Shown piece by piece: positions 1 through 64,000 of a stretch of 64,000 nt of DNA (its first letter is position 1; each line of letters starts with the position of its first letter). Below the pieces are notes generated by a model. The model was not told the DNA's origin. It saw only the letters and a program-made list of their open reading frames with translations, and made no database searches. The position numbers and the translations under genes are program-made. Source of the stretch: a virus; the IMG/VR virus record IMGVR_UViG_3300020578_000043, positions 14,728 to 78,727 of that record. The stretch is one strand, 5' to 3'.

Positions 1-2896
1 TCATCACGACCTGGAACGCTTCGATACCTGCCTGCGCTTGGATGAGGCTCAATTGAAGCGTAGAGTCAGCAACGAACTTATTGCGAACCGCCGGCGTGTT
101 CTGCTCGAACACGATCCTGTTTGCTATGTTTATGATCAATCTCTTCACCTCGAGGAGGAGGCGTCGAACGTTGACTCTATCAAGAGCCGACTTCCTGATC
201 TGCAGAGTCTTTTGACCGTATATCACGAATCCAAGACGTGGGAACGTCGCGATCGGATTGATGCGTGCATCGTAGAGTCGATCTCTATCTGACACATTCA
301 ATCTGACCTCTACGTTGTTGACGAAGTCAAGAGCTGCGCGGTTGAAACCGGCCGGCGCAAACCATGGGTATGCATTCCTGTCGTTGAATCCTATCGCACC
401 CAGTGCTGCGACAGAAGCCGGTACCTTGACATAGCGGTTGTTGACGGCATCATTAATGTAGACGTTAGGGAAGTATGTCGCAACGTAGTTGTTGTCGAAT
501 GTCCTGTCCTCAAACGTCGATGCAGTGTTCTCTATGTTTATCTTGGCAGTCGAGTCATCATAGATGCGATTGTTGTTGTCATCATAGTTCGGAAGATCCA
601 TAACATACATTGAGAGGCCGTAATCACGAACCTTCTTTGATGTGTAGTTGGTAATGTAATCTTCACGAATTCCAGGAAGCGCCAACAGGTTGACGTTGAC
701 CTGCAATGCATCTGTCATCACGTCGACGGCAGTGATGTAAGAGTTGACTGAGTTGTTATCAACTCCAACACCGGCTTGATTGGTCGTCAGCCCAGGAGAG
801 ACGTATGTCGTTGATGCTGCGCCTAGAGGAGTCTCAAATGAGGTTGCCTTGTCATTCATTCTTGCGGCTGCTGAATCAAGGATGTTTAGACCGTCGAAAC
901 CTCCTTGCATGAATGACGTGAATTTAGCAAATGAAGAATACTTGTTGAATTCATAAGGCTGCCCGTTCGACAACAGAGATGCAAAGGTGATACGATTTCC
1001 TAGAACCGGATCATTGATCGTGTAGTTTGACGGATCGACATTCGCATTTCTGACGTATGCAGCTTCTCTCATGTGAGCTCTGATCGTTCCCGTCAGTGCT
1101 GATATCGCGGTCGCTGAGAATGCAACCTTGGACAATGAGAACTTGTTGTTGTTCAACACGTCAGCGCCAGATCCTGTGACGAGAACGTCAAGCTTCTTGA
1201 TGCCAGAGAACTTGGTGAAGCTCTCGAGCAAAGGATTCTTGACTTCTGTCAAGTTCGCATTTAGAGGTACATCATTTCTCTCAAACTTGACACCCCAATA
1301 GAACTGAGGTGATGCTGCCTCTTGAGGGCCGGGGCTTCCGTCCCAGCTTGTCGTTGAAGGAATCTCGCCCTTTGTGACCTTAAAACGGTAAGGAACAGGA
1401 GGAACGATGGATTGCGAAAGTATGCCTGACGATGGAACGTCAAACACACCTGCAAGCCTCTTTGCTCCTGTCACACCATCTGATAGAGAATCATTCGTCT
1501 TTATGACCTCGTGACCTCTGAATCCGAAAGGTAGAGATTTTGCAGGAACCTTCTTGTCCTCGACCGCAGTCGGTATGATGACCCTAACGAGCTTGGAAAC
1601 GTTGGCATATTTACCGCTTGTAATGACTCTACGTTCGCTGACAATGTCTTGATCAAAGTCGTACGTCACCTTGCGGTCGCCGATCAACTTACCGATGTAG
1701 TTGTCTGCATCAGGATTGAACGAACAGTTGACGAACTCCTCTAGAATCTGAGGGTTGATGTCTGTGTCATTCCAATCGCGGATCTGAACGTTGAACGTTC
1801 CGTATTCATCAGCTTCGTTCTCAGACACCTTAAGGTTTGCTATCGAAACCTTGTACAGGCTGTTGGCATATGCTCCATCATCAAGAGCCTCTAGGGCGAA
1901 AAGATCATACTCAGTCGTGCCGAAAGGCTGAGATATGAAGTGTGGAGTCTTCGGCGTGGTAAAGCGAGTGTCAAAACCTCCGAATGCATTTCTAAACACG
2001 GTTGAAGGCTCTCCAGATACGTTGCTGGTGTTTGTTGATCCCGACAGGACTGCGACGTAATCGTCATTGACGACAGTGGCAATCTCGTCATCAACGGCAA
2101 AATCTGCATACAACAAGTGTTGGTACTGAGCAAATTTCTCTGGATCCCTGTTAAGAACCTTACCGAAGTAATCATCGCTGCTGGGATTCATTGATGCAGT
2201 GTAGACCTTGACACCTGGAAGCTTGTCATCGAAAGCAAAGTTAGATCCCAACGTAGAGGATATGACTAGCTTAAACTTACCTAGTTTAACCAATGCAGCA
2301 TCATCGAGCGTCGTGGCACCGACAAATGCCGAAGGAACCAATTGATTACCATCAAGCACCATCATTCTAGCACCGGACGCCATCATGACGACACCACGGA
2401 CGAGATTCATATTGCTTGACTGCGAACGTGAATCATTGTCCGTAAAGATCGGCATGCCGTATGCCTCACTAGCTTGCAGGGTGTGATCTGCAACGAGGTA
2501 CTGCACTGATCCAACGTGACGGCCCAATGCATCATGGGACGCTACAGATCCTTCTATTTTGAATCCAGCGTTTCTAACTCGTCCTGTCGATACGGTCGTT
2601 GAGATGTCCGTTGTGCTCTTGTTTGCACCAGCTCCAAGAACTCTCATGAACGTCAACGCAGTACGATTCTTCAAGAACTCATTAACTGCATACGGACCAA
2701 ACTTCTTCGGATCTAGATCTCCAAAGATGCTTGTGAATTCATTAAAACTCGCGACGGCGACGGGAACGAAAGCAGGACCCTTATTCGATGTACCTATCAC
2801 TCCTGCAGGAACCCCAACGGGACCTGACGGTGGCGGGACCCTTAACTCAATCTCACGCTCAAAAAACCCAGGAGACCTAAAAACTTGCTCGGCCAT
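1..2896 (-). CDS. Tail sheath protein (T4 gp18-like), 3' end truncated by window edge
   Basis: Not in ORF track (no stop in window). ATG at 2896 after GAAGGAG RBS; reads MAEQVFRSPGFFEREIEL...GVIGTSNKGPAFVP..., the typical sheath N-terminus, and the same frame reads ...AQAGIEAFQVVM at the window edge. Confidence 0.9.
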   Translation of the reverse strand, partial: MAEQVFRSPGFFEREIELRVPPPSGPVGVPAGVIGTSNKGPAFVPVAVASFNEFTSIFGDLDPKKFGPYAVNEFLKNRTALTFMRVLGAGANKSTTDISTTVSTGRVRNAGFKIEGSVASHDALGRHVGSVQYLVADHTLQASEAYGMPIFTDNDSRSQSSNMNLVRGVVMMASGARMMVLDGNQLVPSAFVGATTLDDAALVKLGKFKLVISSTLGSNFAFDDKLPGVKVYTASMNPSSDDYFGKVLNRDPEKFAQYQHLLYADFAVDDEIATVVNDDYVAVLSGSTNTSNVSGEPSTVFRNAFGGFDTRFTTPKTPHFISQPFGTTEYDLFALEALDDGAYANSLYKVSIANLKVSENEADEYGTFNVQIRDWNDTDINPQILEEFVNCSFNPDADNYIGKLIGDRKVTYDFDQDIVSERRVITSGKYANVSKLVRVIIPTAVEDKKVPAKSLPFGFRGHEVIKTNDSLSDGVTGAKRLAGVFDVPSSGILSQSIVPPVPYRFKVTKGEIPSTTSWDGSPGPQEAASPQFYWGVKFERNDVPLNANLTEVKNPLLESFTKFSGIKKLDVLVTGSGADVLNNNKFSLSKVAFSATAISALTGTIRAHMREAAYVRNANVDPSNYTINDPVLGNRITFASLLSNGQPYEFNKYSSFAKFTSFMQGGFDGLNILDSAAARMNDKATSFETPLGAASTTYVSPGLTTNQAGVGVDNNSVNSYITAVDVMTDALQVNVNLLALPGIREDYITNYTSKKVRDYGLSMYVMDLPNYDDNNNRIYDDSTAKINIENTASTFEDRTFDNNYVATYFPNVYINDAVNNRYVKVPASVAALGAIGFNDRNAYPWFAPAGFNRAALDFVNNVEVRLNVSDRDRLYDARINPIATFPRLGFVIYGQKTLQIRKSALDRVNVRRLLLEVKRLIINIANRIVFEQNTPAVRNKFVADSTLQLSLIQAQAGIEAFQVVM

Positions 2897-2970
2897 TATC
2901 TTGCTCCTTCATGCAACAGACAAACTTTCCTTATAAGTATCTCAAGAAAACCAAAAAACATTTTTGAATA

Positions 2971-4320
2971 TCAAAAGTCTTTGGTCACGTGATAGGTAAG
3001 ACCACCGAGCAACTCATCAGGAGTTAACGGCGCCTGATTTGATTTATTGGACCCTGGTTGTGTCACTGAACCTGGTTTTACAATGGACTCTCCAGACGAC
3101 TTATTGACAGAGTATACTCTGACGTATCCAGTTTGAGATTTCCCGTCTAATCCGTTCGATGTTACTTTTAGGTATTGAGGAAGATTTTGCCGTTGTGTTC
3201 TGTTGGACAATGCAGGATCGATCATTACGTTTGGATCCTTCGGGTCATAGTTTCCGATTCCTGTCCTTCGTTGATCTGATCTCAGGTTTTTTTCTGCAGA
3301 AAGAGGTAACGTCGGATCGTCCGATCCAAGAAATGGATCATTGACGACGTTCGGTAGTTGATCTTGAACTGAATTTGATGACGTTCCTACGTCAAAGCTT
3401 ACAACAGGAGATGAAACGTATCTCTTGATCGGTATTCCTACACCAGGTTGCTGGGTCGCAAAGATGTACGCTTTAACATTGACGTTAAACTTATACTTGA
3501 TGATTCTCTCTTCTTGACCCATCTCATCATAATTTCCTTCAGGGTTGTAGGAGTTACCTTCGACCATGGCAAGGAACCAGTATCCCTTAGATGTGTTTAT
3601 TCTCCAAGAATTTCCTTGAGGTAAGAAAGAAGAGATCAACTGTTCGATCAACTGATTCATGTGTTGTGTGTACTGAGTCCACATGCTGACTTCATAGTCT
3701 ATCGTGCAGAACTGAGGCGCAGGTATGACTATCGTCTCATATATGTTGTTCTTCTTGATGTCTGCAAGCCAAGCTCCGTCCCTAAATGTGGGGTCTGTCT
3801 CATCCGCCCCGACCTCACGCTCAGTTAAGAGTTGGCCTTCGGCGTGGTCAGAATTAGGATCGACAGCAACGTTTTTCTGGTTCTTCAACAAGAACCTGTT
3901 GATCAGATTTTGATAACCCCTGTCGGACTTGTCTAACCTTCTGTGAATCACGATCTCATTTGTCTGCTGATTGATGCCACGACCGACTATGTCTGACGTG
4001 GCATCTTGAGTTATGTTCGTCCGCGCGATCGTTACCAGGGGAAGTATCAAAGAATTGTTTCGATCCCTCAAGGCTCGTTTTTTCTTCAACAATGCCCACT
4101 TTTCACCTGATGCGAAGATGACAGGAACCTTCTTGGGCTCTGCATTATTTCCTTCAACTTGCAACTTAATCTCATTTTCAAACAATTTAAATAGAGCAAC
4201 GTCGACATCCTCTATGCCTACTGGTGCGATAGACAGATCAGGTATACCTTGATGCGTGTCGGCATTAATCCCGATGACGCCGAAGGTAGACTGACTCTTT
4301 GAATTAAAACGTGTTGGCAT
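2971..4320 (-). CDS. Tail completion / sheath stabilizer protein (T4 gp15-like)
   Basis: IEDVDVALFK...KVPVIFASGEKW...LILPLVTIAR motifs; position between neck genes and sheath; ATG at 4320 preferred over 4326. Confidence 0.65.
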   Translation of the reverse strand: MPTRFNSKSQSTFGVIGINADTHQGIPDLSIAPVGIEDVDVALFKLFENEIKLQVEGNNAEPKKVPVIFASGEKWALLKKKRALRDRNNSLILPLVTIARTNITQDATSDIVGRGINQQTNEIVIHRRLDKSDRGYQNLINRFLLKNQKNVAVDPNSDHAEGQLLTEREVGADETDPTFRDGAWLADIKKNNIYETIVIPAPQFCTIDYEVSMWTQYTQHMNQLIEQLISSFLPQGNSWRINTSKGYWFLAMVEGNSYNPEGNYDEMGQEERIIKYKFNVNVKAYIFATQQPGVGIPIKRYVSSPVVSFDVGTSSNSVQDQLPNVVNDPFLGSDDPTLPLSAEKNLRSDQRRTGIGNYDPKDPNVMIDPALSNRTQRQNLPQYLKVTSNGLDGKSQTGYVRVYSVNKSSGESIVKPGSVTQPGSNKSNQAPLTPDELLGGLTYHVTKDF

Positions 4321-4322
4321 AA

Positions 4323-4988
4323 TCACTCATCATAGAAAGAACTTCCAGTTCCTGTAGAATCTCCCAATCCAGAAACCTCCCTAGGTCCTGACAACGGAGG
4401 ATCAAGGACACCGTTCTTGACCAAGTCTCTAACGTCTGCAGTTGGGCCATCCTTGTTCTCAGCGACTCCTCTTTGTTGCACAAATGTCTCTTGAACGGCA
4501 TCTGGATCTGCGTACTTGATATCCGTCGGTCCATTTGTGATGGCCTTAAACTGGCTCTCACGTACTCTAGTTCCCATCAATGAAACTCCATCGATGTTCT
4601 CTGCCTGGCCATAAATCGTGCGCATGTACTTGTATTCTGTGATCTCGTAGAAGATCGATCCGAATGAGAAGTAATCGCCTATCGACGGATTCAACCCCTT
4701 CTCGACCATATCTCTGTGTTGTATGTAAACTTCCAACGTAAATTGAGAATCAATACCAAACTTCGTTATCTTCGTCTCGTTCTGAAACTGTGCGTTTACA
4801 AGAGCCTCTACGACGATCGGATTGTCAAACACTTTCTGTAGAGCCTCGTCATAGACCTCATGAGACTGAGTCTTCGTCTCTGAGATGGGATAGTAATAGA
4901 TCTTTTGACCGATGACGTCCTTGACGATCTCTTTTGTGAGATCTGAAATGAAGTTGATCTCTCTGGGTGTGATGAATAATCTTGCCAT
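4323..4988 (-). CDS. Neck / head-closure protein (T4 gp14-like)
   Basis: GQKIYYYPI...YDEA...KFGID...GDYF pattern; synteny with gp13-like gene. Confidence 0.7.
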   Translation of the reverse strand: MARLFITPREINFISDLTKEIVKDVIGQKIYYYPISETKTQSHEVYDEALQKVFDNPIVVEALVNAQFQNETKITKFGIDSQFTLEVYIQHRDMVEKGLNPSIGDYFSFGSIFYEITEYKYMRTIYGQAENIDGVSLMGTRVRESQFKAITNGPTDIKYADPDAVQETFVQQRGVAENKDGPTADVRDLVKNGVLDPPLSGPREVSGLGDSTGTGSSFYDE

Positions 4989-4994
4989 GGCCTA

Positions 4995-6182
4995 TCAACC
5001 TATCACGATTCCCTTGCCTAGAGGCATGGGTATGTATCTCAACTGTTTCTGCATGTTTTCTGCTGCAAGAGCGTCAGCTTCCAATAGCTTCTGATGGGTC
5101 AGGTTAGCCAAGAACTCTTTCATTTGAGTCGTCAACTTTTCTTTATCTTCACGAGACTGGGTCAACAAGTCAGAGCCGTTTAGTTGTAGATCTGCATTTG
5201 GAATAGGAATCGTTTGAAATTTTGATCGTATGAGTCCTAATAGCTCTTTGCATAGAGCCAGGGTGTACTGACGAATCCATTGTTTTCCAGGTTGATTTAT
5301 TGTGGTGAAGGGAATGTTGCCAAAGGGTATGTTGCTTGGTCCTGATATTCCGTATATCGTGTCATCTTCATATGATGTTGGATTCAAGGGATCATGAGGT
5401 TCCATCACCTTTACGAACATCTTACCCATCTGAAGATCTGATGAAGGTATGGGATAAATCCTTAGATTGCTTCCTATGACATCATAACTGTATTGAGATC
5501 TTCTGACTCTGAACGCAGTCTCAAGCATTCCTCTTCGCAGAACGTCTTCAAACACAGGCAACACATAAAACACAGTTGAGTTAACGTATGATTCATAGTT
5601 AAAGTTTGTGGCAAGAAAATTTGTGATGTTCGATGCATTGAGAAGGAACTGCTGCGCTGCAAGAGGCTCAAAGTGAAATATCTCGACTATCTTTAATTTT
5701 CCTTTTCTTCCAGCTGGCAACGTACTGTAGATAGAGCTACCTGACAGGCTTCCAGAAGCGACCTTAAGATCTTCATACAGGTTATAATCCTGTTTATCCT
5801 TGATCAGGTCGATGTAACCTAACGTGGCGTCAAAAGATCCTCCTACATATGCTTCCGTCGCATATGGCTCTGCCATTCTTAGCAGGTATTCTACTGTTCT
5901 CTTGGCATATCTGTTCGTTAGGTCATTCGAACCTGTAGGAAGACCCATGACGTTCGTCAGATCTGACGTTATCTTCATTTCATGTATCAAACGTGAATAT
6001 TCACAACATGCTTCTTCGAAACATGCCCAAATCTCTTTCTTTGTCAACTCTACTGACAGGACATCGTCACCTAGCTTTCGTTTGACGAACGTCACCATAC
6101 CATCGGCTTCAGTCTGAAAAGCTGAATCAGAATCAAAGAAACCGAACGGCGTGGGGCTTATTGTTGAGGCGAATGTTGTCAT
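4995..6182 (-). CDS. Neck / head-tail adaptor protein (T4 gp13-like)
   Basis: KRKLGDDVLSVELT...WIRQYTLALCKELLGLIRSKF..IP....LNG motifs characteristic of gp13. Confidence 0.8.
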   Translation of the reverse strand: MTTFASTISPTPFGFFDSDSAFQTEADGMVTFVKRKLGDDVLSVELTKKEIWACFEEACCEYSRLIHEMKITSDLTNVMGLPTGSNDLTNRYAKRTVEYLLRMAEPYATEAYVGGSFDATLGYIDLIKDKQDYNLYEDLKVASGSLSGSSIYSTLPAGRKGKLKIVEIFHFEPLAAQQFLLNASNITNFLATNFNYESYVNSTVFYVLPVFEDVLRRGMLETAFRVRRSQYSYDVIGSNLRIYPIPSSDLQMGKMFVKVMEPHDPLNPTSYEDDTIYGISGPSNIPFGNIPFTTINQPGKQWIRQYTLALCKELLGLIRSKFQTIPIPNADLQLNGSDLLTQSREDKEKLTTQMKEFLANLTHQKLLEADALAAENMQKQLRYIPMPLGKGIVIG

Positions 6183-6265
6183 ATACGTACGTCACCTAAC
6201 ACTCAAATTCTTAGATAAAAATATGGATGAGCGGCAAAAAAAAATCTTACTAAATAGAATCGTAG

Positions 6266-6595
6266 TCAAACTACTCTAGAGTACGTGACACTTATCTTGT
6301 CGCCTGTCTTTGGAGCCGTGTTAAAAATCAACAGCCTGTCAGACAACGAATAATCAACCCCAGATGATATTTGCAGGACATCATTTAAGAACACCAACGT
6401 CTTATCAGGATTCGGTTGGTATGAGATGACAAAAGTGCTGTTGTTTCCATCTACCTCACCTGTGGGAGTTTCATTCCACACCATCACATCGTACGAATCA
6501 TACGAGTTGTTGTCAACGACTTGCTGGACTGGACGAGGTCTGTAGTAGGAATAGACCTTCCTAGATCTAGATGCATCTCTTCTTGTGATCGACAT
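6266..6595 (-). CDS. Small virion-structural-type protein (single beta-rich tail-fibre-type repeat)
   Basis: DGNNSTF...VFLNDVLQ...DYSL...FNTAPKTGDKI resembles the repeat unit found in phage tail/baseplate proteins; ATAGTTA motif upstream. Confidence 0.45.
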   Translation of the reverse strand: MSITRRDASRSRKVYSYYRPRPVQQVVDNNSYDSYDVMVWNETPTGEVDGNNSTFVISYQPNPDKTLVFLNDVLQISSGVDYSLSDRLLIFNTAPKTGDKISVTYSRVV

Positions 6596-6636
6596 ATCAA
6601 TGATTAACTATTGACATGACAAAGACGTTCGACTGA

Positions 6637-7425
6637 TCAAAGCATCTTATAGGCTTCAAAATGCATTCCATCAGGTCTATTTGGAAACCATCCGCCCCAA
6701 TAGAATCCATGGTCATAAGCTATGCCGACCAATTCTCTCACTGAGCCAGTGGCTCCCCGTAAAGCAGGTTGAACGCCGAGTTGATTCCATTGAACGTTGA
6801 TGTCAAACGCCGTTCCCCAGGCATGGTTTGATAAAGCTGTCCTTGACCCTCGAATGAATCTAGGAGCCCATGTTCCTCCCCATGTCATGATCAAGTATGT
6901 CAATCCTGCAGAGTGCCATGCGTCAAATAGATCAAGGAACTGTTTGGACAGCGCTGAATGAATCGTCACGTTGCCTGATTTTGAGAATCCAGGAATGCTC
7001 GTCAAACGTGGGATGTTGACTGTCGTGATGTTCTTCTTTGCCCAATCGCCGATGATCGATATTCCTTCTGGGTTCGACGTCGTCGGGGCAGGCGTGAAAG
7101 AGAACTTTCCAAACATCTTCTCTCTATCAATCGGATTTAGAGATCCATGATTTGGAGGCTGAGGCCAGTTAGGTCCATTTATGTCCGCCGTTGGATCATC
7201 CATCAAGGGAAAGCCACACTGAAGAGCAGCAGAGATCGTTTTTGAACCGACAACGCCATCAGGGGTGAGACCTTTCCTGTTTTGAAAGTACTTGGTCTCT
7301 GTTTCAGTAAATGCATCAAAATCGCCATTGACGATGATGTGGCTGTCTGCAACCAAACCCCTAAGGAAATTTTGCCACTTTTCGACCTGAAGGCCTGTCG
7401 AACCCCTGCGTAAGATCTGCATCAT
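6637..7425 (-). CDS. Endolysin: N-terminal peptidoglycan-binding domain plus M15 family (L-Ala-D-Glu / D,D-carboxypeptidase-like) Zn peptidase
   Basis: LRRGSTG..V..WQ...GDF...T...FQ...GLTPDGVVG (PG_binding_1); SNHAWGTAFDIN and WGGWF..PDGMHFE zinc-peptidase motifs. Confidence 0.85.
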   Translation of the reverse strand: MMQILRRGSTGLQVEKWQNFLRGLVADSHIIVNGDFDAFTETETKYFQNRKGLTPDGVVGSKTISAALQCGFPLMDDPTADINGPNWPQPPNHGSLNPIDREKMFGKFSFTPAPTTSNPEGISIIGDWAKKNITTVNIPRLTSIPGFSKSGNVTIHSALSKQFLDLFDAWHSAGLTYLIMTWGGTWAPRFIRGSRTALSNHAWGTAFDINVQWNQLGVQPALRGATGSVRELVGIAYDHGFYWGGWFPNRPDGMHFEAYKML

Positions 7426-7433
7426 GTGCTACC

Positions 7434-7655
7434 TCAGAATGTCGACAATGCCCTGATCGCAATCTTCACTCGTTCTCGAAGCTCTTCGGGTAGAGCAGAC
7501 AACAAGACATATGTCTCAGGACGAACTGCGCTCTCTACCAAGCCACCAACGGTCTCTTGATTGCTGCGAGACACCCCAACGTTGATCGCAAGAGGAGGAG
7601 CTCCGACTCTAACATGAAGCATCGGTTGATATAGATCTACTTTTTGCATGTTCAT
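7434..7655 (-). CDS. Hypothetical protein
   Basis: 73-aa ORF, ATGA overlap with upstream ORF, 8 nt from endolysin. Confidence 0.55.
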   Translation of the reverse strand: MNMQKVDLYQPMLHVRVGAPPLAINVGVSRSNQETVGGLVESAVRPETYVLLSALPEELRERVKIAIRALSTF

Positions 7656-7831
7656 CCCTTTAAGACGCCTTGAGGTTTATTTAGAGCTTCATTCAATGTC
7701 GCAAACTGTGTCTTCAATGACAACAATACTTCTTCTAGTTGAAACGTGTTCTCTCCCCTAGAACGAGCATCATTGATCCTACCTTCAAGATCGACTATCT
7801 GTAATAACAGGTTTTCTGTTGCGGCTGACAT
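7652..7831 (-). CDS. Hypothetical 59-aa coiled-coil protein (below track cutoff)
   Basis: MSAATENLLLQIVDLEGRINDARSRGENTFQLEEVLLSLKTQFATLNEALNKPQGVLKG*; stop overlaps next start (ATGA). Confidence 0.55.
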   Translation of the reverse strand: MSAATENLLLQIVDLEGRINDARSRGENTFQLEEVLLSLKTQFATLNEALNKPQGVLKG

Positions 7832-7885
7832 GTTCGAATATTATTCTAATGTGGAATAAAATAAACTTCACCCTGACGGGGGAGC

Positions 7886-8284
7886 TTATTGTTTTGCAAA
7901 ATCTGATGCTTGTGTTTTTAAATCAGCCAAAATTGTTGTTAGCGTAGTAGGCACAATTTCACCAGTCAGAATTTTTACAGCAAAACGAGCTAATGCCCCT
8001 TGATCTGTCGTGCTTAATGCTTGTTGTATTGCTGCTTTGTCAGCACCTGATTCTAGCCCCTTAACGTCTTTTAGTGCTGAAGCAAGTTGAGATGCAAGCT
8101 GATCATCTTTTAAAGCCGGTTTAAGCTTAGTTAAGATTTTATCTAACATTTGATCTCGTTTTTTATCCGCTTGAGAATCTTGTCCCATCCCAGGAAGAGA
8201 CAATTGTTCTCCTGCTTCTGTCAATCTCTTGACTTGCGAATAGACCAACTTACGTAATTGAGCCTCAGTGATACGATGCTTCAT
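7886..8284 (-). CDS. Putative internal head protein
   Basis: N-terminal MKHRITEAQLRKLV...LTE motif; GGAG RBS; GTATTTA motif upstream. Confidence 0.5.
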   Translation of the reverse strand: MKHRITEAQLRKLVYSQVKRLTEAGEQLSLPGMGQDSQADKKRDQMLDKILTKLKPALKDDQLASQLASALKDVKGLESGADKAAIQQALSTTDQGALARFAVKILTGEIVPTTLTTILADLKTQASDFAKQ

Positions 8285-8334
8285 GATTAATCTCCGAAAT
8301 GTCTACACATAAATACACGGAAAAATAAAAAACA

Positions 8335-8372
8335 TAAAAACAAAAGGCCCTGGAGATAAATCCAGAGCCTTT
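8335..8372 (-). terminator. Rho-independent terminator
   Basis: AAAGGCTCTGGA-TTTATC-TCCAGGGCCTTTT hairpin followed by T-rich tail on the minus strand. Confidence 0.7.
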
Positions 8373-8393
8373 GTGATCAATGGGTCTGTGACA

Positions 8394-8837
8394 TCATAGA
8401 CCGCTAATGACGCATGATCCGGATGCTGCCATCACCAAAAAGCTCTTTCCGTCGCTGACAAGAGCCACAGAGGAACCTTCTGCCGAAGCCAGTGCGATCT
8501 TGCTTCCCTGTTCGTCAGGTGTCGCACCGGCTTGACCTGCGAACACCTTAACACCGGCTGTCTCTAGAGACCCTGTCAAAGCATGAGCATGGGCAGATGT
8601 CGAACGAAAGACGAAGACGCCTCCAGGAACCGATTCTGCAGTAGGCATCACCATTGTGATCGCGGCTACTGAAGACGAAAGAGTATAAACTCCAGGCGAT
8701 CCGATCGTCTCAGCCGCAGACTTTGCAACGACTGACGTCGTCGGCAACGAAGATAAAGAAAGCGAAGTGCTGACTTCAAATCCGGAACCTGCCTGTTGAA
8801 CCAAACCTTGTGAATCATTAACAACAACTTTAGGCAT
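8394..8837 (-). CDS. Putative virion structural/decoration protein
   Basis: 147 aa, Ser/Ala/Gly-rich beta-type; strong RBS (GGGGAG), ATAATTA motif upstream and its own terminator. Confidence 0.5.
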   Translation of the reverse strand: MPKVVVNDSQGLVQQAGSGFEVSTSLSLSSLPTTSVVAKSAAETIGSPGVYTLSSSVAAITMVMPTAESVPGGVFVFRSTSAHAHALTGSLETAGVKVFAGQAGATPDEQGSKIALASAEGSSVALVSDGKSFLVMAASGSCVISGL

Positions 8838-8917
8838 CTTGCAATCTCCCCTGATACACCTTAATTATTCAGGGATCAGCTATTTTTTTAATCTTAAAAG
8901 ATTTTTAAGAAAATCGA

Positions 8918-9133
8918 TCACAGCATTGATGCAACTTTAATCATCTCTTCAATGTCGTTGATAGATTTTTTTAATTTTTCTTCAATGGGCAAAATGGCGA
9001 ACGGTATGACACCCCTTCCGTCAACGCCGTTCTTCTTCCATGTAGAGACAGTGACCAGCAGACTCTCAAGGTCTTTTTTTGCCTTGAGAAGTGAAGCTAT
9101 GACGACATGAGACTTGCTGACTATCTTTGCCAC
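8918..9133 (-). CDS. Hypothetical protein
   Basis: 71-aa ORF filling the intergenic gap, GTG start. Confidence 0.45.
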   Translation of the reverse strand: MAKIVSKSHVVIASLLKAKKDLESLLVTVSTWKKNGVDGRGVIPFAILPIEEKLKKSINDIEEMIKVASML

Positions 9134-9171
9134 TGTTTCATTGCATAGGTATGCAAGCCATTATATAAAAC

Positions 9172-9206
9172 AAAAAAGAAAAGGAGATCGTATGATCTCC
9201 TTTTCA
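9172..9206 (-). terminator. Rho-independent terminator
   Basis: GAAAAGGAGATC-loop-GATCTCCTTTTC inverted repeat followed by T-run on the minus strand. Confidence 0.75.
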
Positions 9207-9230
9207 AGGAAGACTAAGTAAGTCTTGTGT

Positions 9231-9497
9231 TCAACGACGCGGCTTGCCAGTGAATTCGTAATGATTGCGAAGCAGGCGATACAACGTTCGTGCCTCGCGG
9301 CCTGTGAACTCAACCGTCTGTTGCTCAAGATCGATAAAGAATCGAGTTGAGTCGTTACGAGAATCTGTCGTCACTGCAGCATTGAAACCATCATCACGAC
9401 GAGCAGTCTCGGTTCGAAGCTTGCCAGTGCGATCAACACGGCTACGGATGATTGCATTCTTGTTCGTTGAAGTGTAGTTTTTCTTATTCCTTGGCAT
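9231..9497 (-). CDS. Small basic hypothetical protein (possible nucleic-acid binder)
   Basis: 88 aa Arg-rich; GGAGAG RBS; flanked by its own terminator. Confidence 0.6.
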   Translation of the reverse strand: MPRNKKNYTSTNKNAIIRSRVDRTGKLRTETARRDDGFNAAVTTDSRNDSTRFFIDLEQQTVEFTGREARTLYRLLRNHYEFTGKPRR

Positions 9498-9620
9498 ATA
9501 GTCTCTCCAATTTTTGGTTTTTTACGATCGGCTCATTTGATGCTTGCCGAATGATAGAAGGATACTTTTACTGCATCAACATGTACACGATGAGAAATTT
9601 GCCTTAAATCGTGAAAGAGA

Positions 9621-11222
9621 TCATTTGCTGTTGATCAATCCTGTGATCATCGACACGGAGTTTCCATACTCTGAAGTCTTGTTTGAATCCCCACGCGCGG
9701 TGGCATATACCGCTGCAGTGGATGAGAATGATGACATTTGATCCGACGTCTTTGATGAATCATCCAATCCCGAAGCGGGATTGTATCCGACTGCATTCTT
9801 TCCTGACATTTTGTTTGCATAGACGTGACCGAACCATCCGTTCTTGATGTAACCCTTTGGATCCATCACGTATGTCCAATTACAGGCATCAGGAGTCGCA
9901 TCAGGCCATGTCGATCCTTGAAGCGGAGTATGGGGTGTGTCGCCGTATGCAACGAACACCGTACTCTGATCGAGTCGTTCCGTGGGATTCTCAGGATCAA
10001 CCTGTTGAGACAGGTAGTTGTAGAATCCATTCAACACCTTGCCTAAGTGCTTCGTGGTATTTCTACCTTGGTTCATCAAGGTCATAGAATCAAAAGTAAC
10101 GTGTGGATCAGTGAAGGTCGTGTCGCTCGTCGGACCAGGAGATAGAGCTACGATGGCTGTCTTGGACAGACCGAGCGTGAATGCCTTTGCAACGACGATC
10201 AAGGTTCTACCAAATTCTTCAATGCCCTTACGTTGCGCAGGAGTCATGTACGAAGAAGATGAGTTTAGACCGTCAATCATCTCTTGAACTCCAAAATCGA
10301 TTAGATCTTGACTGGTCGGAGTCAACTGAGATGCAAAATTGAGACCGATGATCCTTGCAGCATTCTTTGTGACTTGCATCTGCGGTGCCCACGAAGTTCT
10401 ATTCGATGACTTACGAAGTCCTAGTAACGCCTTGTAATATACCTCAAACAGCTCTTGATCTGCCTTGGATGCTAATGCAAACTGACTTGCGGCGCTGTTG
10501 AACAGATCAATCATTCCTGTTGAACTTGGAACAGTTGCGACCTCAGGAGCACCAGGGGCTCGGCCATATTTCACGGGATCGATACCTAAAACTGGAACTA
10601 TAGCTGATGATCCAACTGCACCTAAAGATGCCAATGCAGCCTGCATTGAAGAATTTCCTGAAAGGGCAACCTGCGAGGCAGGAAATTCCGTATGGGTCTC
10701 ATCCTTACCTGACATGAAAGCAGAGACAGGATACTTTGGAATTCCTGTTGCATGATCAAACCATGGAGCATCTGGACCGTAGAAGAATGACCTATCTCCT
10801 CCTGACCATCCTTTCACGCCGTTAGGAAGCGTTGGCATTACATTTCCCTTGCCCCATGTATAAGTTCCTCTGTATCCGTTAGCCGGATTGTATCCATATT
10901 GTTGTGTGTACAGGTAGGAAGAGAATCCACCGAAGTTAGAAGTCAATCCTGAGACGTTGGCATTTTGACATGCCTTGAAACCAACATCTGCGACAGGCCA
11001 TAACTCTTGAAACCAAGCTTGTGAACCGTTCGGGGCAGGTACGAGCAATGATCGTCCGTATGTCGATCCTGCAGCTTCTGCTAGACCTGTGCCTCCCTCA
11101 TCAGAAAGAAAATTCAGCAAATCTGACCTTGATATTCCCACTGCTGCGGCCATCACACCGCACATCTTTAAAAAGCTTCTTCTGCGGTCGTTGCGTAGGT
11201 CCTTTAGCTTCCAATTGGTCAT
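9621..11222 (-). CDS. Tat-exported DUF1501/DUF1552-like protein
   Basis: Twin-arginine signal RRRSFLKMCGVMAAAVG..AEA; C-terminal DPH...HLGKVLNGFYNYL..RLDQSTVFVAYGDTPHTP pattern of that family. Confidence 0.65.
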   Translation of the reverse strand: MTNWKLKDLRNDRRRSFLKMCGVMAAAVGISRSDLLNFLSDEGGTGLAEAAGSTYGRSLLVPAPNGSQAWFQELWPVADVGFKACQNANVSGLTSNFGGFSSYLYTQQYGYNPANGYRGTYTWGKGNVMPTLPNGVKGWSGGDRSFFYGPDAPWFDHATGIPKYPVSAFMSGKDETHTEFPASQVALSGNSSMQAALASLGAVGSSAIVPVLGIDPVKYGRAPGAPEVATVPSSTGMIDLFNSAASQFALASKADQELFEVYYKALLGLRKSSNRTSWAPQMQVTKNAARIIGLNFASQLTPTSQDLIDFGVQEMIDGLNSSSSYMTPAQRKGIEEFGRTLIVVAKAFTLGLSKTAIVALSPGPTSDTTFTDPHVTFDSMTLMNQGRNTTKHLGKVLNGFYNYLSQQVDPENPTERLDQSTVFVAYGDTPHTPLQGSTWPDATPDACNWTYVMDPKGYIKNGWFGHVYANKMSGKNAVGYNPASGLDDSSKTSDQMSSFSSTAAVYATARGDSNKTSEYGNSVSMITGLINSK

Positions 11223-11234
11223 TTGTTCTCTCCG

Positions 11235-12266
11235 TTATTGACAAGAATGAGCAGCGCTTAACAGCGTTGCGACGGCAATGACTCGTTTCTTTGTTAGATC
11301 AGATGAGTCACCCACCTTCGCCTTTTGAACGATCAAGTTGCATAACAACATGTGATCATCAGTCGCCGGGATACCTATGAGGCAGCTTACTGTCTCTTCG
11401 ACGCATGATCCGTCAGCAGGATCGAACATGGGTCTATTCTTTCCACCCAACGTGCATGCTGGTGCTTTAGAAGGATCACCAATGTTTGCAATGATCTGCG
11501 GAGCGGATTGAATGAACACGTCCATCATTTTCATTGCAGATGCAGTTGAATGCTCTTCTTTTTCTCCAAGACGAGAATCAAGCTTGGGATATCCCAATGC
11601 ATCCTTAGCTGTGAAGTACAAGTAGCCTGCCGTTGACGGTTTAGATACACAATACCCATCGGCTGCATCTGGTGAGTTGTTTCCGACATCGAGGCAACCT
11701 CTGTTGTTCTGATTGAGCTTGTCGTCTTGGTTGCAGAAGCAAGACTCATTTGCTGGGCAAAGCGGATCATTTGTGCCGTTGGCGTCAGTCACAGCCATCT
11801 CGCATGCCGCGCCGCTACCACCGAAGATGCTACCTAACGTCATCGTCTGACCAAAGACGCTGACTTGCGTCGTACGAACATCTGAGACATTTCCAGGAGG
11901 AATGCTGACCCCTCTGCTTCTCAAGAACGTTCCGAGCTGGGCATAAGAGGGTTTACGACATCCATGCAATCTTGACATGATCTCATCAGCAGCAGGAACT
12001 TCAAATTGAGGAAGAGGATCACTCATCCCAGTTCCTGTTGAGACCGTCGCCTGAGGGGTTTCTGAAGATCCTCCCATTCCGCTTGTAGTGGACGACGAAG
12101 TGACTGCTATGACAGTCGAGTCAGTCACATGTTGAGGGTCTTCAACGCTTGGACAGTCATTTGCTCCAACGTCAGGTGCCGTTGATCCGCAAGAATTGAC
12201 CCATAAAAATGTTGCAAATACTCCAAGCAGTGACCATAACAGGTTTTTTGTACGTTTTTTTTGCAT
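11235..12266 (-). CDS. Cys-rich lipoprotein (myxobacterial type)
   Basis: Basic N-terminus, hydrophobic stretch, lipobox WVNS-C; Ser/Thr/Gly linker; many Cys in the mature part. Confidence 0.65.
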   Translation of the reverse strand: MQKKRTKNLLWSLLGVFATFLWVNSCGSTAPDVGANDCPSVEDPQHVTDSTVIAVTSSSTTSGMGGSSETPQATVSTGTGMSDPLPQFEVPAADEIMSRLHGCRKPSYAQLGTFLRSRGVSIPPGNVSDVRTTQVSVFGQTMTLGSIFGGSGAACEMAVTDANGTNDPLCPANESCFCNQDDKLNQNNRGCLDVGNNSPDAADGYCVSKPSTAGYLYFTAKDALGYPKLDSRLGEKEEHSTASAMKMMDVFIQSAPQIIANIGDPSKAPACTLGGKNRPMFDPADGSCVEETVSCLIGIPATDDHMLLCNLIVQKAKVGDSSDLTKKRVIAVATLLSAAHSCQ

Positions 12267-12269
12267 GGC

Positions 12270-13748
12270 TTAGAACCTCGTGAAGTCATCTGAAATCAGG
12301 ACCGTGCGTAGTACCTGTTTTAAGTTATATCCGTTACCCTTAAATTGTGCAACTAGCTTGGACAACGTCACAATCTCAGGATTCGGATCCTTCCTATCAG
12401 GTAGACTCACCCAGGATCGACCACCCACCTCGGTGATGTCAGGTCGTCCCATTGCATAGTTCCACGCTCGTTTCACCGCACATTCGATGACCTCATCGTC
12501 TTTAGACATCCGTTGACCTAACTCTGTAAGGTTTGACGCAGATCCAGACGTCTCAATGCCGTCGACCCTCATCATCTTCTTCCATGCAGTTCCGTTCTGG
12601 CCACCGTTTGGGCATTTTGAAGGTTCGATGCACAACCAATCGGACAACTTTGCTCGAGGTGAACCGTTCACCGGAACGAACACCGAGTATTCCCCTGCTG
12701 GTGTCAACATCTGGAAGATTCCCTTTGAGTCAAATTGGCTGAACAAGGGCGCTCTGTGATTCCACGTTGAGTGACAGTTGGCGCAGACGTTGCTAGAATT
12801 GTAATCATGAAAATCTACCCGACCTCCGTTACACTTACCAGCAATCTCGTTAACGGGCCACTTATTGTTGTACCCAGGAATGGATTTTTGATCTCCGCAC
12901 GGTGGATCAACCGGAGGTTGATCGGTCGGCTCACCGCCTGATTGTTCATTACCGTTTTTGCACAGGAATGTCTCATGAAAGAAACGATTCCTCCTGAAGG
13001 ACAGGTTGCCGTAGTACAGGCTTTGAGCACCAGGATCTGTCAAGATTCCTGAATGATTCATCCCGGCAGGAAGATTGCTACAAGACCCATCAACAAAGGT
13101 GTTGCTTGCAGGATTAAAAGTAGGACATGTATTAGACTGTTGAGTGAGGATGTTACGCCAATCTTTTCCTTCATAGACGACCTTTGCCGCAAATGATGGA
13201 GCAGTGTCACGAGTCGGTTCACCTGCCGTCGTCGATGCACCGCCCATCTTGAACGTATATTTGAAGAACTCGACCAGAGTCGCAGCGAACCGCGGATCGG
13301 CAAGCTTCTTATCGATCAATTCCTCATACTTCGCAGCCTGCACGTCGGGAGGAAGATCACCGAGTTCATAGATCTCTGACAACGTCGGGACATCTCCAAC
13401 TAGAAGAATGCTAGCCGTACGAAGAGCTTCTGAGTAGTCGGTTTCCCTTTCGTCTAGTTCTGTCATCTCTTGCTTCTGTTCTTGACTCGAACCTGTCGAA
13501 ACCGTCGTCGTCGAGGGTGAGGTCGTGACGCCTGACACTGTCTCTGCAGAAGTTGAAGCGACGGTCGTCTGGGATGAGACGTCAGACGTCGAAGGGACAT
13601 GCGGGGTGGGACAATCTTCAAAGACAGCCGACGTGTCGCCGGCCAGCTTGTAAGGATTCTGACGTTCACAACCGTAGATCGACAAGGTACTTGCAAGACC
13701 AACCGAGATCAATCCATGCTTGATGATATCTTTCTTTTCCATAGCCAT
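12270..13748 (-). CDS. Lipoprotein with c-type heme motif (DUF1549/DUF1588/DUF1585-like)
   Basis: Lipobox SIYG-C; ALRTASILLVGDVPT...YEELIDKKLADPRF; SGILT; CANCH at 12771-12785; C-terminal YAMGR...FKGNGYNLKQVLRTVLISDDF. Confidence 0.7.
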   Translation of the reverse strand: MAMEKKDIIKHGLISVGLASTLSIYGCERQNPYKLAGDTSAVFEDCPTPHVPSTSDVSSQTTVASTSAETVSGVTTSPSTTTVSTGSSQEQKQEMTELDERETDYSEALRTASILLVGDVPTLSEIYELGDLPPDVQAAKYEELIDKKLADPRFAATLVEFFKYTFKMGGASTTAGEPTRDTAPSFAAKVVYEGKDWRNILTQQSNTCPTFNPASNTFVDGSCSNLPAGMNHSGILTDPGAQSLYYGNLSFRRNRFFHETFLCKNGNEQSGGEPTDQPPVDPPCGDQKSIPGYNNKWPVNEIAGKCNGGRVDFHDYNSSNVCANCHSTWNHRAPLFSQFDSKGIFQMLTPAGEYSVFVPVNGSPRAKLSDWLCIEPSKCPNGGQNGTAWKKMMRVDGIETSGSASNLTELGQRMSKDDEVIECAVKRAWNYAMGRPDITEVGGRSWVSLPDRKDPNPEIVTLSKLVAQFKGNGYNLKQVLRTVLISDDFTRF

Positions 13749-13884
13749 ATAGACATAGGTACCACAAGAATTAAAAAAGTATAAATCTGATGTAAACCAC
13801 GGCGGATTTTATCCGATTTTTCTAGAAAGATCGTCACGTCATCTTAGCAGAAGATGATGAGCAGTGTCGGCCACATGCGACACA

Positions 13885-14304
13885 TTATTTCTGCGCGCGG
13901 AAGGCGATCGCCTTGACTTCGTCGAGCCACTTCAGAAATAGTTCGCCCGGGCCAACAGGTACATCTGGACCACCAGGTTTACTTTGGACCTTCGGGCTGT
14001 TTCTATTGACGGCAGCTTCTAAAGCCGCGATATAATTTTCTTTATAATTTTTAATCTCATTTTCATCTTTGTTTTCATCTTTGGCCATGGTCTCGATGTC
14101 TTCGAGCGTCTCGTTGATGCTGTTGGTAAGATAATTGGAAAGGTCTTCATCACTCAAGTCGGGTGAGTACATGTCAAAGAAGCTTCGCCATAGTTCATTT
14201 GCGTCTTTATCCAACAATTGATTGATTGGATCGATACGATCTTCACCTTCATTAACAAACCTTCGCCAGCCCTCAAATAGAACTTTCATGTCTGCGTTTT
14301 TCAT
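13885..14304 (-). CDS. Putative internal head protein (acidic)
   Basis: MKVLFEGWRRFVNE N-terminal motif; 139 aa. Confidence 0.5.
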   Translation of the reverse strand: MKNADMKVLFEGWRRFVNEGEDRIDPINQLLDKDANELWRSFFDMYSPDLSDEDLSNYLTNSINETLEDIETMAKDENKDENEIKNYKENYIAALEAAVNRNSPKVQSKPGGPDVPVGPGELFLKWLDEVKAIAFRAQK

Positions 14305-14337
14305 ATTGATTATATATACTCACCCCAGGAGACAACA

Positions 14338-15765
14338 TCACGATAAATCGATGACGTATATGTGTGATCCACATCCATAAATCCTTGAGACTCTCGCCTC
14401 AATTTCAATCTGACGTTCTGACTTACCACCTTTTGCTCTAAACTTGAACCTATCGTAACGAAGTTGGTTATCAGTGTACCAATAATCTATAGTCGTTGAT
14501 CCTAGAAAAGAAAACCCTACAGATTTATATCCGCCCCCTTCTCCCACACGTCTATCGACGTACGTCATGATTCCGCGGTATCCGTTTTTTGCACACCACT
14601 CTTTGGCGCGTTTCACCAGCTTAGACAAGCCTCCAGGAACAGAGGTCGCTATAGCCGTGCTGTACCGAGCAATTTCTAGGTAACCTTCGTACTTCTTACC
14701 GTTCCTCGGAGCACGAAGCGACAGGGCAGCAACGACGATACCGTTCTTATCTCTCAAGCCCCACGTTACCTTGGACGGGACGTATCCTGCGATGTGCGTA
14801 GAATCGAAGAAAGACCTTTGTTCTTGCGTGTTTAATTCGACGACTCTTGTTGACCACGTCTTACACCTGTGACGATCCATGACGAGGCGGTGGCGGATCA
14901 TTGACTCGCATATCGTTCGCTTGTCTCGCCACTCGTCCTCAAAGATCTGCAGCAATTTTATGCCGTTCTTCGCAGCGAGGACGGATTTTTCTAGATGCTT
15001 GTTCTTATCAAAAACCTCTTGTTTAGAACCTTCGCTGTGCCAGTACAACCCATGACACTCTATCCCAAATTTTTTGGAAGGAACATACACGTCGATTTCC
15101 TTCGGAGACATCGCCTTCTTATCACCTGATATCACATCAGGTGCTAGCGATTGGACGAATGTGAACACCTCTAGTTCCCAATTGGACTTGCTGAATGGGT
15201 GGCACTTATAACACCTGCTTCCTCTTTCAAATGCCTGCAGGGTCTTTGGCTGAACTTCTCCACATCGATTACATTGAAACTTAAGGTACTGCTCTTGCCG
15301 AGAGATGTATTCTTCTAACGGAGTAATGAGGATGAACTCAGATTGCCTCTCCAATAATCTTTCTTTTAGCGTAGATGTTTCCAACATCTTACTTAAGCTA
15401 AGTTTTTCTAGGGTCTCTCGTGTATGGCGGCGACCATAGAATGGGTTACCTTCGCCTGTCATTGATTCAGACTGGCGCTTTATCCTCGGATCTGTATCCT
15501 TAGTTTGCCCCTTATTCCAAGCTTCGGCCTTTCCGCCACGGGCTCCGCCTTCTTTCATAGCGAGACGGGAATGGTCTTTGCAGAATCTTTTAAAAGAAAA
15601 AGAAACGTATCTGACGGAGGATGAACACACTTCGCAAACAGGTTTTTTACCTCCGTGGTATACTTCAACAGTGTAATCCTCTGATGACAGACCGTGAATT
15701 GACCTGATGTGGTTTGTCAGTTTCTTTGCATCATCATGTCGAAAGTCACATAGCCTACAGTCCAT
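14338..15765 (-). CDS. Free-standing homing-endonuclease-like protein: Zn finger + NUMOD3 + PD-(D/E)xK nuclease + C-terminal GNAT/Mom-like domain (Hef-like)
   Basis: CRLC..H..H zinc finger; AWNKG and GEGNPFYGRRHTRETLEKLS (NUMOD3); EIDVYVP..FGIECHGLYWHS; IFEDEW; EIARY...GGLSKL...TYVDRR. Confidence 0.75.
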   Translation of the reverse strand: MDCRLCDFRHDDAKKLTNHIRSIHGLSSEDYTVEVYHGGKKPVCEVCSSSVRYVSFSFKRFCKDHSRLAMKEGGARGGKAEAWNKGQTKDTDPRIKRQSESMTGEGNPFYGRRHTRETLEKLSLSKMLETSTLKERLLERQSEFILITPLEEYISRQEQYLKFQCNRCGEVQPKTLQAFERGSRCYKCHPFSKSNWELEVFTFVQSLAPDVISGDKKAMSPKEIDVYVPSKKFGIECHGLYWHSEGSKQEVFDKNKHLEKSVLAAKNGIKLLQIFEDEWRDKRTICESMIRHRLVMDRHRCKTWSTRVVELNTQEQRSFFDSTHIAGYVPSKVTWGLRDKNGIVVAALSLRAPRNGKKYEGYLEIARYSTAIATSVPGGLSKLVKRAKEWCAKNGYRGIMTYVDRRVGEGGGYKSVGFSFLGSTTIDYWYTDNQLRYDRFKFRAKGGKSERQIEIEARVSRIYGCGSHIYVIDLS

Positions 15766-15792
15766 GTCATTACACCCTTATATGGACTATAT

Positions 15793-15821
15793 AGTATACA
15801 GTTGGTTGGATTTTGTTACAA
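15793..15821 (-). promoter_or_regulatory. Sigma70-like promoter of the endonuclease gene
   Basis: TTGTAA-17 nt-TATACT on the minus strand, immediately after the capsid terminator. Confidence 0.6.
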
Positions 15822-15823
15822 AT

Positions 15824-15858
15824 AAAAAAGAAGAAAGGCCACCTTTCGGCGGCCTTTC
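15824..15858 (-). terminator. Rho-independent terminator after major capsid gene
   Basis: GAAAGGCCGCC-GAAA-GGTGGCCTTTC hairpin followed by TTCTTTTTT. Confidence 0.85.
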
Positions 15859-15884
15859 ATATCAAAGATGGTCGTTTCCGACTA

Positions 15885-17780
15885 TCAGATGATGTTCATG
15901 TCGAGACACGTCACTGTTCCGAAGAAATCGCTGCGAACCATTTTCTTACCGTAGCGAGTCATCACACCCTTACGCGGTGTGAAATCTTCCGGTGCGAAGA
16001 TGGTCGGAGTGACGATGAGCGGAACGTACGGGGCGTAGACGTAGCCGGTCTCGAGGTAGCTGCCGCCCTTGTAGCCGACGAGGATCTTGTTTCTGACGAA
16101 GTAAGGATCCTTGTAGACTGTGAAGCGGTTGCTGAGAGAGCCGATTGCCTCTGCTCCGATTGTGAACGGAGACGCGACTTGACCTTCACCGTCGATGGAG
16201 AACTTCGGCTTGTAGAGCACCGAAGACTCGAGGACCGTGGCGACGTCCGGGCCGCAAACGAGGAAGTTTGCAGAGCCGCGGAGTGTCTTGCGGTGGATGG
16301 TGTTGGCGACGTCGATGATCGTCTCGACGAGGGTCTCGTACCACTCACGAACTGTACCTGTGAAGGCCGGTCCGATTGAGAGGGATGAGGCAAGTGTGAC
16401 CGGTGAACCGGTTGTCTTGTTAACGAACCTGCCTGGAGCACGGCTCCAGTAGTAGTTCGCGCCGTTTGCTTGTGTGACGAGGTCATTGAGGATCTCGCGG
16501 TCGATCTCAAGAGCAATCTGCTCAGAGAGGATCGAGGTGAGCTCGACCTCTGCATCCATTGAGTGGTATGCATTGAGGTCTTGTGCGAGTTCCGGTGACC
16601 AACGAGCACGTAGCTTGCGGGTCGCCGCGGTGATCGCGAGAGACTCGATCTTGATGTCGATCTCCGGGATTGCCGGGGACGGTGTTGCACCGAAATCGGA
16701 CTCGAACGACGGTACCGTGAGGGTCGCACCGGTTCCACCTGAATCAGCGCCGAGGGCAACGACTGAATCAGCCTTGGCAAAAGTAACGCGACCTGCACCG
16801 GCTGTCAATCCCGCCGAGCTGAGACCGTTTGCGCCCTTGACGACGAACTGAACGTGTGTGCCGTTCAATGCATCAGGAGTGAAGTATGGAGCAACTGAGT
16901 TGCTGAAGTTTCCACGCTTGTTGAGGCGACGAAGGTTAAGAACGCCGCTTCCTCCTTGATATGTTTGACCCCATGCCGTTGCATTTCCTCCTAAGCCGCT
17001 GAACATTGCGATTTGATCAACTGCGAGAAGATCTGCACCAGACAAAGCACTCGTCGGAACGTAAACGAAGAGAGCATCGAGAGCGTTGTTTGTGAGATCA
17101 GTCTCAACTTGGCTGTCGTAGTCAGCAAAACGACCGTTCGAACCCGAGAACATGCCACCCGAAGAAACGATAAGACCTGATGTCCATGTATCTCCATTGG
17201 TTCCGCCGTAAGCACCAGAATGAACTGTTGCTGCAGAGAAGTCTAGAGCTTGGAGGGAACCGGTAACCTTGGAATAACCTGTTCCGACGAGGTCGTACAT
17301 ACCACCAGCTGCAAGAGATCCGGATTGGACTCCACGACCTGTGGGGTTGTTGTAGATAGAGGTACCACGTGAGTAGGTTGCCTCAGATGACTGACCTGCG
17401 GCCTGACCGACGTTGGTTCCGTAGGTGTAATCAAGATAGAAGATGAGGCCAGAGGGGAGACTCATCGGTTGGATCGAGACGAGCTCATTGGCGACGAGGC
17501 CACCGAACACGCGGCGGACGATTGGGAAGGCGATGTTGCTAAAGCCTTGGATCTGTCCACCGTTGGCAACGTTGCCGCCGCCTGTTGAGAGAGCTGAGCT
17601 CTCCTTCAGGACCTGGGCAGCTTGGTTCTCGAGAAGTTGTGACATCATCTCGCGGCGTTGACCGTCGAGACCACGGAGGAGACCGGTGCGGCTCCACTTC
17701 TCTGTCAAACGAGCACGCTCAGCACCGACGTGGCGTTCACGGATGCCTTGTGCTAACTGATCAATCGTAAAAGTCTTCAT
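15885..17780 (-). CDS. Major capsid protein (T4 gp23 family)
   Basis: LLENQ, VRRVFGGLVANELVSIQPMSLPSGLIFYL, TRKLRARWSPELAQDLNAYHSMDAEVELTSILSEQIALEIDREI, YAPYVPL...FTPRKGVMTRYG; ATG 17780 after AGGAG RBS preferred over track start 17870. Confidence 0.97.
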   Translation of the reverse strand: MKTFTIDQLAQGIRERHVGAERARLTEKWSRTGLLRGLDGQRREMMSQLLENQAAQVLKESSALSTGGGNVANGGQIQGFSNIAFPIVRRVFGGLVANELVSIQPMSLPSGLIFYLDYTYGTNVGQAAGQSSEATYSRGTSIYNNPTGRGVQSGSLAAGGMYDLVGTGYSKVTGSLQALDFSAATVHSGAYGGTNGDTWTSGLIVSSGGMFSGSNGRFADYDSQVETDLTNNALDALFVYVPTSALSGADLLAVDQIAMFSGLGGNATAWGQTYQGGSGVLNLRRLNKRGNFSNSVAPYFTPDALNGTHVQFVVKGANGLSSAGLTAGAGRVTFAKADSVVALGADSGGTGATLTVPSFESDFGATPSPAIPEIDIKIESLAITAATRKLRARWSPELAQDLNAYHSMDAEVELTSILSEQIALEIDREILNDLVTQANGANYYWSRAPGRFVNKTTGSPVTLASSLSIGPAFTGTVREWYETLVETIIDVANTIHRKTLRGSANFLVCGPDVATVLESSVLYKPKFSIDGEGQVASPFTIGAEAIGSLSNRFTVYKDPYFVRNKILVGYKGGSYLETGYVYAPYVPLIVTPTIFAPEDFTPRKGVMTRYGKKMVRSDFFGTVTCLDMNII

Positions 17781-17826
17781 TGTTTTTCTCCTGTTGCGTA
17801 TCAAAAAGTTGTTAGAAAGTTGTTGC

Positions 17827-19776
17827 TCACTTGCTGATGCCAGCGAGCTTTGCCCAACGCTCTGCCTCAACTCCCTCTGACAAGGTCTGTGTTGAAGCGG
17901 GGCGAGTTGCCTGTGAAGATGATCCGAACACGCGACCCTCTGTCACAGTCCTACGAGGCTTCACCAATGTCTTGGAGAGGCTCTCGTAAACGAGCTTCGC
18001 TTCGCGAATCGTCTCAGCCGCATCGAGTTGCTCAATTACCTGTGCCTTTTGGCGAGCAGTGAGCGACTCTGTCTGAAGAAGCTTATTCGTGAAGAGGAGC
18101 TTCGCGTTGAGCAGATTCGTTTCTGCCAACTTCTTGCTTAGCGTGTTGTCTGTGCTAGCACCAGGTTTGACGCGGCTATTTGAGCGAGCGTTGACTCCCT
18201 CCTTGAGGGATTGTGAAAGGTTATTGAAGCGAACGACTGAGCGATTGTAACGTTCGGCTGCTTCAGCGTATGCAGCCTTTAATTGAGCCGCACGGGAAGC
18301 TGCTTGTCTTGCTTCAACCAAAGTTGTAGCATCTTTTGTGGCAGCATAAAGCTTCTTTAATTGAGAAGCACGAAGACGTAATGATTCTTGAAGCTTGAGC
18401 TCTTTAGCCATTTGTAGACGAACTGACTCATTGGCAGGTTGTCTTTTCTGGACATTCTTGTCCTTGGTATTGTGCTCGTCGTTGTCTTTTGCTTGACCCA
18501 TAGAAACTATTTCGTCCACATCAACTTCTAATAAGTCGTCTTCATCGAGGCATTGTTTAGCTTCCATCTTCTTTTTAGGTGCTTTAGCAGCAGCGGCTGA
18601 AGTTCCTTCATCACCACCGGCCTTATCTGTCTCATCCGTCATAGTAAGCTCGTCGAGATAAGCTTCAACTTTTGCCATGGCATCAATTTCATCCATGCCA
18701 TACATTTCCTCGTCCATACCGCATGATGCTTCGGTAAGATCCATGTCTAAAGGTTCACCTTCTTCTTCGGCGCCGCCGAAGTCATCGAACTCTTCAGGAC
18801 CAGGACGTTCGCCTACTTCAAGTGCGCCTGATTCTGATTCGTCAGCTTCACGAAGAAGCTTCATGAAAGCGATTTCACGACGAAGCATGTTTTCATCGAT
18901 TTCAACGACGGCATCGTCATCAAGGCCCAGTACTTCAAGAAGACCTTCTTCTTTTTCTGGTTCACCTTCTTCACCTGGAACTGCTCCAGCTTTAGAGGCT
19001 TCTTCTTCGCCTTCTTCGCCTTCATCAGGTTCTTCGCCTTCAGCGCCTTCTTCTTCTTCGCCCTCACCATCGAGGACGAGATCTACTGATGCATCATCAA
19101 GAACTTCTCCTAGGTCAACACCAGGAAGATCCAGTTCGATGGTAACCTTATCTTCATTTAGTCTTCTTTTCATTGTTGTCTCCTGAAGCTTTTCTAGCTT
19201 TTCTAAACATTTTCTAACTTTCAAACCGTATCCTAACCTGGTGGTAGGATCATCAATCTTCTTGTCTATGAACTCATAGATCACGTCGATCATGTCTCCC
19301 AAGTGAGACACATTAGAATCAAACTCTGCTGATTCAGTGATTCGTGAGTCCACCTTCGCCAACGCCTCAACCATTTTTTCGACGTAGCGTAGCTTTTGTT
19401 CCATTTGGCCGGTGGATGACGGCATCTTGGCAGAGACGAGGTTTTTTACGGAAGCATCGAAAGACTCAACCTTCGCTGAAGGTGCTAGTTGAGCAAGGTC
19501 GACGACTAGTTTTTTTGTTGTACGTCTTTTAACTTCTTCGACGTCTTTACCATTGGGTTCAACTATAAGTTTTTCGCCTTTATCACCACAGCGATTGACG
19601 ACTTCTTCTTCTTCCACTTCAAGATCTTCGACCGCTTCTGCCAAAAGTTCTTTTTCAATCAGCTCCCGAATGCGAGGAGCGACCGCCTCGACGACAGCAC
19701 GTTTCGCATTGTCTTCGGCGATTTCCTTGACCTTCTTCAAATCCGCAATTGCTTCTTCATAGAGCTGCTTTGACAT
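17827..19776 (-). CDS. Prohead core / scaffolding protein (gp22-like)
   Basis: Directly upstream of MCP; EAIADLKKVKEIA N-terminus, long acidic region, coiled coil, NLLNAKLLFTNKL...AKLVYESL..WAKLAGI C-terminus; many L/I/V-x-E sites. Confidence 0.75.
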   Translation of the reverse strand: MSKQLYEEAIADLKKVKEIAEDNAKRAVVEAVAPRIRELIEKELLAEAVEDLEVEEEEVVNRCGDKGEKLIVEPNGKDVEEVKRRTTKKLVVDLAQLAPSAKVESFDASVKNLVSAKMPSSTGQMEQKLRYVEKMVEALAKVDSRITESAEFDSNVSHLGDMIDVIYEFIDKKIDDPTTRLGYGLKVRKCLEKLEKLQETTMKRRLNEDKVTIELDLPGVDLGEVLDDASVDLVLDGEGEEEEGAEGEEPDEGEEGEEEASKAGAVPGEEGEPEKEEGLLEVLGLDDDAVVEIDENMLRREIAFMKLLREADESESGALEVGERPGPEEFDDFGGAEEEGEPLDMDLTEASCGMDEEMYGMDEIDAMAKVEAYLDELTMTDETDKAGGDEGTSAAAAKAPKKKMEAKQCLDEDDLLEVDVDEIVSMGQAKDNDEHNTKDKNVQKRQPANESVRLQMAKELKLQESLRLRASQLKKLYAATKDATTLVEARQAASRAAQLKAAYAEAAERYNRSVVRFNNLSQSLKEGVNARSNSRVKPGASTDNTLSKKLAETNLLNAKLLFTNKLLQTESLTARQKAQVIEQLDAAETIREAKLVYESLSKTLVKPRRTVTEGRVFGSSSQATRPASTQTLSEGVEAERWAKLAGISK

Positions 19777-19799
19777 GATCTTTTATTACTCCGTATAAA

Positions 19800-20297
19800 T
19801 CAACCGCCGCTGGAATCAGATGATCCCATCTTTCCTTGGACGCCCAAGACCTGTGCGGCAACTTTCTTAGCATATGCAGCAGGTGACTTGGTGCCTGTGT
19901 TCGGGCCGCCAGGAACGTACGACGGCTTGATGTCGCTTGCGGCAATCTTTGGATCTGAATTCTTGTCAACACCCTCTGTCTTGCCCGGCCCAGGAGACGA
20001 TTGATCGGGAGAAAAAGAGTTTGCAGGATCACCGGCTTGCTTCCAAGCGCCTTCAGCTCCAGCCAAAATGTCAGGAGCATCTGCAAAGTCCAGGTTCACT
20101 CCGTTACCGAAATAAGAATCTCCAACTTGAGATGCCGGCTTTAGGCTTGTGTTACCTGAACTTACGACCGCCGTACGATAACCTACTTCATTACCAACGA
20201 AGGCGCTGGTCGGACCTGCTGGGAACAGTTTACTCAATAAAATGTTCTTTGCATTGCTTTCAGGAGCATAAATTGTGTATTTTCCTTGACCAGACAT
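19800..20297 (-). CDS. Hypothetical head-associated protein (Gly/Pro-rich)
   Basis: 165 aa, GGAGG RBS, in head operon. Confidence 0.55.
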   Translation of the reverse strand: MSGQGKYTIYAPESNAKNILLSKLFPAGPTSAFVGNEVGYRTAVVSSGNTSLKPASQVGDSYFGNGVNLDFADAPDILAGAEGAWKQAGDPANSFSPDQSSPGPGKTEGVDKNSDPKIAASDIKPSYVPGGPNTGTKSPAAYAKKVAAQVLGVQGKMGSSDSSGG

Positions 20298-20339
20298 ATC
20301 ATCCTCCGCTTCTACGAATGAATCTCATACAGCACAGAT

Positions 20340-20690
20340 TCACTTTCCGTGTTTTGCTGCCGCCTTCTTGTCTGCCATCTTCTTTGCAGCAGCCTTCTTG
20401 TTTGCCATCTCCTTGTCTGCCATCTTCTTTGCGGCAGCCTTCTTTGCGGCACTCTTCTTGGCCTCATGGATCTGTGCAAGACGATGGATCAGGCGAGTCT
20501 CCTCGAGGCCTAGGGCCTTGTAGTGATCGATGGGATTTTCAAGAGCATTGTCGGTTCCGAACTCATCAGCATCGAGCTCGTCGGCATCGACGTCTTCGGG
20601 CTGTCTCATGTCGCCGAACAGCTTGGACTCATTGAATCTTGAAAGTTCTTCTGCAATGATCTTCTTTAAAACGGTCGTTGTTAGTTTCAT
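20340..20690 (-). CDS. Putative internal head protein with histone-H1-like Lys/Ala C-terminal tail
   Basis: MKLTTTVLKKIIAEE N-terminus; KKSAAKKAAAKKMADKEMANKKAAAKKMADKKAAAK tail. Confidence 0.6.
   Translation of the reverse strand: MKLTTTVLKKIIAEELSRFNESKLFGDMRQPEDVDADELDADEFGTDNALENPIDHYKALGLEETRLIHRLAQIHEAKKSAAKKAAAKKMADKEMANKKAAAKKMADKKAAAKHGK
20355..20460. repeat. Imperfect 15-nt tandem repeat encoding KKAAA/KKMAD units
   Basis: CTTGTCTGCCATCTTCTTTGC occurs twice (about 20367 and 20412), with related 15-nt units around it. Confidence 0.7.
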
Positions 20691-20745
20691 AATGGCAAAC
20701 CTCGTGCAAATATATATTGTTTAATTATTATAGCTTAGAAAAAAA

Positions 20746-21177
20746 TTAAAATTTCTTTGGCGTTTCCATGAAAGCGAGTTGAGCCCACTTCGAAGAAGCA
20801 TCATCGCCAAACAGATCTTCAGGCGCTGTTGCCGCAACAATGCTTTCTATCGAGCCTGCAGGTGGAGGAGGCTGCTGTCTCGTGTTCTCGTTCATCATTG
20901 ACGGTAACGTGTTCATCGCTGTGTCGGCAAGGATGGACGCCATCACGGGATTTCCTTTAGACTCCCTTTTTATCGTCTCGGCCATCGTTTGTCCGTATTT
21001 CACGTGATCTCCTCGGCGAGGAGTATGAGATTGCTGTTTGATCTGAGGAACCTGCTTCCTGGATCTCATTGCAGCCTCTTGAAGCGGTGTTGCTGATGAA
21101 GACCCTATTCCCTCAGAGAGGATCTCTACAAGGCATTCTTTTACAACGTTTTTTAATTGTTGCTTTGTAATTCCCAT
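20746..21177 (-). CDS. Putative head protein
   Basis: ATG 21177 gives MGITKQQLKNVVKECLVEILSEG; coupled to upstream ORF. Confidence 0.55.
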   Translation of the reverse strand: MGITKQQLKNVVKECLVEILSEGIGSSSATPLQEAAMRSRKQVPQIKQQSHTPRRGDHVKYGQTMAETIKRESKGNPVMASILADTAMNTLPSMMNENTRQQPPPPAGSIESIVAATAPEDLFGDDASSKWAQLAFMETPKKF

Positions 21178-21178
21178 A

Positions 21179-21583
21179 TCAACCAATACCTTCCCAAAAG
21201 GTATCTCCATTTAAAGATCCAGTTAAAACCGGCATCATCGAAGCATCTATTCCTACTAATTCTGCAAATATGCTAACAGGATGAGATTGGCTAGAGTCAG
21301 AACGCAAAAACAAATCTTTTATTCTACAATCAAATTCAAATTGTTCTCCGCCGTCTATTTTAAAATAGTTTGCATTTTCTACACCATTTTTTGTAAAACC
21401 CACACGGACGTGGTCGTTGCTTCCAGTGTAGTGATTCCATACAAAAACGCTTTTAGTAATTTTTTTGAAGCTGTATTGATATGTAACACCTGGTAAAATT
21501 ACTGATGATGTAACCCACGGCAGTCCGGATCCCATGAACTCTGTGACGGAGTTAAACCCACTTCTTGGATCATTCATTCCCAT
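21179..21583 (-). CDS. Hypothetical virion protein
   Basis: 134 aa beta-rich ORF tightly packed after protease. Confidence 0.55.
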   Translation of the reverse strand: MGMNDPRSGFNSVTEFMGSGLPWVTSSVILPGVTYQYSFKKITKSVFVWNHYTGSNDHVRVGFTKNGVENANYFKIDGGEQFEFDCRIKDLFLRSDSSQSHPVSIFAELVGIDASMMPVLTGSLNGDTFWEGIG

Positions 21584-21586
21584 GGT

Positions 21587-22198
21587 TCATTTACCTTTCG
21601 ACGACAATATGTCGTTTATGATTCTATCAATTCTATCTGATTTTGTGAACAGTTTTTGTAATTCTTCTGGATTTATTTGACGACCTTCAGCCATCATAAA
21701 AGCTCCGGGTGTCGAAGGTTCTGAGACAAAGTCCCAGCATATCAGCTGAAAATCATCCTGCACTATCTGATAATCACCTTGCTTCTTGGTCGTTCCGACT
21801 CCACGAGAAGAGATGCCAAGCTTCACGCCTGACTCAACTAGAGACTGAAGGATCTTTCCAGAAGGTGTGTCAAGTATCTCAACAGTTCCATAGACGACGT
21901 CACCATCAACATGAGCCTCACGAACGATGTGAGACACGTTCTTCAAGTTAACGACAGAGGAATCAGGATGATCCAACTCGCCTAGGGCCCTATTCTCAAT
22001 AATGAACTTTTGATAATTTCTAACTTCACGTTCAAGAACGTTACGAGGATAGATTCTTCCATTCTGATTCAAGGTGTCTGATTTTTGCAAGACACCTTTC
22101 ATCATGATCTTTCCGTTGTTGGTCTCGCGCATCTCCTTGATCATGTCAGGAGTGTAATCAAAAACTTGGTAGGAATTTAACAATCTTAAATCAGACAT
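21587..22198 (-). CDS. Prohead core protease (T4 gp21 family)
   Basis: NQNGRIYP, ALGELDHP, VSH, LDTPSGKI, LGISSRGVG, WDFVSEPSTPGA; ATG 22198 after GGAGGAG. Confidence 0.95.
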   Translation of the reverse strand: MSDLRLLNSYQVFDYTPDMIKEMRETNNGKIMMKGVLQKSDTLNQNGRIYPRNVLEREVRNYQKFIIENRALGELDHPDSSVVNLKNVSHIVREAHVDGDVVYGTVEILDTPSGKILQSLVESGVKLGISSRGVGTTKKQGDYQIVQDDFQLICWDFVSEPSTPGAFMMAEGRQINPEELQKLFTKSDRIDRIINDILSSKGK

Positions 22199-23051
22199 TT
22201 TCTCCTCCTGACAGCTCATCAATCAATTTTATGTACAACATATATTCAGCGACGGTGTTATCATCGGGAGCAGATACTTCATTTAAAAGTTGTTCCTTGA
22301 CTTCCGTCAGTTTGTTAGATAGGTATTTTTCTTTGTTGTCGTTGTCATCAACATACTTGTCAATTGCGGTCAACAGATTCTCTCTAATCTCTTTTAGTTT
22401 TAGAAGGACGGTCTTGTTATCATCACCATTTGCGGCAGAAAATGCATATGCTTTGATCAATGACTTCTGTTCAGCCGTCAATGTGCCGTCATACTTTTCG
22501 CTGAGCTTGTTCATCATGATCTTCATCAACAACCTGCTTGAACCCGCTGACGACTCAGCGACAATCTGTTCATTTGGTTCTTGCTTCGCAAAAGTAAGCC
22601 ACTTGACGACCTGATCTTCATACTCAGCCAACCTGGAAAGATCAGGAGAAGAGGATCTCCAATCGTTGATCAAGTTTTGCACAGTGGCAAACGTCCTGTA
22701 CTCTCTTATGTGTTGATCATAAAAATGATCATCATTCAATTGATGATTGATTGATCTTATTAAGAGAGATTTTTCCCTATCTAATTCTGCGGTATCGTGC
22801 GTCCGGGCAGCAGCCTTTGCTTCACCTAAGATTGATGCAGCAACTGCATCAGAACTGACCGTGGTCTTCATGATTGAATTAATCAATCTAAATTCCTTAT
22901 ACAGTTCAGATCCAGGTCTAAAGTGCGCTTTGACGATCTTCAGCGCCTTGGACGATTTCTTCTTATCATCGTCAACAAGAGCCTGTGATATCGTACGAAC
23001 CAAGAACTCGTATAACAATCCTGTGTTTCTTTTCTTATTGTGAGCCGACAT
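22191..23051 (-). CDS. Conserved-type hypothetical protein between portal and protease
   Basis: 286 aa helical ORF starting HNKKRNTGLLYEFLVR; ATATTTA motif upstream. Confidence 0.6.
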   Translation of the reverse strand: MSAHNKKRNTGLLYEFLVRTISQALVDDDKKKSSKALKIVKAHFRPGSELYKEFRLINSIMKTTVSSDAVAASILGEAKAAARTHDTAELDREKSLLIRSINHQLNDDHFYDQHIREYRTFATVQNLINDWRSSSPDLSRLAEYEDQVVKWLTFAKQEPNEQIVAESSAGSSRLLMKIMMNKLSEKYDGTLTAEQKSLIKAYAFSAANGDDNKTVLLKLKEIRENLLTAIDKYVDDNDNKEKYLSNKLTEVKEQLLNEVSAPDDNTVAEYMLYIKLIDELSGGENV

Positions 23052-23141
23052 TTAGGTCAGATCCTTTCAAAAACCAATCTAAATAATCCGGTGATTAACA
23101 ACGGATAGCAAATATGGCATAAATATCGAGAATTTTCTATT

Positions 23142-26100
23142 TTATTCCTCGACATTCAGGTCAATTTCTTCTTGAGCCTCAGTCAACAGACCATCTGTCT
23201 TTTGTTGAGTTTTGCTCATGCCGAGAGACGTAGACATTTTCTTCAATGTAGACACCATATTGGGAGACAACGCTGGAGCAGGCAAATGTGATGAACCTCT
23301 AGACGTTGACTCTGAGAAAGGATCATTTAAGCTCTTAAAGAACGACTTATCATGAGGGTCTTTTAATGATACGTTCTTTGAGCTCAACATGCTTCCAAAG
23401 TCAGGCATGTGTAGAGTTCGACGTTTGCGTTTCCTGTTATACATGTACCTCTTTGCATATGCTCCAGGTTTGACAGGAAGACCATCCTTTTCGTCAAGTT
23501 GGGGGAGCGTCTCATCCTCATCTATGTCACCTGACATCAGAAGTTGAGCATCATCATCAGCATCATCTGCAATGTCATCAGATGCAAATAAGCTCTCACC
23601 TTCTCCGCCTTCTTTTCCTCCTTCTTCACCTTCAGGAGGCTTCTCTTCTGCTTGTGCTTCTTCTGCTCCTCCTGTCGCTGCAGGCATGGCAGCCTCTCCG
23701 GCGGCTGGTGTACCTGCAGCTTGAGCTCCTTCAATCGCGAGATCCATGGACTTTTCTTCGTACCTTTGCTCGTTGATCTCCTCGACTTGGTCATCATTCA
23801 AGCCCCAGATCTCCTTCTGAACGAAGGTTCTGCTGCCCATTCCTTCAGGAAGAGCTCCTGCGATCTCAAACTTGGCCTTCCAAAGTTCCAGCTTCTGTGA
23901 TTGAGCGATCGTAGACGGATTAGAGAGTCGCAGAGTAAAGTTTTGAAGTTCTTCTCCGTCGTATCCATTTGAGTATAGATGAATTATCGCAAGCTTATTA
24001 AGCTCAGATATCAACGTCTTTTGAATGACGCTGATCGTTCTAGAGAACCTGATGTCTTCTTGCGCTAGAGTCGCCTTGGAAGACAACATTTCATCATATC
24101 CTAGGTAAGCTCGTGGCACCTTTAACGCAGCAAACAACTTTTTCTGCATGTACTGCACGTCTTCTACTGAGGCTGCATTCTGTCCACCTGACAGAGTGTC
24201 GATCTTAGTTCCAGATTCTCCGCCTCTGACTGCGATGAAGTAATCGTCCTCAACGCTCAATGGAGAATACCTTAGATCGACTCTGCCTGTGTTGCGATCG
24301 ATGACTTGATTCGTGCGAAGATTCTTACGTTGTTCCTCGACGTACATCGGTACGTTTTCAGGAGGAATGTTTGCAACATCGATGTAAAACACACGGCGTT
24401 CGGGCGCGCGGACGAGGCGATACACCAACATCGCATCTTCCAAAAGAATCAATTGTCTCCATATACGGCGAGCAGGTTCTATCAGAGAAGAACCGTATGG
24501 CAAGAACATATCATTTCCTAAGAGACGAAAGTGCGTTACCTCCCAATTCTCTAAAGTTCTATTTCCTAACGTGGACCACCGATATCGAACTGCAAACGGA
24601 TCTTCTCTATCGTAGTTCTCTTCGCGCTCGATCTCATTGACTGGTATTGGAAACGCATGAACTACGCCTTGTGTGGGAGAAACATCGTTATATAAAAAGA
24701 AATCACCATACTTGACGAGGTTTCTTGCCCACGACCTAAGGTTAAATTCTACGTTAAGGATGTTGTAGAACAAATCTTCAAGTATGTCTCTTGTCTTTTC
24801 ATCATCTGAATAAATGTGAAGAATTCGACCTTTATCATCCTGAGCAACAGTTTCATCAGCATAAATGTCCATTGCAGCTGCAATTTCGGCAGTGTTATGG
24901 GATATCACTGAATCTGTTGCAAAATTTTTATAACCGTCAACTGTCAGGTCGTACAAGGGAATGATTTCACCCGGCTCTATGGAAACAACCTTCATGTTTT
25001 CATAAGAACTTGAAAAATCAGTATAGTTTTTGTATCCAGCTTGCTTTATTCTCTTGTCTAAGATCGTCGCTGTGGTAGAAACTTCTTCTGCTAACTTCGC
25101 CTTTGACATGCCTTTAGAGAATTTTGAGCATATCAAATCAAAAGTTACCCCGTGCTCATAACGAGGATTTTTTTCACCTCTGTTATCCCAAGCATGGTTT
25201 CTCCAATCTGGATTATAGGCCTTTGCAAACGTCTCAAAGTTTTGATAACCATGCCTGCGCAATCTTCTTTTAATTACGTTAGGATCTGTACCAAAAACTT
25301 CACACACCCTGTAAAGATTAAAGTCGACACTTTCACTTATTTCAAGTATCCTACCGAAAGTTATGTCTCTTCTTTCAGCAGGATTGTTCTCAGTCATAAA
25401 CCTTGAATGATTGACCTTAAACTGCTCAATCCACCCTGAATTTTGCTCTGACCATTTCACTCCGTTGATAATCTTTGAGTGAAGATTTCGATGCTCTAGA
25501 TCAGTCATAACCCGAAGGTTCTCTAATCGATTATCATTTTTTTTGAAGTTGACGTGGTGCACTACTTCATTTTCTTCAAGCGAGGATCCTTTTAGCATTT
25601 CACCGAGTATTCGGTGTTCTGCAACCCATCCGTTCATCTTGGATCTACGGTCCATTGAATAGATCCAACGATATCCTTCACCTTCTTCTTTACACCCATT
25701 GAACAAGTCCCTTCTGTAAAAGGGCATCATTGCGTCGCCGGGTTTGAGGTTTTCAATCATGCAATAAATGCCGTCTCGTTTCATGAGACGATGATTCGAA
25801 GATCCGGTGATTTTTTGACCGTTATCAAAAGTAACAACGTATGATTGATCAACCGTCGTTTGCCTAGCCTGCTTTGCCAGTGCTGGAACTATTCTTCCTA
25901 AATTATGATCATAAGAATAGACCACAAATTTATAGTCAGGGTTCTTAGAACATTCTTCTGAAAGTTCTTTAATCGTTCTATAGCCTCCAGGAACGGCTAT
26001 TAACGTATCTCCGTGTAGGCAGTATTCCATTTCCTGGAAATCTTGATACCTCATCAAACGTTCTGAGAGGTTGTAAGAGTTTGCAGTTATTACAGAATAT

Positions 26101-26264
26101 GACGGCGACGTAGAGCGCTGAAATAGCAATGCACCAGAAGATTTCACCTTGTCAGCGATTGCTATTGTAGTATCAACTCTTTTTATCTTACGCTTCACCA
26201 CAGGGCCGCTTTTAAACAGCCTTGTTAAACGTTGAAACAAGTTTTTATTATCGTTCTTTGCCAC
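23142..26264 (-). CDS. Portal vertex protein (T4 gp20 family), intein-containing
   Basis: EDAMLVYRLVRAPERRVFYIDV, EDDYFIAVRG..GTKIDTLSGGQN, DVQYMQKKLFAALKVP motifs. Confidence 0.95.
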   Translation of the reverse strand: MAKNDNKNLFQRLTRLFKSGPVVKRKIKRVDTTIAIADKVKSSGALLFQRSTSPSYSVITANSYNLSERLMRYQDFQEMEYCLHGDTLIAVPGGYRTIKELSEECSKNPDYKFVVYSYDHNLGRIVPALAKQARQTTVDQSYVVTFDNGQKITGSSNHRLMKRDGIYCMIENLKPGDAMMPFYRRDLFNGCKEEGEGYRWIYSMDRRSKMNGWVAEHRILGEMLKGSSLEENEVVHHVNFKKNDNRLENLRVMTDLEHRNLHSKIINGVKWSEQNSGWIEQFKVNHSRFMTENNPAERRDITFGRILEISESVDFNLYRVCEVFGTDPNVIKRRLRRHGYQNFETFAKAYNPDWRNHAWDNRGEKNPRYEHGVTFDLICSKFSKGMSKAKLAEEVSTTATILDKRIKQAGYKNYTDFSSSYENMKVVSIEPGEIIPLYDLTVDGYKNFATDSVISHNTAEIAAAMDIYADETVAQDDKGRILHIYSDDEKTRDILEDLFYNILNVEFNLRSWARNLVKYGDFFLYNDVSPTQGVVHAFPIPVNEIEREENYDREDPFAVRYRWSTLGNRTLENWEVTHFRLLGNDMFLPYGSSLIEPARRIWRQLILLEDAMLVYRLVRAPERRVFYIDVANIPPENVPMYVEEQRKNLRTNQVIDRNTGRVDLRYSPLSVEDDYFIAVRGGESGTKIDTLSGGQNAASVEDVQYMQKKLFAALKVPRAYLGYDEMLSSKATLAQEDIRFSRTISVIQKTLISELNKLAIIHLYSNGYDGEELQNFTLRLSNPSTIAQSQKLELWKAKFEIAGALPEGMGSRTFVQKEIWGLNDDQVEEINEQRYEEKSMDLAIEGAQAAGTPAAGEAAMPAATGGAEEAQAEEKPPEGEEGGKEGGEGESLFASDDIADDADDDAQLLMSGDIDEDETLPQLDEKDGLPVKPGAYAKRYMYNRKRKRRTLHMPDFGSMLSSKNVSLKDPHDKSFFKSLNDPFSESTSRGSSHLPAPALSPNMVSTLKKMSTSLGMSKTQQKTDGLLTEAQEEIDLNVEE
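24894..26021 (-). mobile_element. Intein (376 aa) with HNH homing endonuclease inside portal
   Basis: Block A Y|CLHGDTLI, block B ITGSSNHRLM, block F/G LYDLTVDGYKNF...SHN|T; internal EHR...VVHHVNFKKNDNRLENL HNH motif. Confidence 0.93.
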
Positions 26265-26314
26265 AGGACGCTTTCAGGATTAAACAGATAATATAACGTT
26301 AAGAAGACAATTGA

Positions 26315-26665
26315 TTAAGCTCTGCCAATTTCTTCTTCATCTTCTTCAGAATCTACGTCCATATCCATGTCCATTTCATCCTCATCAGAAGATTCAAACT
26401 CTTCAGATTCTTCATCTTCTGCACGAGAGACGTAGTTCAACGGCTCACGAAGCATGTTTTCAAGCATGCTTTGAACTTGTTGAAGATGAGGAGACAGTGC
26501 ATTTAATGCAGCAGGAGGAGCTTCCTTTTCAAATGCGTTGATTTCCTCGTATAGATCGACGACAAGAACGTATAGGCTCTTTGCCTCGGCCGTGTTGAGA
26601 GACTCGTAGATGACTTGCGCATTCTTGTTGATGCTTTCCTGCAACTTCTTAAGATCGATTTTCAT
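26315..26665 (-). CDS. Hypothetical acidic protein between terminase and portal
   Basis: MKIDLKKLQESI...YES N-terminus, Asp/Glu-rich tail; GAGG RBS. Confidence 0.55.
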   Translation of the reverse strand: MKIDLKKLQESINKNAQVIYESLNTAEAKSLYVLVVDLYEEINAFEKEAPPAALNALSPHLQQVQSMLENMLREPLNYVSRAEDEESEEFESSDEDEMDMDMDVDSEEDEEEIGRA

Positions 26666-26695
26666 GTCCTTTTACCTCTGCGTATATCTATACAC

Positions 26696-28330
26696 TCACT
26701 TGTACAACCAAGACATATCATCCATACCGTGATTAAATTTAGGATCAAGGTGTTTGACCTGTGAAGGTTCTCTTAATTTATAAACGTTCGTTTGATTGAT
26801 TTGATTCGACCCCTTAGAATTCGCTCCTAACGTATATGTAGGATTGTTTGGAATAGCTCTAGCGTCGATGCTTGACACTCCGGTCGCTTTTAACATCGCC
26901 ATCGCCATGGCATATCCAGAATCATTGTTTCCTTGAGCACCTTCCGTCAACCAGCTTCCTATTGCAAGACTCATTATCAAATCGTCATGGCTATCCTTAG
27001 AAGCCATCGGCTTGTTACCATTCCATATAAAGGCCTGTAGTTGATCATATAGCCTTTGAGAATAACTTTTTAAAGTCTTATTACGGATCAATTCCTCTAA
27101 TTTCGTAAGAATTTGTACTCTTGTTTTCTGGTTGGTAGGAAACCCAGGCAATTCATCTTGATTCAGCGGCGTGTAGTTCATTATGTCACCGCGATTGTTG
27201 TAATAGTACATCCTCGGATACCCGGTATCTCGAAGCTTAACGTTCACGAAATACCCAAACGTATTGTTCTCAGGACAGATCAATGCACCGTTGTATTTCT
27301 TGCCCCATTCTGCAAGTAGATCTGCAAACTTTTCTGGAGGTATCTTACCCATGTACTCAGCAACGACTTCTGACGTTTTGTAATCTAAAACATGAAAAGT
27401 AGAATAATCTGAAGCATCGCCTCGGGCGACGTCTGCTGACAAAACGTAGGTTTTTGCTGGATCTGGCTGCTCCCAAATCCAAACATTTCTATCAAATCCA
27501 GACTTTTCAAGAGGGGGTCTTATCATAGACCTTAAATCCTCTAGGTCTTCTGATTGCAAAAATGTGTCACCCGACGTGATGAAGTCACAAAGGTACTCTT
27601 GACTTACTTTTCTCTTTGGAAGATTACGAGTCTCTTTTACGAACCACGCCTCATCATGTTCAGGATGAACGGTCCACGGCAGTCTTATCGGATTGAACTC
27701 ATTCGTTCCAGCTTCCGCCTCAACCCATAATCTGTAGTACAATCCACCGACACCATTTGGAGATGAAATAAGTATTGCATTACCACCTGTCGTCAGCGTG
27801 GGATACAAGCCTGTCCAGATCGTATCAAAGTCTCTAATGAATGCACACTCATCGACGATGAGAAGCGATAGAGACTCAGAACGACCTGCATCTTCTGACG
27901 TAGGAACTGCTTTTATTTGAGAACCATTGCTGAATGATATCTGCTGTTTGGACGGTTCAAAACGAGGCATCAACAACCACTTTGGAAGAGATTGAAGCAT
28001 GACGTGAACCTTCTTAATGAAGTTCTGCGCAGTGGCCAGTTTTGTTGCGATGATAAGGATGTTCTTGTCCTTGTAGAAGATCGCAAGCCATGTCGCATAC
28101 GCAGCAGATATTGTAGACAGGCCTAATTGACGAGACTTTAGGACTATGTTAAAGCGTTGCTCTTGAAATGCTTTTACACAATCGTTCTGAAAGTCATACG
28201 TATTAAAAGGAATCGTGCCTTTCAGCGGATGCTGGATCTTAGCATAGTTCTTAATGAAATAGATTGGGTCTTTACCGCAAGCGACAATCTCATTGACCTG
28301 CTGCTGTTTCGTTAATGGTTTTTCTTGCAT
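26696..28330 (-). CDS. terL: Terminase large subunit (T4 gp17 family)
   Basis: DPIYFIKNY, KSRQLGLST (Walker A), LLIVDECAF (Walker B), ISSPNG, ADVARG..DYS and HDDLIMSLA RNase H domain. Confidence 0.95.
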   Translation of the reverse strand: MQEKPLTKQQQVNEIVACGKDPIYFIKNYAKIQHPLKGTIPFNTYDFQNDCVKAFQEQRFNIVLKSRQLGLSTISAAYATWLAIFYKDKNILIIATKLATAQNFIKKVHVMLQSLPKWLLMPRFEPSKQQISFSNGSQIKAVPTSEDAGRSESLSLLIVDECAFIRDFDTIWTGLYPTLTTGGNAILISSPNGVGGLYYRLWVEAEAGTNEFNPIRLPWTVHPEHDEAWFVKETRNLPKRKVSQEYLCDFITSGDTFLQSEDLEDLRSMIRPPLEKSGFDRNVWIWEQPDPAKTYVLSADVARGDASDYSTFHVLDYKTSEVVAEYMGKIPPEKFADLLAEWGKKYNGALICPENNTFGYFVNVKLRDTGYPRMYYYNNRGDIMNYTPLNQDELPGFPTNQKTRVQILTKLEELIRNKTLKSYSQRLYDQLQAFIWNGNKPMASKDSHDDLIMSLAIGSWLTEGAQGNNDSGYAMAMAMLKATGVSSIDARAIPNNPTYTLGANSKGSNQINQTNVYKLREPSQVKHLDPKFNHGMDDMSWLYK

Positions 28331-28334
28331 TCAA

Positions 28335-28715
28335 TCAACCTACCTCAAAGACAACTTGCTTTCTATAGATTGCAGTTCTCTTGGGGTTATGAACTCCAAA
28401 ACCAACAATTTCCACTGAATCTGATGATGATACTTCTTTCAGCTTTAGAGCCTTGGAGGTCTTTTCTTTGTAAGAGTTCTTGACTGCATCAAGCACAGCT
28501 TTAATGTTATGAGAAGAAGCTTCAACCTCGCGTAACTTGACCTGTAACATCTGTCTTTCAGAGGCAAAGTTAACGATTGTTTGATATGAGACAGACAACA
28601 TGTCAGGTCCGATCATTCTCATCTTCACGGAAAATGAATTGACGATCGGCGCGGCTGATCTTCCCCAGGAAGTATCGATGGCTTGGCCTAAAGCATTATA
28701 ATCTAATTCTGGCAT
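28335..28715 (-). CDS. Hypothetical protein
   Basis: 126-aa ORF with ATATTTA motif and GAGGA RBS, upstream of terL. Confidence 0.6.
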   Translation of the reverse strand: MPELDYNALGQAIDTSWGRSAAPIVNSFSVKMRMIGPDMLSVSYQTIVNFASERQMLQVKLREVEASSHNIKAVLDAVKNSYKEKTSKALKLKEVSSSDSVEIVGFGVHNPKRTAIYRKQVVFEVG

Positions 28716-28754
28716 GATAGACAGTAATCCTCAGTAACTAAATATTGAGATGGT

Positions 28755-29051
28755 CTAAAACAACATATTGACGGTCATCTTTTTTCCACCCTTTAACTTT
28801 TCGTTGACTTGTTCCTTCGTTGGGCGCCATCCTTCTTTCCATGCAGGTTGATTTGGACGGGCCCAAAAAGTCTCACAATGTTCGCAACATTTAAATTGGT
28901 GGTACGACTTTTCATCTGCGGCTGTGCGTAACAGGTATTCACATACTGGACAAGCCAGCGGGATCGTTTCTTTTTCTTGCTCTGGTTTGATGACAAAGAA
29001 GCCATCACAATCTTTTATCAACCTATTGTTTAGGTAAGGACGCCACATCAT
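28755..29051 (-). CDS. Small Cys-rich (zinc-finger-like) hypothetical protein
   Basis: CPVC...CCEHC motifs; overlaps SbcCD stop. Confidence 0.55.
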   Translation of the reverse strand: MMWRPYLNNRLIKDCDGFFVIKPEQEKETIPLACPVCEYLLRTAADEKSYHQFKCCEHCETFWARPNQPAWKEGWRPTKEQVNEKLKGGKKMTVNMLF

Positions 29052-32000
29052 ACGTACACCATCTTAGAATCCTTCTCGTTCTTAGTGATTTCTAGAATTT
29101 GGTCTGCAACGTCTTTGATTCCGTCGACATGAGTTATGACCAGTATGATCCTAAAAAATTTCTTTAAGCTTATCAATAGACGATTGCAAGCCTCGACTCC
29201 AGCATCATCCAACGTTCCGAATCCTTCATCTATGATGAACATATCAGGCTTTGACAATGAAGATATGTTGATCAATGCGACCCTTAGCGCAATTGATGCA
29301 ATGGTCTTCTCCATTCCTGAACACAACTCGATGATTCGTCTCGAATCTCCATAGTTGATGTAGATCTCTGATGCATCTGACTCATCATCATTCTCGAGCT
29401 CAACAGAAAAATCGACGATACCATGTAGAATCTTTGCTATCTCTGCATTGATCAATGGCAATTGTGACCTTGTGATGATCAGCGGGATTCCTTTCTTCGA
29501 AAAAGCATTGCTGATTATCTCATAGATTTTCATCTCTTTTAAAAGCTTGTCTCGAGATGCTCTTTCAGAATCTAACTTCTCAATCTCTGACAACAGACGT
29601 CCTCGTTGCGTGGCCAGCGTGATCTTTGCCTCATCCCATTCCTTGGTTGATCTAGACAATGATTCTATTTTTGACCTAAGAGAAACAACCTCTGAATTTT
29701 CGTCATTTTTTAAAGCATCCTGGAGGTCGATTAGTTTTTGCTCTGCATCTTTGACTGATTGAGTCAAAGAATCACAAGACGACCTGTTTTTCTCAATCTC
29801 TGTTTCTTTCTTTGAGATCTCTAGTTTCAACTTTGATGATAGTGAGGTTGCCTTCTCAAGTCTAGACAACTTTGCCACCAACGAATCCTTGTTTAACTTC
29901 TCTAAAGAAGCCTTTAGATCGTTTAACTTCTTCAACGTTAATGAAACCTTTTCTAATTGAGAACCAACCTTTGACTTATCTATGTGAGCATCCTTAATGA
30001 ACTTGCATGCTGGATACTCATCCCCACACGGCACGTCATCAAGGATTTTCAAAGACTTTTGCTGAGACTTCAGCAGAGTCGATTCTTTGTCATACAGGTG
30101 TTGTAGATCAACGACGGATTTTTCAAGAGCATCAATGGCAGAGAGCTTGCTCTTTAGTTCTTCGGCATCATCAGATGATTCAATGTCTTCAACAGTGACT
30201 AATTTGTCTCTTAGAGACTTTATCTCCACGTTCAAAGACTCGATCTTAGAGCAACAGTCAGAACACTGAAGTCTCAATGTCATGATCTTTTGTTCTTGAG
30301 TTTTGACGTCTGATGGAGTCACTGCCTTGTGGCTTTGATGAGACGACAACTGAGACCTTAGGTCAGAAGATTGCGTTTGGGCATCTGAGATTTTTGATGC
30401 CAGATCATCAATCTGATCTGATAGGTCTAGGACTTTTTGACCGTGAGTCAACAACATGTCATCCCAGTTTCTATCAGGAAAGTTCTTCAACTGAGATTTG
30501 TACCCGCTTAAGTCTTTGCTCGCGGTATCACACATCTTATCAAAGACGTCTAGGCCTAGAAACCTGGATAGTATTGCCCTACGCTTTGTTGATCCTTGAT
30601 TGATGAACGCGTTGATGTCACCTTGAGATGATAGAGCAGTCATCGAAAAATCTTCATGAGATCCGACCAATCCTCTGATTGCCTTTTCGGTTCCTGTCCT
30701 CAGATCATCGCACAGGTCATCGAGATCTCCTTCTTCATTCATTCTAAAGAAATTCAAAGAAGTAGAAGCAGTCGTCACGCCACGTTTGTTGATCGACTTA
30801 GTTGTTTGTCTCTCTGCGATGTAGACTTTGCTATTGTGGTTAAACACGGCGCGAGCATAGCAGTGATGTTTTCTAATGTTGCAAACGTGTAGATTTTTTA
30901 AAGAACCCCTGTCCGTCGTGTTGAATAGAGCATATGCCAGAGTACCGACAATGGAAGACTTTCCTGTTCGGTTTGGACCGAATATTCCTACGATACCATT
31001 CAGCTTAGTAAAATCAATCTCATTGTCTTCACCATAGGAAAAAGTATTGTCCCATTTGAGATGTCTCAACGACCACTTGGATCCCTTGACGTAATCTTCT
31101 GATGATGTGACTGCAAACATGTACTTCTTGATTTGATTCGTCATGACGTCCCAATCGACGTCAACATTCCCATTCTCTTTGCAGTATGTCTGTATTAGGC
31201 TCAAGATGACGTCATGAGATCCTAGGTCTGATTTTGCTATCGTTGTTGATCCTGCCTTAATCTTCTCACTTTCGGCACGATACTCAGATTTGAATGTCAC
31301 TTCAGTTGCAGAGAATGTCGACTTTAGCGTCTCATTCAAAAAGCTGACATCATCCTGGTTTAATTCTAATTGTGATTTGATCCTAAACCTAGATTGCTTG
31401 GGATAGTTCCTTGCTTCCTTTAAGAAATCTTCTTGCGATCCTGTCCACTGTAACGTCACATAAGGTTTTGGATTTGGAAGCTTATTGAATGCTACGTTCC
31501 ACGTTGACTCATCAACAATATCCCATAGCAGGTATCCATGATCCAACTCTTCTGCATAGTTTTGTTGAATGGGAGTTCCTGGGTATGATATCCACGGTTT
31601 CTTTTCTCCAGATGAAGTCTCTCTATATCCTAGATGCTGCATCTGATGAATATCGCCTAAGAAAACAAAGGGATAGTCTTTAAAAAACTCTACCTTCGTT
31701 TGCGCATCATCAAGCTCCCAGCCAGACTCTGTCACGGATCCGTACATCGCACCGTGATAACATGCAATGTTGAGTTTTCCTGCTACAGGTTTGACGTTCT
31801 TCCAGCCATCTTCATCAAAGAGGCTGTAGACACACCAGTTATATCCAGGATGAAACTCATACACTCCACTTTTTTTATATAAGTGAATCCTTGGATTATT
31901 CAACGCAGTCACAATGGGAGAGACTGCGTCTTGACGAGTTAGATTGACTAGGTTACCATCATGGTTGCCTAACGTCATGTGAACATGAGCAACCTCAGCC

Positions 32001-32206
32001 ATTGACTCAAGCCACCACGTCAAAAAATCTATGTACTCAGGAGAGATACCTGTAGTCTTCGTGTGAAAGATATCACCACCGATGAAGATGTGATCAACGT
32101 TTTTCTTCTTACAATCGTTAATGAACGCAGTGAACACTTCGCGGTATTCATCATGACGCGAAAGAGAGCGAATGTGAACGTCTGCAGTATGTGCAATTCG
32201 AACCAT
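29048..32206 (-). CDS. Fused Mre11/SbcD nuclease - Rad50/SbcC ATPase (T4 gp47-gp46-like)
   Basis: HTADVH, GGDIFH, GNHD, LGDIH, YPGT phosphoesterase motifs; then GPNRTGKSS Walker A, coiled coil, CSGMEK signature, IIDEGFGTLD, ITH. Confidence 0.92.
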   Translation of the reverse strand: MVRIAHTADVHIRSLSRHDEYREVFTAFINDCKKKNVDHIFIGGDIFHTKTTGISPEYIDFLTWWLESMAEVAHVHMTLGNHDGNLVNLTRQDAVSPIVTALNNPRIHLYKKSGVYEFHPGYNWCVYSLFDEDGWKNVKPVAGKLNIACYHGAMYGSVTESGWELDDAQTKVEFFKDYPFVFLGDIHQMQHLGYRETSSGEKKPWISYPGTPIQQNYAEELDHGYLLWDIVDESTWNVAFNKLPNPKPYVTLQWTGSQEDFLKEARNYPKQSRFRIKSQLELNQDDVSFLNETLKSTFSATEVTFKSEYRAESEKIKAGSTTIAKSDLGSHDVILSLIQTYCKENGNVDVDWDVMTNQIKKYMFAVTSSEDYVKGSKWSLRHLKWDNTFSYGEDNEIDFTKLNGIVGIFGPNRTGKSSIVGTLAYALFNTTDRGSLKNLHVCNIRKHHCYARAVFNHNSKVYIAERQTTKSINKRGVTTASTSLNFFRMNEEGDLDDLCDDLRTGTEKAIRGLVGSHEDFSMTALSSQGDINAFINQGSTKRRAILSRFLGLDVFDKMCDTASKDLSGYKSQLKNFPDRNWDDMLLTHGQKVLDLSDQIDDLASKISDAQTQSSDLRSQLSSHQSHKAVTPSDVKTQEQKIMTLRLQCSDCCSKIESLNVEIKSLRDKLVTVEDIESSDDAEELKSKLSAIDALEKSVVDLQHLYDKESTLLKSQQKSLKILDDVPCGDEYPACKFIKDAHIDKSKVGSQLEKVSLTLKKLNDLKASLEKLNKDSLVAKLSRLEKATSLSSKLKLEISKKETEIEKNRSSCDSLTQSVKDAEQKLIDLQDALKNDENSEVVSLRSKIESLSRSTKEWDEAKITLATQRGRLLSEIEKLDSERASRDKLLKEMKIYEIISNAFSKKGIPLIITRSQLPLINAEIAKILHGIVDFSVELENDDESDASEIYINYGDSRRIIELCSGMEKTIASIALRVALINISSLSKPDMFIIDEGFGTLDDAGVEACNRLLISLKKFFRIILVITHVDGIKDVADQILEITKNEKDSKMVYV

Positions 32207-32215
32207 TAAACAACC

Positions 32216-32245
32216 AATCTACAACAATTGAACGCAGTGTTCAAT
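32216..32245 (-). promoter_or_regulatory. Sigma70-like promoter with overlapping inverted repeat
   Basis: TTGAAC-17-TAGATT; ATTGAAC-N5-GTTCAAT palindrome over the -35. Confidence 0.5.
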
Positions 32246-32251
32246 GACTAA

Positions 32252-33229
32252 TCAAAACCTGAAACTTGATGAAACGAACTTATCAAGTTTGGTCAAAAAC
32301 CTATCTTCCCAATACAACGGCTTTGCCTCAGACAAGGCTTTTTCAAACTCGGCCTTCGACATGCTTCCTGGATCACCCCAAGGTCTAACGTCGACGACAA
32401 CTACGTCTATGTCGTATTCTTGAAGCTTTTTTACTATCTTAGGGGTTTTCTTACTCCACATGTCACCATCAAGCGCTAACGCTACAGGCGTGTTGTGAAG
32501 CAAGATCTTGTTGAAGATCTCATGACGTTCATCTAGATCAGAACCTAAAAGTGCAGTAGAATTTTCAGGACACTTTACCATATCAAAAGGACCTTCGCAC
32601 AAGGTCATTCGTTTGGTCCAATCTAAATTTATCTCATTAAACACGATGGGATTCTTGTCGACATCTGGGTTGTCATATTTTGGTTTTCTATCCTTATCGA
32701 TTGCTCTTGCAACAAAGTAATTCAATTCACCTGACGCATCAAAGGACGGCATGATGACTCTACGTTTCCACCGCGGTTCATCAGAAATTCCAAATTTGTA
32801 ATACCACGCATCACGGTCGAACAACCCCCTAGAGTAGACATACCTCCATGCAGCCTTGACGTCAGGATCCATGTCATTTGCTAAGGTCAATAACCTAAAA
32901 TCGTTAGGGAGCTGGGCCTTTTGTTCTTTTTCGACTTGTACTGTGATGAGAGATGTTTTGCCGTCCAGCCCCATCATTTGACGATACGCATCTAGGTGTT
33001 CTTGCGTACCGTACTTTCGTAACAGCGGAACAAGGCTTCTTGCTTTCCATCCGCATACCCAACAATGGTTTGCGTCGTCTGTTGTGCGAATTGCCAGCTT
33101 CTTTTTTGAAGCGTCAGAGGGGGCACATATAGGGCATCTGACGTCGAAATTGATACCGTTGCCAGATATCCTACCACGACCGAAAATCGACTCGTAAAAC
33201 TTTATCTTATCGGTCAGTGAATGGACCAC
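32252..33229 (-). CDS. DNA primase (DnaG/gp61-like)
   Basis: CPIC...HCWVC zinc-binding domain; YFVAR..KYDNP; TOPRIM EGPFD and DGD. Confidence 0.85.
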   Translation of the reverse strand: MVHSLTDKIKFYESIFGRGRISGNGINFDVRCPICAPSDASKKKLAIRTTDDANHCWVCGWKARSLVPLLRKYGTQEHLDAYRQMMGLDGKTSLITVQVEKEQKAQLPNDFRLLTLANDMDPDVKAAWRYVYSRGLFDRDAWYYKFGISDEPRWKRRVIMPSFDASGELNYFVARAIDKDRKPKYDNPDVDKNPIVFNEINLDWTKRMTLCEGPFDMVKCPENSTALLGSDLDERHEIFNKILLHNTPVALALDGDMWSKKTPKIVKKLQEYDIDVVVVDVRPWGDPGSMSKAEFEKALSEAKPLYWEDRFLTKLDKFVSSSFRF

Positions 33230-33235
33230 GAGACG

Positions 33236-33265
33236 ATTGTAACGTATGAATCACACGTTTTTCAA
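33236..33265 (-). promoter_or_regulatory. Sigma70-like promoter, leaderless geometry
   Basis: TTGAAA-18-TACAAT, 6 nt before the GTG start of primase. Confidence 0.55.
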
Positions 33266-33823
33266 GGGTCCGTCAATACACGCTGCTTTAGAGATCACGT
33301 ATGCATCAGTCGCATCCCGACTCCACTCAACTGCGCAACCATTTTTCTTTACAGGCCATTTGACATGCTTTAAGTCATGCTCTGACATGTACTTGAAAAC
33401 CTGTTCTTTTCCGCTCATCCCGGCAATGGAAGTTCTTTGCATCTTGATGCCGCACAATTTTCTTGCGTGGGATGATGAGATGTATTCCGGATCGACCTTG
33501 AATATTTCCCTAGAGATGTAGGAGACAATTCCGTTGAACCTCATCAACGTCGTTATCGTCGAAGCCGAAGACATTCCTGTTCGAAATCCCATCAACGGTT
33601 CCTCTAAGGCAACCCTGTACTCACCGGGAATTTTTTTCAACAGTTCGGCCAACTCAAAAGCGACCACGTCCGCCTTTTCCCACAGGGTCTTACATTTCTT
33701 AAATTCGATTCTATCAAGGTGAAGGATGTGAGACCCGGACGCATCAGGTTGTAACGCCGGATCGACAACACAAACACCTGTCACCGACGTACTCACGTCC
33801 AACCCCAATACCAACGGTCTCAT
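33251..33823 (-). CDS. RuvC-like Holliday junction resolvase
   Basis: VLGLDVSTSVTG, VALEEP, KEQV, DATDAYVI acidic motifs. Confidence 0.8.
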   Translation of the reverse strand: MRPLVLGLDVSTSVTGVCVVDPALQPDASGSHILHLDRIEFKKCKTLWEKADVVAFELAELLKKIPGEYRVALEEPLMGFRTGMSSASTITTLMRFNGIVSYISREIFKVDPEYISSSHARKLCGIKMQRTSIAGMSGKEQVFKYMSEHDLKHVKWPVKKNGCAVEWSRDATDAYVISKAACIDGPLKNV

Positions 33824-33864
33824 GCAGTCATTCTTTAATCCAGAATGACATTAGTAAAATCGAG

Positions 33865-34269
33865 CTATAGCAGACCCATATCTTTTAGTTCTATTTCCGT
33901 GAGTATTTTGTAGGTCAAATCGTGGGCCGTGCACCACTCCATTGCCGCGCGGATCTTCTTGATGACCGTGGATTGATCCAGTTTTCTAGATGGTTTGATT
34001 TCTATGATGAACTTAGCGCCGTCCTTATACTCAACCTGAAAATCTGGATAGTATTTTCTTATCTTTTTGGTCCTTTGGTTGGAGACATATTCAATGATGA
34101 GCTTTTCGTATGACCACGTCTGGACGTTTGGATTTGAGTCCAAATGTTCCATGTACTTCTGTTCCCACCCCGATCGATACTTACACTCACCTGCAATCGG
34201 CGAAATATGTGTGCCGCGATGATAGCGACTTTTTTTCTTCCTGCGTCGACGAGGTTTTTTTTGTGCCAT
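33865..34269 (-). CDS. Head completion nuclease (T4 gp4 / TnsA-N-like)
   Basis: YRSGWE..YM..LD.NP.V..WSYE...YYPDF...IIEIKP...ILTE. Confidence 0.8.
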   Translation of the reverse strand: MAQKKPRRRRKKKSRYHRGTHISPIAGECKYRSGWEQKYMEHLDSNPNVQTWSYEKLIIEYVSNQRTKKIRKYYPDFQVEYKDGAKFIIEIKPSRKLDQSTVIKKIRAAMEWCTAHDLTYKILTEIELKDMGLL

Positions 34270-34270
34270 G

Positions 34271-36769
34271 TTAAAAATCGTACTTGACCTTGAACATGAT
34301 CTTTTCAGAATGTCGCTTCATGATTGGTTGGGCTAATTGGGTCTTCATGATGACGTTTAAGTTATCATCATGGAAATTTATTCCTGTTACATACACGAAG
34401 TTAGGATCAGGATCATTTGGTTTCGTTGAAGCAGGTAATGATCTATACGTAGGATTTGAAGATGAATTTAGGTGATTGACAGGAGCCACGGCTTCAACTC
34501 TTAGAACGTGAAGATTTTGCTCACCCTTGAACGACATCTCATATTGATGCTGTCCAAAGAAGTACAGATGAGGACTCTTTATTGCAATGATTCCTTCGTT
34601 GTAGAATATCGTTCCAACTGAATTCCACGTCGATGCAGGAGAATCAGAGTCAGCCCTGTATAACGTTCCGTTGCCGTCATCCTTGATCGTCATCTTTACT
34701 ACTCCACCAGATCCAGACAAAGATGAATCAGACATGACGAAGCTACGCGGAAGAATCCTCAACCCATAATACATGTTGCTGATGTCAAAGAACGTCACCT
34801 GATTTGAAGATGAGTCTTGCGTCCTTTGATATATCGCAAGAGGAGCGTTTTCTTGTAATCCTTGGCTGAAATTGCCATCCGCTATTGCCTTATTGATGGA
34901 ATTTCTATAATTTGAATATGCCGGCCCGACAGGAGCAGCAGGAGACTCAGGAGTGAAACCTATGCTTTGGTTTGCAAAAAAGTTCGCTTGATCTTGCGTC
35001 TTGTTAACGTCATCAAAAGTCGTCTTAAACAGCAATGATGACGTTGATAGCATGTCATTCAAACTTATGAATCCTATCGTAGGACTTCCTAAATCATCAA
35101 CGTACAGGTTTTGTAGCGGTTCAAACTTCAACAAATCATAGTTGGGATAAAAGTTTCCATCATCGCATGGCAATATTGTAAGATTTCTCTTTCTAACGAA
35201 CGGTTGATTATACAGAAAGTCATTCGCCGATTGAGCTGTCGTCGTGATGTCTATTGCTACACCAGTCAGGTGGTGTTGTCGAGGATCGTGACCTGATGCA
35301 AAATCTTTTAAAAAGTTTTCTGTGTTTATGTAGTGGCCACCGACTCCAAAAGATAGAGCAACGTTGAATGGATCTGCTGTCGTTCCGTCGATCTCTAAGA
35401 ATGGAGTCTGTAAGATTCCACCATGGTCTCCAACAAATCTACGAATTGAAGAAGACTCTATAAAGAAAGGAGGAACATAGAAACAAACCCCTGTGTCGTT
35501 ACCAACGAAAGATATTCCAGTTGAACTTGACGCCGATATATCAACGTCAGTCATGTAATATTGTTTGATTGCGACGTCATGCAGCTCTGCCTGAAGAGGA
35601 TGCCTAAATTTGTATACGTCTGGATCATTTATCGACGTGGCATTCTTTAGAGTTATCAGACCATCACGAGTAGCTGGGTCTGTTGCGAAGAACATCTTTA
35701 GCTCGTTGTTTCCAGAGTTGCTACCTTCGTAATAATTGCCTAGGCACAGTACATCAGGATTAGTAGGAGACATTCCAGTATCAGGATATACCAGCGGAGC
35801 GACTGTTCCTGAGTATATCAAGAACGTTCCTCGGTCAGCTCCGTTTATGTTGAATGAACCCGTTCCATGATTGACGAGACTGGTACCCCACCGAACTACA
35901 ACGTGGTGCCACTTGTTCCACTCTAAAGAATTGTCGTCAGATAAGAACACTAAGTTCTTTGGATAAGCTCCGTATGAAGCCAGCGATGGAGAGATGTCTG
36001 CGCTGTGACTCAGTTGCAGTTGAAGCCTAAACGCTGCAGGGCGGCCGTTCTCATCCTTTAAAGAACCGCTAACTAGAGACAGAGCATAACTTGAAGATAG
36101 GTGGAATATAGTTCCTGCAGCAAAGTGTCCAGATGAGTCAAGCTGTTTGTATCGAGGGTTGATGTAAAAATCAAAACTGAACGCTCCGCTGAGTGCGTAC
36201 CTTCCAAAAGAATATCCTTCATGTAGGACATCATTATCATCATTTGGATACAACAACACCGAAGACGTAGGAACTGTAGAAGAAGAGAAGAAATTCAAAC
36301 AATTATAGTTTGAATATGCCCAGTGTGATGACGGATACGCGGTTCTATAATACTCAGAAAGGTTATCCTTAATGATAAGTTTTCTTACGGTATTTGAAGT
36401 AAAGTTGAAAGAAGGCGTGAACCTGATGATGTCAAGCACCTTTTGCTTTTTTGCAGATACGCTTTGGGCATTGACTGCTTTCAAATAGTCATTCAACTGA
36501 TTAAAAATCGTACCATCTGACTGTGAGTTGTTGTTCTTGCTTTTTGCGATGTTCTTTATGTTATCTAAGGTCGCGGCAAGATCAGAGTCGTTGTGAGTTG
36601 CCTCAACGAATGATGACAGAGGCGTCATCTCTTTCTCTATATCAGATCTTCTTGCAAAAACATAGACAGAACCCGTGACTCCGCTTGAGCTTGAAGAATA
36701 GTGTCTCGACGGATTTGTCGCGATTGTCACGCTCTGAAAATCAGTTGAGTTTACCTTGTAGATGGACAT
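34271..36769 (-). CDS. Putative baseplate/tail structural protein with LamG-like region
   Basis: FSFDFYINP, WHHVVVRW LamG-like motifs; C-terminal YVTGINFHDDNLNVIMKTQLAQPIMK..FKVKYDF. Confidence 0.55.
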   Translation of the reverse strand: MSIYKVNSTDFQSVTIATNPSRHYSSSSSGVTGSVYVFARRSDIEKEMTPLSSFVEATHNDSDLAATLDNIKNIAKSKNNNSQSDGTIFNQLNDYLKAVNAQSVSAKKQKVLDIIRFTPSFNFTSNTVRKLIIKDNLSEYYRTAYPSSHWAYSNYNCLNFFSSSTVPTSSVLLYPNDDNDVLHEGYSFGRYALSGAFSFDFYINPRYKQLDSSGHFAAGTIFHLSSSYALSLVSGSLKDENGRPAAFRLQLQLSHSADISPSLASYGAYPKNLVFLSDDNSLEWNKWHHVVVRWGTSLVNHGTGSFNINGADRGTFLIYSGTVAPLVYPDTGMSPTNPDVLCLGNYYEGSNSGNNELKMFFATDPATRDGLITLKNATSINDPDVYKFRHPLQAELHDVAIKQYYMTDVDISASSSTGISFVGNDTGVCFYVPPFFIESSSIRRFVGDHGGILQTPFLEIDGTTADPFNVALSFGVGGHYINTENFLKDFASGHDPRQHHLTGVAIDITTTAQSANDFLYNQPFVRKRNLTILPCDDGNFYPNYDLLKFEPLQNLYVDDLGSPTIGFISLNDMLSTSSLLFKTTFDDVNKTQDQANFFANQSIGFTPESPAAPVGPAYSNYRNSINKAIADGNFSQGLQENAPLAIYQRTQDSSSNQVTFFDISNMYYGLRILPRSFVMSDSSLSGSGGVVKMTIKDDGNGTLYRADSDSPASTWNSVGTIFYNEGIIAIKSPHLYFFGQHQYEMSFKGEQNLHVLRVEAVAPVNHLNSSSNPTYRSLPASTKPNDPDPNFVYVTGINFHDDNLNVIMKTQLAQPIMKRHSEKIMFKVKYDF

Positions 36770-36863
36770 CTAATTCTCAAGTAATTATACAACATTACAA
36801 ATATGATGACATCGACCACACTCTAAAACAAGCATAGTCGATGAAATCGATTCCTTGAGACCG

Positions 36864-38087
36864 TCAGAAGTCCAATCTAACCCTGAATGTCAAGTCTCTT
36901 TCAGGACTCTTTTCAACTGGTCTGCTTAACTTTGCGACGGCCAACAAGTTATCGTTTGCGTCGTAAAGGCCGACTGACGTTACGAATGTAAACGTTTGTT
37001 GCACGTCTTCTTGTCCTGAATCAATCACAACGATCCTGTTGTTTGAATCCGTGAATGTCGGATTTGATGAGTAATTGAACTCATCAGCTGAAGCTCTACA
37101 GAATATCAACGTGCTATTGATATTCGTCGTGTTCTGGAATGCTATGGCCGTCTGCGATCCTGAGCTAAAACGAGTTGAGCAGATGTTGTCAAGGATGTTG
37201 TCAATTGAAGCAGAAACCATGAAGTCAGGTATGAACTTTGACGTCTTTGCTGATTCTGTGCCTGTGGCACCTAAAACAGTTAACCCAGTCGGAGTCATTG
37301 CATCGATGACCCCTGACACGAACTGGCTTGCTGAAGTTATCTTTTCTAGATCCAGGATCGCAATCCCTCTGTCATAGAACAGAAGACCGACTGTGCGACT
37401 AGTGTCGGATGCATCAACTATGTTACCAAGCTGGCCTCCGAATTCGGTTAGCTTCGTTGTTGACGCACCGATGTCAGTATAGATCGAAACACCTGTCTCT
37501 GAAGTCCTGTATAGGTTAGGTATCTGTTGTGCTGGCGTCGGAGCTGCAAGCGTTGGATCTTGAATTGACGCAGATTGGTAGAATCTTAATGCAAAAGACT
37601 CACGCTTGATTTGATCTCTTGCAAATAATCTCTTAAATGCAACGAAGAAAGCTGCATCAATCTTATCATTTTCGGTCACTGATCCATACGGGGCGTTGAA
37701 TTGAGAATCAGCATCGCCTAATAACATTTGCGCGAACTGTCTGTAGTTGTCCATCTTCTCTCTCATCATCAACGATGATGAAGGAAAAATCTCTTTGCCG
37801 ACTGAATCTACTGATGAAAGTGAAGATGAAACGACGTCAGAATTCTGAAACAATCCGACGGTACAATCGAATATTGGATTAGCGGTCTGAAGAGTAAAAT
37901 CTTGATCATACACTGTCTGGAACAGAGAAGACGTTATTCCAGGTCCTATACCACCCGTGACGAATACCTGATACTTTCGCCTTGACGTTGACCCGCTGAT
38001 GTCTTCTTGTATAACATCAATCAGCTGACTCAAGAAAGAACGAGCGGTTTTTATGTCTGATGGTTCTAGGTTCTTAAACGTTGCCAT
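36864..38087 (-). CDS. Putative baseplate/tail structural protein (track strand label '+' is wrong)
   Basis: Plus strand reads TTGCCAT at 38081-38087 and TCAGAAGTCCAATCT at 36864, so MATF...RLDF* is on the minus strand; C-terminal FVTSVGLYDANDNLLAVAKLSRPVEK..RVRLDF. Confidence 0.7.
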   Translation of the reverse strand: MATFKNLEPSDIKTARSFLSQLIDVIQEDISGSTSRRKYQVFVTGGIGPGITSSLFQTVYDQDFTLQTANPIFDCTVGLFQNSDVVSSSLSSVDSVGKEIFPSSSLMMREKMDNYRQFAQMLLGDADSQFNAPYGSVTENDKIDAAFFVAFKRLFARDQIKRESFALRFYQSASIQDPTLAAPTPAQQIPNLYRTSETGVSIYTDIGASTTKLTEFGGQLGNIVDASDTSRTVGLLFYDRGIAILDLEKITSASQFVSGVIDAMTPTGLTVLGATGTESAKTSKFIPDFMVSASIDNILDNICSTRFSSGSQTAIAFQNTTNINSTLIFCRASADEFNYSSNPTFTDSNNRIVVIDSGQEDVQQTFTFVTSVGLYDANDNLLAVAKLSRPVEKSPERDLTFRVRLDF

Positions 38088-38094
38088 GTAGATT

Positions 38095-38814
38095 TCACTT
38101 CTTGATGTTAATTGCTATGTCCTTGACTGCGCCAGATTGCATTCCAGTGACTCTAACGTAGGTCTTGATAGTATCTTTTGAAGTGCCTGTTCCATATACA
38201 TCGAACACAGTCTGTGTCAAAGACTTTGCGTTAATTATAAAGCTTAGAGATGATCCTAACGTGCTTGTCGTACCTGACTTTGTCAATGTATAATATGCTC
38301 TTTGTTGATTGTCAATGTTATTGGGAGTCTTGCTCGCATTGTCAACAACTAAGAATAGATTAGGAACGTCCACTAGGAAAGTCTGATCTCTTAGCTCAAC
38401 GTCTATCGACGTTTCATTCAGCAACGTCTGTTCGAATCGTAGAGTTGCAGAAGTCTGTCGGCCGGTTCCTGTTGTCGTGTAGATCGTCACTGTTTCGTTA
38501 GATGTCGTGGAATCTCCAGTAAAATTGAAACTCGGCAATCTGATTAGGCTGGGGTTTGAAACGCTGATTAACTTAAATTTTTGAGAATGAGCCTGATTTG
38601 TCAGCGCTTCGAAGATGGGAGTGTTTTTCTCAATCTTCTCTCTACCTACAGACCTACCATACTTTATGATTATGTTGTAGTTCACTTCGTCATCGCCGAG
38701 AGCGAACTTAAACAGAGTAAAATCTCCGTTGTTTCTAGATAAAAACTGCCGGCCGGTATCTGTCAATACCGCATCTAGGATTATGTTGTTGGTGCTGTGG
38801 TCTAAAAATCCCAT
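38095..38814 (-). CDS. Putative baseplate/tail-collar structural protein
   Basis: MGFLD...IILDAVLTDTGRQFLS...FKFALGDDEVNY N-terminus. Confidence 0.55.
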   Translation of the reverse strand: MGFLDHSTNNIILDAVLTDTGRQFLSRNNGDFTLFKFALGDDEVNYNIIIKYGRSVGREKIEKNTPIFEALTNQAHSQKFKLISVSNPSLIRLPSFNFTGDSTTSNETVTIYTTTGTGRQTSATLRFEQTLLNETSIDVELRDQTFLVDVPNLFLVVDNASKTPNNIDNQQRAYYTLTKSGTTSTLGSSLSFIINAKSLTQTVFDVYGTGTSKDTIKTYVRVTGMQSGAVKDIAINIKK

Positions 38815-38863
38815 AATATCTCGACTAAAAAATCTTACATGTAACTATTGACCAAGTAAATTT

Positions 38864-40756
38864 TTAAGGTTGACTTTTTAAGCTAAAGTTGTTGGAGGAC
38901 ACTTTTTGAACTGGTTTTTTGGAGCGAAGATCTGAGATTGAAATCTCAAGTTGTGAGCTTAACTGATTTTCTATATTGATAAAATTGATCTTATACTTCG
39001 AACCTTTATTCGAAGAGTTTATCACGTTCGTTGTTTGACCTTCACCGTTAATCACGTCATAACAGTCAGGAGTCATGTACACGTGTAGAGTCATCTTATC
39101 AGACGTCTTGATCGAGTCAATAAATAAATCGTTTTGTATGTATAAGTTAGGATATTGTTTAGGGGCTCCAGCCACGGAAACAAGAGTTTTCTTTAGTTGG
39201 TTCTTACTAGAATCAAAACTAACCATGAATTGCTCTGAATAATTTGAGGTTAATCCGTGAGCGTCGATCGTCGCAACTGCATAGATGTATTCTGAAGTTT
39301 TATAAAAATCATCGTCAAAATAGCTAGACTCTATCTTTTGCTTCTCTATTAGTTTTTCGTTCATTGAGTCTTCTAAGTCAGGAAACACTAGCTGCGCATC
39401 ATTAAAATCATACACTTTTATGAGTTCAAATGGATCTGATACCTTCGATCTTCTGAACACTTGAAACTTTTTTATGTCCATTTGAGAGTTGACTGGGAAT
39501 GACCAATAGATCATCAGCGATCCTCTCATTCCTGTGTTCGGATACGGCCTGTTACTGATAGGATCAAACGTTGCTGTTGAGGGATTAACCCTGTCATAAT
39601 CCCAAACAAAGTGAAGTCCTGTAGGAGGAGGAGGAGCAACGTTTTCAGTCGTCTCAACCAATGTCGTCACTGGTTTTGAGCTTATCAACGAACTTATCAA
39701 AGACGTGTTTCCTGTCGCGTTATCGACAGCAGGAATCGTAACATCCATGATCGTTCTAACTTTGTAAACGTACACTGTTCCGTATCTTACGTTTGAATCC
39801 AACAATGCAGTAGAACCGGGATTTTCTATGATTATAGGATCAAATGCTCGCTGAGTTCCATCCTCAAATAATTCATACTTTTCTACAACGTATCCTATCA
39901 ACGATGACTTTGAGGGAGCTGAAATGTCGATATTTGTTGTTGATATTTTGTAATATGGTATGCTAGGTTTAAATTCATCATCGCTTAGGTCAAAATTGTT
40001 GTTTGAACGAGAAACATTCCTTGCTGTCTTTACTGCCTTACGCAGAGCAACTTTTCTTTCGTTTAGTTCCTGAATTGAAGCAGTCGCAGTCAGATCCAAC
40101 AATAGGTTGTTGCTAACTTGAGAATATGAAGTTAGTTTCTTCATTCCTTCAAAATATGTGTTGATTCTCTTCTTTCCGCTACCACTCTTGTATATCGTAC
40201 CTCTAGTGTAGTCTTGTTGGTTCAAGATGTTGGATACGACATTCATATTTGAAGACCCTATTGTCGATTTAGCCAAGAGGTAACTCGTGAAGGTCTTACC
40301 TCTCTTTACGGTAGAAGAATTTCTAGTCACCTTCAAAGACTGTTCAAAAACATCGACGGCATTTTTATCAACTTTTCCATTGTCAAACGTAAGCGACGTA
40401 TAGTAGCTGGAAGAAAACTTTTCTTCATCAACTATGTTTCGTAGATTGTTTTTTATCAGATCCTTCGTCGGTTGTCCATACGGCACGGACGTTGGCCTTG
40501 TGAATCTTATTTTCACAAATCTTGGGAATTTTCTTTCAGCATAATCGAGATACTTTTCTGCTATCTCTATGCTGTTTTTACTGATGATGTTTTGAGATAT
40601 GTTCATCTTTTTCAATGAATCATCAGTTAAGACGTCCTTATCTCTTAGGCTCTCGTTTGGAATGTAGTAATTGTATTGAAATTCTGATGTCAGCTCCGTT
40701 ACTTCAGGTACGTCGACTGAAAAAATTACTTTTGATGGAATTGATTTAATGCCCAT
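38864..40756 (-). CDS. Virion structural protein with fibronectin-III-like segments
   Basis: YGTVYVYKVR, PPPPTGL, IKKFQVFRR, YIYAVATIDAHGLTSNYS. Confidence 0.5.
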   Translation of the reverse strand: MGIKSIPSKVIFSVDVPEVTELTSEFQYNYYIPNESLRDKDVLTDDSLKKMNISQNIISKNSIEIAEKYLDYAERKFPRFVKIRFTRPTSVPYGQPTKDLIKNNLRNIVDEEKFSSSYYTSLTFDNGKVDKNAVDVFEQSLKVTRNSSTVKRGKTFTSYLLAKSTIGSSNMNVVSNILNQQDYTRGTIYKSGSGKKRINTYFEGMKKLTSYSQVSNNLLLDLTATASIQELNERKVALRKAVKTARNVSRSNNNFDLSDDEFKPSIPYYKISTTNIDISAPSKSSLIGYVVEKYELFEDGTQRAFDPIIIENPGSTALLDSNVRYGTVYVYKVRTIMDVTIPAVDNATGNTSLISSLISSKPVTTLVETTENVAPPPPTGLHFVWDYDRVNPSTATFDPISNRPYPNTGMRGSLMIYWSFPVNSQMDIKKFQVFRRSKVSDPFELIKVYDFNDAQLVFPDLEDSMNEKLIEKQKIESSYFDDDFYKTSEYIYAVATIDAHGLTSNYSEQFMVSFDSSKNQLKKTLVSVAGAPKQYPNLYIQNDLFIDSIKTSDKMTLHVYMTPDCYDVINGEGQTTNVINSSNKGSKYKINFINIENQLSSQLEISISDLRSKKPVQKVSSNNFSLKSQP

Positions 40757-40762
40757 ACTGAT

Positions 40763-43700
40763 CTACTTTTTGTATACGTTTTTCACGTTGTTTTTTGCTG
40801 CAGAATTTTTTAAGCTGTTACCTAACAAAGAATTAGATTGTAATGCCTTGTTCTTATCCGCCAGACCTCTTGATGCAGCAACAATCTCAAACTGATTTGC
40901 ATGAGTCTCTATGACGACAAAGTAGTTGTCTAGAGTGACGTTTTGAGGAGACTTATCTGCGTCAACATACTCATTAACGTTAGGTCTCTTTTGCATGATC
41001 TTTCTTTCTTGGATCAGCAGCTTCAACTTTTCAGCTCCTAGCGATGTAGCGACAGTCTTTTCATAATCAATCTCAAACTCAGGGTCGAATACGACGTTAA
41101 ACACCCTGTCAAACTTCTTCGGTTGAACTAGCTTAGTTATATAAGCGGATGGGCTGAACTTGTAATAAGGTATCGCTTTTAGCGCTCTACCTACGGGGCT
41201 ACTAGATAATTGCCTGATCTGTTGACTTGCTGATTTAAAGTTTTTTAAGCTTATTCCAGCTGCAATCTCGCCAGATCCTGCAGGCTTGAAAAACGTGCTT
41301 AGGTTTTTACCCCCTGATCCCAATCCACTTAAAGACGTGTTTGAAAACTTGATGCTTCTTGAACTAGAAGTCTCGCTAGAAGATTTTGCGAATAACGTAT
41401 TATAAGATTTTTGAGCTTCTTGAAAGACTACAGGATCAGGATCTAGTTTGACCAACGCTTCGATCTCTCTTGAATCCAATGAAAACGTCAATTCGTCGAA
41501 AGACAATCCTGTGATTATCTTCATGTAGTTTTCTAAGATGTAGCTAGTAACGTGATTCTCTATTATTTCTCTCTTTTCATCGCTTGACAAAAATGAGTAC
41601 TCGTTTCCAAAAGCATTACTCTTATCATCCCAATACGTAGGGTTTCCTGACTCTGTAGCCTTTCCGTTAACAAACATTGAATAGTTTCTAGTAGAGATTG
41701 CTCTAAAAATCTTCCTATAGTCAGACTTGGTCGTGTTCTTTATATCAGAGTACACTCTGACGGGGTATCTTGATGCCTCAAATAAGAACACCTTGGGACG
41801 ATAGATTATCTCACCGTTCAGTACGTCTGTCTTATACACAGAAATTTTGAAAATATCATTGTGCTTGCTATTATTAGAATTTAGAGAAGATTTTTTTAAG
41901 AGCTTGTCAAACATCCCCTGAGGCACTCCAACAGTCAGTATCTTCTTGTTGTAACCCTTCCTTGAAGTATACTCTTGATTGTCCTTGAACAACAATTCAT
42001 AGATGTCAGTCAACTTAGGATAATAATGAATGTTCTCAGAGTAATTTGTGAACATGTTGTTCTCTTCTCCAGGCTGCTTATCATCATCGTTGAAATCGTT
42101 GAATGACTGATAAATGTCCTCGACGGTCGAGAGAGCAAGCATCAGCTGAGGTTCTCTTAAAAATAAACTAAGTTTTCTAGGATCGTTATTGAGATATCGT
42201 AACAAAGTTCCCATTGAATTAGAATTGAACTTCTTTAAGACTGCCGCGATACTTTTTACGTTTGAATTCAAAACGTCTAATGTGTTTAAAATGCACATTA
42301 ACAATTTTGCAGTTGAGGTAAGCTCTTTTTGAACGTATGAACTTATCTCATTTTTTTTCATAGTACGAGGAACGTACTCAGTGTTGACGTACAACACTAG
42401 TTCATAATTGTGAATTCCTAAAAAGTTTAGAGACTCAGACTTATCATCATCACCATCATATTGGTCAAAGATATGTCGAAAAGCACCGCTAGTGTCCTTT
42501 GCTTCTCCGTATCTGCTGCTAGACAGCGATTTATAATCGACTGGATAATCATCTTTTGCTATAGAAACTATTCTGTTGTCTGAGAACTGTGATATCATCT
42601 TGCACATTGATGTGAAGAACAACAGCGCAATATTGTCCAAGCTTATGCCAGAAAACACACTCTTAGTTCCTCCTTTTGCTGCATATCTTGAGTATGTTAT
42701 CTTTAGCTCTTTAAAGATACCTACAAGTTCAAGCACAAAAGGATTTGACCTTAACGCCTTACTGAAGTTGACAACATTGAAAAATTTGCAAGGAACGTAC
42801 TTATAAGCAGAAGACGTATTTCCTTTAGCATTGTCATAGATGTTTGCAAGGTCTGACTTAGTATATTGAACAGTATAGCTGTTGCCGTCGACATCGCCAA
42901 AGTCTTGAGGCGATTTGTTAAAGTTTTTTTCTAACGTTTTTGACAACCAATTTGACAACGTTATCTTTTGCTGCGTGATAACGTTCTCAACATCAATGAC
43001 TCTAGGGAATGATTGAGCAATGAGCCCTTTCAATGAAGCAAAAAACATTGAATCAATCTCTGTGTTGTTCGATGATTGTGCCATGTCATCCATCAACAAG
43101 AACAAATAAGATCTTACTGTTCGACCCATTTCATTTTCTTGCGCAGCCATGGCAAACAGAGAAGAAATTCCTCTATCCATCTGCAAAAACTTCCAACCCT
43201 CGCTCGTAAAACCCAACGCCTCAGCAGAAGTAATCTTGAACGTTTTTGAAAGTCCGTTTTCATCGACCATCATTGATAGAACATTTTCAATGAATGTGTA
43301 GGGATTTGATGAAAGAGTAGAGGGTTTTTGAGGCTCTAAATTTCCTCCTTGGTCATCGTTTGGATTCTTTATTGATACATCGAATATAGAGTCATCTGCC
43401 GGCAACAATCCAAAGTTTCCAGCAATTTCAAAAAAGTTGTTATCAAGCCTGTTCAGCGTGCTTTGTAAGAACTCTATTCTGTCTAAGTTGAGCCTTGCCC
43501 CGACTATGTTAGTGAATATGTCTTCAATGTCAAAGAAGTATTTTGATCCAACCGTTAAATCAGTAGAAATATTGCTTCTTTCTTTTTCTTCAAGAACAAG
43601 GACTGCTTTGTTTTGATTTGAAAAATCCCTAGAATAAGCTAGATCAGATAACCCTAGATTCACTGTCGTGAAATCAGGCGATTTCTTATAGACGTCGTAT

Positions 43701-44869
43701 CCGTAAACATCCATTCCAAAGATGCTGTCAAAGAAGTTTTTCGAATTTATTGCTTGGGTTCCTGGTCCTCTGAAAGACTTCAATGCCTGAGAATCTTGAT
43801 CGAAGCATGTAGAATATCGTAGCTCTTTCGCCAATAGATCGAACACAACTGCAATCTTAGCTTCGTCGTTTTTTACGACTTTTAACAGCGTGTCTATTTT
43901 TGAAAAAGCATTAGTAATCGTCTTTGTTGCATCAGCGATTGATGCAACGCTGGCTACGGAGGGAAGGCCAAGATAGTTTAGCGCGGCGGGCTGAACAACT
44001 GTTACAACGCTAATGTTATTGTCTCCTACGCTGGCTTGGAAAGCCTGCAAAGACAAACGTAGGGTCTTGTCTATCGGCAATAGAGAAGGAGATTCATCAA
44101 CGTTTTGCTTCATTATAGGCGGTAACATGTGCCTGGAATGAGACGTCATTAATCTTTTTAATTCAGTTATAGCCAACAACCAAAGCTTTGTTGAAGAATA
44201 TTTTGATGATGCATTAGGAGGCAAACCCAATAAATCAGAAACAGTTGAATCTAGATTTATGTTATTCGGTAGCTTGCTGATTATAGGCGCTAGATTAGAC
44301 TTTTTTGTCTTCTTTGAATCATCATCGTCGAACGATTTTTCTAAGAACTCATTTGGAGAAAAGTCATAGATCTTGTTATGCAAGTTCAAGTTGCTGCTTG
44401 CTAATGAAACAGACTTTATCAGCGCGTTGAACTCTGATAGTTTTTGTCTAATCTGGGTTATCTCAGACTTAAACTGATCATTCTTGCTTTTTAGATAGTT
44501 TTTATCCTGTATTTCACTATACAACTTTTGTGTTGTTGCGTCTATCTGTCGCAGAGTCTCAACATAGACGTCAAGAAGCTTACCATTCTCTGTTTTGTTT
44601 CCAAACTCATCATATAAGGGACTGAACGATGATAAAGATATGATCTCCGGTCTTTCTTCTGAAACGTTTGAAAGTTCTTCAAACTCAGTTATCTTACGCT
44701 TATTTGCAATTTTTGACTTTATTGACGTATCGACTTTTGGCCTTGTTTCTGAGTCATTTGAGATAGGTGATGCAGCAACATTCTTTTCATGCACCATTTT
44801 ATTAGGTTGAGACTGGACATCTCCTGATTTAAACTTAGAGCCGTTGTTTGCTTTTGGAAATTTGAACAT
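40763..44869 (-). CDS. Large hypothetical (probable virion) protein, 1368 aa
   Basis: Long ORF tightly packed in structural operon; no recognised motif. Confidence 0.6.
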   Translation of the reverse strand: MFKFPKANNGSKFKSGDVQSQPNKMVHEKNVAASPISNDSETRPKVDTSIKSKIANKRKITEFEELSNVSEERPEIISLSSFSPLYDEFGNKTENGKLLDVYVETLRQIDATTQKLYSEIQDKNYLKSKNDQFKSEITQIRQKLSEFNALIKSVSLASSNLNLHNKIYDFSPNEFLEKSFDDDDSKKTKKSNLAPIISKLPNNINLDSTVSDLLGLPPNASSKYSSTKLWLLAITELKRLMTSHSRHMLPPIMKQNVDESPSLLPIDKTLRLSLQAFQASVGDNNISVVTVVQPAALNYLGLPSVASVASIADATKTITNAFSKIDTLLKVVKNDEAKIAVVFDLLAKELRYSTCFDQDSQALKSFRGPGTQAINSKNFFDSIFGMDVYGYDVYKKSPDFTTVNLGLSDLAYSRDFSNQNKAVLVLEEKERSNISTDLTVGSKYFFDIEDIFTNIVGARLNLDRIEFLQSTLNRLDNNFFEIAGNFGLLPADDSIFDVSIKNPNDDQGGNLEPQKPSTLSSNPYTFIENVLSMMVDENGLSKTFKITSAEALGFTSEGWKFLQMDRGISSLFAMAAQENEMGRTVRSYLFLLMDDMAQSSNNTEIDSMFFASLKGLIAQSFPRVIDVENVITQQKITLSNWLSKTLEKNFNKSPQDFGDVDGNSYTVQYTKSDLANIYDNAKGNTSSAYKYVPCKFFNVVNFSKALRSNPFVLELVGIFKELKITYSRYAAKGGTKSVFSGISLDNIALLFFTSMCKMISQFSDNRIVSIAKDDYPVDYKSLSSSRYGEAKDTSGAFRHIFDQYDGDDDKSESLNFLGIHNYELVLYVNTEYVPRTMKKNEISSYVQKELTSTAKLLMCILNTLDVLNSNVKSIAAVLKKFNSNSMGTLLRYLNNDPRKLSLFLREPQLMLALSTVEDIYQSFNDFNDDDKQPGEENNMFTNYSENIHYYPKLTDIYELLFKDNQEYTSRKGYNKKILTVGVPQGMFDKLLKKSSLNSNNSKHNDIFKISVYKTDVLNGEIIYRPKVFLFEASRYPVRVYSDIKNTTKSDYRKIFRAISTRNYSMFVNGKATESGNPTYWDDKSNAFGNEYSFLSSDEKREIIENHVTSYILENYMKIITGLSFDELTFSLDSREIEALVKLDPDPVVFQEAQKSYNTLFAKSSSETSSSRSIKFSNTSLSGLGSGGKNLSTFFKPAGSGEIAAGISLKNFKSASQQIRQLSSSPVGRALKAIPYYKFSPSAYITKLVQPKKFDRVFNVVFDPEFEIDYEKTVATSLGAEKLKLLIQERKIMQKRPNVNEYVDADKSPQNVTLDNYFVVIETHANQFEIVAASRGLADKNKALQSNSLLGNSLKNSAAKNNVKNVYKK

Positions 44870-44879
44870 GTCTAAATCT

Positions 44880-47381
44880 CTAACCTTCTACTTGGGTAAT
44901 TAACAGTGGGTTTGAAACCGAAGCCTGTCCTGAAGAAAAATCGCTAAAGATAGGTATCAATATGAATCTTGTGTATCCCACATCATGTTTTGACACCTTA
45001 TAGGAAAACGTTGCTTGTTCTCTTGACAATGCATGACACTTTCCAATGATCCTTCTAACTCCATCTATCTCTGTCAAAATCACTAAATGATCTATTAAGT
45101 TTTGGTCTCCCCTTATTGACCATGTCAAGTATGCATTATCATCGTTCAGCATAGATGCATTAAAATTGCTTATTGATGGCTTCTGCGCAGTTAAAGATAG
45201 ATTTGTTTGATAAGAAGTTCCTATAAATCCGTACAAATTGTCATTCTTTGGATCAGACTCTTGTTCTATGACTCTCTTTGAAACGACGCTGCCTCTATTT
45301 AGCGTAAGAGGATGCAGGTGCTTTCTTGGATTCACGTTGTACTTTTTTCTAGTCTCTGAGTCTCTTAACTCTTTCTTTTGAGAAATTACAGTTTCAGGGT
45401 CACGAACAAGAGGATATATCATGTACGTGTACTGATTGTTATAAGCTAGATGTTTTGCAGAATACAAAGCACTTCTGTTTGAGTCAACGAAGGTTGCTCC
45501 GTTCGGAATTATACCTAGATCTTCAACTTCACCAGTGCTTATGTTGTACCTTACTATGCTAAAAGATATGAATTTATCATAATTTGCTTTTCTAGATGTA
45601 AGCTGTCTTTCATCATACGTTGCATCGACTTGATTCAATAGAGCCTTAAACACCCCTATTTGATCTTGAATTAATTCCGCAGTCACAGAAAACTGCATGT
45701 CATTTCCAGAATTAATAGAATTTGATATGTTCACCGAGAATGGATTTCCGATATAAGGAACGTATTCAAAAAATGTAGAGTAAGATGACATCGTCTCAAC
45801 TCCATTTTTTTCTATGATCATAGTAGTCAATTCATACAAGTGATATGGTATTAAATTACTGTCTAAAAGTAGAGATGATTCAGAGTCTGGATTTTGAAAG
45901 TAAAAAACATCATTTATCTTAGTATATTTGGTTTGACGCTTTGTAATGTTTCTTATCAATAGACGAGCAGCGGCTATATTGAAATAACCACCATATGCTG
46001 TCACAACTATCCCTTTATTTGTGTGTTGAGGAATGATGACAAGCTTCTTGTTCGTGCTAGTCGTGTGTTTGTTATTAATGAGGACGTCTGAAAAAACAGG
46101 CGGCAAAAAATCAGGAGAAAACTTGTTGTATGGAATGACTCTGTAGATGACGTTCTCTTCATTTAGATTCGTATACGTGAAGCTCATTAAGCCGTTCTCT
46201 TTGCTCAAGCTCGCTGTATCAATCAAGTTATATGAAGTCATAACGTTACGATCACTGATTGAAAAAGCTTTTTTATAGATTCTCAACCCGTTTGACCTAT
46301 CATCGTTTTGCTTTATCTGTAACGTAACATTTGAACCTGATCTAGATGCAACTGCAGTCGGGGGTAACGAAGGGGTGAAGTAATTCCTAAGATGCTCTTC
46401 TATGTTTAGTTCTTTTTCAATGACTTCTATTGGAAAGACTTGTCTCGTTCCTGATTCATTAGACGTCTGAAGCAATTCAAACTTGACGTTAACCAACGAA
46501 GAAAATTGGTTTCGTATCGTCTTGACTATGTCGTTCTTTATGGACACTCTAGTCTTTATCGTTATCGTATCATCGAATGTTTGGCCAACTGAAGTGACGT
46601 ACTCTGATACTTGACGAGTTCCTTGTCCTTGAAAAATGTAAGAATTCACCAATTTTGTAAGAGGGTTTCCAACATACTCAGGGTATGTGTTCTTTCTAAT
46701 CAATCCGTTCAAGTGATTGTGAGTGCTCAATGATCTGTCTGAAGTCACAGTTACGACAGAAGGCGGAAGAGATTTTTTTTGAATCAAGTCTATGATCGCT
46801 TCCCTGCTGTCGATCAACGAATCACTGTTGATGTTTAATCCTGTTCCGCTTGTCGCTGCATGACCCACGTTTCTTTTGATTATTCCAGATACCTGAGTTT
46901 CTTCTGAATCTTTTTCTTCTATCTTAGTGACGATTATCTTGTTTTTTTGCAGCCCAACGCCCTCAAGAGGAAACTTGTTTTTTAACAAAGGAAGAATTTG
47001 ATTGTTGATCTTTGCAGTGATGTCGCTTTCCTTATATGCAAGAATGACGCTTCTTTCATTCTGCCTGATGTTGTTCATCTTAGCTTTGTGACCAAGAATG
47101 TTATCAAGAAGCTTGTCAGTGTCAATATCACCTAACTTCCTAGACGTCACGATGACCGGCCGGGGAGGCATCCTAGTCCTCAACGTTATTGCGACAGAAA
47201 AAGAATTTTGCTCTATTGCTTTTAACTGTGATAACTTATAAGAGAACTCAAACTGTAATTCATTTTCAGAAAATTGAGCTCGTGGGTGAGGGGAGCTTGT
47301 GGTAACGTTGACCAACGTGGCAAAATTATCATCTATTTGTAATATGCCATTGCTCGTTTTTGTTTTATTGTTAAAATACAC
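44880..47381 (-). CDS. Hypothetical beta-rich virion protein, 833 aa
   Basis: Long ORF, Ig/FN3-like segments (IYRVIPYN, YTYMIYP, AYLTWS). Confidence 0.55.
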   Translation of the reverse strand: MYFNNKTKTSNGILQIDDNFATLVNVTTSSPHPRAQFSENELQFEFSYKLSQLKAIEQNSFSVAITLRTRMPPRPVIVTSRKLGDIDTDKLLDNILGHKAKMNNIRQNERSVILAYKESDITAKINNQILPLLKNKFPLEGVGLQKNKIIVTKIEEKDSEETQVSGIIKRNVGHAATSGTGLNINSDSLIDSREAIIDLIQKKSLPPSVVTVTSDRSLSTHNHLNGLIRKNTYPEYVGNPLTKLVNSYIFQGQGTRQVSEYVTSVGQTFDDTITIKTRVSIKNDIVKTIRNQFSSLVNVKFELLQTSNESGTRQVFPIEVIEKELNIEEHLRNYFTPSLPPTAVASRSGSNVTLQIKQNDDRSNGLRIYKKAFSISDRNVMTSYNLIDTASLSKENGLMSFTYTNLNEENVIYRVIPYNKFSPDFLPPVFSDVLINNKHTTSTNKKLVIIPQHTNKGIVVTAYGGYFNIAAARLLIRNITKRQTKYTKINDVFYFQNPDSESSLLLDSNLIPYHLYELTTMIIEKNGVETMSSYSTFFEYVPYIGNPFSVNISNSINSGNDMQFSVTAELIQDQIGVFKALLNQVDATYDERQLTSRKANYDKFISFSIVRYNISTGEVEDLGIIPNGATFVDSNRSALYSAKHLAYNNQYTYMIYPLVRDPETVISQKKELRDSETRKKYNVNPRKHLHPLTLNRGSVVSKRVIEQESDPKNDNLYGFIGTSYQTNLSLTAQKPSISNFNASMLNDDNAYLTWSIRGDQNLIDHLVILTEIDGVRRIIGKCHALSREQATFSYKVSKHDVGYTRFILIPIFSDFSSGQASVSNPLLITQVEG

Positions 47382-47389
47382 CTGATCAC

Positions 47390-48373
47390 CTATTCAAAAA
47401 CTAGAGTAAACATCCTGACAAAAGTTTGAGTTCCATTGTCATCTATGAACACCTTGCCTGCAAAATAAACGCTCTTTGTGACGTCATTATACCTGTATGT
47501 ACCGTACTCAACGACGTCAAGTTTTTTCATATCCGAATCATTTATCTCAAAGATCTGCGACACCAACTTGTTGTTCAAAGAAGTTGGATCAAATATGATC
47601 GTCTTTTTATATCCTATGTCTTCAAGCTCTTTTAGATCATCTTCTATCTCTACGCTGGTATATTCGTCATACTCTCCGAACCTAGAATAATCTCCTATCT
47701 TATTTTCTTCTATTATCGCTGGATCTGATTTGGTGACAAGAGGGTTATCAAGCCTGTTGATGGGAGGCAAATATTTAAAGTTTATAGATTTGCTGAATAC
47801 TTTATCGTCAAAAATGCTTGGTAAGTCATTTATGAGCCTGGAATGGAATTCATTATCCTTTATAGGATTTTCATCCGTCACCTTAAACTCTATTGATGAA
47901 ACGCCAGTTCCAAATCCTTCATCTTCAAAGACATAATCTCTAGTTCCAAGAACGTATAGGTTCTTAAAGTTATCGATAGAAGATGCAAGCAAATCAGCTG
48001 CAGTTGAGGCAAACTGTGATCCAGACAGGTAACTTACTGTTTCTCTTGCAGAACCTGAATATTCATCTTTAAATTTGTAGCTAGATATCTTTCCGCTAGA
48101 AAGATTAATGTTCTTATTATTCTTGAATGGTTTTAGCTTTCCAGAGTCATCTGCTTCAAAAGTTATCTGATCTTGCGGAAGGTGACACTGTTCAAAGTAT
48201 AATCTAGCTGTTGCATCTGCGGATCCGCTAACGACGCTTGGGTCATAGAAAGAAGTTGCGTCTGTGAAGCTTACGTATTCTATCTTAAGCTTTCCATCTG
48301 CCATCTGTCGTCGACCTTCAAGGGTGACGATGGTATCCATTATTCTAGTTCTGTTGTCTAGGATCCCACTCAT
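47390..48373 (-). CDS. Putative structural protein, N-terminus paralogous to 38095-38814
   Basis: MSGILDNRTRIMDTIVTLEGRRQMADGKLKIEYVSFTD. Confidence 0.55.
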   Translation of the reverse strand: MSGILDNRTRIMDTIVTLEGRRQMADGKLKIEYVSFTDATSFYDPSVVSGSADATARLYFEQCHLPQDQITFEADDSGKLKPFKNNKNINLSSGKISSYKFKDEYSGSARETVSYLSGSQFASTAADLLASSIDNFKNLYVLGTRDYVFEDEGFGTGVSSIEFKVTDENPIKDNEFHSRLINDLPSIFDDKVFSKSINFKYLPPINRLDNPLVTKSDPAIIEENKIGDYSRFGEYDEYTSVEIEDDLKELEDIGYKKTIIFDPTSLNNKLVSQIFEINDSDMKKLDVVEYGTYRYNDVTKSVYFAGKVFIDDNGTQTFVRMFTLVFE

Positions 48374-48422
48374 TGCAATATCAATTATGCGTCAACGGCA
48401 ATAATTGGCCCCTCATCGATCA

Positions 48423-49787
48423 TCATAAAATCTTTGAAGCAAGCGTCGCCAATGGGCTTCTTTCTCCCTTAAGAAGTGTAACGTGTGCTGCTATTGGATA
48501 CTCTTTAAACTTTTCAATTGCGTACGTTAAGCCGTTTGTATAAGCATCAACATCAACGTTATCGATTTGTTCGATGTCTCCCGTCAAAACGATCTTCGTT
48601 CCTTCTCCAACTCTTGTGACGATCGTCTTTAGCTCATGTATCGTGAGGTTTTGAGCTTCATCGATGACGATAAATGCGTTGGGTATTGATCTTCCTCTTA
48701 TGAACGAGATCGCTTCTATCTCTATCAATCCACGTTGTTGCATCAGCTCCATGTAAGGATCAGATGACATTAGATTATCTTTCGATTTTCTTCCTATTTT
48801 CTTACCACTGATACCTAAGAGAAAATCTAGATTGTCTTTGACAGGCGCGATCCATGGTTCCATCTTCTCTTCTAGAGTTCCAGGAAGGTAGCCTATGTCT
48901 TTACCTACAGGTTGTACTGGACGTGAGACTATCAGCTTATGATACTTCGGCTGCGATCCTATCGTATTGAGTTGTTCTAATCCTGCCGCAAGAGCAAGAA
49001 GGGTTTTACCACAACCAGCTTTTCCGACCATCGATAGAAGTTTGACGTTATCGTCCATCAACAAGTCAAGAGAAAATTGTTGCTCTTTGTTGCGAGGTCT
49101 TAAGCCAAAGACGCTCTCAATCTTTGCAAGAGACTTAAGCATTCCATCATCATGAGCTCTTGACATTCCAGACTTTATGGTGTTTCCATTTGTGTCTATA
49201 GACTTTAAAATCACTATTTGGTTTGGAAAGATAGGTTCTTTTGTCGCTTCATCTATCTTGACGTTTCCATTCTTGTATAGAGAATCAACGACATCTTCTT
49301 GTGTTTGAATTACCTTGACACCCCTGTAGAGCTCTTCGAGATCAGAAGAAACCCTCATGTTTAAATAATCTTGGCATTTAAGGCCGAGCGAATCGCACTT
49401 CACTCTTATGTTGATGTCTTTTGATACTAGAACTAAATTTTCATCCTTATGAAGCAACATGAAGCCGATGATCATGTTATCCAAACTTGAACTTGTCGGC
49501 ATGTCCTTTGGCAACATTGATGAAGGATCTTGAAATGAAGCAACGATCTTTATCGTTCCTCCGCCGCGAGTCTTTATGCCGTCGTGGAAACTACCTTGAC
49601 TTCTCATAGAGTCTAAGGCACGACTGACTTGTCTTGCGTTTCTTCCAACCTCATCATTTCTTGTTTTATGTTTGTCAAGCTCCTCCAAGACCAAGATAGG
49701 AATCAGCAAGTCGTTGTCTTCAAAGCTATGAATTGAATCAGGGTCACTCAGAAGGACGTTTGTGTCTAAAACATAAGTTTTTGTCAT
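48423..49787 (-). CDS. phoH: PIN-PhoH (PhoH2-type) protein
   Basis: YVLDTNVLL, VLEELD, VSKDINIRVK (PIN); GKAGCGKT, IGYLPG, RGRS, IDEAQN, GDIEQID. Confidence 0.93.
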   Translation of the reverse strand: MTKTYVLDTNVLLSDPDSIHSFEDNDLLIPILVLEELDKHKTRNDEVGRNARQVSRALDSMRSQGSFHDGIKTRGGGTIKIVASFQDPSSMLPKDMPTSSSLDNMIIGFMLLHKDENLVLVSKDINIRVKCDSLGLKCQDYLNMRVSSDLEELYRGVKVIQTQEDVVDSLYKNGNVKIDEATKEPIFPNQIVILKSIDTNGNTIKSGMSRAHDDGMLKSLAKIESVFGLRPRNKEQQFSLDLLMDDNVKLLSMVGKAGCGKTLLALAAGLEQLNTIGSQPKYHKLIVSRPVQPVGKDIGYLPGTLEEKMEPWIAPVKDNLDFLLGISGKKIGRKSKDNLMSSDPYMELMQQRGLIEIEAISFIRGRSIPNAFIVIDEAQNLTIHELKTIVTRVGEGTKIVLTGDIEQIDNVDVDAYTNGLTYAIEKFKEYPIAAHVTLLKGERSPLATLASKIL

Positions 49788-49851
49788 GTTATTCTATATG
49801 AACAATAGTAAATTCGTTGCTTAAATTATAAACAATTCTTAAGACCTAAAA

Positions 49852-50097
49852 ATGAAATTACCCGTAATCAACACCAAATGTTTTGAAGCGCACGCTAACT
49901 ATAAAGTCAACTGCCAAAAGAAAAGCTGTCGGCACTATATTAACAATCCCGACAGCTTTAACTGTGTTATAGTAGCTTCTCAAAATGGTCCTTACACTCT
50001 TCAAAAGATTGGGAAAATTTACGGATTAACTAGAATGAGAATTTGTCAAATAGAGAAAAGCATCATTCAAAAGATCAAAAACTCGATTTTGATCTAA
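49852..50097 (+). CDS. Small Cys-rich protein with sigma70 region-4-like HTH
   Basis: C..C..C..C N-terminus; YTLQKIGKIYGLTRMRICQIE resembles TLEEVG..FGVTRERIRQIE. Confidence 0.7.
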   Translation: MKLPVINTKCFEAHANYKVNCQKKSCRHYINNPDSFNCVIVASQNGPYTLQKIGKIYGLTRMRICQIEKSIIQKIKNSILI

Positions 50098-50463
50098 TCA
50101 TACTGCTTTCTTTTTCTTAACTTGCTTAACTAGTTTGTCTTCCTGTTTGTCTTCTTTAGGTTCTTGGACCTCTTCTTTTTCTACGACAACGTCTTGTTGT
50201 AGCAGAGGTTCTAAGACCTTTTCCTCGAGTTCTTTTGTTTTTTCTACGGGTAGAATCAATTTTTCGGATTCATGAACTTTTTTTTCTTTAAAAAGTTCAG
50301 ATTTATTTTGTTTTTCTTCTTGAGCAGAATCAAGATCATGAGTTTGCAAATCCTTAATCGGTTCTTTTGAAGACAGTCTTCCTGACTTAGTCTTATAAGG
50401 TATCTTAGGGTTTAACTTAAAATCTGTTATATCTGCTAATATTGCTCTTCTTGGCGCTGGCAT
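50098..50463 (-). CDS. Hypothetical Lys/Glu-rich protein
   Basis: 121 aa, GAGG RBS. Confidence 0.5.
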   Translation of the reverse strand: MPAPRRAILADITDFKLNPKIPYKTKSGRLSSKEPIKDLQTHDLDSAQEEKQNKSELFKEKKVHESEKLILPVEKTKELEEKVLEPLLQQDVVVEKEEVQEPKEDKQEDKLVKQVKKKKAV

Positions 50464-50478
50464 TTAAATCACCTCATT

Positions 50479-50513
50479 AAAAAAGGGGACACACATCAAA
50501 TATGTATCCCCTT
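50479..50513 (-). terminator. Rho-independent terminator
   Basis: AAGGGGATACATA-loop-TGTGTGTCCCCTT hairpin followed by T-run. Confidence 0.7.
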
Positions 50514-50542
50514 GACAAAAAACTGTCGCTTGTGTGTGTTTT

Positions 50543-50743
50543 TCACTCTGGTTTCTTTGACTTATCTAGAGAAATGGTCAACTTGACGAGATCACCCGCC
50601 TTTGTCTTGAGCTCGCGAAGGCCTTTTCTTACCCTAACGCCTGCAGCTGCAGTTCCTTTTGCATTCTTTGCAACATCATGCTCAAGAGATTCGACAAGAG
50701 CCTTCAAATCAGCCCACTTTGCTAAAACTTCGTTATCTGACAT
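50543..50743 (-). CDS. Histone H1-like Hc1-family nucleoid protein
   Basis: LVESLEHDVAKNAKGTAAAGVRVRKGLRELK matches the Hc1 core G.KAAG.R.RK...EL; AGGAGG RBS. Confidence 0.7.
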   Translation of the reverse strand: MSDNEVLAKWADLKALVESLEHDVAKNAKGTAAAGVRVRKGLRELKTKAGDLVKLTISLDKSKKPE

Positions 50744-50793
50744 ATTTGATAACCTCCTAAACCAAATATAGGCCTGACGATGAAGGAGTAAAA

Positions 50794-52440
50794 TTATGAC
50801 ACGACAAAGTCAGGTGGAAACATGTTTTTGTTCATTCTATAGAATCTATTCCAGTCTTCATCCAAAATGTATGATACAGCATGATCATTTTCATTTCTGA
50901 TTGATCTACCGAGCGACTGTATCACGGATTTTGCAGTCATGTAAGGATACCAAAACTTATTTTTTTCCATTCTCTTTTGGATGACCATGTCTCCTAAATA
51001 AGGAAATGGAACCTTACAGATGATTTGAAACCTACTGTGATCATCAAACAAGTCAACACCTTCCATCATGGAAGGACTCAACAGCACTGTCGGTTCTTTA
51101 GATTCTAAGTGAAGCTTAAGCATCTGATCTCTATTTGAAGAATCATGCATCAGTATACGAGATGATTGCATAGATTCATTTATGTACTTAGCTACTTTGT
51201 AGTTTGAGCAGTGAATGATTCCTTTATCATTGCAATGCTTTTCTAATAACATCTTCACTGCTTCTGACATTGCAGGCAGAGTTCTATCGATGCTATTCTT
51301 TGACATCGATCCTACAGGAAGAAAGTGAATCGGACGATTCTCTATAGGAAACGGTGACGGTATGTTTAAAAACTCTGCTTCATCCGATGATATTCCTAAT
51401 GACTCACAAAAGATATTTTTATCAACGATCGTCGCAGACATCAAGAGAACCCGCCCGCCGTGTTTAAAAAATACATCGTGACTGTATGGTGAAACATCAA
51501 TCGGTTTAAACTCGAATTTTTTACCGGCCTTCTTGTTGTCAGGAGAAGGGTACGAGACGTTCATGATCCAGTTGTCTGGTTTGTAGACCTCTAGGAATCT
51601 GTTGACCTTACAGATGTGTTTATCCAACATCTCATATTGTTTGGAAAACGAACCATAGCCTTCAATGTCACCGCTGAGTTTTGACAGAGATTTCTCAAGA
51701 TCTTTCATGTACTTGTTTGAAGACTTCATGTAAGTCTTCTTAATCCAATCATAAATCGATGTTTGGTCCATCGACTTTGGCATCTTGCACTTAAGAACGT
51801 CTCTTGCAAATTTTTCTGAAAAAGTTACCTCAATAAATTTTCCTAACTCTGATTCAGCGTTATGTGCCTCATCGACGACGAGTAACCCTCTAGGTTCTAG
51901 TTTTCCTGCATACATCGTCTCTGCAAGAAAGTACGAAAAGTTGGTAACTGAAATGGGTGAATTTATAAACTCTTGTTTTTCTAGACCGTATGGACATTGA
52001 GTCTTGCACTGCTTTTGAAACTCTGATCCACTAAGATGTTTTGCAAGTTTGCTTAGAATCCTCCTAGATTCCGCGCAAGATTGATCAGGATAAAAAGAGC
52101 ATTGATAGTTTGAACTAGACTTGATGGATCTTACGAGGCATGTCTTGTCCGGACCTCCTCCAAAGTCTCTTAGGTACTGCTCTTGAAGAATCTTTTGCGT
52201 CGTGATGACGTAAGATCCTGTCATCAAGTCTCCGTTTTGATCTCTTAATGGGGTTCCATGCGACTCCATGTATCTAGATATCGTGATACCTATCGCTGAC
52301 TTTCCCACCCCTGTACCTAATTCAAGGATAACAAATCTCTTTCCTGACTCAAACGAATCTATGGCAAACTCAATTGCTCTAGCTTGTTCCTTTCTAATCT
52401 TTTGAAAAGGAAAGTAACGAGCATAATCATGCTGCGGCAT
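50794..52440 (-). CDS. DinG/Rad3-like SF2 helicase
   Basis: RKEQ Q-motif, GTGVGKS, Cys cluster, VVDEAH, MSAT, EGVD, KVPFP, QSLGRSIR. Confidence 0.88.
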   Translation of the reverse strand: MPQHDYARYFPFQKIRKEQARAIEFAIDSFESGKRFVILELGTGVGKSAIGITISRYMESHGTPLRDQNGDLMTGSYVITTQKILQEQYLRDFGGGPDKTCLVRSIKSSSNYQCSFYPDQSCAESRRILSKLAKHLSGSEFQKQCKTQCPYGLEKQEFINSPISVTNFSYFLAETMYAGKLEPRGLLVVDEAHNAESELGKFIEVTFSEKFARDVLKCKMPKSMDQTSIYDWIKKTYMKSSNKYMKDLEKSLSKLSGDIEGYGSFSKQYEMLDKHICKVNRFLEVYKPDNWIMNVSYPSPDNKKAGKKFEFKPIDVSPYSHDVFFKHGGRVLLMSATIVDKNIFCESLGISSDEAEFLNIPSPFPIENRPIHFLPVGSMSKNSIDRTLPAMSEAVKMLLEKHCNDKGIIHCSNYKVAKYINESMQSSRILMHDSSNRDQMLKLHLESKEPTVLLSPSMMEGVDLFDDHSRFQIICKVPFPYLGDMVIQKRMEKNKFWYPYMTAKSVIQSLGRSIRNENDHAVSYILDEDWNRFYRMNKNMFPPDFVVS

Positions 52441-52478
52441 GCACAAATTGTAACATGCAATGCCTCAGTTTTACACGC

Positions 52479-53078
52479 TCAGCGTCCTATGATTTTGTCA
52501 ACGATTCCTAACTTTATCGCATCATCAGGAGTCAGGTAATAATCATGTCCTGATTTCATGATTGACTCAATTTGCTCTATGGTCATCTTCGTCTCGTTTT
52601 GAAGAGCATTAGTCATCAAGTTGTGCAAACGTTTGTGCTCGTTCGTTTCGTTTGCTGATTCAAACACGTTTCCATAAAACCCACCTGAAATTGGATGCAT
52701 CATCAACCTTGCAGATGATCCGATCATTCTCTTACCTTTCACGCCTGAAGCTAAAAGAAGAACGCCGGCTGACATAACCTTTCCTAGAGCAATTGTATGG
52801 ACTGGACATGGTAGGAACTTAATCGTGTCATACAAAGAGAACATCTCATCTACCGATCCACCGTATGTAGACACAACAAGGTGGATTGGTTTATGATTTT
52901 GATTGGCAAGGTACAATAGCTGAACGATCGTTGCTGCAATCGATTGCTCGCTAACGCCGCCGTACAACACGACTATTCTAGAGTCTTCATGAGGAGATAT
53001 CATGATGTTTGCGTCATGATCTTCTGAATTGATTTTTCGTGACGTTGCAGAATTTTGTGGTTCAACTGATCGTCCCAT
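52479..53078 (-). CDS. clpP: ATP-dependent Clp protease proteolytic subunit
   Basis: STYGGSV, GKVMSAG (Ser), MMHP (His), HDYYL..DAIKLGIVDKI (Asp); ATG 53078 preferred. Confidence 0.9.
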   Translation of the reverse strand: MGRSVEPQNSATSRKINSEDHDANIMISPHEDSRIVVLYGGVSEQSIAATIVQLLYLANQNHKPIHLVVSTYGGSVDEMFSLYDTIKFLPCPVHTIALGKVMSAGVLLLASGVKGKRMIGSSARLMMHPISGGFYGNVFESANETNEHKRLHNLMTNALQNETKMTIEQIESIMKSGHDYYLTPDDAIKLGIVDKIIGR

Positions 53079-53307
53079 TGTTTTCCTTTTGTGATGAGAT
53101 AAAGATTTCGTCGCCCACAACTTCTTTTATGACGCTAGTCAAAGTTTGGACTTGCTCTATATTTTCTAACTCCATCGCCAACAAGTATATCAACATTTTT
53201 TGCTGTCGTTGAGTTATTCCTATGTTAAGGACCTCTTTGACTATTCTACGGCATTCCTCATTTTCTGAGGCCAGTTTTTCAGATGTTAGTTGTCCGTATG
53301 TCTGCAT
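53062..53307 (-). CDS. Hypothetical protein
   Basis: 81-aa ORF in tightly packed operon. Confidence 0.55.
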   Translation of the reverse strand: MQTYGQLTSEKLASENEECRRIVKEVLNIGITQRQQKMLIYLLAMELENIEQVQTLTSVIKEVVGDEIFISSQKENNGTIS

Positions 53308-53310
53308 TGT

Positions 53311-53787
53311 TCATCCACCTATTGTTTCTCTTCTAATGTGAGAATCAACCTTGTAGAGGTTTTCGCCTAAGATCCTAATGTATTTCACGGTTCGATTGTC
53401 TTCGTCAACGTCATTTGCGAGTATGACAAAATCTCCCCACCGCTTGTTCTCCAAGATATACTGAGCATGCTCCCAAGTCGGTAGATCACACTCATGTCTC
53501 TCAAGGACTGATACAAGGTTTGGATTCATTCCAGCCTTGACGTCTTCAACCGTAACGATGGAAGACATTGCTTCTTTTCCAGGCATTATCTCAGAAGTAC
53601 AAATGTCAGTTATCTTATGAATTGATCCACAGTTATTACATTGCGCATACTTCTGTTTCACAACATCATCATTGACTTCTGAAAAAACGACAAATCGATG
53701 TCGTTTGTTCTCAGGATCTGATGAATTCTTAAACTGCGGTAAAACGCATCTACACCTTATGAGATGCTTTTGACCAAACGATGCCAT
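53311..53787 (-). CDS. Hypothetical Cys-containing protein
   Basis: CRC and CNNC..H motifs. Confidence 0.6.
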   Translation of the reverse strand: MASFGQKHLIRCRCVLPQFKNSSDPENKRHRFVVFSEVNDDVVKQKYAQCNNCGSIHKITDICTSEIMPGKEAMSSIVTVEDVKAGMNPNLVSVLERHECDLPTWEHAQYILENKRWGDFVILANDVDEDNRTVKYIRILGENLYKVDSHIRRETIGG

Positions 53788-53799
53788 AATCGTTTCAAG

Positions 53800-54060
53800 C
53801 TACTTTCTTTTTTTTAAAATAGTGGATGGATCTCCGGTTGTTGCCGCTACGGCAGTTGACACCTTATTCATGAAATTTTTATGTCCTTTATTGAAACCTT
53901 CGTTAATAGAAGAATCAATCAATGTCATGATCGTGGGCAGCAGATCAGGATCCAGCTTAAGTTGACCATTGTTTATTGCTGAGATCAAGTTCTTCTTGGT
54001 GGTCTCTTTGGCAAAGTCCATCAACTCCCAAGCAATTTTATCAATGTTGTTGTTTGGCAT
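53800..54060 (-). CDS. Hypothetical protein
   Basis: 86-aa ORF; TAACAT -10 six nt upstream. Confidence 0.55.
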   Translation of the reverse strand: MPNNNIDKIAWELMDFAKETTKKNLISAINNGQLKLDPDLLPTIMTLIDSSINEGFNKGHKNFMNKVSTAVAATTGDPSTILKKRK

Positions 54061-54099
54061 ACTTATATGTTAAGTCTAATACTTAAAAAGTAAACTTCT

Positions 54100-54963
54100 A
54101 TGATGCCAAACGTCAAAATCGGCCTTAGCCTAACTTCACTATCTAAAATGGCTGCTATAGCCACTATAGTAGAGAAAAAAATTGATGATTTAAAAGAAAT
54201 TAAATCAATATCAAATTGTGCCGCGAGAAATGTACTCCTTGAAGCAACTAACGATCCAGAACAGTTAACAAAAGATAATAACATAAAAATAAATTTTTCT
54301 TCTGCTGCAGATCAAACGGAGAATGCATTGCCTGATGGACTTAATTCTTTAAAAGCTTTTTTTGCAAAAGCAAAATCTGACATAGAGAGTATAGAGATAC
54401 CTCCAGAACCTGATACTAAAAAGTATGGACAAAAAGAGCAAGAGCAATTATACAAGATTGCTGATTACTTAAGTTATTCGTTTAGAGGATTAAAAAACGT
54501 TCCTTCTGCATTGAAGGCAATAAAACCTAACGAAACTTTTGATTTAGAAAAAATAGCAGGAAAAATTGCACCAATGTTTGCAGGTCAATCAAAGGCTGCG
54601 GGGCAAGTTCCCTCAGGGTGGAACCCGCAGGGTTTTTCTGAAGAAATAGCTAAAGTTGCAGAGACTGAAGAAGGAAGAAAATCACTAATAGCAATTACTT
54701 CTAAAATACCTGAATCTTCTCCTCCAGAACAGCCTGAAACATCAGATGAAGAAGATGAAGAAACAGCTGATCCTTTTGTTGCGTTTGAAGAAAGATCAAA
54801 AACCGACAAAGAAATTAAAGATAACTTTGCTAAGTTTTTAAACGGTAAGGTGGGCGGCCCGCTCGGAACTGAAGGATTTTTAAAAATGAAAGAAATAGGA
54901 TTATTGAACCTTGACGCTGCAAAAGAGATAATGAGAGAATTTCTAAAGCAATATAAAAAATAA
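54100..54963 (+). CDS. Hypothetical protein (AT-rich island, paralogous C-terminus)
   Basis: 287-aa ORF, ATACTTA motif upstream. Confidence 0.6.
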   Translation: MMPNVKIGLSLTSLSKMAAIATIVEKKIDDLKEIKSISNCAARNVLLEATNDPEQLTKDNNIKINFSSAADQTENALPDGLNSLKAFFAKAKSDIESIEIPPEPDTKKYGQKEQEQLYKIADYLSYSFRGLKNVPSALKAIKPNETFDLEKIAGKIAPMFAGQSKAAGQVPSGWNPQGFSEEIAKVAETEEGRKSLIAITSKIPESSPPEQPETSDEEDEETADPFVAFEERSKTDKEIKDNFAKFLNGKVGGPLGTEGFLKMKEIGLLNLDAAKEIMREFLKQYKK

Positions 54964-54969
54964 ACTAGA

Positions 54970-55590
54970 TTGCAAGGATCAGCAATGTCATTTCGAAAAT
55001 CAACAAATCCAAAAATCAGTGAATTATCAAAAATGATAGTCTCTTCTATATTGATAGAAGATTTTGTCAATAGAGATGAACGTCTATTTGAAAGTTATCT
55101 TCTAGAAAAAAAACGACCTGCAATGACGGCAAGACCGGCTAAAAAAGATAATTTCTCAAATTTTTCAGAAATGATAAGAACTGGAGAGATTGCTAGTGAA
55201 AAGGATCTAGACGGCCTTTTAAAACAAGGCGCAGGGGTCTCTGCAAATGATAAAAGAAAATTACTTGATCAACTACGTCAAAAAAATGCTGCACCGATAC
55301 AAGGCCAAAAAATTATAGATGTGGGTGAACCCAACAAAGAAATTGAGAAAGCGCCAGAAGAAGTACCTGAAGGAGCTAATTTAGGAACTCTTATTAAGCT
55401 GTCTTCTGATAAAGAATTTTCTGAAGAGTTTTTATCGTATATGACCGACAACGGATTAGGCAGCGTAACACCAACCATTTTCAAATCGATGTACGATAAA
55501 AAATATCTAGATGCTTCAAAATCAGAAAGCTTTTTAAAAAAATTCTTTCAAGTTTACAACGAAAAATCAAAAGAAGAATCTACTCAATAG
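54970..55590 (+). CDS. Hypothetical protein (AT-rich island, paralogous C-terminus)
   Basis: About 200-aa ORF; internal ATG after AAGGA may be the true start. Confidence 0.6.
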   Translation: MQGSAMSFRKSTNPKISELSKMIVSSILIEDFVNRDERLFESYLLEKKRPAMTARPAKKDNFSNFSEMIRTGEIASEKDLDGLLKQGAGVSANDKRKLLDQLRQKNAAPIQGQKIIDVGEPNKEIEKAPEEVPEGANLGTLIKLSSDKEFSEEFLSYMTDNGLGSVTPTIFKSMYDKKYLDASKSESFLKKFFQVYNEKSKEESTQ

Positions 55591-56782
55591 AGTTAACATA
55601 GCTACCTATGTTTAGAAGATTTTTAGTTAATGTTGCTGATGATATATTCGAAGCTAGATCCGTTGTAAACAATGATCGATCCTCATTCATTCCATAGCTC
55701 AATGCTGACTTAAAAGATCTAAGAGAATAATCGATCATTTGAGATTTATGCACAAAAGAGGAGTCGTCAGCTAGCCTAATGATTACGTTTGAATTAGTCA
55801 ACGTCTTGATCCTATCAGACAACAAGCTTGCAACGTCCTCATTTTTTGAAGCTAACTTTTCTATCAAACCTCTAACGTGAGAGATGACGGAACTCTTCGT
55901 CCTCACGTTTTTTATGATGATAGAATCTCTCAAGATCGTGCACTCATCAAGCAAAACAGCATCAGACAATCTAATTGTGCTTATTAAGTTTCCTAGGTTA
56001 CAAGACACAGGCAAGCATCCACCTACGATGCACATATCAGAAATCGTGTTGATGCCGCCTAGATCAAAGTCTATGATGATTGGGTAGACATGCATGGTGG
56101 ATCGATCTCTATTGACCTTACAGGTTGTGATCACATCATCATGCATTCCTCTAGACACGAGTATCAACTGATGTCTTTGTTCCGCCGCGTCCTGCAACAG
56201 AAGATTGATCTCTGAGACAGACTCAATGTATCCATCGATTAAGATGATCTTCGGTCGATGAAGCTTGGTAGGCTTTAATGAAGTCATCGGATTGTGTTTA
56301 AAAGTATACCCTTCGATCAATTCTACTGAAGCTGTAGAATTGAGGCTCTTTTCAATAGAAATATTTCCCTTAAAACCAGCTAGTGTAACTGCCTCGTAAA
56401 TAATATCATTTAAAACATGATCATCTGACATGCTATAAAACATGTTTTTTAGGTCTACAAGGGTCGGTGCTACAGATTGTGATTGTTTTTTAACAGTGAA
56501 TCCTTCTTCTAGCCTCTTTTTTGTTTTATGAAGAGTCATGACGAATGAACCCGGGGCTGTAGATTCTGCGCTGAAACAGTGCTCTATGATGAGCCTATGA
56601 ATTGATGATCTTAGTTTGTCATCAAAACGTAGCTCAATGCATGCTTGGAGAGGAGTCTTTAATTTCAATTCAGCTTGATCAAGCTTTAAGACTCTGTCGC
56701 TGTTCGTTTTTGATATCTTGCACAACTCATCTAGTACTTCATGGATAGCTTCTATCACATCTGATTTAAAAAAAACAGACAT
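55580..56782 (-). CDS. Divergent, shortened chaperonin (GroEL/Cpn60-like)
   Basis: EAVTLAGFKGNISIEKS...VELIEGYTF, IILIDGYIESVSEINLLL, LILVSRG..DDVITTCKVN, LLSDRIKTL match intermediate/apical domains; no GDGTTT. Confidence 0.65.
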   Translation of the reverse strand: MSVFFKSDVIEAIHEVLDELCKISKTNSDRVLKLDQAELKLKTPLQACIELRFDDKLRSSIHRLIIEHCFSAESTAPGSFVMTLHKTKKRLEEGFTVKKQSQSVAPTLVDLKNMFYSMSDDHVLNDIIYEAVTLAGFKGNISIEKSLNSTASVELIEGYTFKHNPMTSLKPTKLHRPKIILIDGYIESVSEINLLLQDAAEQRHQLILVSRGMHDDVITTCKVNRDRSTMHVYPIIIDFDLGGINTISDMCIVGGCLPVSCNLGNLISTIRLSDAVLLDECTILRDSIIIKNVRTKSSVISHVRGLIEKLASKNEDVASLLSDRIKTLTNSNVIIRLADDSSFVHKSQMIDYSLRSFKSALSYGMNEDRSLFTTDLASNISSATLTKNLLNIGSYVNSIE

Positions 56783-56788
56783 GAACTA

Positions 56789-56817
56789 ATGTTAAGCTTC
56801 TTGTGTGCGTTGTTCAA
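56789..56817 (-). promoter_or_regulatory. Sigma70-like promoter, leaderless geometry
   Basis: TTGAAC-17-TAACAT, 6 nt before ATG 56782. Confidence 0.55.
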
Positions 56818-57434
56818 ACTATCTTTATGTGACCTGAGACGTATTCGTATATCAACTTGCCTACCATGCCGAGAAGGCCACCTCCCAATGAGACAGCTAC
56901 CCACTTTATTGCTGCATTGTATCGTCTTATGGAGCTCTGCAACTCTTTTAGCATGGATTCATGTTCCAACAACAACTTGTTGTTGCTGTCATCTCTTTCT
57001 TCTTCTTTTTGAGAATGCTTCTCTTCAGAGTTTCTCCATAGCTTTATCTCGTGAACTTCTTTCTCAATATCACCAAGATCTTTTGTGCTTACGCACTCAT
57101 TCTCTACGTTTTTTAATCTTGCGTACAATCCGTTGTCAGGTTCGTACAGGACGTCATGTATTTGATCGACTTTCTCTACAAGTTTTGTCTGAGAATCTTC
57201 AATGCTATCAACCTTGTAGAGAAGAGTCGTGAATCCACCATTCATGGCCGGAGCTGACAGGATCTTGTCCTGCATCTCTAAGATTCTTTTGTAGTTTTGT
57301 TCAATGTTTGTTAAGGCTTTTGTAGAAAAGGGAACATCTTCATCGATGTCTTTTTCTACCATGTCAAGACTTGAAGGTTTTTTTGCTTGATTTTTTTTTG
57401 CTGTCTTTGTACGTCTCGGCATATACAACCTCAC
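56814..57434 (-). CDS. Coiled-coil protein with C-terminal membrane anchor
   Basis: Heptad-rich middle, PDNGLYARL, C-terminal WVAVSLGGGLLGMVGKLIY hydrophobic helix. Confidence 0.6.
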   Translation of the reverse strand: MRLYMPRRTKTAKKNQAKKPSSLDMVEKDIDEDVPFSTKALTNIEQNYKRILEMQDKILSAPAMNGGFTTLLYKVDSIEDSQTKLVEKVDQIHDVLYEPDNGLYARLKNVENECVSTKDLGDIEKEVHEIKLWRNSEEKHSQKEEERDDSNNKLLLEHESMLKELQSSIRRYNAAIKWVAVSLGGGLLGMVGKLIYEYVSGHIKIV

Positions 57435-57546
57435 AAGTCTTACTAATATAAAAATCTAGAACAATATCACAATGGCTATAGCGGTTAGCTAAATACTAAC
57501 TAACTGAATCTAAATATTCTTTAGCTTAACCTAATTAGAGGATAAT

Positions 57547-59481
57547 TTGATTAATTTAAACGAGAATCCTTTTGGATCTGTTCAACATCGAGTGGAGATT
57601 CCACGAGAAGCAAAAGTAATATTTGTCGCAGACTTATTTGCAGAACATTATGTTGGTGGTGCTGAGTTAACGACCCAAGCTCTAATTGATGAATGTCCTC
57701 TACCGTATGTAAAGATTCTCTCAAAAGATTTAAACGTCGGTCTGTTGAAGGACGGAGTCGACAGGTTTTGGGTTTTTGGAAATTTTGCTCAAATGAATCC
57801 TGAGTTAATTCCCACGATCATTGGTAACCTGAAATACACAATCCTTGAGTACGATTACAAATACTGTCGTTATAGATCTCCCGAAAAACACACAGCTACT
57901 TCAGGATCACCATGCGATTGTCATGAACAGTTGAATGGAAAACTGATATCAGCATTCTATTACGGATCAAGAGGATTGTGGTGGATGTCAGAAGCTCAAA
58001 AGGAAAGATATCTAAAGATCTTTCCATTCTTGTCCGAAAAGACGAACGTCGTATTGTCCAGCGTCTTCTCTAAAGACACATTAGGAAAGATTAAATTCTT
58101 AAAAGAAAAAATTCTTTCTTCAGAAAGAAAAGGTTGGATCGTCTTAGGGTCTAATTCTTGGGTAAAAGGAGCTTCCGCAGCAAAACAATGGTGCGAAGAA
58201 AATCATAAAGAGCACTCTGTCGTTTGGGATATTCCTTATGATCAAATGCTAGCAAGACTAGCTAGTTCTGAAGGTTTTGTGTATCTTCCATCAGGCGCAG
58301 ATACATGTCCAAGAATGGTAATAGAAGCAAAACTATTGGGATGTCAACTTCATCTCAATGAAAACGTTCAACATGCAGAAGAAGAGTGGTTTGCTACTGA
58401 AGATCTATCTTCAATAGAAGAATACCTTTTCTCAGCCCCAGGTCTTTTCTGGAACGGAGTTAAGACGATGATGGATTATCATCCATCAATTAGCGGATAC
58501 ACAACTGTACTAAACTGTATTAAACAGGAATATCCTTTTGAGCAGTGTATTACATCAATGTTACAATTTTGCGAAGAAGTTTGCGTTGTTGATGGCGGAT
58601 CCACAGACGGCACTTGGGAAAAATTGACAGAGTGGGCCAAGCAGGAATCAAAGTTAAAAATCAAGCAAGTCAATCGTGACTGGAATCATCCAAGGTTTGC
58701 CGTGTTCGATGGAATGCAAAAGGCTGAAGCACGAGCAATGTGTTCTTCAACATTCTGTTGGCAGATGGATTCTGATGAAATTGTTCATGAAGACGATGCT
58801 CAAAAAATCATCGACTTATGCTCAAAATTCCCAGCAGGTGTAGATTTAATATCACTTCCAGTCATTGAATACTGGGGCGGACCTGAAAAGGTCCGCGCAG
58901 ACATCATGCCTTGGAAATGGAGGCTTAGCAGAAACAAACCTTACATCACTCACGGAATACCCGCTGACCTACGCCGTTATGATGAAGATGGAAACATGTT
59001 TGCTCTTGCAGGTGATGGTTGTGACATGATTGATACGTCATCAGGACAGAGGATTCCTCATGTAAGCTTTTACTCTGGTGAAGCAGACGGCAAGAGAAAT
59101 GCAGCAATGTTAGGAAATCAAGAATCTTTAGCAGAGTATAACGCTTGGTTTAACATGGTCATTGACAGTTTGCCTTGCGTCTTTCATTACAGCTGGTTCA
59201 ATATAGAAAGAAAGATCAAGCTATATAGAAACTATTGGACAAAGCATTGGGAGTCGTTGTCCGGTAAGTTGTATGAAGATACGTCTGAGTCAAATATGAT
59301 GTTTGATTCTCCTTGGTATAAAGTAACTGACGAAATGATTAAACTTCGAGCTGAGGAGTTGAAGACAAAACTAGGCGGTTGGATTTGGCACCGAAAGTGG
59401 GACGGCAAGACGACAACTCCTCATCTCACAATTAGCAGAACGCAGCCTCAAATAATGACCAAAAAGGAAACGCAGCAATGA
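57547..59481 (+). CDS. Two-domain glycosyltransferase (GT-B-like + GT2/GT-A)
   Basis: GGAELT and DTCPRMVIEAKLLGC (GT-B); VVDGGSTDGT and MDSDE (GT2); TTG start after GAGGA. Confidence 0.8.
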   Translation: MINLNENPFGSVQHRVEIPREAKVIFVADLFAEHYVGGAELTTQALIDECPLPYVKILSKDLNVGLLKDGVDRFWVFGNFAQMNPELIPTIIGNLKYTILEYDYKYCRYRSPEKHTATSGSPCDCHEQLNGKLISAFYYGSRGLWWMSEAQKERYLKIFPFLSEKTNVVLSSVFSKDTLGKIKFLKEKILSSERKGWIVLGSNSWVKGASAAKQWCEENHKEHSVVWDIPYDQMLARLASSEGFVYLPSGADTCPRMVIEAKLLGCQLHLNENVQHAEEEWFATEDLSSIEEYLFSAPGLFWNGVKTMMDYHPSISGYTTVLNCIKQEYPFEQCITSMLQFCEEVCVVDGGSTDGTWEKLTEWAKQESKLKIKQVNRDWNHPRFAVFDGMQKAEARAMCSSTFCWQMDSDEIVHEDDAQKIIDLCSKFPAGVDLISLPVIEYWGGPEKVRADIMPWKWRLSRNKPYITHGIPADLRRYDEDGNMFALAGDGCDMIDTSSGQRIPHVSFYSGEADGKRNAAMLGNQESLAEYNAWFNMVIDSLPCVFHYSWFNIERKIKLYRNYWTKHWESLSGKLYEDTSESNMMFDSPWYKVTDEMIKLRAEELKTKLGGWIWHRKWDGKTTTPHLTISRTQPQIMTKKETQQ

Positions 59482-60197
59482 AAGGTATCATTCTCGCAGG
59501 TGGAGTAGGAAGCCGTCTATATCCATTAACAAAAGCAACTAATAAGTGCCTGTTGCCTGTTGCAGGAGTTCCGATGGTGTATAGAATGATCGATCTATTC
59601 ACTGCATCTGGTATCGAAGACATCATGCTCATTACAGGCACAGAGCACGCAGGACAAGCCATATCTTTGTTAGGATCAGGAGCAGATCTTAAGTGCTCGA
59701 TGACGTACAGGGTCCAAGACAAAGCAAACGGAATTGCTTCTGCCCTTAAACTTTGTAAGAGCTTCTGCGCAAACGAAAAGTTCGTTGTCATTTTAGGAGA
59801 TAACATCTTTAGCAGTCACAATCTAATCTCTAAAGAGTTGGTTGAATTTAAAAATTCTGCAGACTCATACAAGCTATTTGCAAAAAAAGTCCCAGATCCT
59901 CATCGGTTTGGAGTACCCGTGTACGATACTTCGGGTAAGGTCGTTGATATCATTGAAAAACCAAAGGTTCCTCCTTGTGACAAAGCAATTGTAGGCCTGT
60001 ATTGCTACACATCAGAAGCATTTGATGTAATAGATGACCTACAACCGTCGCCTAGAGGAGAGTATGAAATCAGCGACGTTAGCGCATGGTTTGTAAAAAA
60101 CAGATCTGGTAAAGTATTTGATATTGATTGTGAATGGGTTGATGCAGGAACCCATGATTCTTATAGAAGAGCTAACGAAATGGTTTGGGAAAAATGA
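59478..60197 (+). CDS. rmlA: Glucose-1-phosphate thymidylyltransferase (short form)
   Basis: MKGIILAGGVGSRLYPLT, LGDN, IEKP, PSPRGEYEISD, WVDAGT. Confidence 0.9.
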   Translation: MKGIILAGGVGSRLYPLTKATNKCLLPVAGVPMVYRMIDLFTASGIEDIMLITGTEHAGQAISLLGSGADLKCSMTYRVQDKANGIASALKLCKSFCANEKFVVILGDNIFSSHNLISKELVEFKNSADSYKLFAKKVPDPHRFGVPVYDTSGKVVDIIEKPKVPPCDKAIVGLYCYTSEAFDVIDDLQPSPRGEYEISDVSAWFVKNRSGKVFDIDCEWVDAGTHDSYRRANEMVWEK

Positions 60198-61021
60198 AAG
60201 TAATCATAGGATCTGGTAAGGTCGCTAACGTCATAAAGAATGATGGTGATGAAGTACTTTCTCATGCAGAAATTGAGATAACTGATAAAAAGTCTATCAG
60301 CTCAAAATTGTGTAAATATCCTACTGGCACGACGATAATCAATACTGCTGCAAAAATCAATCTTGAATGGTGCGAAGAAAACGTAGCGTTGACAAGAGAG
60401 GTTAACACAATTGGTGCAGTTAATGTTGCAGAAGCATGTGCAACGTTTGGACATCATCTTGTACACGTTGGAAGTGGATGCATCTTTGACGGAATGGAGA
60501 CAGAAAAACTGTATTCTGAAGATGATGAACCAACACCAGCTTGCTGGTATGCAGAGACAAAGGCTGAGGCAGATAGGCTTATGATGAATCTGTCTTACGA
60601 AAAACTAACCATCGTAAGACCTCGTCAGCTGATATCTCCTGTCAAAAATTCTACAAACATGCTCACTAAGTTTGCATCTTTAAAGTCTGGTCACTTTATA
60701 GATGCAAAGAATTCTGTGACATGCATTGAAGACATGAAAGATGCAATTGAACATCTGATTACAAATAACTTGTACGGAATATTCAACGTTGCAAATACCG
60801 GATGGTTGAGCCCGTATCAAATAGCTCTAAAGATAAAAGAAACGATCAACCCAAACCTTGAAGTGAACAAGACTTCGTACCAAGAACACTTGAGTAGAAC
60901 TAAAGTAAAGAGAGTCAACACTCTCTTAAGCATCGATAAGTTGTTGTCAACTGGGTACACACCTAGAAGTGCTGATTCTGCATTGGGTTGGTGTCTAGAA
61001 AATTATGGTAAAAGTGTATGA
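60194..61021 (+). CDS. NDP-4-keto-6-deoxyglucose reductase, RmlD/NRS-ER-like (probable 3,5-epimerase/4-reductase)
   Basis: INTAA..NLEWCE, GSGCIFDG, YAETK (YxxxK), NMLTK, NSVT, GIFNVAN. Confidence 0.75.
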   Translation: MKVIIGSGKVANVIKNDGDEVLSHAEIEITDKKSISSKLCKYPTGTTIINTAAKINLEWCEENVALTREVNTIGAVNVAEACATFGHHLVHVGSGCIFDGMETEKLYSEDDEPTPACWYAETKAEADRLMMNLSYEKLTIVRPRQLISPVKNSTNMLTKFASLKSGHFIDAKNSVTCIEDMKDAIEHLITNNLYGIFNVANTGWLSPYQIALKIKETINPNLEVNKTSYQEHLSRTKVKRVNTLLSIDKLLSTGYTPRSADSALGWCLENYGKSV

Positions 61022-61947
61022 AGGTATTAATGACCGGTGCTGCAGGATTTATTGGAGGTCATGCCTATGATCACTATGTATCATGTAAAGATGAAGTGCT
61101 GGTCGTCGATAAATTTTCTTATGCTGCTCGACCCGAAGCTAGAGACAAGATCAAAAACTTAGTTGAATTGGACGTGTCTGATAAGGACTTGCTGCCCATC
61201 ATTAAGAGCTTTAGGCCAGACGTCATAGTTAATTTTGCAGCTGAAACACACGTCGATAATTCTATAAAGGACAGCTATGATTTCATCGTGTCTAACACGC
61301 TTGGAACAGCAAACCTGCTTGATGCATGCCGAGATTTTAAGATTAAATTATGTCATGTTTCTACTGATGAAGTCTATGGACCCGCGTCAGAAAGACCATT
61401 CACTGAACGTGACAAATTGAATCCCATGAATCCTTACTCTGCAACAAAAGCTGCTGCAGATTTGATGATAAAAGCATACAAAAATACTCACAAAATAGAC
61501 TACGTAATTGTACGACCTTCAAACAATTACGGTCCTAACCAAAACAAAGAAAAGTTCATACCAAAACTAGTCGACTGCATATCAAACGGAAAGAAATTCC
61601 CTCTTTACGGAACCGGTGATCAAAAAAGAGAATGGACGTATGTTACTGACACGGCAGTCATAACTAGAAAAATAATTCAATCAGAAAAAAAGTGGAATTC
61701 AACTTACAACATCAGCTCAGGAATAATGCACAGCAACTTACAAGTCATAGAGTTTGTTTGCGGCGCTTATCAAGAGATTACTGGAAAAAAAGTAAGCTTA
61801 AAGTCTGTGATTGAAAACGTTGTTGATAGACCAGGCCATGATAGAAAATACTGGATATCAACAAAAGAGCTTGAAAACCTGTTAAAACATGATTATGTTA
61901 ATTTTCGTTCTGGCATCATGAAGACTGTTCGGTCATATGTCAAATAG
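61018..61947 (+). CDS. rmlB: dTDP-glucose 4,6-dehydratase
   Basis: TGAAGFIG, NFAAETHVDNSI, HVSTDEVYG, PYSATKAA, NNYGPNQ, DRPGHDRKY. Confidence 0.92.
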   Translation: MKVLMTGAAGFIGGHAYDHYVSCKDEVLVVDKFSYAARPEARDKIKNLVELDVSDKDLLPIIKSFRPDVIVNFAAETHVDNSIKDSYDFIVSNTLGTANLLDACRDFKIKLCHVSTDEVYGPASERPFTERDKLNPMNPYSATKAAADLMIKAYKNTHKIDYVIVRPSNNYGPNQNKEKFIPKLVDCISNGKKFPLYGTGDQKREWTYVTDTAVITRKIIQSEKKWNSTYNISSGIMHSNLQVIEFVCGAYQEITGKKVSLKSVIENVVDRPGHDRKYWISTKELENLLKHDYVNFRSGIMKTVRSYVK

Positions 61948-62671
61948 ATTCGTTTTTATATCTCCAATGTATAATGCGTCAGAGACCCTTCCAAGGATGC
62001 TTCATTCCTTGTGCGGTCAATCTTATGAAAATTGGAAGTTGATTCTTGTCGATGATGTTTCTTCAACATCAGATAGACAGATTTCAAAGAAGGTTTGTGA
62101 AGACTTTCAATCGATGCTAGGTGGAAAATATTTCAATAAAATAAGTTGTGTTTGGAATGATGAAAAGAAGTGGGAAGTTGCAAACGTCTTGTATGGAATA
62201 TCATTGTGCAAAGAAGAAGATATCTTATGCAGAATAGACGCAGATGACTGGCTTACGGATGCTGACGCTTTAGCAATCATAGATTCAGCATATCAACAAA
62301 CAGGATGTGATATCTTGTGGACAGCACATAGGTGGGGATTCAGCGATAAAAACATCAGCGGCCCCATGTCTAATGATGCAGATCCGTATAAACATCCATG
62401 GGTTTCAAGTCACTTAAAGACGTTTAGAAAAAAACTATTAAATAACGTCAGCGATGAAAACTATAGAGGCGAAGATGGAGGCTACATCCGACGAGCAGGT
62501 GATCAAGCCATCTATCTTCCAGCGCTTTACAACTCAAAAAAGAGAATATTTTTACCGAGAGTAATGTACCATTACACAATCGATGACGTACCAGCGACGT
62601 ATCAAACTAACGATGCAATATTTCAAAGAGATGAAGCTGTGTTTTTAAGAGAGAGAGGGTACGTTACATGA
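61937..62671 (+). CDS. Glycosyltransferase family 2
   Basis: ISPMYNA, LVDDVS, RIDADDWL. Confidence 0.85.
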   Translation: MSNRFVFISPMYNASETLPRMLHSLCGQSYENWKLILVDDVSSTSDRQISKKVCEDFQSMLGGKYFNKISCVWNDEKKWEVANVLYGISLCKEEDILCRIDADDWLTDADALAIIDSAYQQTGCDILWTAHRWGFSDKNISGPMSNDADPYKHPWVSSHLKTFRKKLLNNVSDENYRGEDGGYIRRAGDQAIYLPALYNSKKRIFLPRVMYHYTIDDVPATYQTNDAIFQRDEAVFLRERGYVT

Positions 62672-63033
62672 TGCAAGGTGAAGCTCTTCATGACTCAATT
62701 TCAAAGCTGTTGACTGAAAGATTGTCAAAGAGGACAGGAGAAAAGTTAACATCCTCAGTTTGTTCAGAGATATATCAAGACATCTTCTTTTCATTGTCTG
62801 AACTCGTAAAAGAGTCTTCGATACCATTGAGTAATGAATCAGTGAACTTCATAGCGCAGATGTATTATGATGCAGTAACGATAAACGGCGGACAGGAACT
62901 AGACCCCAACATCTTTACCCAAAGAGCTAGCTTAAAAAACATAGATACAAAAGAACTAGCTTTGATGGCGATGATGTTCAACAAGACTCCATTTGCAATA
63001 CCGTTCATCTCTGAAGTTAAAAAAAGATCATGA
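62668..63033 (+). CDS. Hypothetical protein
   Basis: 121-aa ORF overlapping both neighbours (ATGA coupling). Confidence 0.55.
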   Translation: MMQGEALHDSISKLLTERLSKRTGEKLTSSVCSEIYQDIFFSLSELVKESSIPLSNESVNFIAQMYYDAVTINGGQELDPNIFTQRASLKNIDTKELALMAMMFNKTPFAIPFISEVKKRS

Positions 63034-63959
63034 AGGTTCATCTTGACAACATAAACATGAGTTCAAACTCTGGTCCAAATTCTTTTGGAAAGAGACTGGC
63101 CATGGGATTGATAGAATCAGGTCATGAAGTTGAATTGTATGATGGAAGAAATGCCGATGTTTCAATAGTATTCATCGAACCAAGCGGTCAACCTTTAGCA
63201 AAAAAAGTTATCCAGAGATTGGACGGAATTTGGTTTTCACCTGAAGAATTTGAAACAAAAAATTCTTCAATAAAAGAGTTATATCAATCAGCAGATGGAG
63301 TCATATGGCAATCTGAATTTGACAAAGGAATGACAACAAAATGGTGGAATCACCCTAAATGTGGAACGGTTATAAGAAATGGAATAAATGCTCCTCAAAT
63401 TAAAAAATTTCAAATTCCTGCGCTGGAACAATTAAGACAACACTATGAAATGTTATTTGTTTGTTCTGCAAATTGGCACCCTCAAAAAAGATTAATGGCA
63501 AATATCGATCTTTATAAACATTTAAAAAATTTTTATTCTTCAGCTGCGTTAATTGTATTAGGGTCTAATCCAGTCAAGGTTGCAGATCCTCATATATTTT
63601 ATGCAGGTTCACAACCTCATGATGTGTGTTTAGAGATTTTTTCAGCTGCAAACTGGATGCTTCATTTAGCATGGTTGGATCACTGTCCGAATACGGTTGT
63701 TGAAGCTTTATCTCAAGGAACGCCAGTTATTTGTTCAGAACAAGGTGGAACAAAAGAACTTATTAAAGGATATGGAATTATTCTTAAAGAAGAAGTTAGC
63801 TATAATTTTAAGTTGACTAACTATGAAAACCCTCCAAAAATTGATGTAAAACAAATAAAGAATAAGCTTCCTGACAAAAGCGAATTATCAAATTGTTTTG
63901 ATATAACTATGAAAAATTGCTTATCAAATTATATAAATTTTATTAAAGAAATAGTATGA
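63030..63959 (+). CDS. Glycosyltransferase family 4 (GT-B)
   Basis: IRNG, HPQKR, DHCPNTVVEALSQGTPVICSEQGGTKEL. Confidence 0.85.
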   Translation: MKVHLDNINMSSNSGPNSFGKRLAMGLIESGHEVELYDGRNADVSIVFIEPSGQPLAKKVIQRLDGIWFSPEEFETKNSSIKELYQSADGVIWQSEFDKGMTTKWWNHPKCGTVIRNGINAPQIKKFQIPALEQLRQHYEMLFVCSANWHPQKRLMANIDLYKHLKNFYSSAALIVLGSNPVKVADPHIFYAGSQPHDVCLEIFSAANWMLHLAWLDHCPNTVVEALSQGTPVICSEQGGTKELIKGYGIILKEEVSYNFKLTNYENPPKIDVKQIKNKLPDKSELSNCFDITMKNCLSNYINFIKEIV

Positions 63960-64000
63960 TAAAAAAAGTCGAAAAAGGATGGGGTTATGAACTGTGGATC
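63956..64000 (+). CDS. Start of cupin / sugar-isomerase-like protein, truncated by window edge
   Basis: MIKKVEKGWGYELWI, the N-terminal K.WG.E.W motif of small cupins common in phage sugar clusters. Confidence 0.5.
   Translation, partial: MIKKVEKGWGYELWI

Follow-up and report, generated by a model that had tools for sequence, protein, structure and literature searches.

Modules in which a DUF1501 protein is combined with PSCyt1/PSCyt2/PSD1 (DUF1549/DUF1553) proteins occur in the Planctomycetota, Verrucomicrobiota and Lentisphaerota, and their function is unknown (Kamneva et al. 2012, PMC3542564). DUF1501 + PSCyt/PSD modules of PVC bacteria are likewise given as of unknown function in PMC5615132. 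A four-gene form includes an uncharacterized secreted protein and a second protein with a cytochrome motif (PMC3542564). There are also pairs comprising a protein of the PSCyt3/PSD group (i.e. DUF1585, DUF1587, DUF1588, DUF1592 and DUF1595 proteins) and a Tat-exported DUF1552 protein (HXXSHH, PF07586).

Lytic T4-like phages of nutrient-poor waters carry host-derived genes for the periplasm or envelope that are under selection; these include pstS and phoA of cyanophages, auxiliary metabolic genes for nutrient scavenging. Another phage product, the Llp lipoprotein of T5, is sent to the host envelope, where it blocks the receptor or superinfection.

Here we analyse three adjacent phage genes, A, B and C, which we class as an auxiliary cassette derived from a host and of the same kind as the PSCyt/DUF1501 modules. 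The cassette is described neither in the literature searched nor among 50,697 deposited phage genomes.

The cassette and its genomic setting

The window (the whole stretch of 64,000 nucleotides analysed) lies within an IMG/VR virus record of 78.7 kb, for which CheckV gives a completeness of 22%. The phage is very large, T4-like and uncultured, from lake freshwater. The features discussed are as follows.

4995..6182, minus strand: neck protein resembling gp13 (head-tail adaptor), encoded downstream of the cassette; phrog_211, 2e-11
6637-7425: endolysin, in the phage context of the cassette
9621..11222, minus strand: gene C, open reading frame of 533 aa
11166..11186, minus strand: twin-arginine motif RRRSFLK of C, from the translation
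11235..12266, minus strand: gene B, open reading frame of 343 aa
12189..12266, minus strand: signal peptide of B, residues 1-26, ending WVNS-C, from the translation and homologues
12270..13748, minus strand: gene A, open reading frame of 492 aa
12771..12785, minus strand: CANCH, candidate haem c attachment motif of A (Cys322-x-x-Cys325-His326), from the translation
13668..13748, minus strand: signal peptide of A, residues 1-27, lipobox SIYG-C, from the translation and homologues
13771..13786, minus strand: AT-rich box TTTATACTTTTTTAA, on the upstream side of A, 25-37 nt from its start
14338-15765: homing endonuclease, in the phage context of the cassette
15885..17870, minus strand: major capsid protein of T4 type, encoded upstream of the cassette; phrog_138, 6e-74

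The three genes are co-oriented, with gaps of 3 nt between A and B (12267-12269) and 12 nt between B and C (11223-11234). Upstream of them is the major capsid gene and downstream are the neck genes; portal and terminase genes are also in the neighbourhood. This is the arrangement given in a preliminary description of the DNA, which had noted the spacing, the two lipoboxes, the twin-arginine and CANCH motifs and the embedding in a head and neck cluster; each of these is found as it was reported. The capsid protein is 36-49% identical to those of the nearest deposited phages. The phage has 42% GC, and the GC content of the cassette is 0.47-0.50 compared with 0.42 for the whole window.

A T(T/A)TATA...TTTTT-like box is also present upstream of A in related phages, e.g. 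TTTTATAAATTTTTTAA in L009. A sigma-70 scan found nothing at the AT-rich box of the window, which may be a phage late-type promoter.

We note that the capsid-neck locus is variable in related phages, since the homing endonuclease is present in some and absent from others, and one phage genome (G304) has other cargo at the site.

The predicted lipoproteins A and B

The signal peptide of A runs to Cys27 and is followed by ~65 aa of Ser/Thr-rich linker; residues 95-492 make up a folded core. The lipobox is AYG-C or AAG-C in the closest bacterial homologues, and its cysteine is invariant in an alignment of 67 A sequences. C322, C325 and H326 of the CANCH motif are also invariant in these sequences, and the motif is aligned by hhalign with CAQCH of DUF1549/DUF1553 proteins. 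The A protein of the window matches the Pfam model PSD2/DUF1585 at 29 bits (cut-off 25.8), with weak matches to PSCyt2 (19.7) and PSCyt3/DUF1588 (14.3), the last around the CxxCH. Across the family PSCyt2 is matched by 64 of the 67 members, PSCyt3 by 43, PSD2 by 39 and PSD1 by 10. Comparison with the DUF1549/DUF1553 family using hhalign gave 97.5% (E 5e-12) over residues 106-489, CxxCH included. These alignments indicate that A is a remote homologue of the DUF1549/DUF1553 (PSCyt2/PSD) proteins, bearing out the earlier suggestion of a DUF1549/1588/1585 type. The predicted model of A (pLDDT 82) has no match in the PDB at Z 5 or above.

B is similarly laid out, with a signal peptide to Cys26, a Ser/Thr-rich linker and a conserved core from about residue 95. 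The asparagine at -2 of its lipobox is non-canonical; relatives have SAA-C, FNS-C, LAA-C and similar sequences. In an alignment of 75 sequences H101, K105, C271 and C295 are invariant, and C26, C103 and C342 nearly so. B has no match in Pfam, NCBIfam, PHROGs or PADLOC and falls into no known family there. In the genome loci retrieved it is always the middle gene, flanked by A and C. A cysteine follows the hydrophobic stretch in nearly all the A and B homologues read from these loci. Note that in both proteins the conserved lipoprotein signals are followed by long flexible linkers.

The fold of C and its relationship to DUF1501

The Tat model TIGR01409 matches C at 18.9 bits (cut-off 16.7), and the twin arginines R14 and R15 are invariant or nearly so across the family. 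The predicted model (pLDDT 84, pTM 0.80) gives a uniform set of structural matches: the top 50 are all alkaline-phosphatase-superfamily enzymes, with Z of 7.8-11.8 over 230-280 residues, and the Foldseek list is likewise uniform. Among the matches are MCR-1, EptA, LtaS, BcsG and GacH (Z 8.7-9.9). In the model, C has the alkaline-phosphatase-superfamily fold, i.e. that of the phosphatase/sulfatase type. The invariant residues are H177 (within ETHT), P373-H374 (within DPH), G427-D428, W439, D441 and N448, and D372 is nearly invariant. Where the nucleophile would canonically be found, following the first strand, C has N65-G66 and no conserved Ser, Thr or Cys; the ETHT sequence may hold the nucleophile.

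C had been proposed to be of the DUF1501/DUF1552 type, and this stands at the level of the fold only. None of the 82 members of the C family matches the HMM of either, and no Pfam model fits C. Profile-profile comparison of C with DUF1501 gave 1.1-1.7%, which is not significant. The hhalign value against the DUF1552 proteins of the same Polyangia genomes is 0.3%, confined to the signal region, and C lacks the HXXSHH motif. DUF1501 does however account for 26 of the 30 nearest named clusters in the ESM Atlas, and C and DUF1501 have co-linear motifs (N-G after strand 1, DxH, G(D/E)xxxTP and WP(D/H)A). These features hint that C could be DUF1501-like.

Comparison with the described modules

As in the PVC DUF1501 modules, a Tat-signal, enzyme-like protein adjoins a CxxCH 'Planctomycete cytochrome' protein, and A is homologous to their DUF1549/DUF1553 proteins. 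DUF1501 proteins are expected to be of the same fold class as C. The secreted protein of the four-gene form is paralleled by B, and its second cytochrome-motif protein by a further gene, X, found in bacteria (see below). By contrast, C lies outside the DUF1501 HMM, A is short (corresponding to template positions 78-395 of 611, lacking PSCyt1 and most of PSD1), and A and B of the cassette are lipoproteins by their signals. No relative of B is detectable in the PVC modules. Among the genomes sampled, the cassette is confined to Polyangia and phages of Polyangia, and no phage-borne copy is reported. It resembles the DUF1552 pairs in that A matches PSD2/DUF1585 and has a Tat-protein partner, but C is not of the DUF1552 type, and true DUF1552 genes are located elsewhere in the same Polyangia genomes.

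Origin of the phage genes

A, B and C are in the same order in 78 of the 80 best genome loci, all 80 of which are from Myxococcota, mostly Polyangia. There are no phage genes beside these 78 loci, and the homologues are chromosomal operons of myxobacteria. The cassette was found in 10 of 301 sampled Myxococcota genomes. The bacterial cassette is usually preceded by a fourth gene, X, encoding a di-CxxCH lipoprotein. X is absent from the phage cassettes and from the closest bacterial subfamily.

In a phylogenetic tree 18 phage copies group together in a single clade (93/93). Its sister group is five copies from two freshwater Polyangiaceae MAGs, and the two together are nested within a ladder of further bacterial copies. 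Phage C and its closest bacterial counterpart share 76% identity. The tree shows gain of bacterial genes by an ancestor of the phage clade, with Polyangiaceae (Myxococcota) as the donors, in agreement with the host origin proposed in the preliminary description. The cassette has fully taken on the codon composition of the phage; its GC3 is 0.43-0.51 compared with 0.77-0.94 in the bacterial homologues. Polyangiaceae may also be the hosts of the phage, a reading drawn from the gene transfer alone because the GC contents of phage (42%) and donors (61-69%) differ greatly.

The triad occupies the same place in more than 30 viral contigs. It is under purifying selection, with dN/dS of ~0.05-0.12 and saturated synonymous sites, and C has the same dN as the capsid gene. 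The residues that are invariant in each family are all retained in the phage proteins, and the Tat and lipoprotein signals are conserved in every phage copy. The cassette is therefore intact and kept by a large phage of lytic type, as previously supposed. Related phage loci, 80 in all, were gathered with the head-tail adaptor as query. Three related phage contigs (G305, L230 and L231) have a different A-B-C version at the same locus, with ~34% identity to that of the window and ~50% to a Chondromyces copy, and it falls in a different bacterial subclade (SH-aLRT 95). By this placement the genes were captured a second time, independently, and the phage therefore probably gains from having them. 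Two related phages, G303 (59% complete) and G304 (84% complete), have no copy, which means that the wider phage group can do without the cassette.

Function of the cassette

We consider it probable, though well short of certain, that this is a phage-resident Polyangiaceae cell-envelope cassette, a small divergent relative of the PSCyt/PSD + DUF1501 modules with an auxiliary role. A, B and C would be made together in the infected cell, probably with the late virion genes. The motifs and their conservation suggest that A and B are exported by the host Sec system and lipidated by Lgt/Lsp, that C is exported by host Tat, and that haem is attached to A by host Ccm. The three would then work jointly at the periplasmic face of the envelope, supplementing the host's own paralogous modules. 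C might act on phospho- or sulfo-esters as a metal-dependent transferase or hydrolase, with the tethered A and B keeping it close to the membrane; A would serve as a redox or haem partner and B as a disulfide-rich accessory. By analogy, the most likely role is the scavenging at the envelope of a substrate or nutrient that limits phage yield.

Some other origin or function for the three genes has to be weighed. The GC content of the cassette, slightly above that of the window, might suggest an assembly chimera or host contamination of the viral bin. The chance of this is almost nil. At least 58% of the sampled words were found in 23 lake-water metagenome runs. Position 9621 is bridged by contig records 1, 10 and 17 and the interval 13748-13885 by records 15, 21 and 30, all at an even depth of ~6-7, the contigs coming from four runs not marked as a possible source of the record. 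A chimera is refuted by these independent contigs spanning both junctions, and by dozens of contigs from different samples having the same arrangement; the GC3 is moreover phage-like and quite unlike that of the bacterial homologues. Host DNA caught by chance at a variable locus, with no phage function, would be consistent with the homing endonuclease and G304 cargo found there and with the lack of the cassette in some related phages. Such a passenger would hardly remain intact in so many contigs while synonymous sites became saturated, nor have its codon composition fully shifted to that of the phage, nor consist of the same three genes captured twice; this reading is very improbable and close to refuted. 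It is equally improbable that the products are virion or assembly proteins. The genes do lie between capsid and neck genes in the same orientation and show the same degree of conservation as the capsid protein, but the conserved export signals indicate that the proteins leave the cytoplasm, the site of head assembly. Their homologues are in chromosomal operons, and no PHROG structural family is matched.

A cassette with the same anatomy and origin might alter the surface of the infected cell rather than its nutrition, which we regard as unlikely but by no means negligible. A receptor or other surface polymer would be modified or masked, blocking superinfection or keeping progeny off debris in the manner of T5 Llp or of receptor-destroying enzymes; as a variant, myxobacterial outer-membrane exchange might be altered. 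Two of the three products are long-tethered lipoproteins and all three carry export signals, the superfamily of C includes envelope-modifying transferases such as the five matched above, and the cassette has late virion and lysis genes around it, with the endolysin close by. Gene X was dropped in both captures, and part of the host function may accordingly be missing from the phage version. On the other hand, the closest bacterial subfamily also lacks X, and its absence is therefore not phage-specific. No PADLOC defence or exclusion model was matched. Retention of all the residues invariant in the host family, together with the 76% identity of C, is more in keeping with an activity that has stayed the same than with a new target. 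The likeness to T5 Llp lies in phage-encoded lipoproteins for the host envelope. Llp is however small and single and has no host operon counterpart, whereas the cassette encodes two large tethered lipoproteins and a protein with an enzyme fold, all three with close host homologues.

A scavenging role would have its parallel in the pstS and phoA genes, which are likewise host-derived and under selection; C shares its structural superfamily with the PhoA- and PafA-type phosphatases. The cassette differs from pstS and phoA in being a whole exported set of three genes, with a haem-motif partner and with myxobacterial donors.

A host-derived cassette among phage structural genes

Genes A, B and C lie in the same orientation on the minus strand, separated by only 3 nt (A/B) and 12 nt (B/C), and the genes that surround them are of T4-like phage type. 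The preliminary description had read from the sequence three co-oriented ORFs with export signals and a CANCH motif, and this was confirmed in each particular.

Features of the cassette and its surroundings
26696-28330, terminase, T4-like phage context
23142-26264, minus strand, portal, 1040 aa, with HNH-type insertion
15885-17870, minus strand, major capsid protein, T4-like phage context
14338-15765, minus strand, homing endonuclease, between the capsid gene and the cassette
13748-12270, minus strand, A, ORF of 492 aa
12266-11235, minus strand, B, ORF of 343 aa
11222-9621, minus strand, C, ORF of 533 aa
6637-7425, endolysin, T4-like phage context
4995-6182, head-tail adaptor, T4-like phage context
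2971-4326, tail-sheath-stabiliser-like gene, T4-like phage context

The presence of these genes in a phage is not an artefact of assembly. The sequence from 8800 to 14600 is found nearly word for word in at least 23 lake-water metagenome runs, and both borders of the cassette are bridged, at an even depth of ~6-7, by contigs in four runs that were not flagged as a possible source. Twenty IMG/VR contigs obtained through C have A, B and C at this place, flanked by capsid and neck genes, as do further contigs obtained through the neck protein or by alignment of C. The virus record that holds the window is 78.7 kb long, with a CheckV completeness of 22%, from which the whole genome should measure several hundred kb. 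Identity of the capsid protein to its counterparts in deposited phages is 36-49% at most.

The cassette has taken on the character of its surroundings. The GC3 of A, B and C in the window is 0.43-0.51, as in the phage genes, compared with 0.77-0.94 in the bacterial homologues. Between phage copies dN is 0.13-0.28 and dS is ~2; since synonymous sites are saturated, the resulting dN/dS of roughly 0.05-0.12 is approximate, and it is comparable to that of the capsid and neck genes. An AT-rich, TATA-like box is placed 25-37 nt upstream of A and is seen again in related phages, which hints at late-type transcription. A scan for sigma-70 promoters and terminators at the cassette borders gave nothing exceeding the shuffled expectation.

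Bacterial relatives and the origin of the cassette

An alignment of C, searched against 185,579 species genomes, gave 148 relatives, of which the best 80 are all from Myxococcota; the named genomes among these 80 are Polyangiaceae, Polyangium, Byssovorax, Chondromyces and Kofleriaceae. The triad is present, its order unchanged, in 78 of the best 80 loci, and a phage structural gene is present in none of them. Of 301 Myxococcota genomes sampled evenly, only 10 have a relative of C; some genomes have two to four copies. The bacterial loci nearest to that of the phage, with C at 61-76% identity, are from freshwater MAGs of 63-69% GC, and share nothing with the phage beyond the cassette.

In most of the bacterial loci a fourth gene, X, lies upstream of A. 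Its product is a lipoprotein of ~440 aa in which CxxCH occurs twice and which matches cytochrome c weakly (for example L044:6497-7834 and L083:6687-7994, both bacterial loci). X is missing from the bacterial subfamily nearest to the phage and from both phage versions of the cassette, and it was not found elsewhere in the 78.7-kb phage record (22% complete) or in the related phage loci. Comparison of the bacterial loci revealed no conserved neighbour other than X-A-B-C.

In a careful maximum-likelihood tree the 18 phage copies form a single clade (93/93). Five sequences belonging to two freshwater Polyangiaceae MAGs are its sister, and the phage clade and this sister together lie within a ladder of bacterial sequences. 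This indicates transfer from bacterium to phage, occurring once for the clade that includes the window. With phage genes on both flanks and phage copies nested inside the host gene clade, the suggestion that this is a phage-borne, host-derived module is borne out.

A second capture of the same three genes

A different version of A-B-C (type 2) is present at the same place in a related 200-kb phage record (G305), whose capsid protein is 79% identical to that of the window, and in two more viral contigs. It has the capsid and homing-endonuclease genes on one side and small ORFs and the neck genes on the other. The type-2 proteins have ~34% identity to those of the window and ~50% to the copies in Chondromyces apiculatus; the GC3 is 0.31-0.37, and X is again lacking. 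In the family tree the type-2 C groups on the other main branch, with Polyangiaceae copies that have X at the locus. The type-2 cassette is thus a second, independent capture.

The same three genes have been isolated on phage twice by selection. This marks A-B-C as a functional unit, and we argue that it is one that the phage needs. The two captures from Polyangiaceae also suggest that these uncultured jumbo T4-like phages of freshwater infect planktonic members of that family; we know of no cultured phage of that group. Two further related phage records, G303 and G304 (59% and 84% complete), contain no copy, so the cassette is accessory to the wider phage group. At the cassette locus G304 has fibre-like and collagen-like genes.

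Gene A is related to the PSCyt and PSD proteins

The signal peptide of A ends SIYG|C, conforming to the usual lipobox rule, while that of B ends WVNS|C, in which the Asn at -2 departs from the canonical lipobox. The lipobox cysteine of both is retained in nearly all homologues, and the bacterial copies are canonical (L-A/S-A/G-C). On the basis of the signal peptide and the conserved +1 cysteine, A and B are both predicted lipoproteins.

The CANCH sequence of A is encoded at 12771-12785. Over 67 sequences no variation is seen at C322, C325 or H326; for A, B and C alike, columns that are invariant over phage and bacterial copies are present in the window proteins by construction. In the profile alignment the CxxCH is matched to CAQCH of the DUF1549/DUF1553 proteins, and it is a putative haem c attachment motif; to our knowledge covalent haem c has been demonstrated for no PSCyt protein.

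Kinship of A with the DUF1549/1588/1585 proteins, proposed from the sequence alone, is upheld by profile searches. The window A matches Pfam PSD2/DUF1585 (PF07624) with 29 bits against a cut-off of 25.8 over residues 405-436. The match to PSCyt2 (PF07583) is 19.7 bits, below the cut-off of 29.8, and that to PSCyt3/DUF1588 is also weak; the bacterial orthologues in L044 and L083 exceed the PSCyt2 cut-off with 29.9 and 35.3 bits respectively. Over the family of 67, PSCyt2 is matched by 64 (at E<=0.01), PSCyt3 by 43, PSD2 by 39, PSD1 by 10 (weakly) and DUF1800 by 4. Comparison of the A family by hhalign with 33 proteins having both PF07583 and PF07587 gave a probability of 97.5% (E 5e-12, 269 columns, A residues 106-489). 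The alignment stops at position 395 of 611 in the template, covering the first two thirds only; by hhalign, and with a weak Pfam PSD1 match in just 10 of the 67, a full C-terminal PSD1 (DUF1553) domain is absent from A. A fold search with the model of A (pLDDT 82) gave nothing over a Z of 4.9, with a three-helix stretch alone matched, and there was no solved relative.

Gene B

No sequence match to B was found in Pfam, NCBIfam or PHROGs. As a supplier of the PSD1 part missing from A it has no support at the level of sequence (hhalign 2.6%), and B was not encountered as part of any longer fusion protein, which is weak evidence. In ESM Atlas B bears a weak structural resemblance to PSD1-containing proteins (TM 0.36-0.43), and this modelled likeness is only a lead.

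Within B the contigs of all four lake runs end at 11715/11724, and the interval 11716-11760 is represented by short pieces of high depth, with a T>G variant at 11754. This indicates strain microdiversity or a short repeat.

Gene C has the predicted fold of the alkaline-phosphatase superfamily

C contains the twin-arginine sequence RRRSFLK, and scores over the cut-off of the Tat model TIGR01409. This was the only match obtained when A, B and C were compared with PHROGs, NCBIfam and PADLOC. The C family comprises 356 clusters at 50% identity and has no Pfam model, and a search of PDB sequences with the C profile gave no match at E<=10.

The structure of C was modelled with a pLDDT of 84 and a pTM of 0.80. 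VIA-align gave Z values of 7.8-11.8 over 214-280 residues, with rmsd mostly 4.1-5.6 Å (one at 6.6 Å), and all of the top 50 structural matches belong to the alkaline-phosphatase superfamily. They include sulfatases, NPPs, PafA- or PhoA-type phosphatases, iPGM, and phosphoethanolamine and glycerophosphate transferases (MCR-1, LtaS). From the model, the fold of this superfamily can be assigned to C with confidence. Residues 240-292 (LFNSAAS...) are conserved yet poorly modelled, and are a candidate interface with the other two proteins. H177 (in an ETHT motif), H374, D428, D441 and N448 are invariant, and D372, T176 and T178 nearly so; these residues suggest a candidate metal site. Asn65 occupies the place of the usual first metal-binding Asp, and the nucleophile position that normally follows strand 1 is not conserved.

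C had been placed with DUF1501/DUF1552, and this assignment stands only at the level of fold. C has a twin-arginine signal and adjoins a PSCyt-type gene, as expected for a DUF1501 protein. The DUF1501 model (PF07394) gave no match to the window C at E<=1, and matched none of 82 family members at E<=0.01. Alignment by hhalign with small DUF1501 alignments (4-6 sequences) was not significant, at 1.1% (E 0.049) and 1.7% (E 0.028); it is co-linear over 360 columns, pairing DPH with DTH, GDTPHTP with GEFGRTP and WPDA with HWPHA. In ESM Atlas features DUF1501 accounts for 26 of the 30 nearest named clusters, with a score of 0.96. DUF1501 is thus only the nearest named family to C, by language-model features and a non-significant co-linear profile alignment. 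DUF1552 (HXXSHH, PF07586) is unrelated at the level of sequence, with no Pfam match and an hhalign value of 0.3% that comes from the signal region alone.

A second tier of relatives (P0320-P0386), consists of proteins of 400-450 aa with no Pfam family, whose similarity to the C profile is confined to its C-terminal half, with E of ~1e-35 to 1e-49. None of ten second-tier matches among the 150 listed profile matches has an enzyme-like Pfam family, and nine are without any. The tenth, P0381, is fused to RCC1-type repeats, its only Pfam family.

Relation to known modules and possible function

Modules of DUF1501 and PSCyt/PSD genes are known in PVC bacteria; one form has four genes, adding a further secreted protein and another protein with a cytochrome motif (PMC3542564). 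No member of the class has a known activity (PMC3542564, PMC5615132). The make-up of the phage cassette parallels that of these modules. It is a host-derived auxiliary cassette and a divergent relative of the PSCyt/DUF1501 class. The preliminary description is supported in its core. PSCyt/PSD modules with DUF1501/DUF1552 occur in dozens of copies in many genomes of Planctomycetota and Verrucomicrobiota, and their function has been unexplained since 2004-2012. With three genes the phage cassette is a minimal form of such a module, of a size that can be expressed and assayed. No paper in the literature searched describes a phage-borne module of this kind, and C had no tblastn match among 50,697 deposited phage genomes, in keeping with the supposition that it was not already characterised in phages.

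A lytic phage with a whole exported multi-protein cassette is unusual among carriers of auxiliary genes, and the cassette would need the Tat, lipoprotein and probably the cytochrome c maturation machinery of the host. In the infected cell A and B would be lipidated and tethered to a membrane through long linkers, while C would be exported in folded form via Tat. The three would act together at the envelope, C as a metal-dependent enzyme that transfers or hydrolyses esters and has a haem partner, and the phage would keep the cassette as a supplement to the host's own paralogues. The role is likely to be one of scavenging at the envelope.

The main rival to scavenging is a role in surface remodelling or exclusion. 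The cassette could be a self-contained, haem-assisted envelope enzyme with which the phage alters the surface of the myxobacterial cell instead of feeding it, such that the phage's own receptor is destroyed or masked, or outer-membrane exchange or kin recognition is disturbed. We consider this unlikely; the defence and exclusion models of PADLOC matched neither A, B and C nor three neighbouring ORFs. If it were true, this would be a multi-protein system of a new kind for superinfection exclusion or receptor destruction, and the very large, unexplained PSCyt/DUF1501 class would gain its first functional handle.

Variation in the neighbouring phage genes

The portal gene has matches to HNH endonucleases at about residues 177-287, preceding the portal domain (457-856), and this part looks like an inserted mobile element or an intein. 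The homing endonuclease at 14338-15765 has 94-95% protein identity in four related phage loci (L013, L014, L017 and L011) and is missing from other related phages, where the capsid proteins are only 75-90% identical. This patchy distribution fits a mobile element moving among related phages. The capsid gene has a GC of 0.549 and a GC3 of 0.595, far above the GC of 0.42 for the whole window. In a subset of related phage contigs (L002, L003, L004 and L021) the endolysin gene is flipped relative to its neighbours.

In G304 the region upstream of the neck gene (L155:2730-8285) encodes a repeat protein rich in Gly and Ser, a tandem pair of paralogues of ~397 aa and a protein with collagen-like G-x-y repeats. 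Downstream of the cassette the window has an ORF of 147 aa (8394-8837), which L230 and L231 have twice in tandem, immediately following their type-2 cassette (L230:9425-10323).
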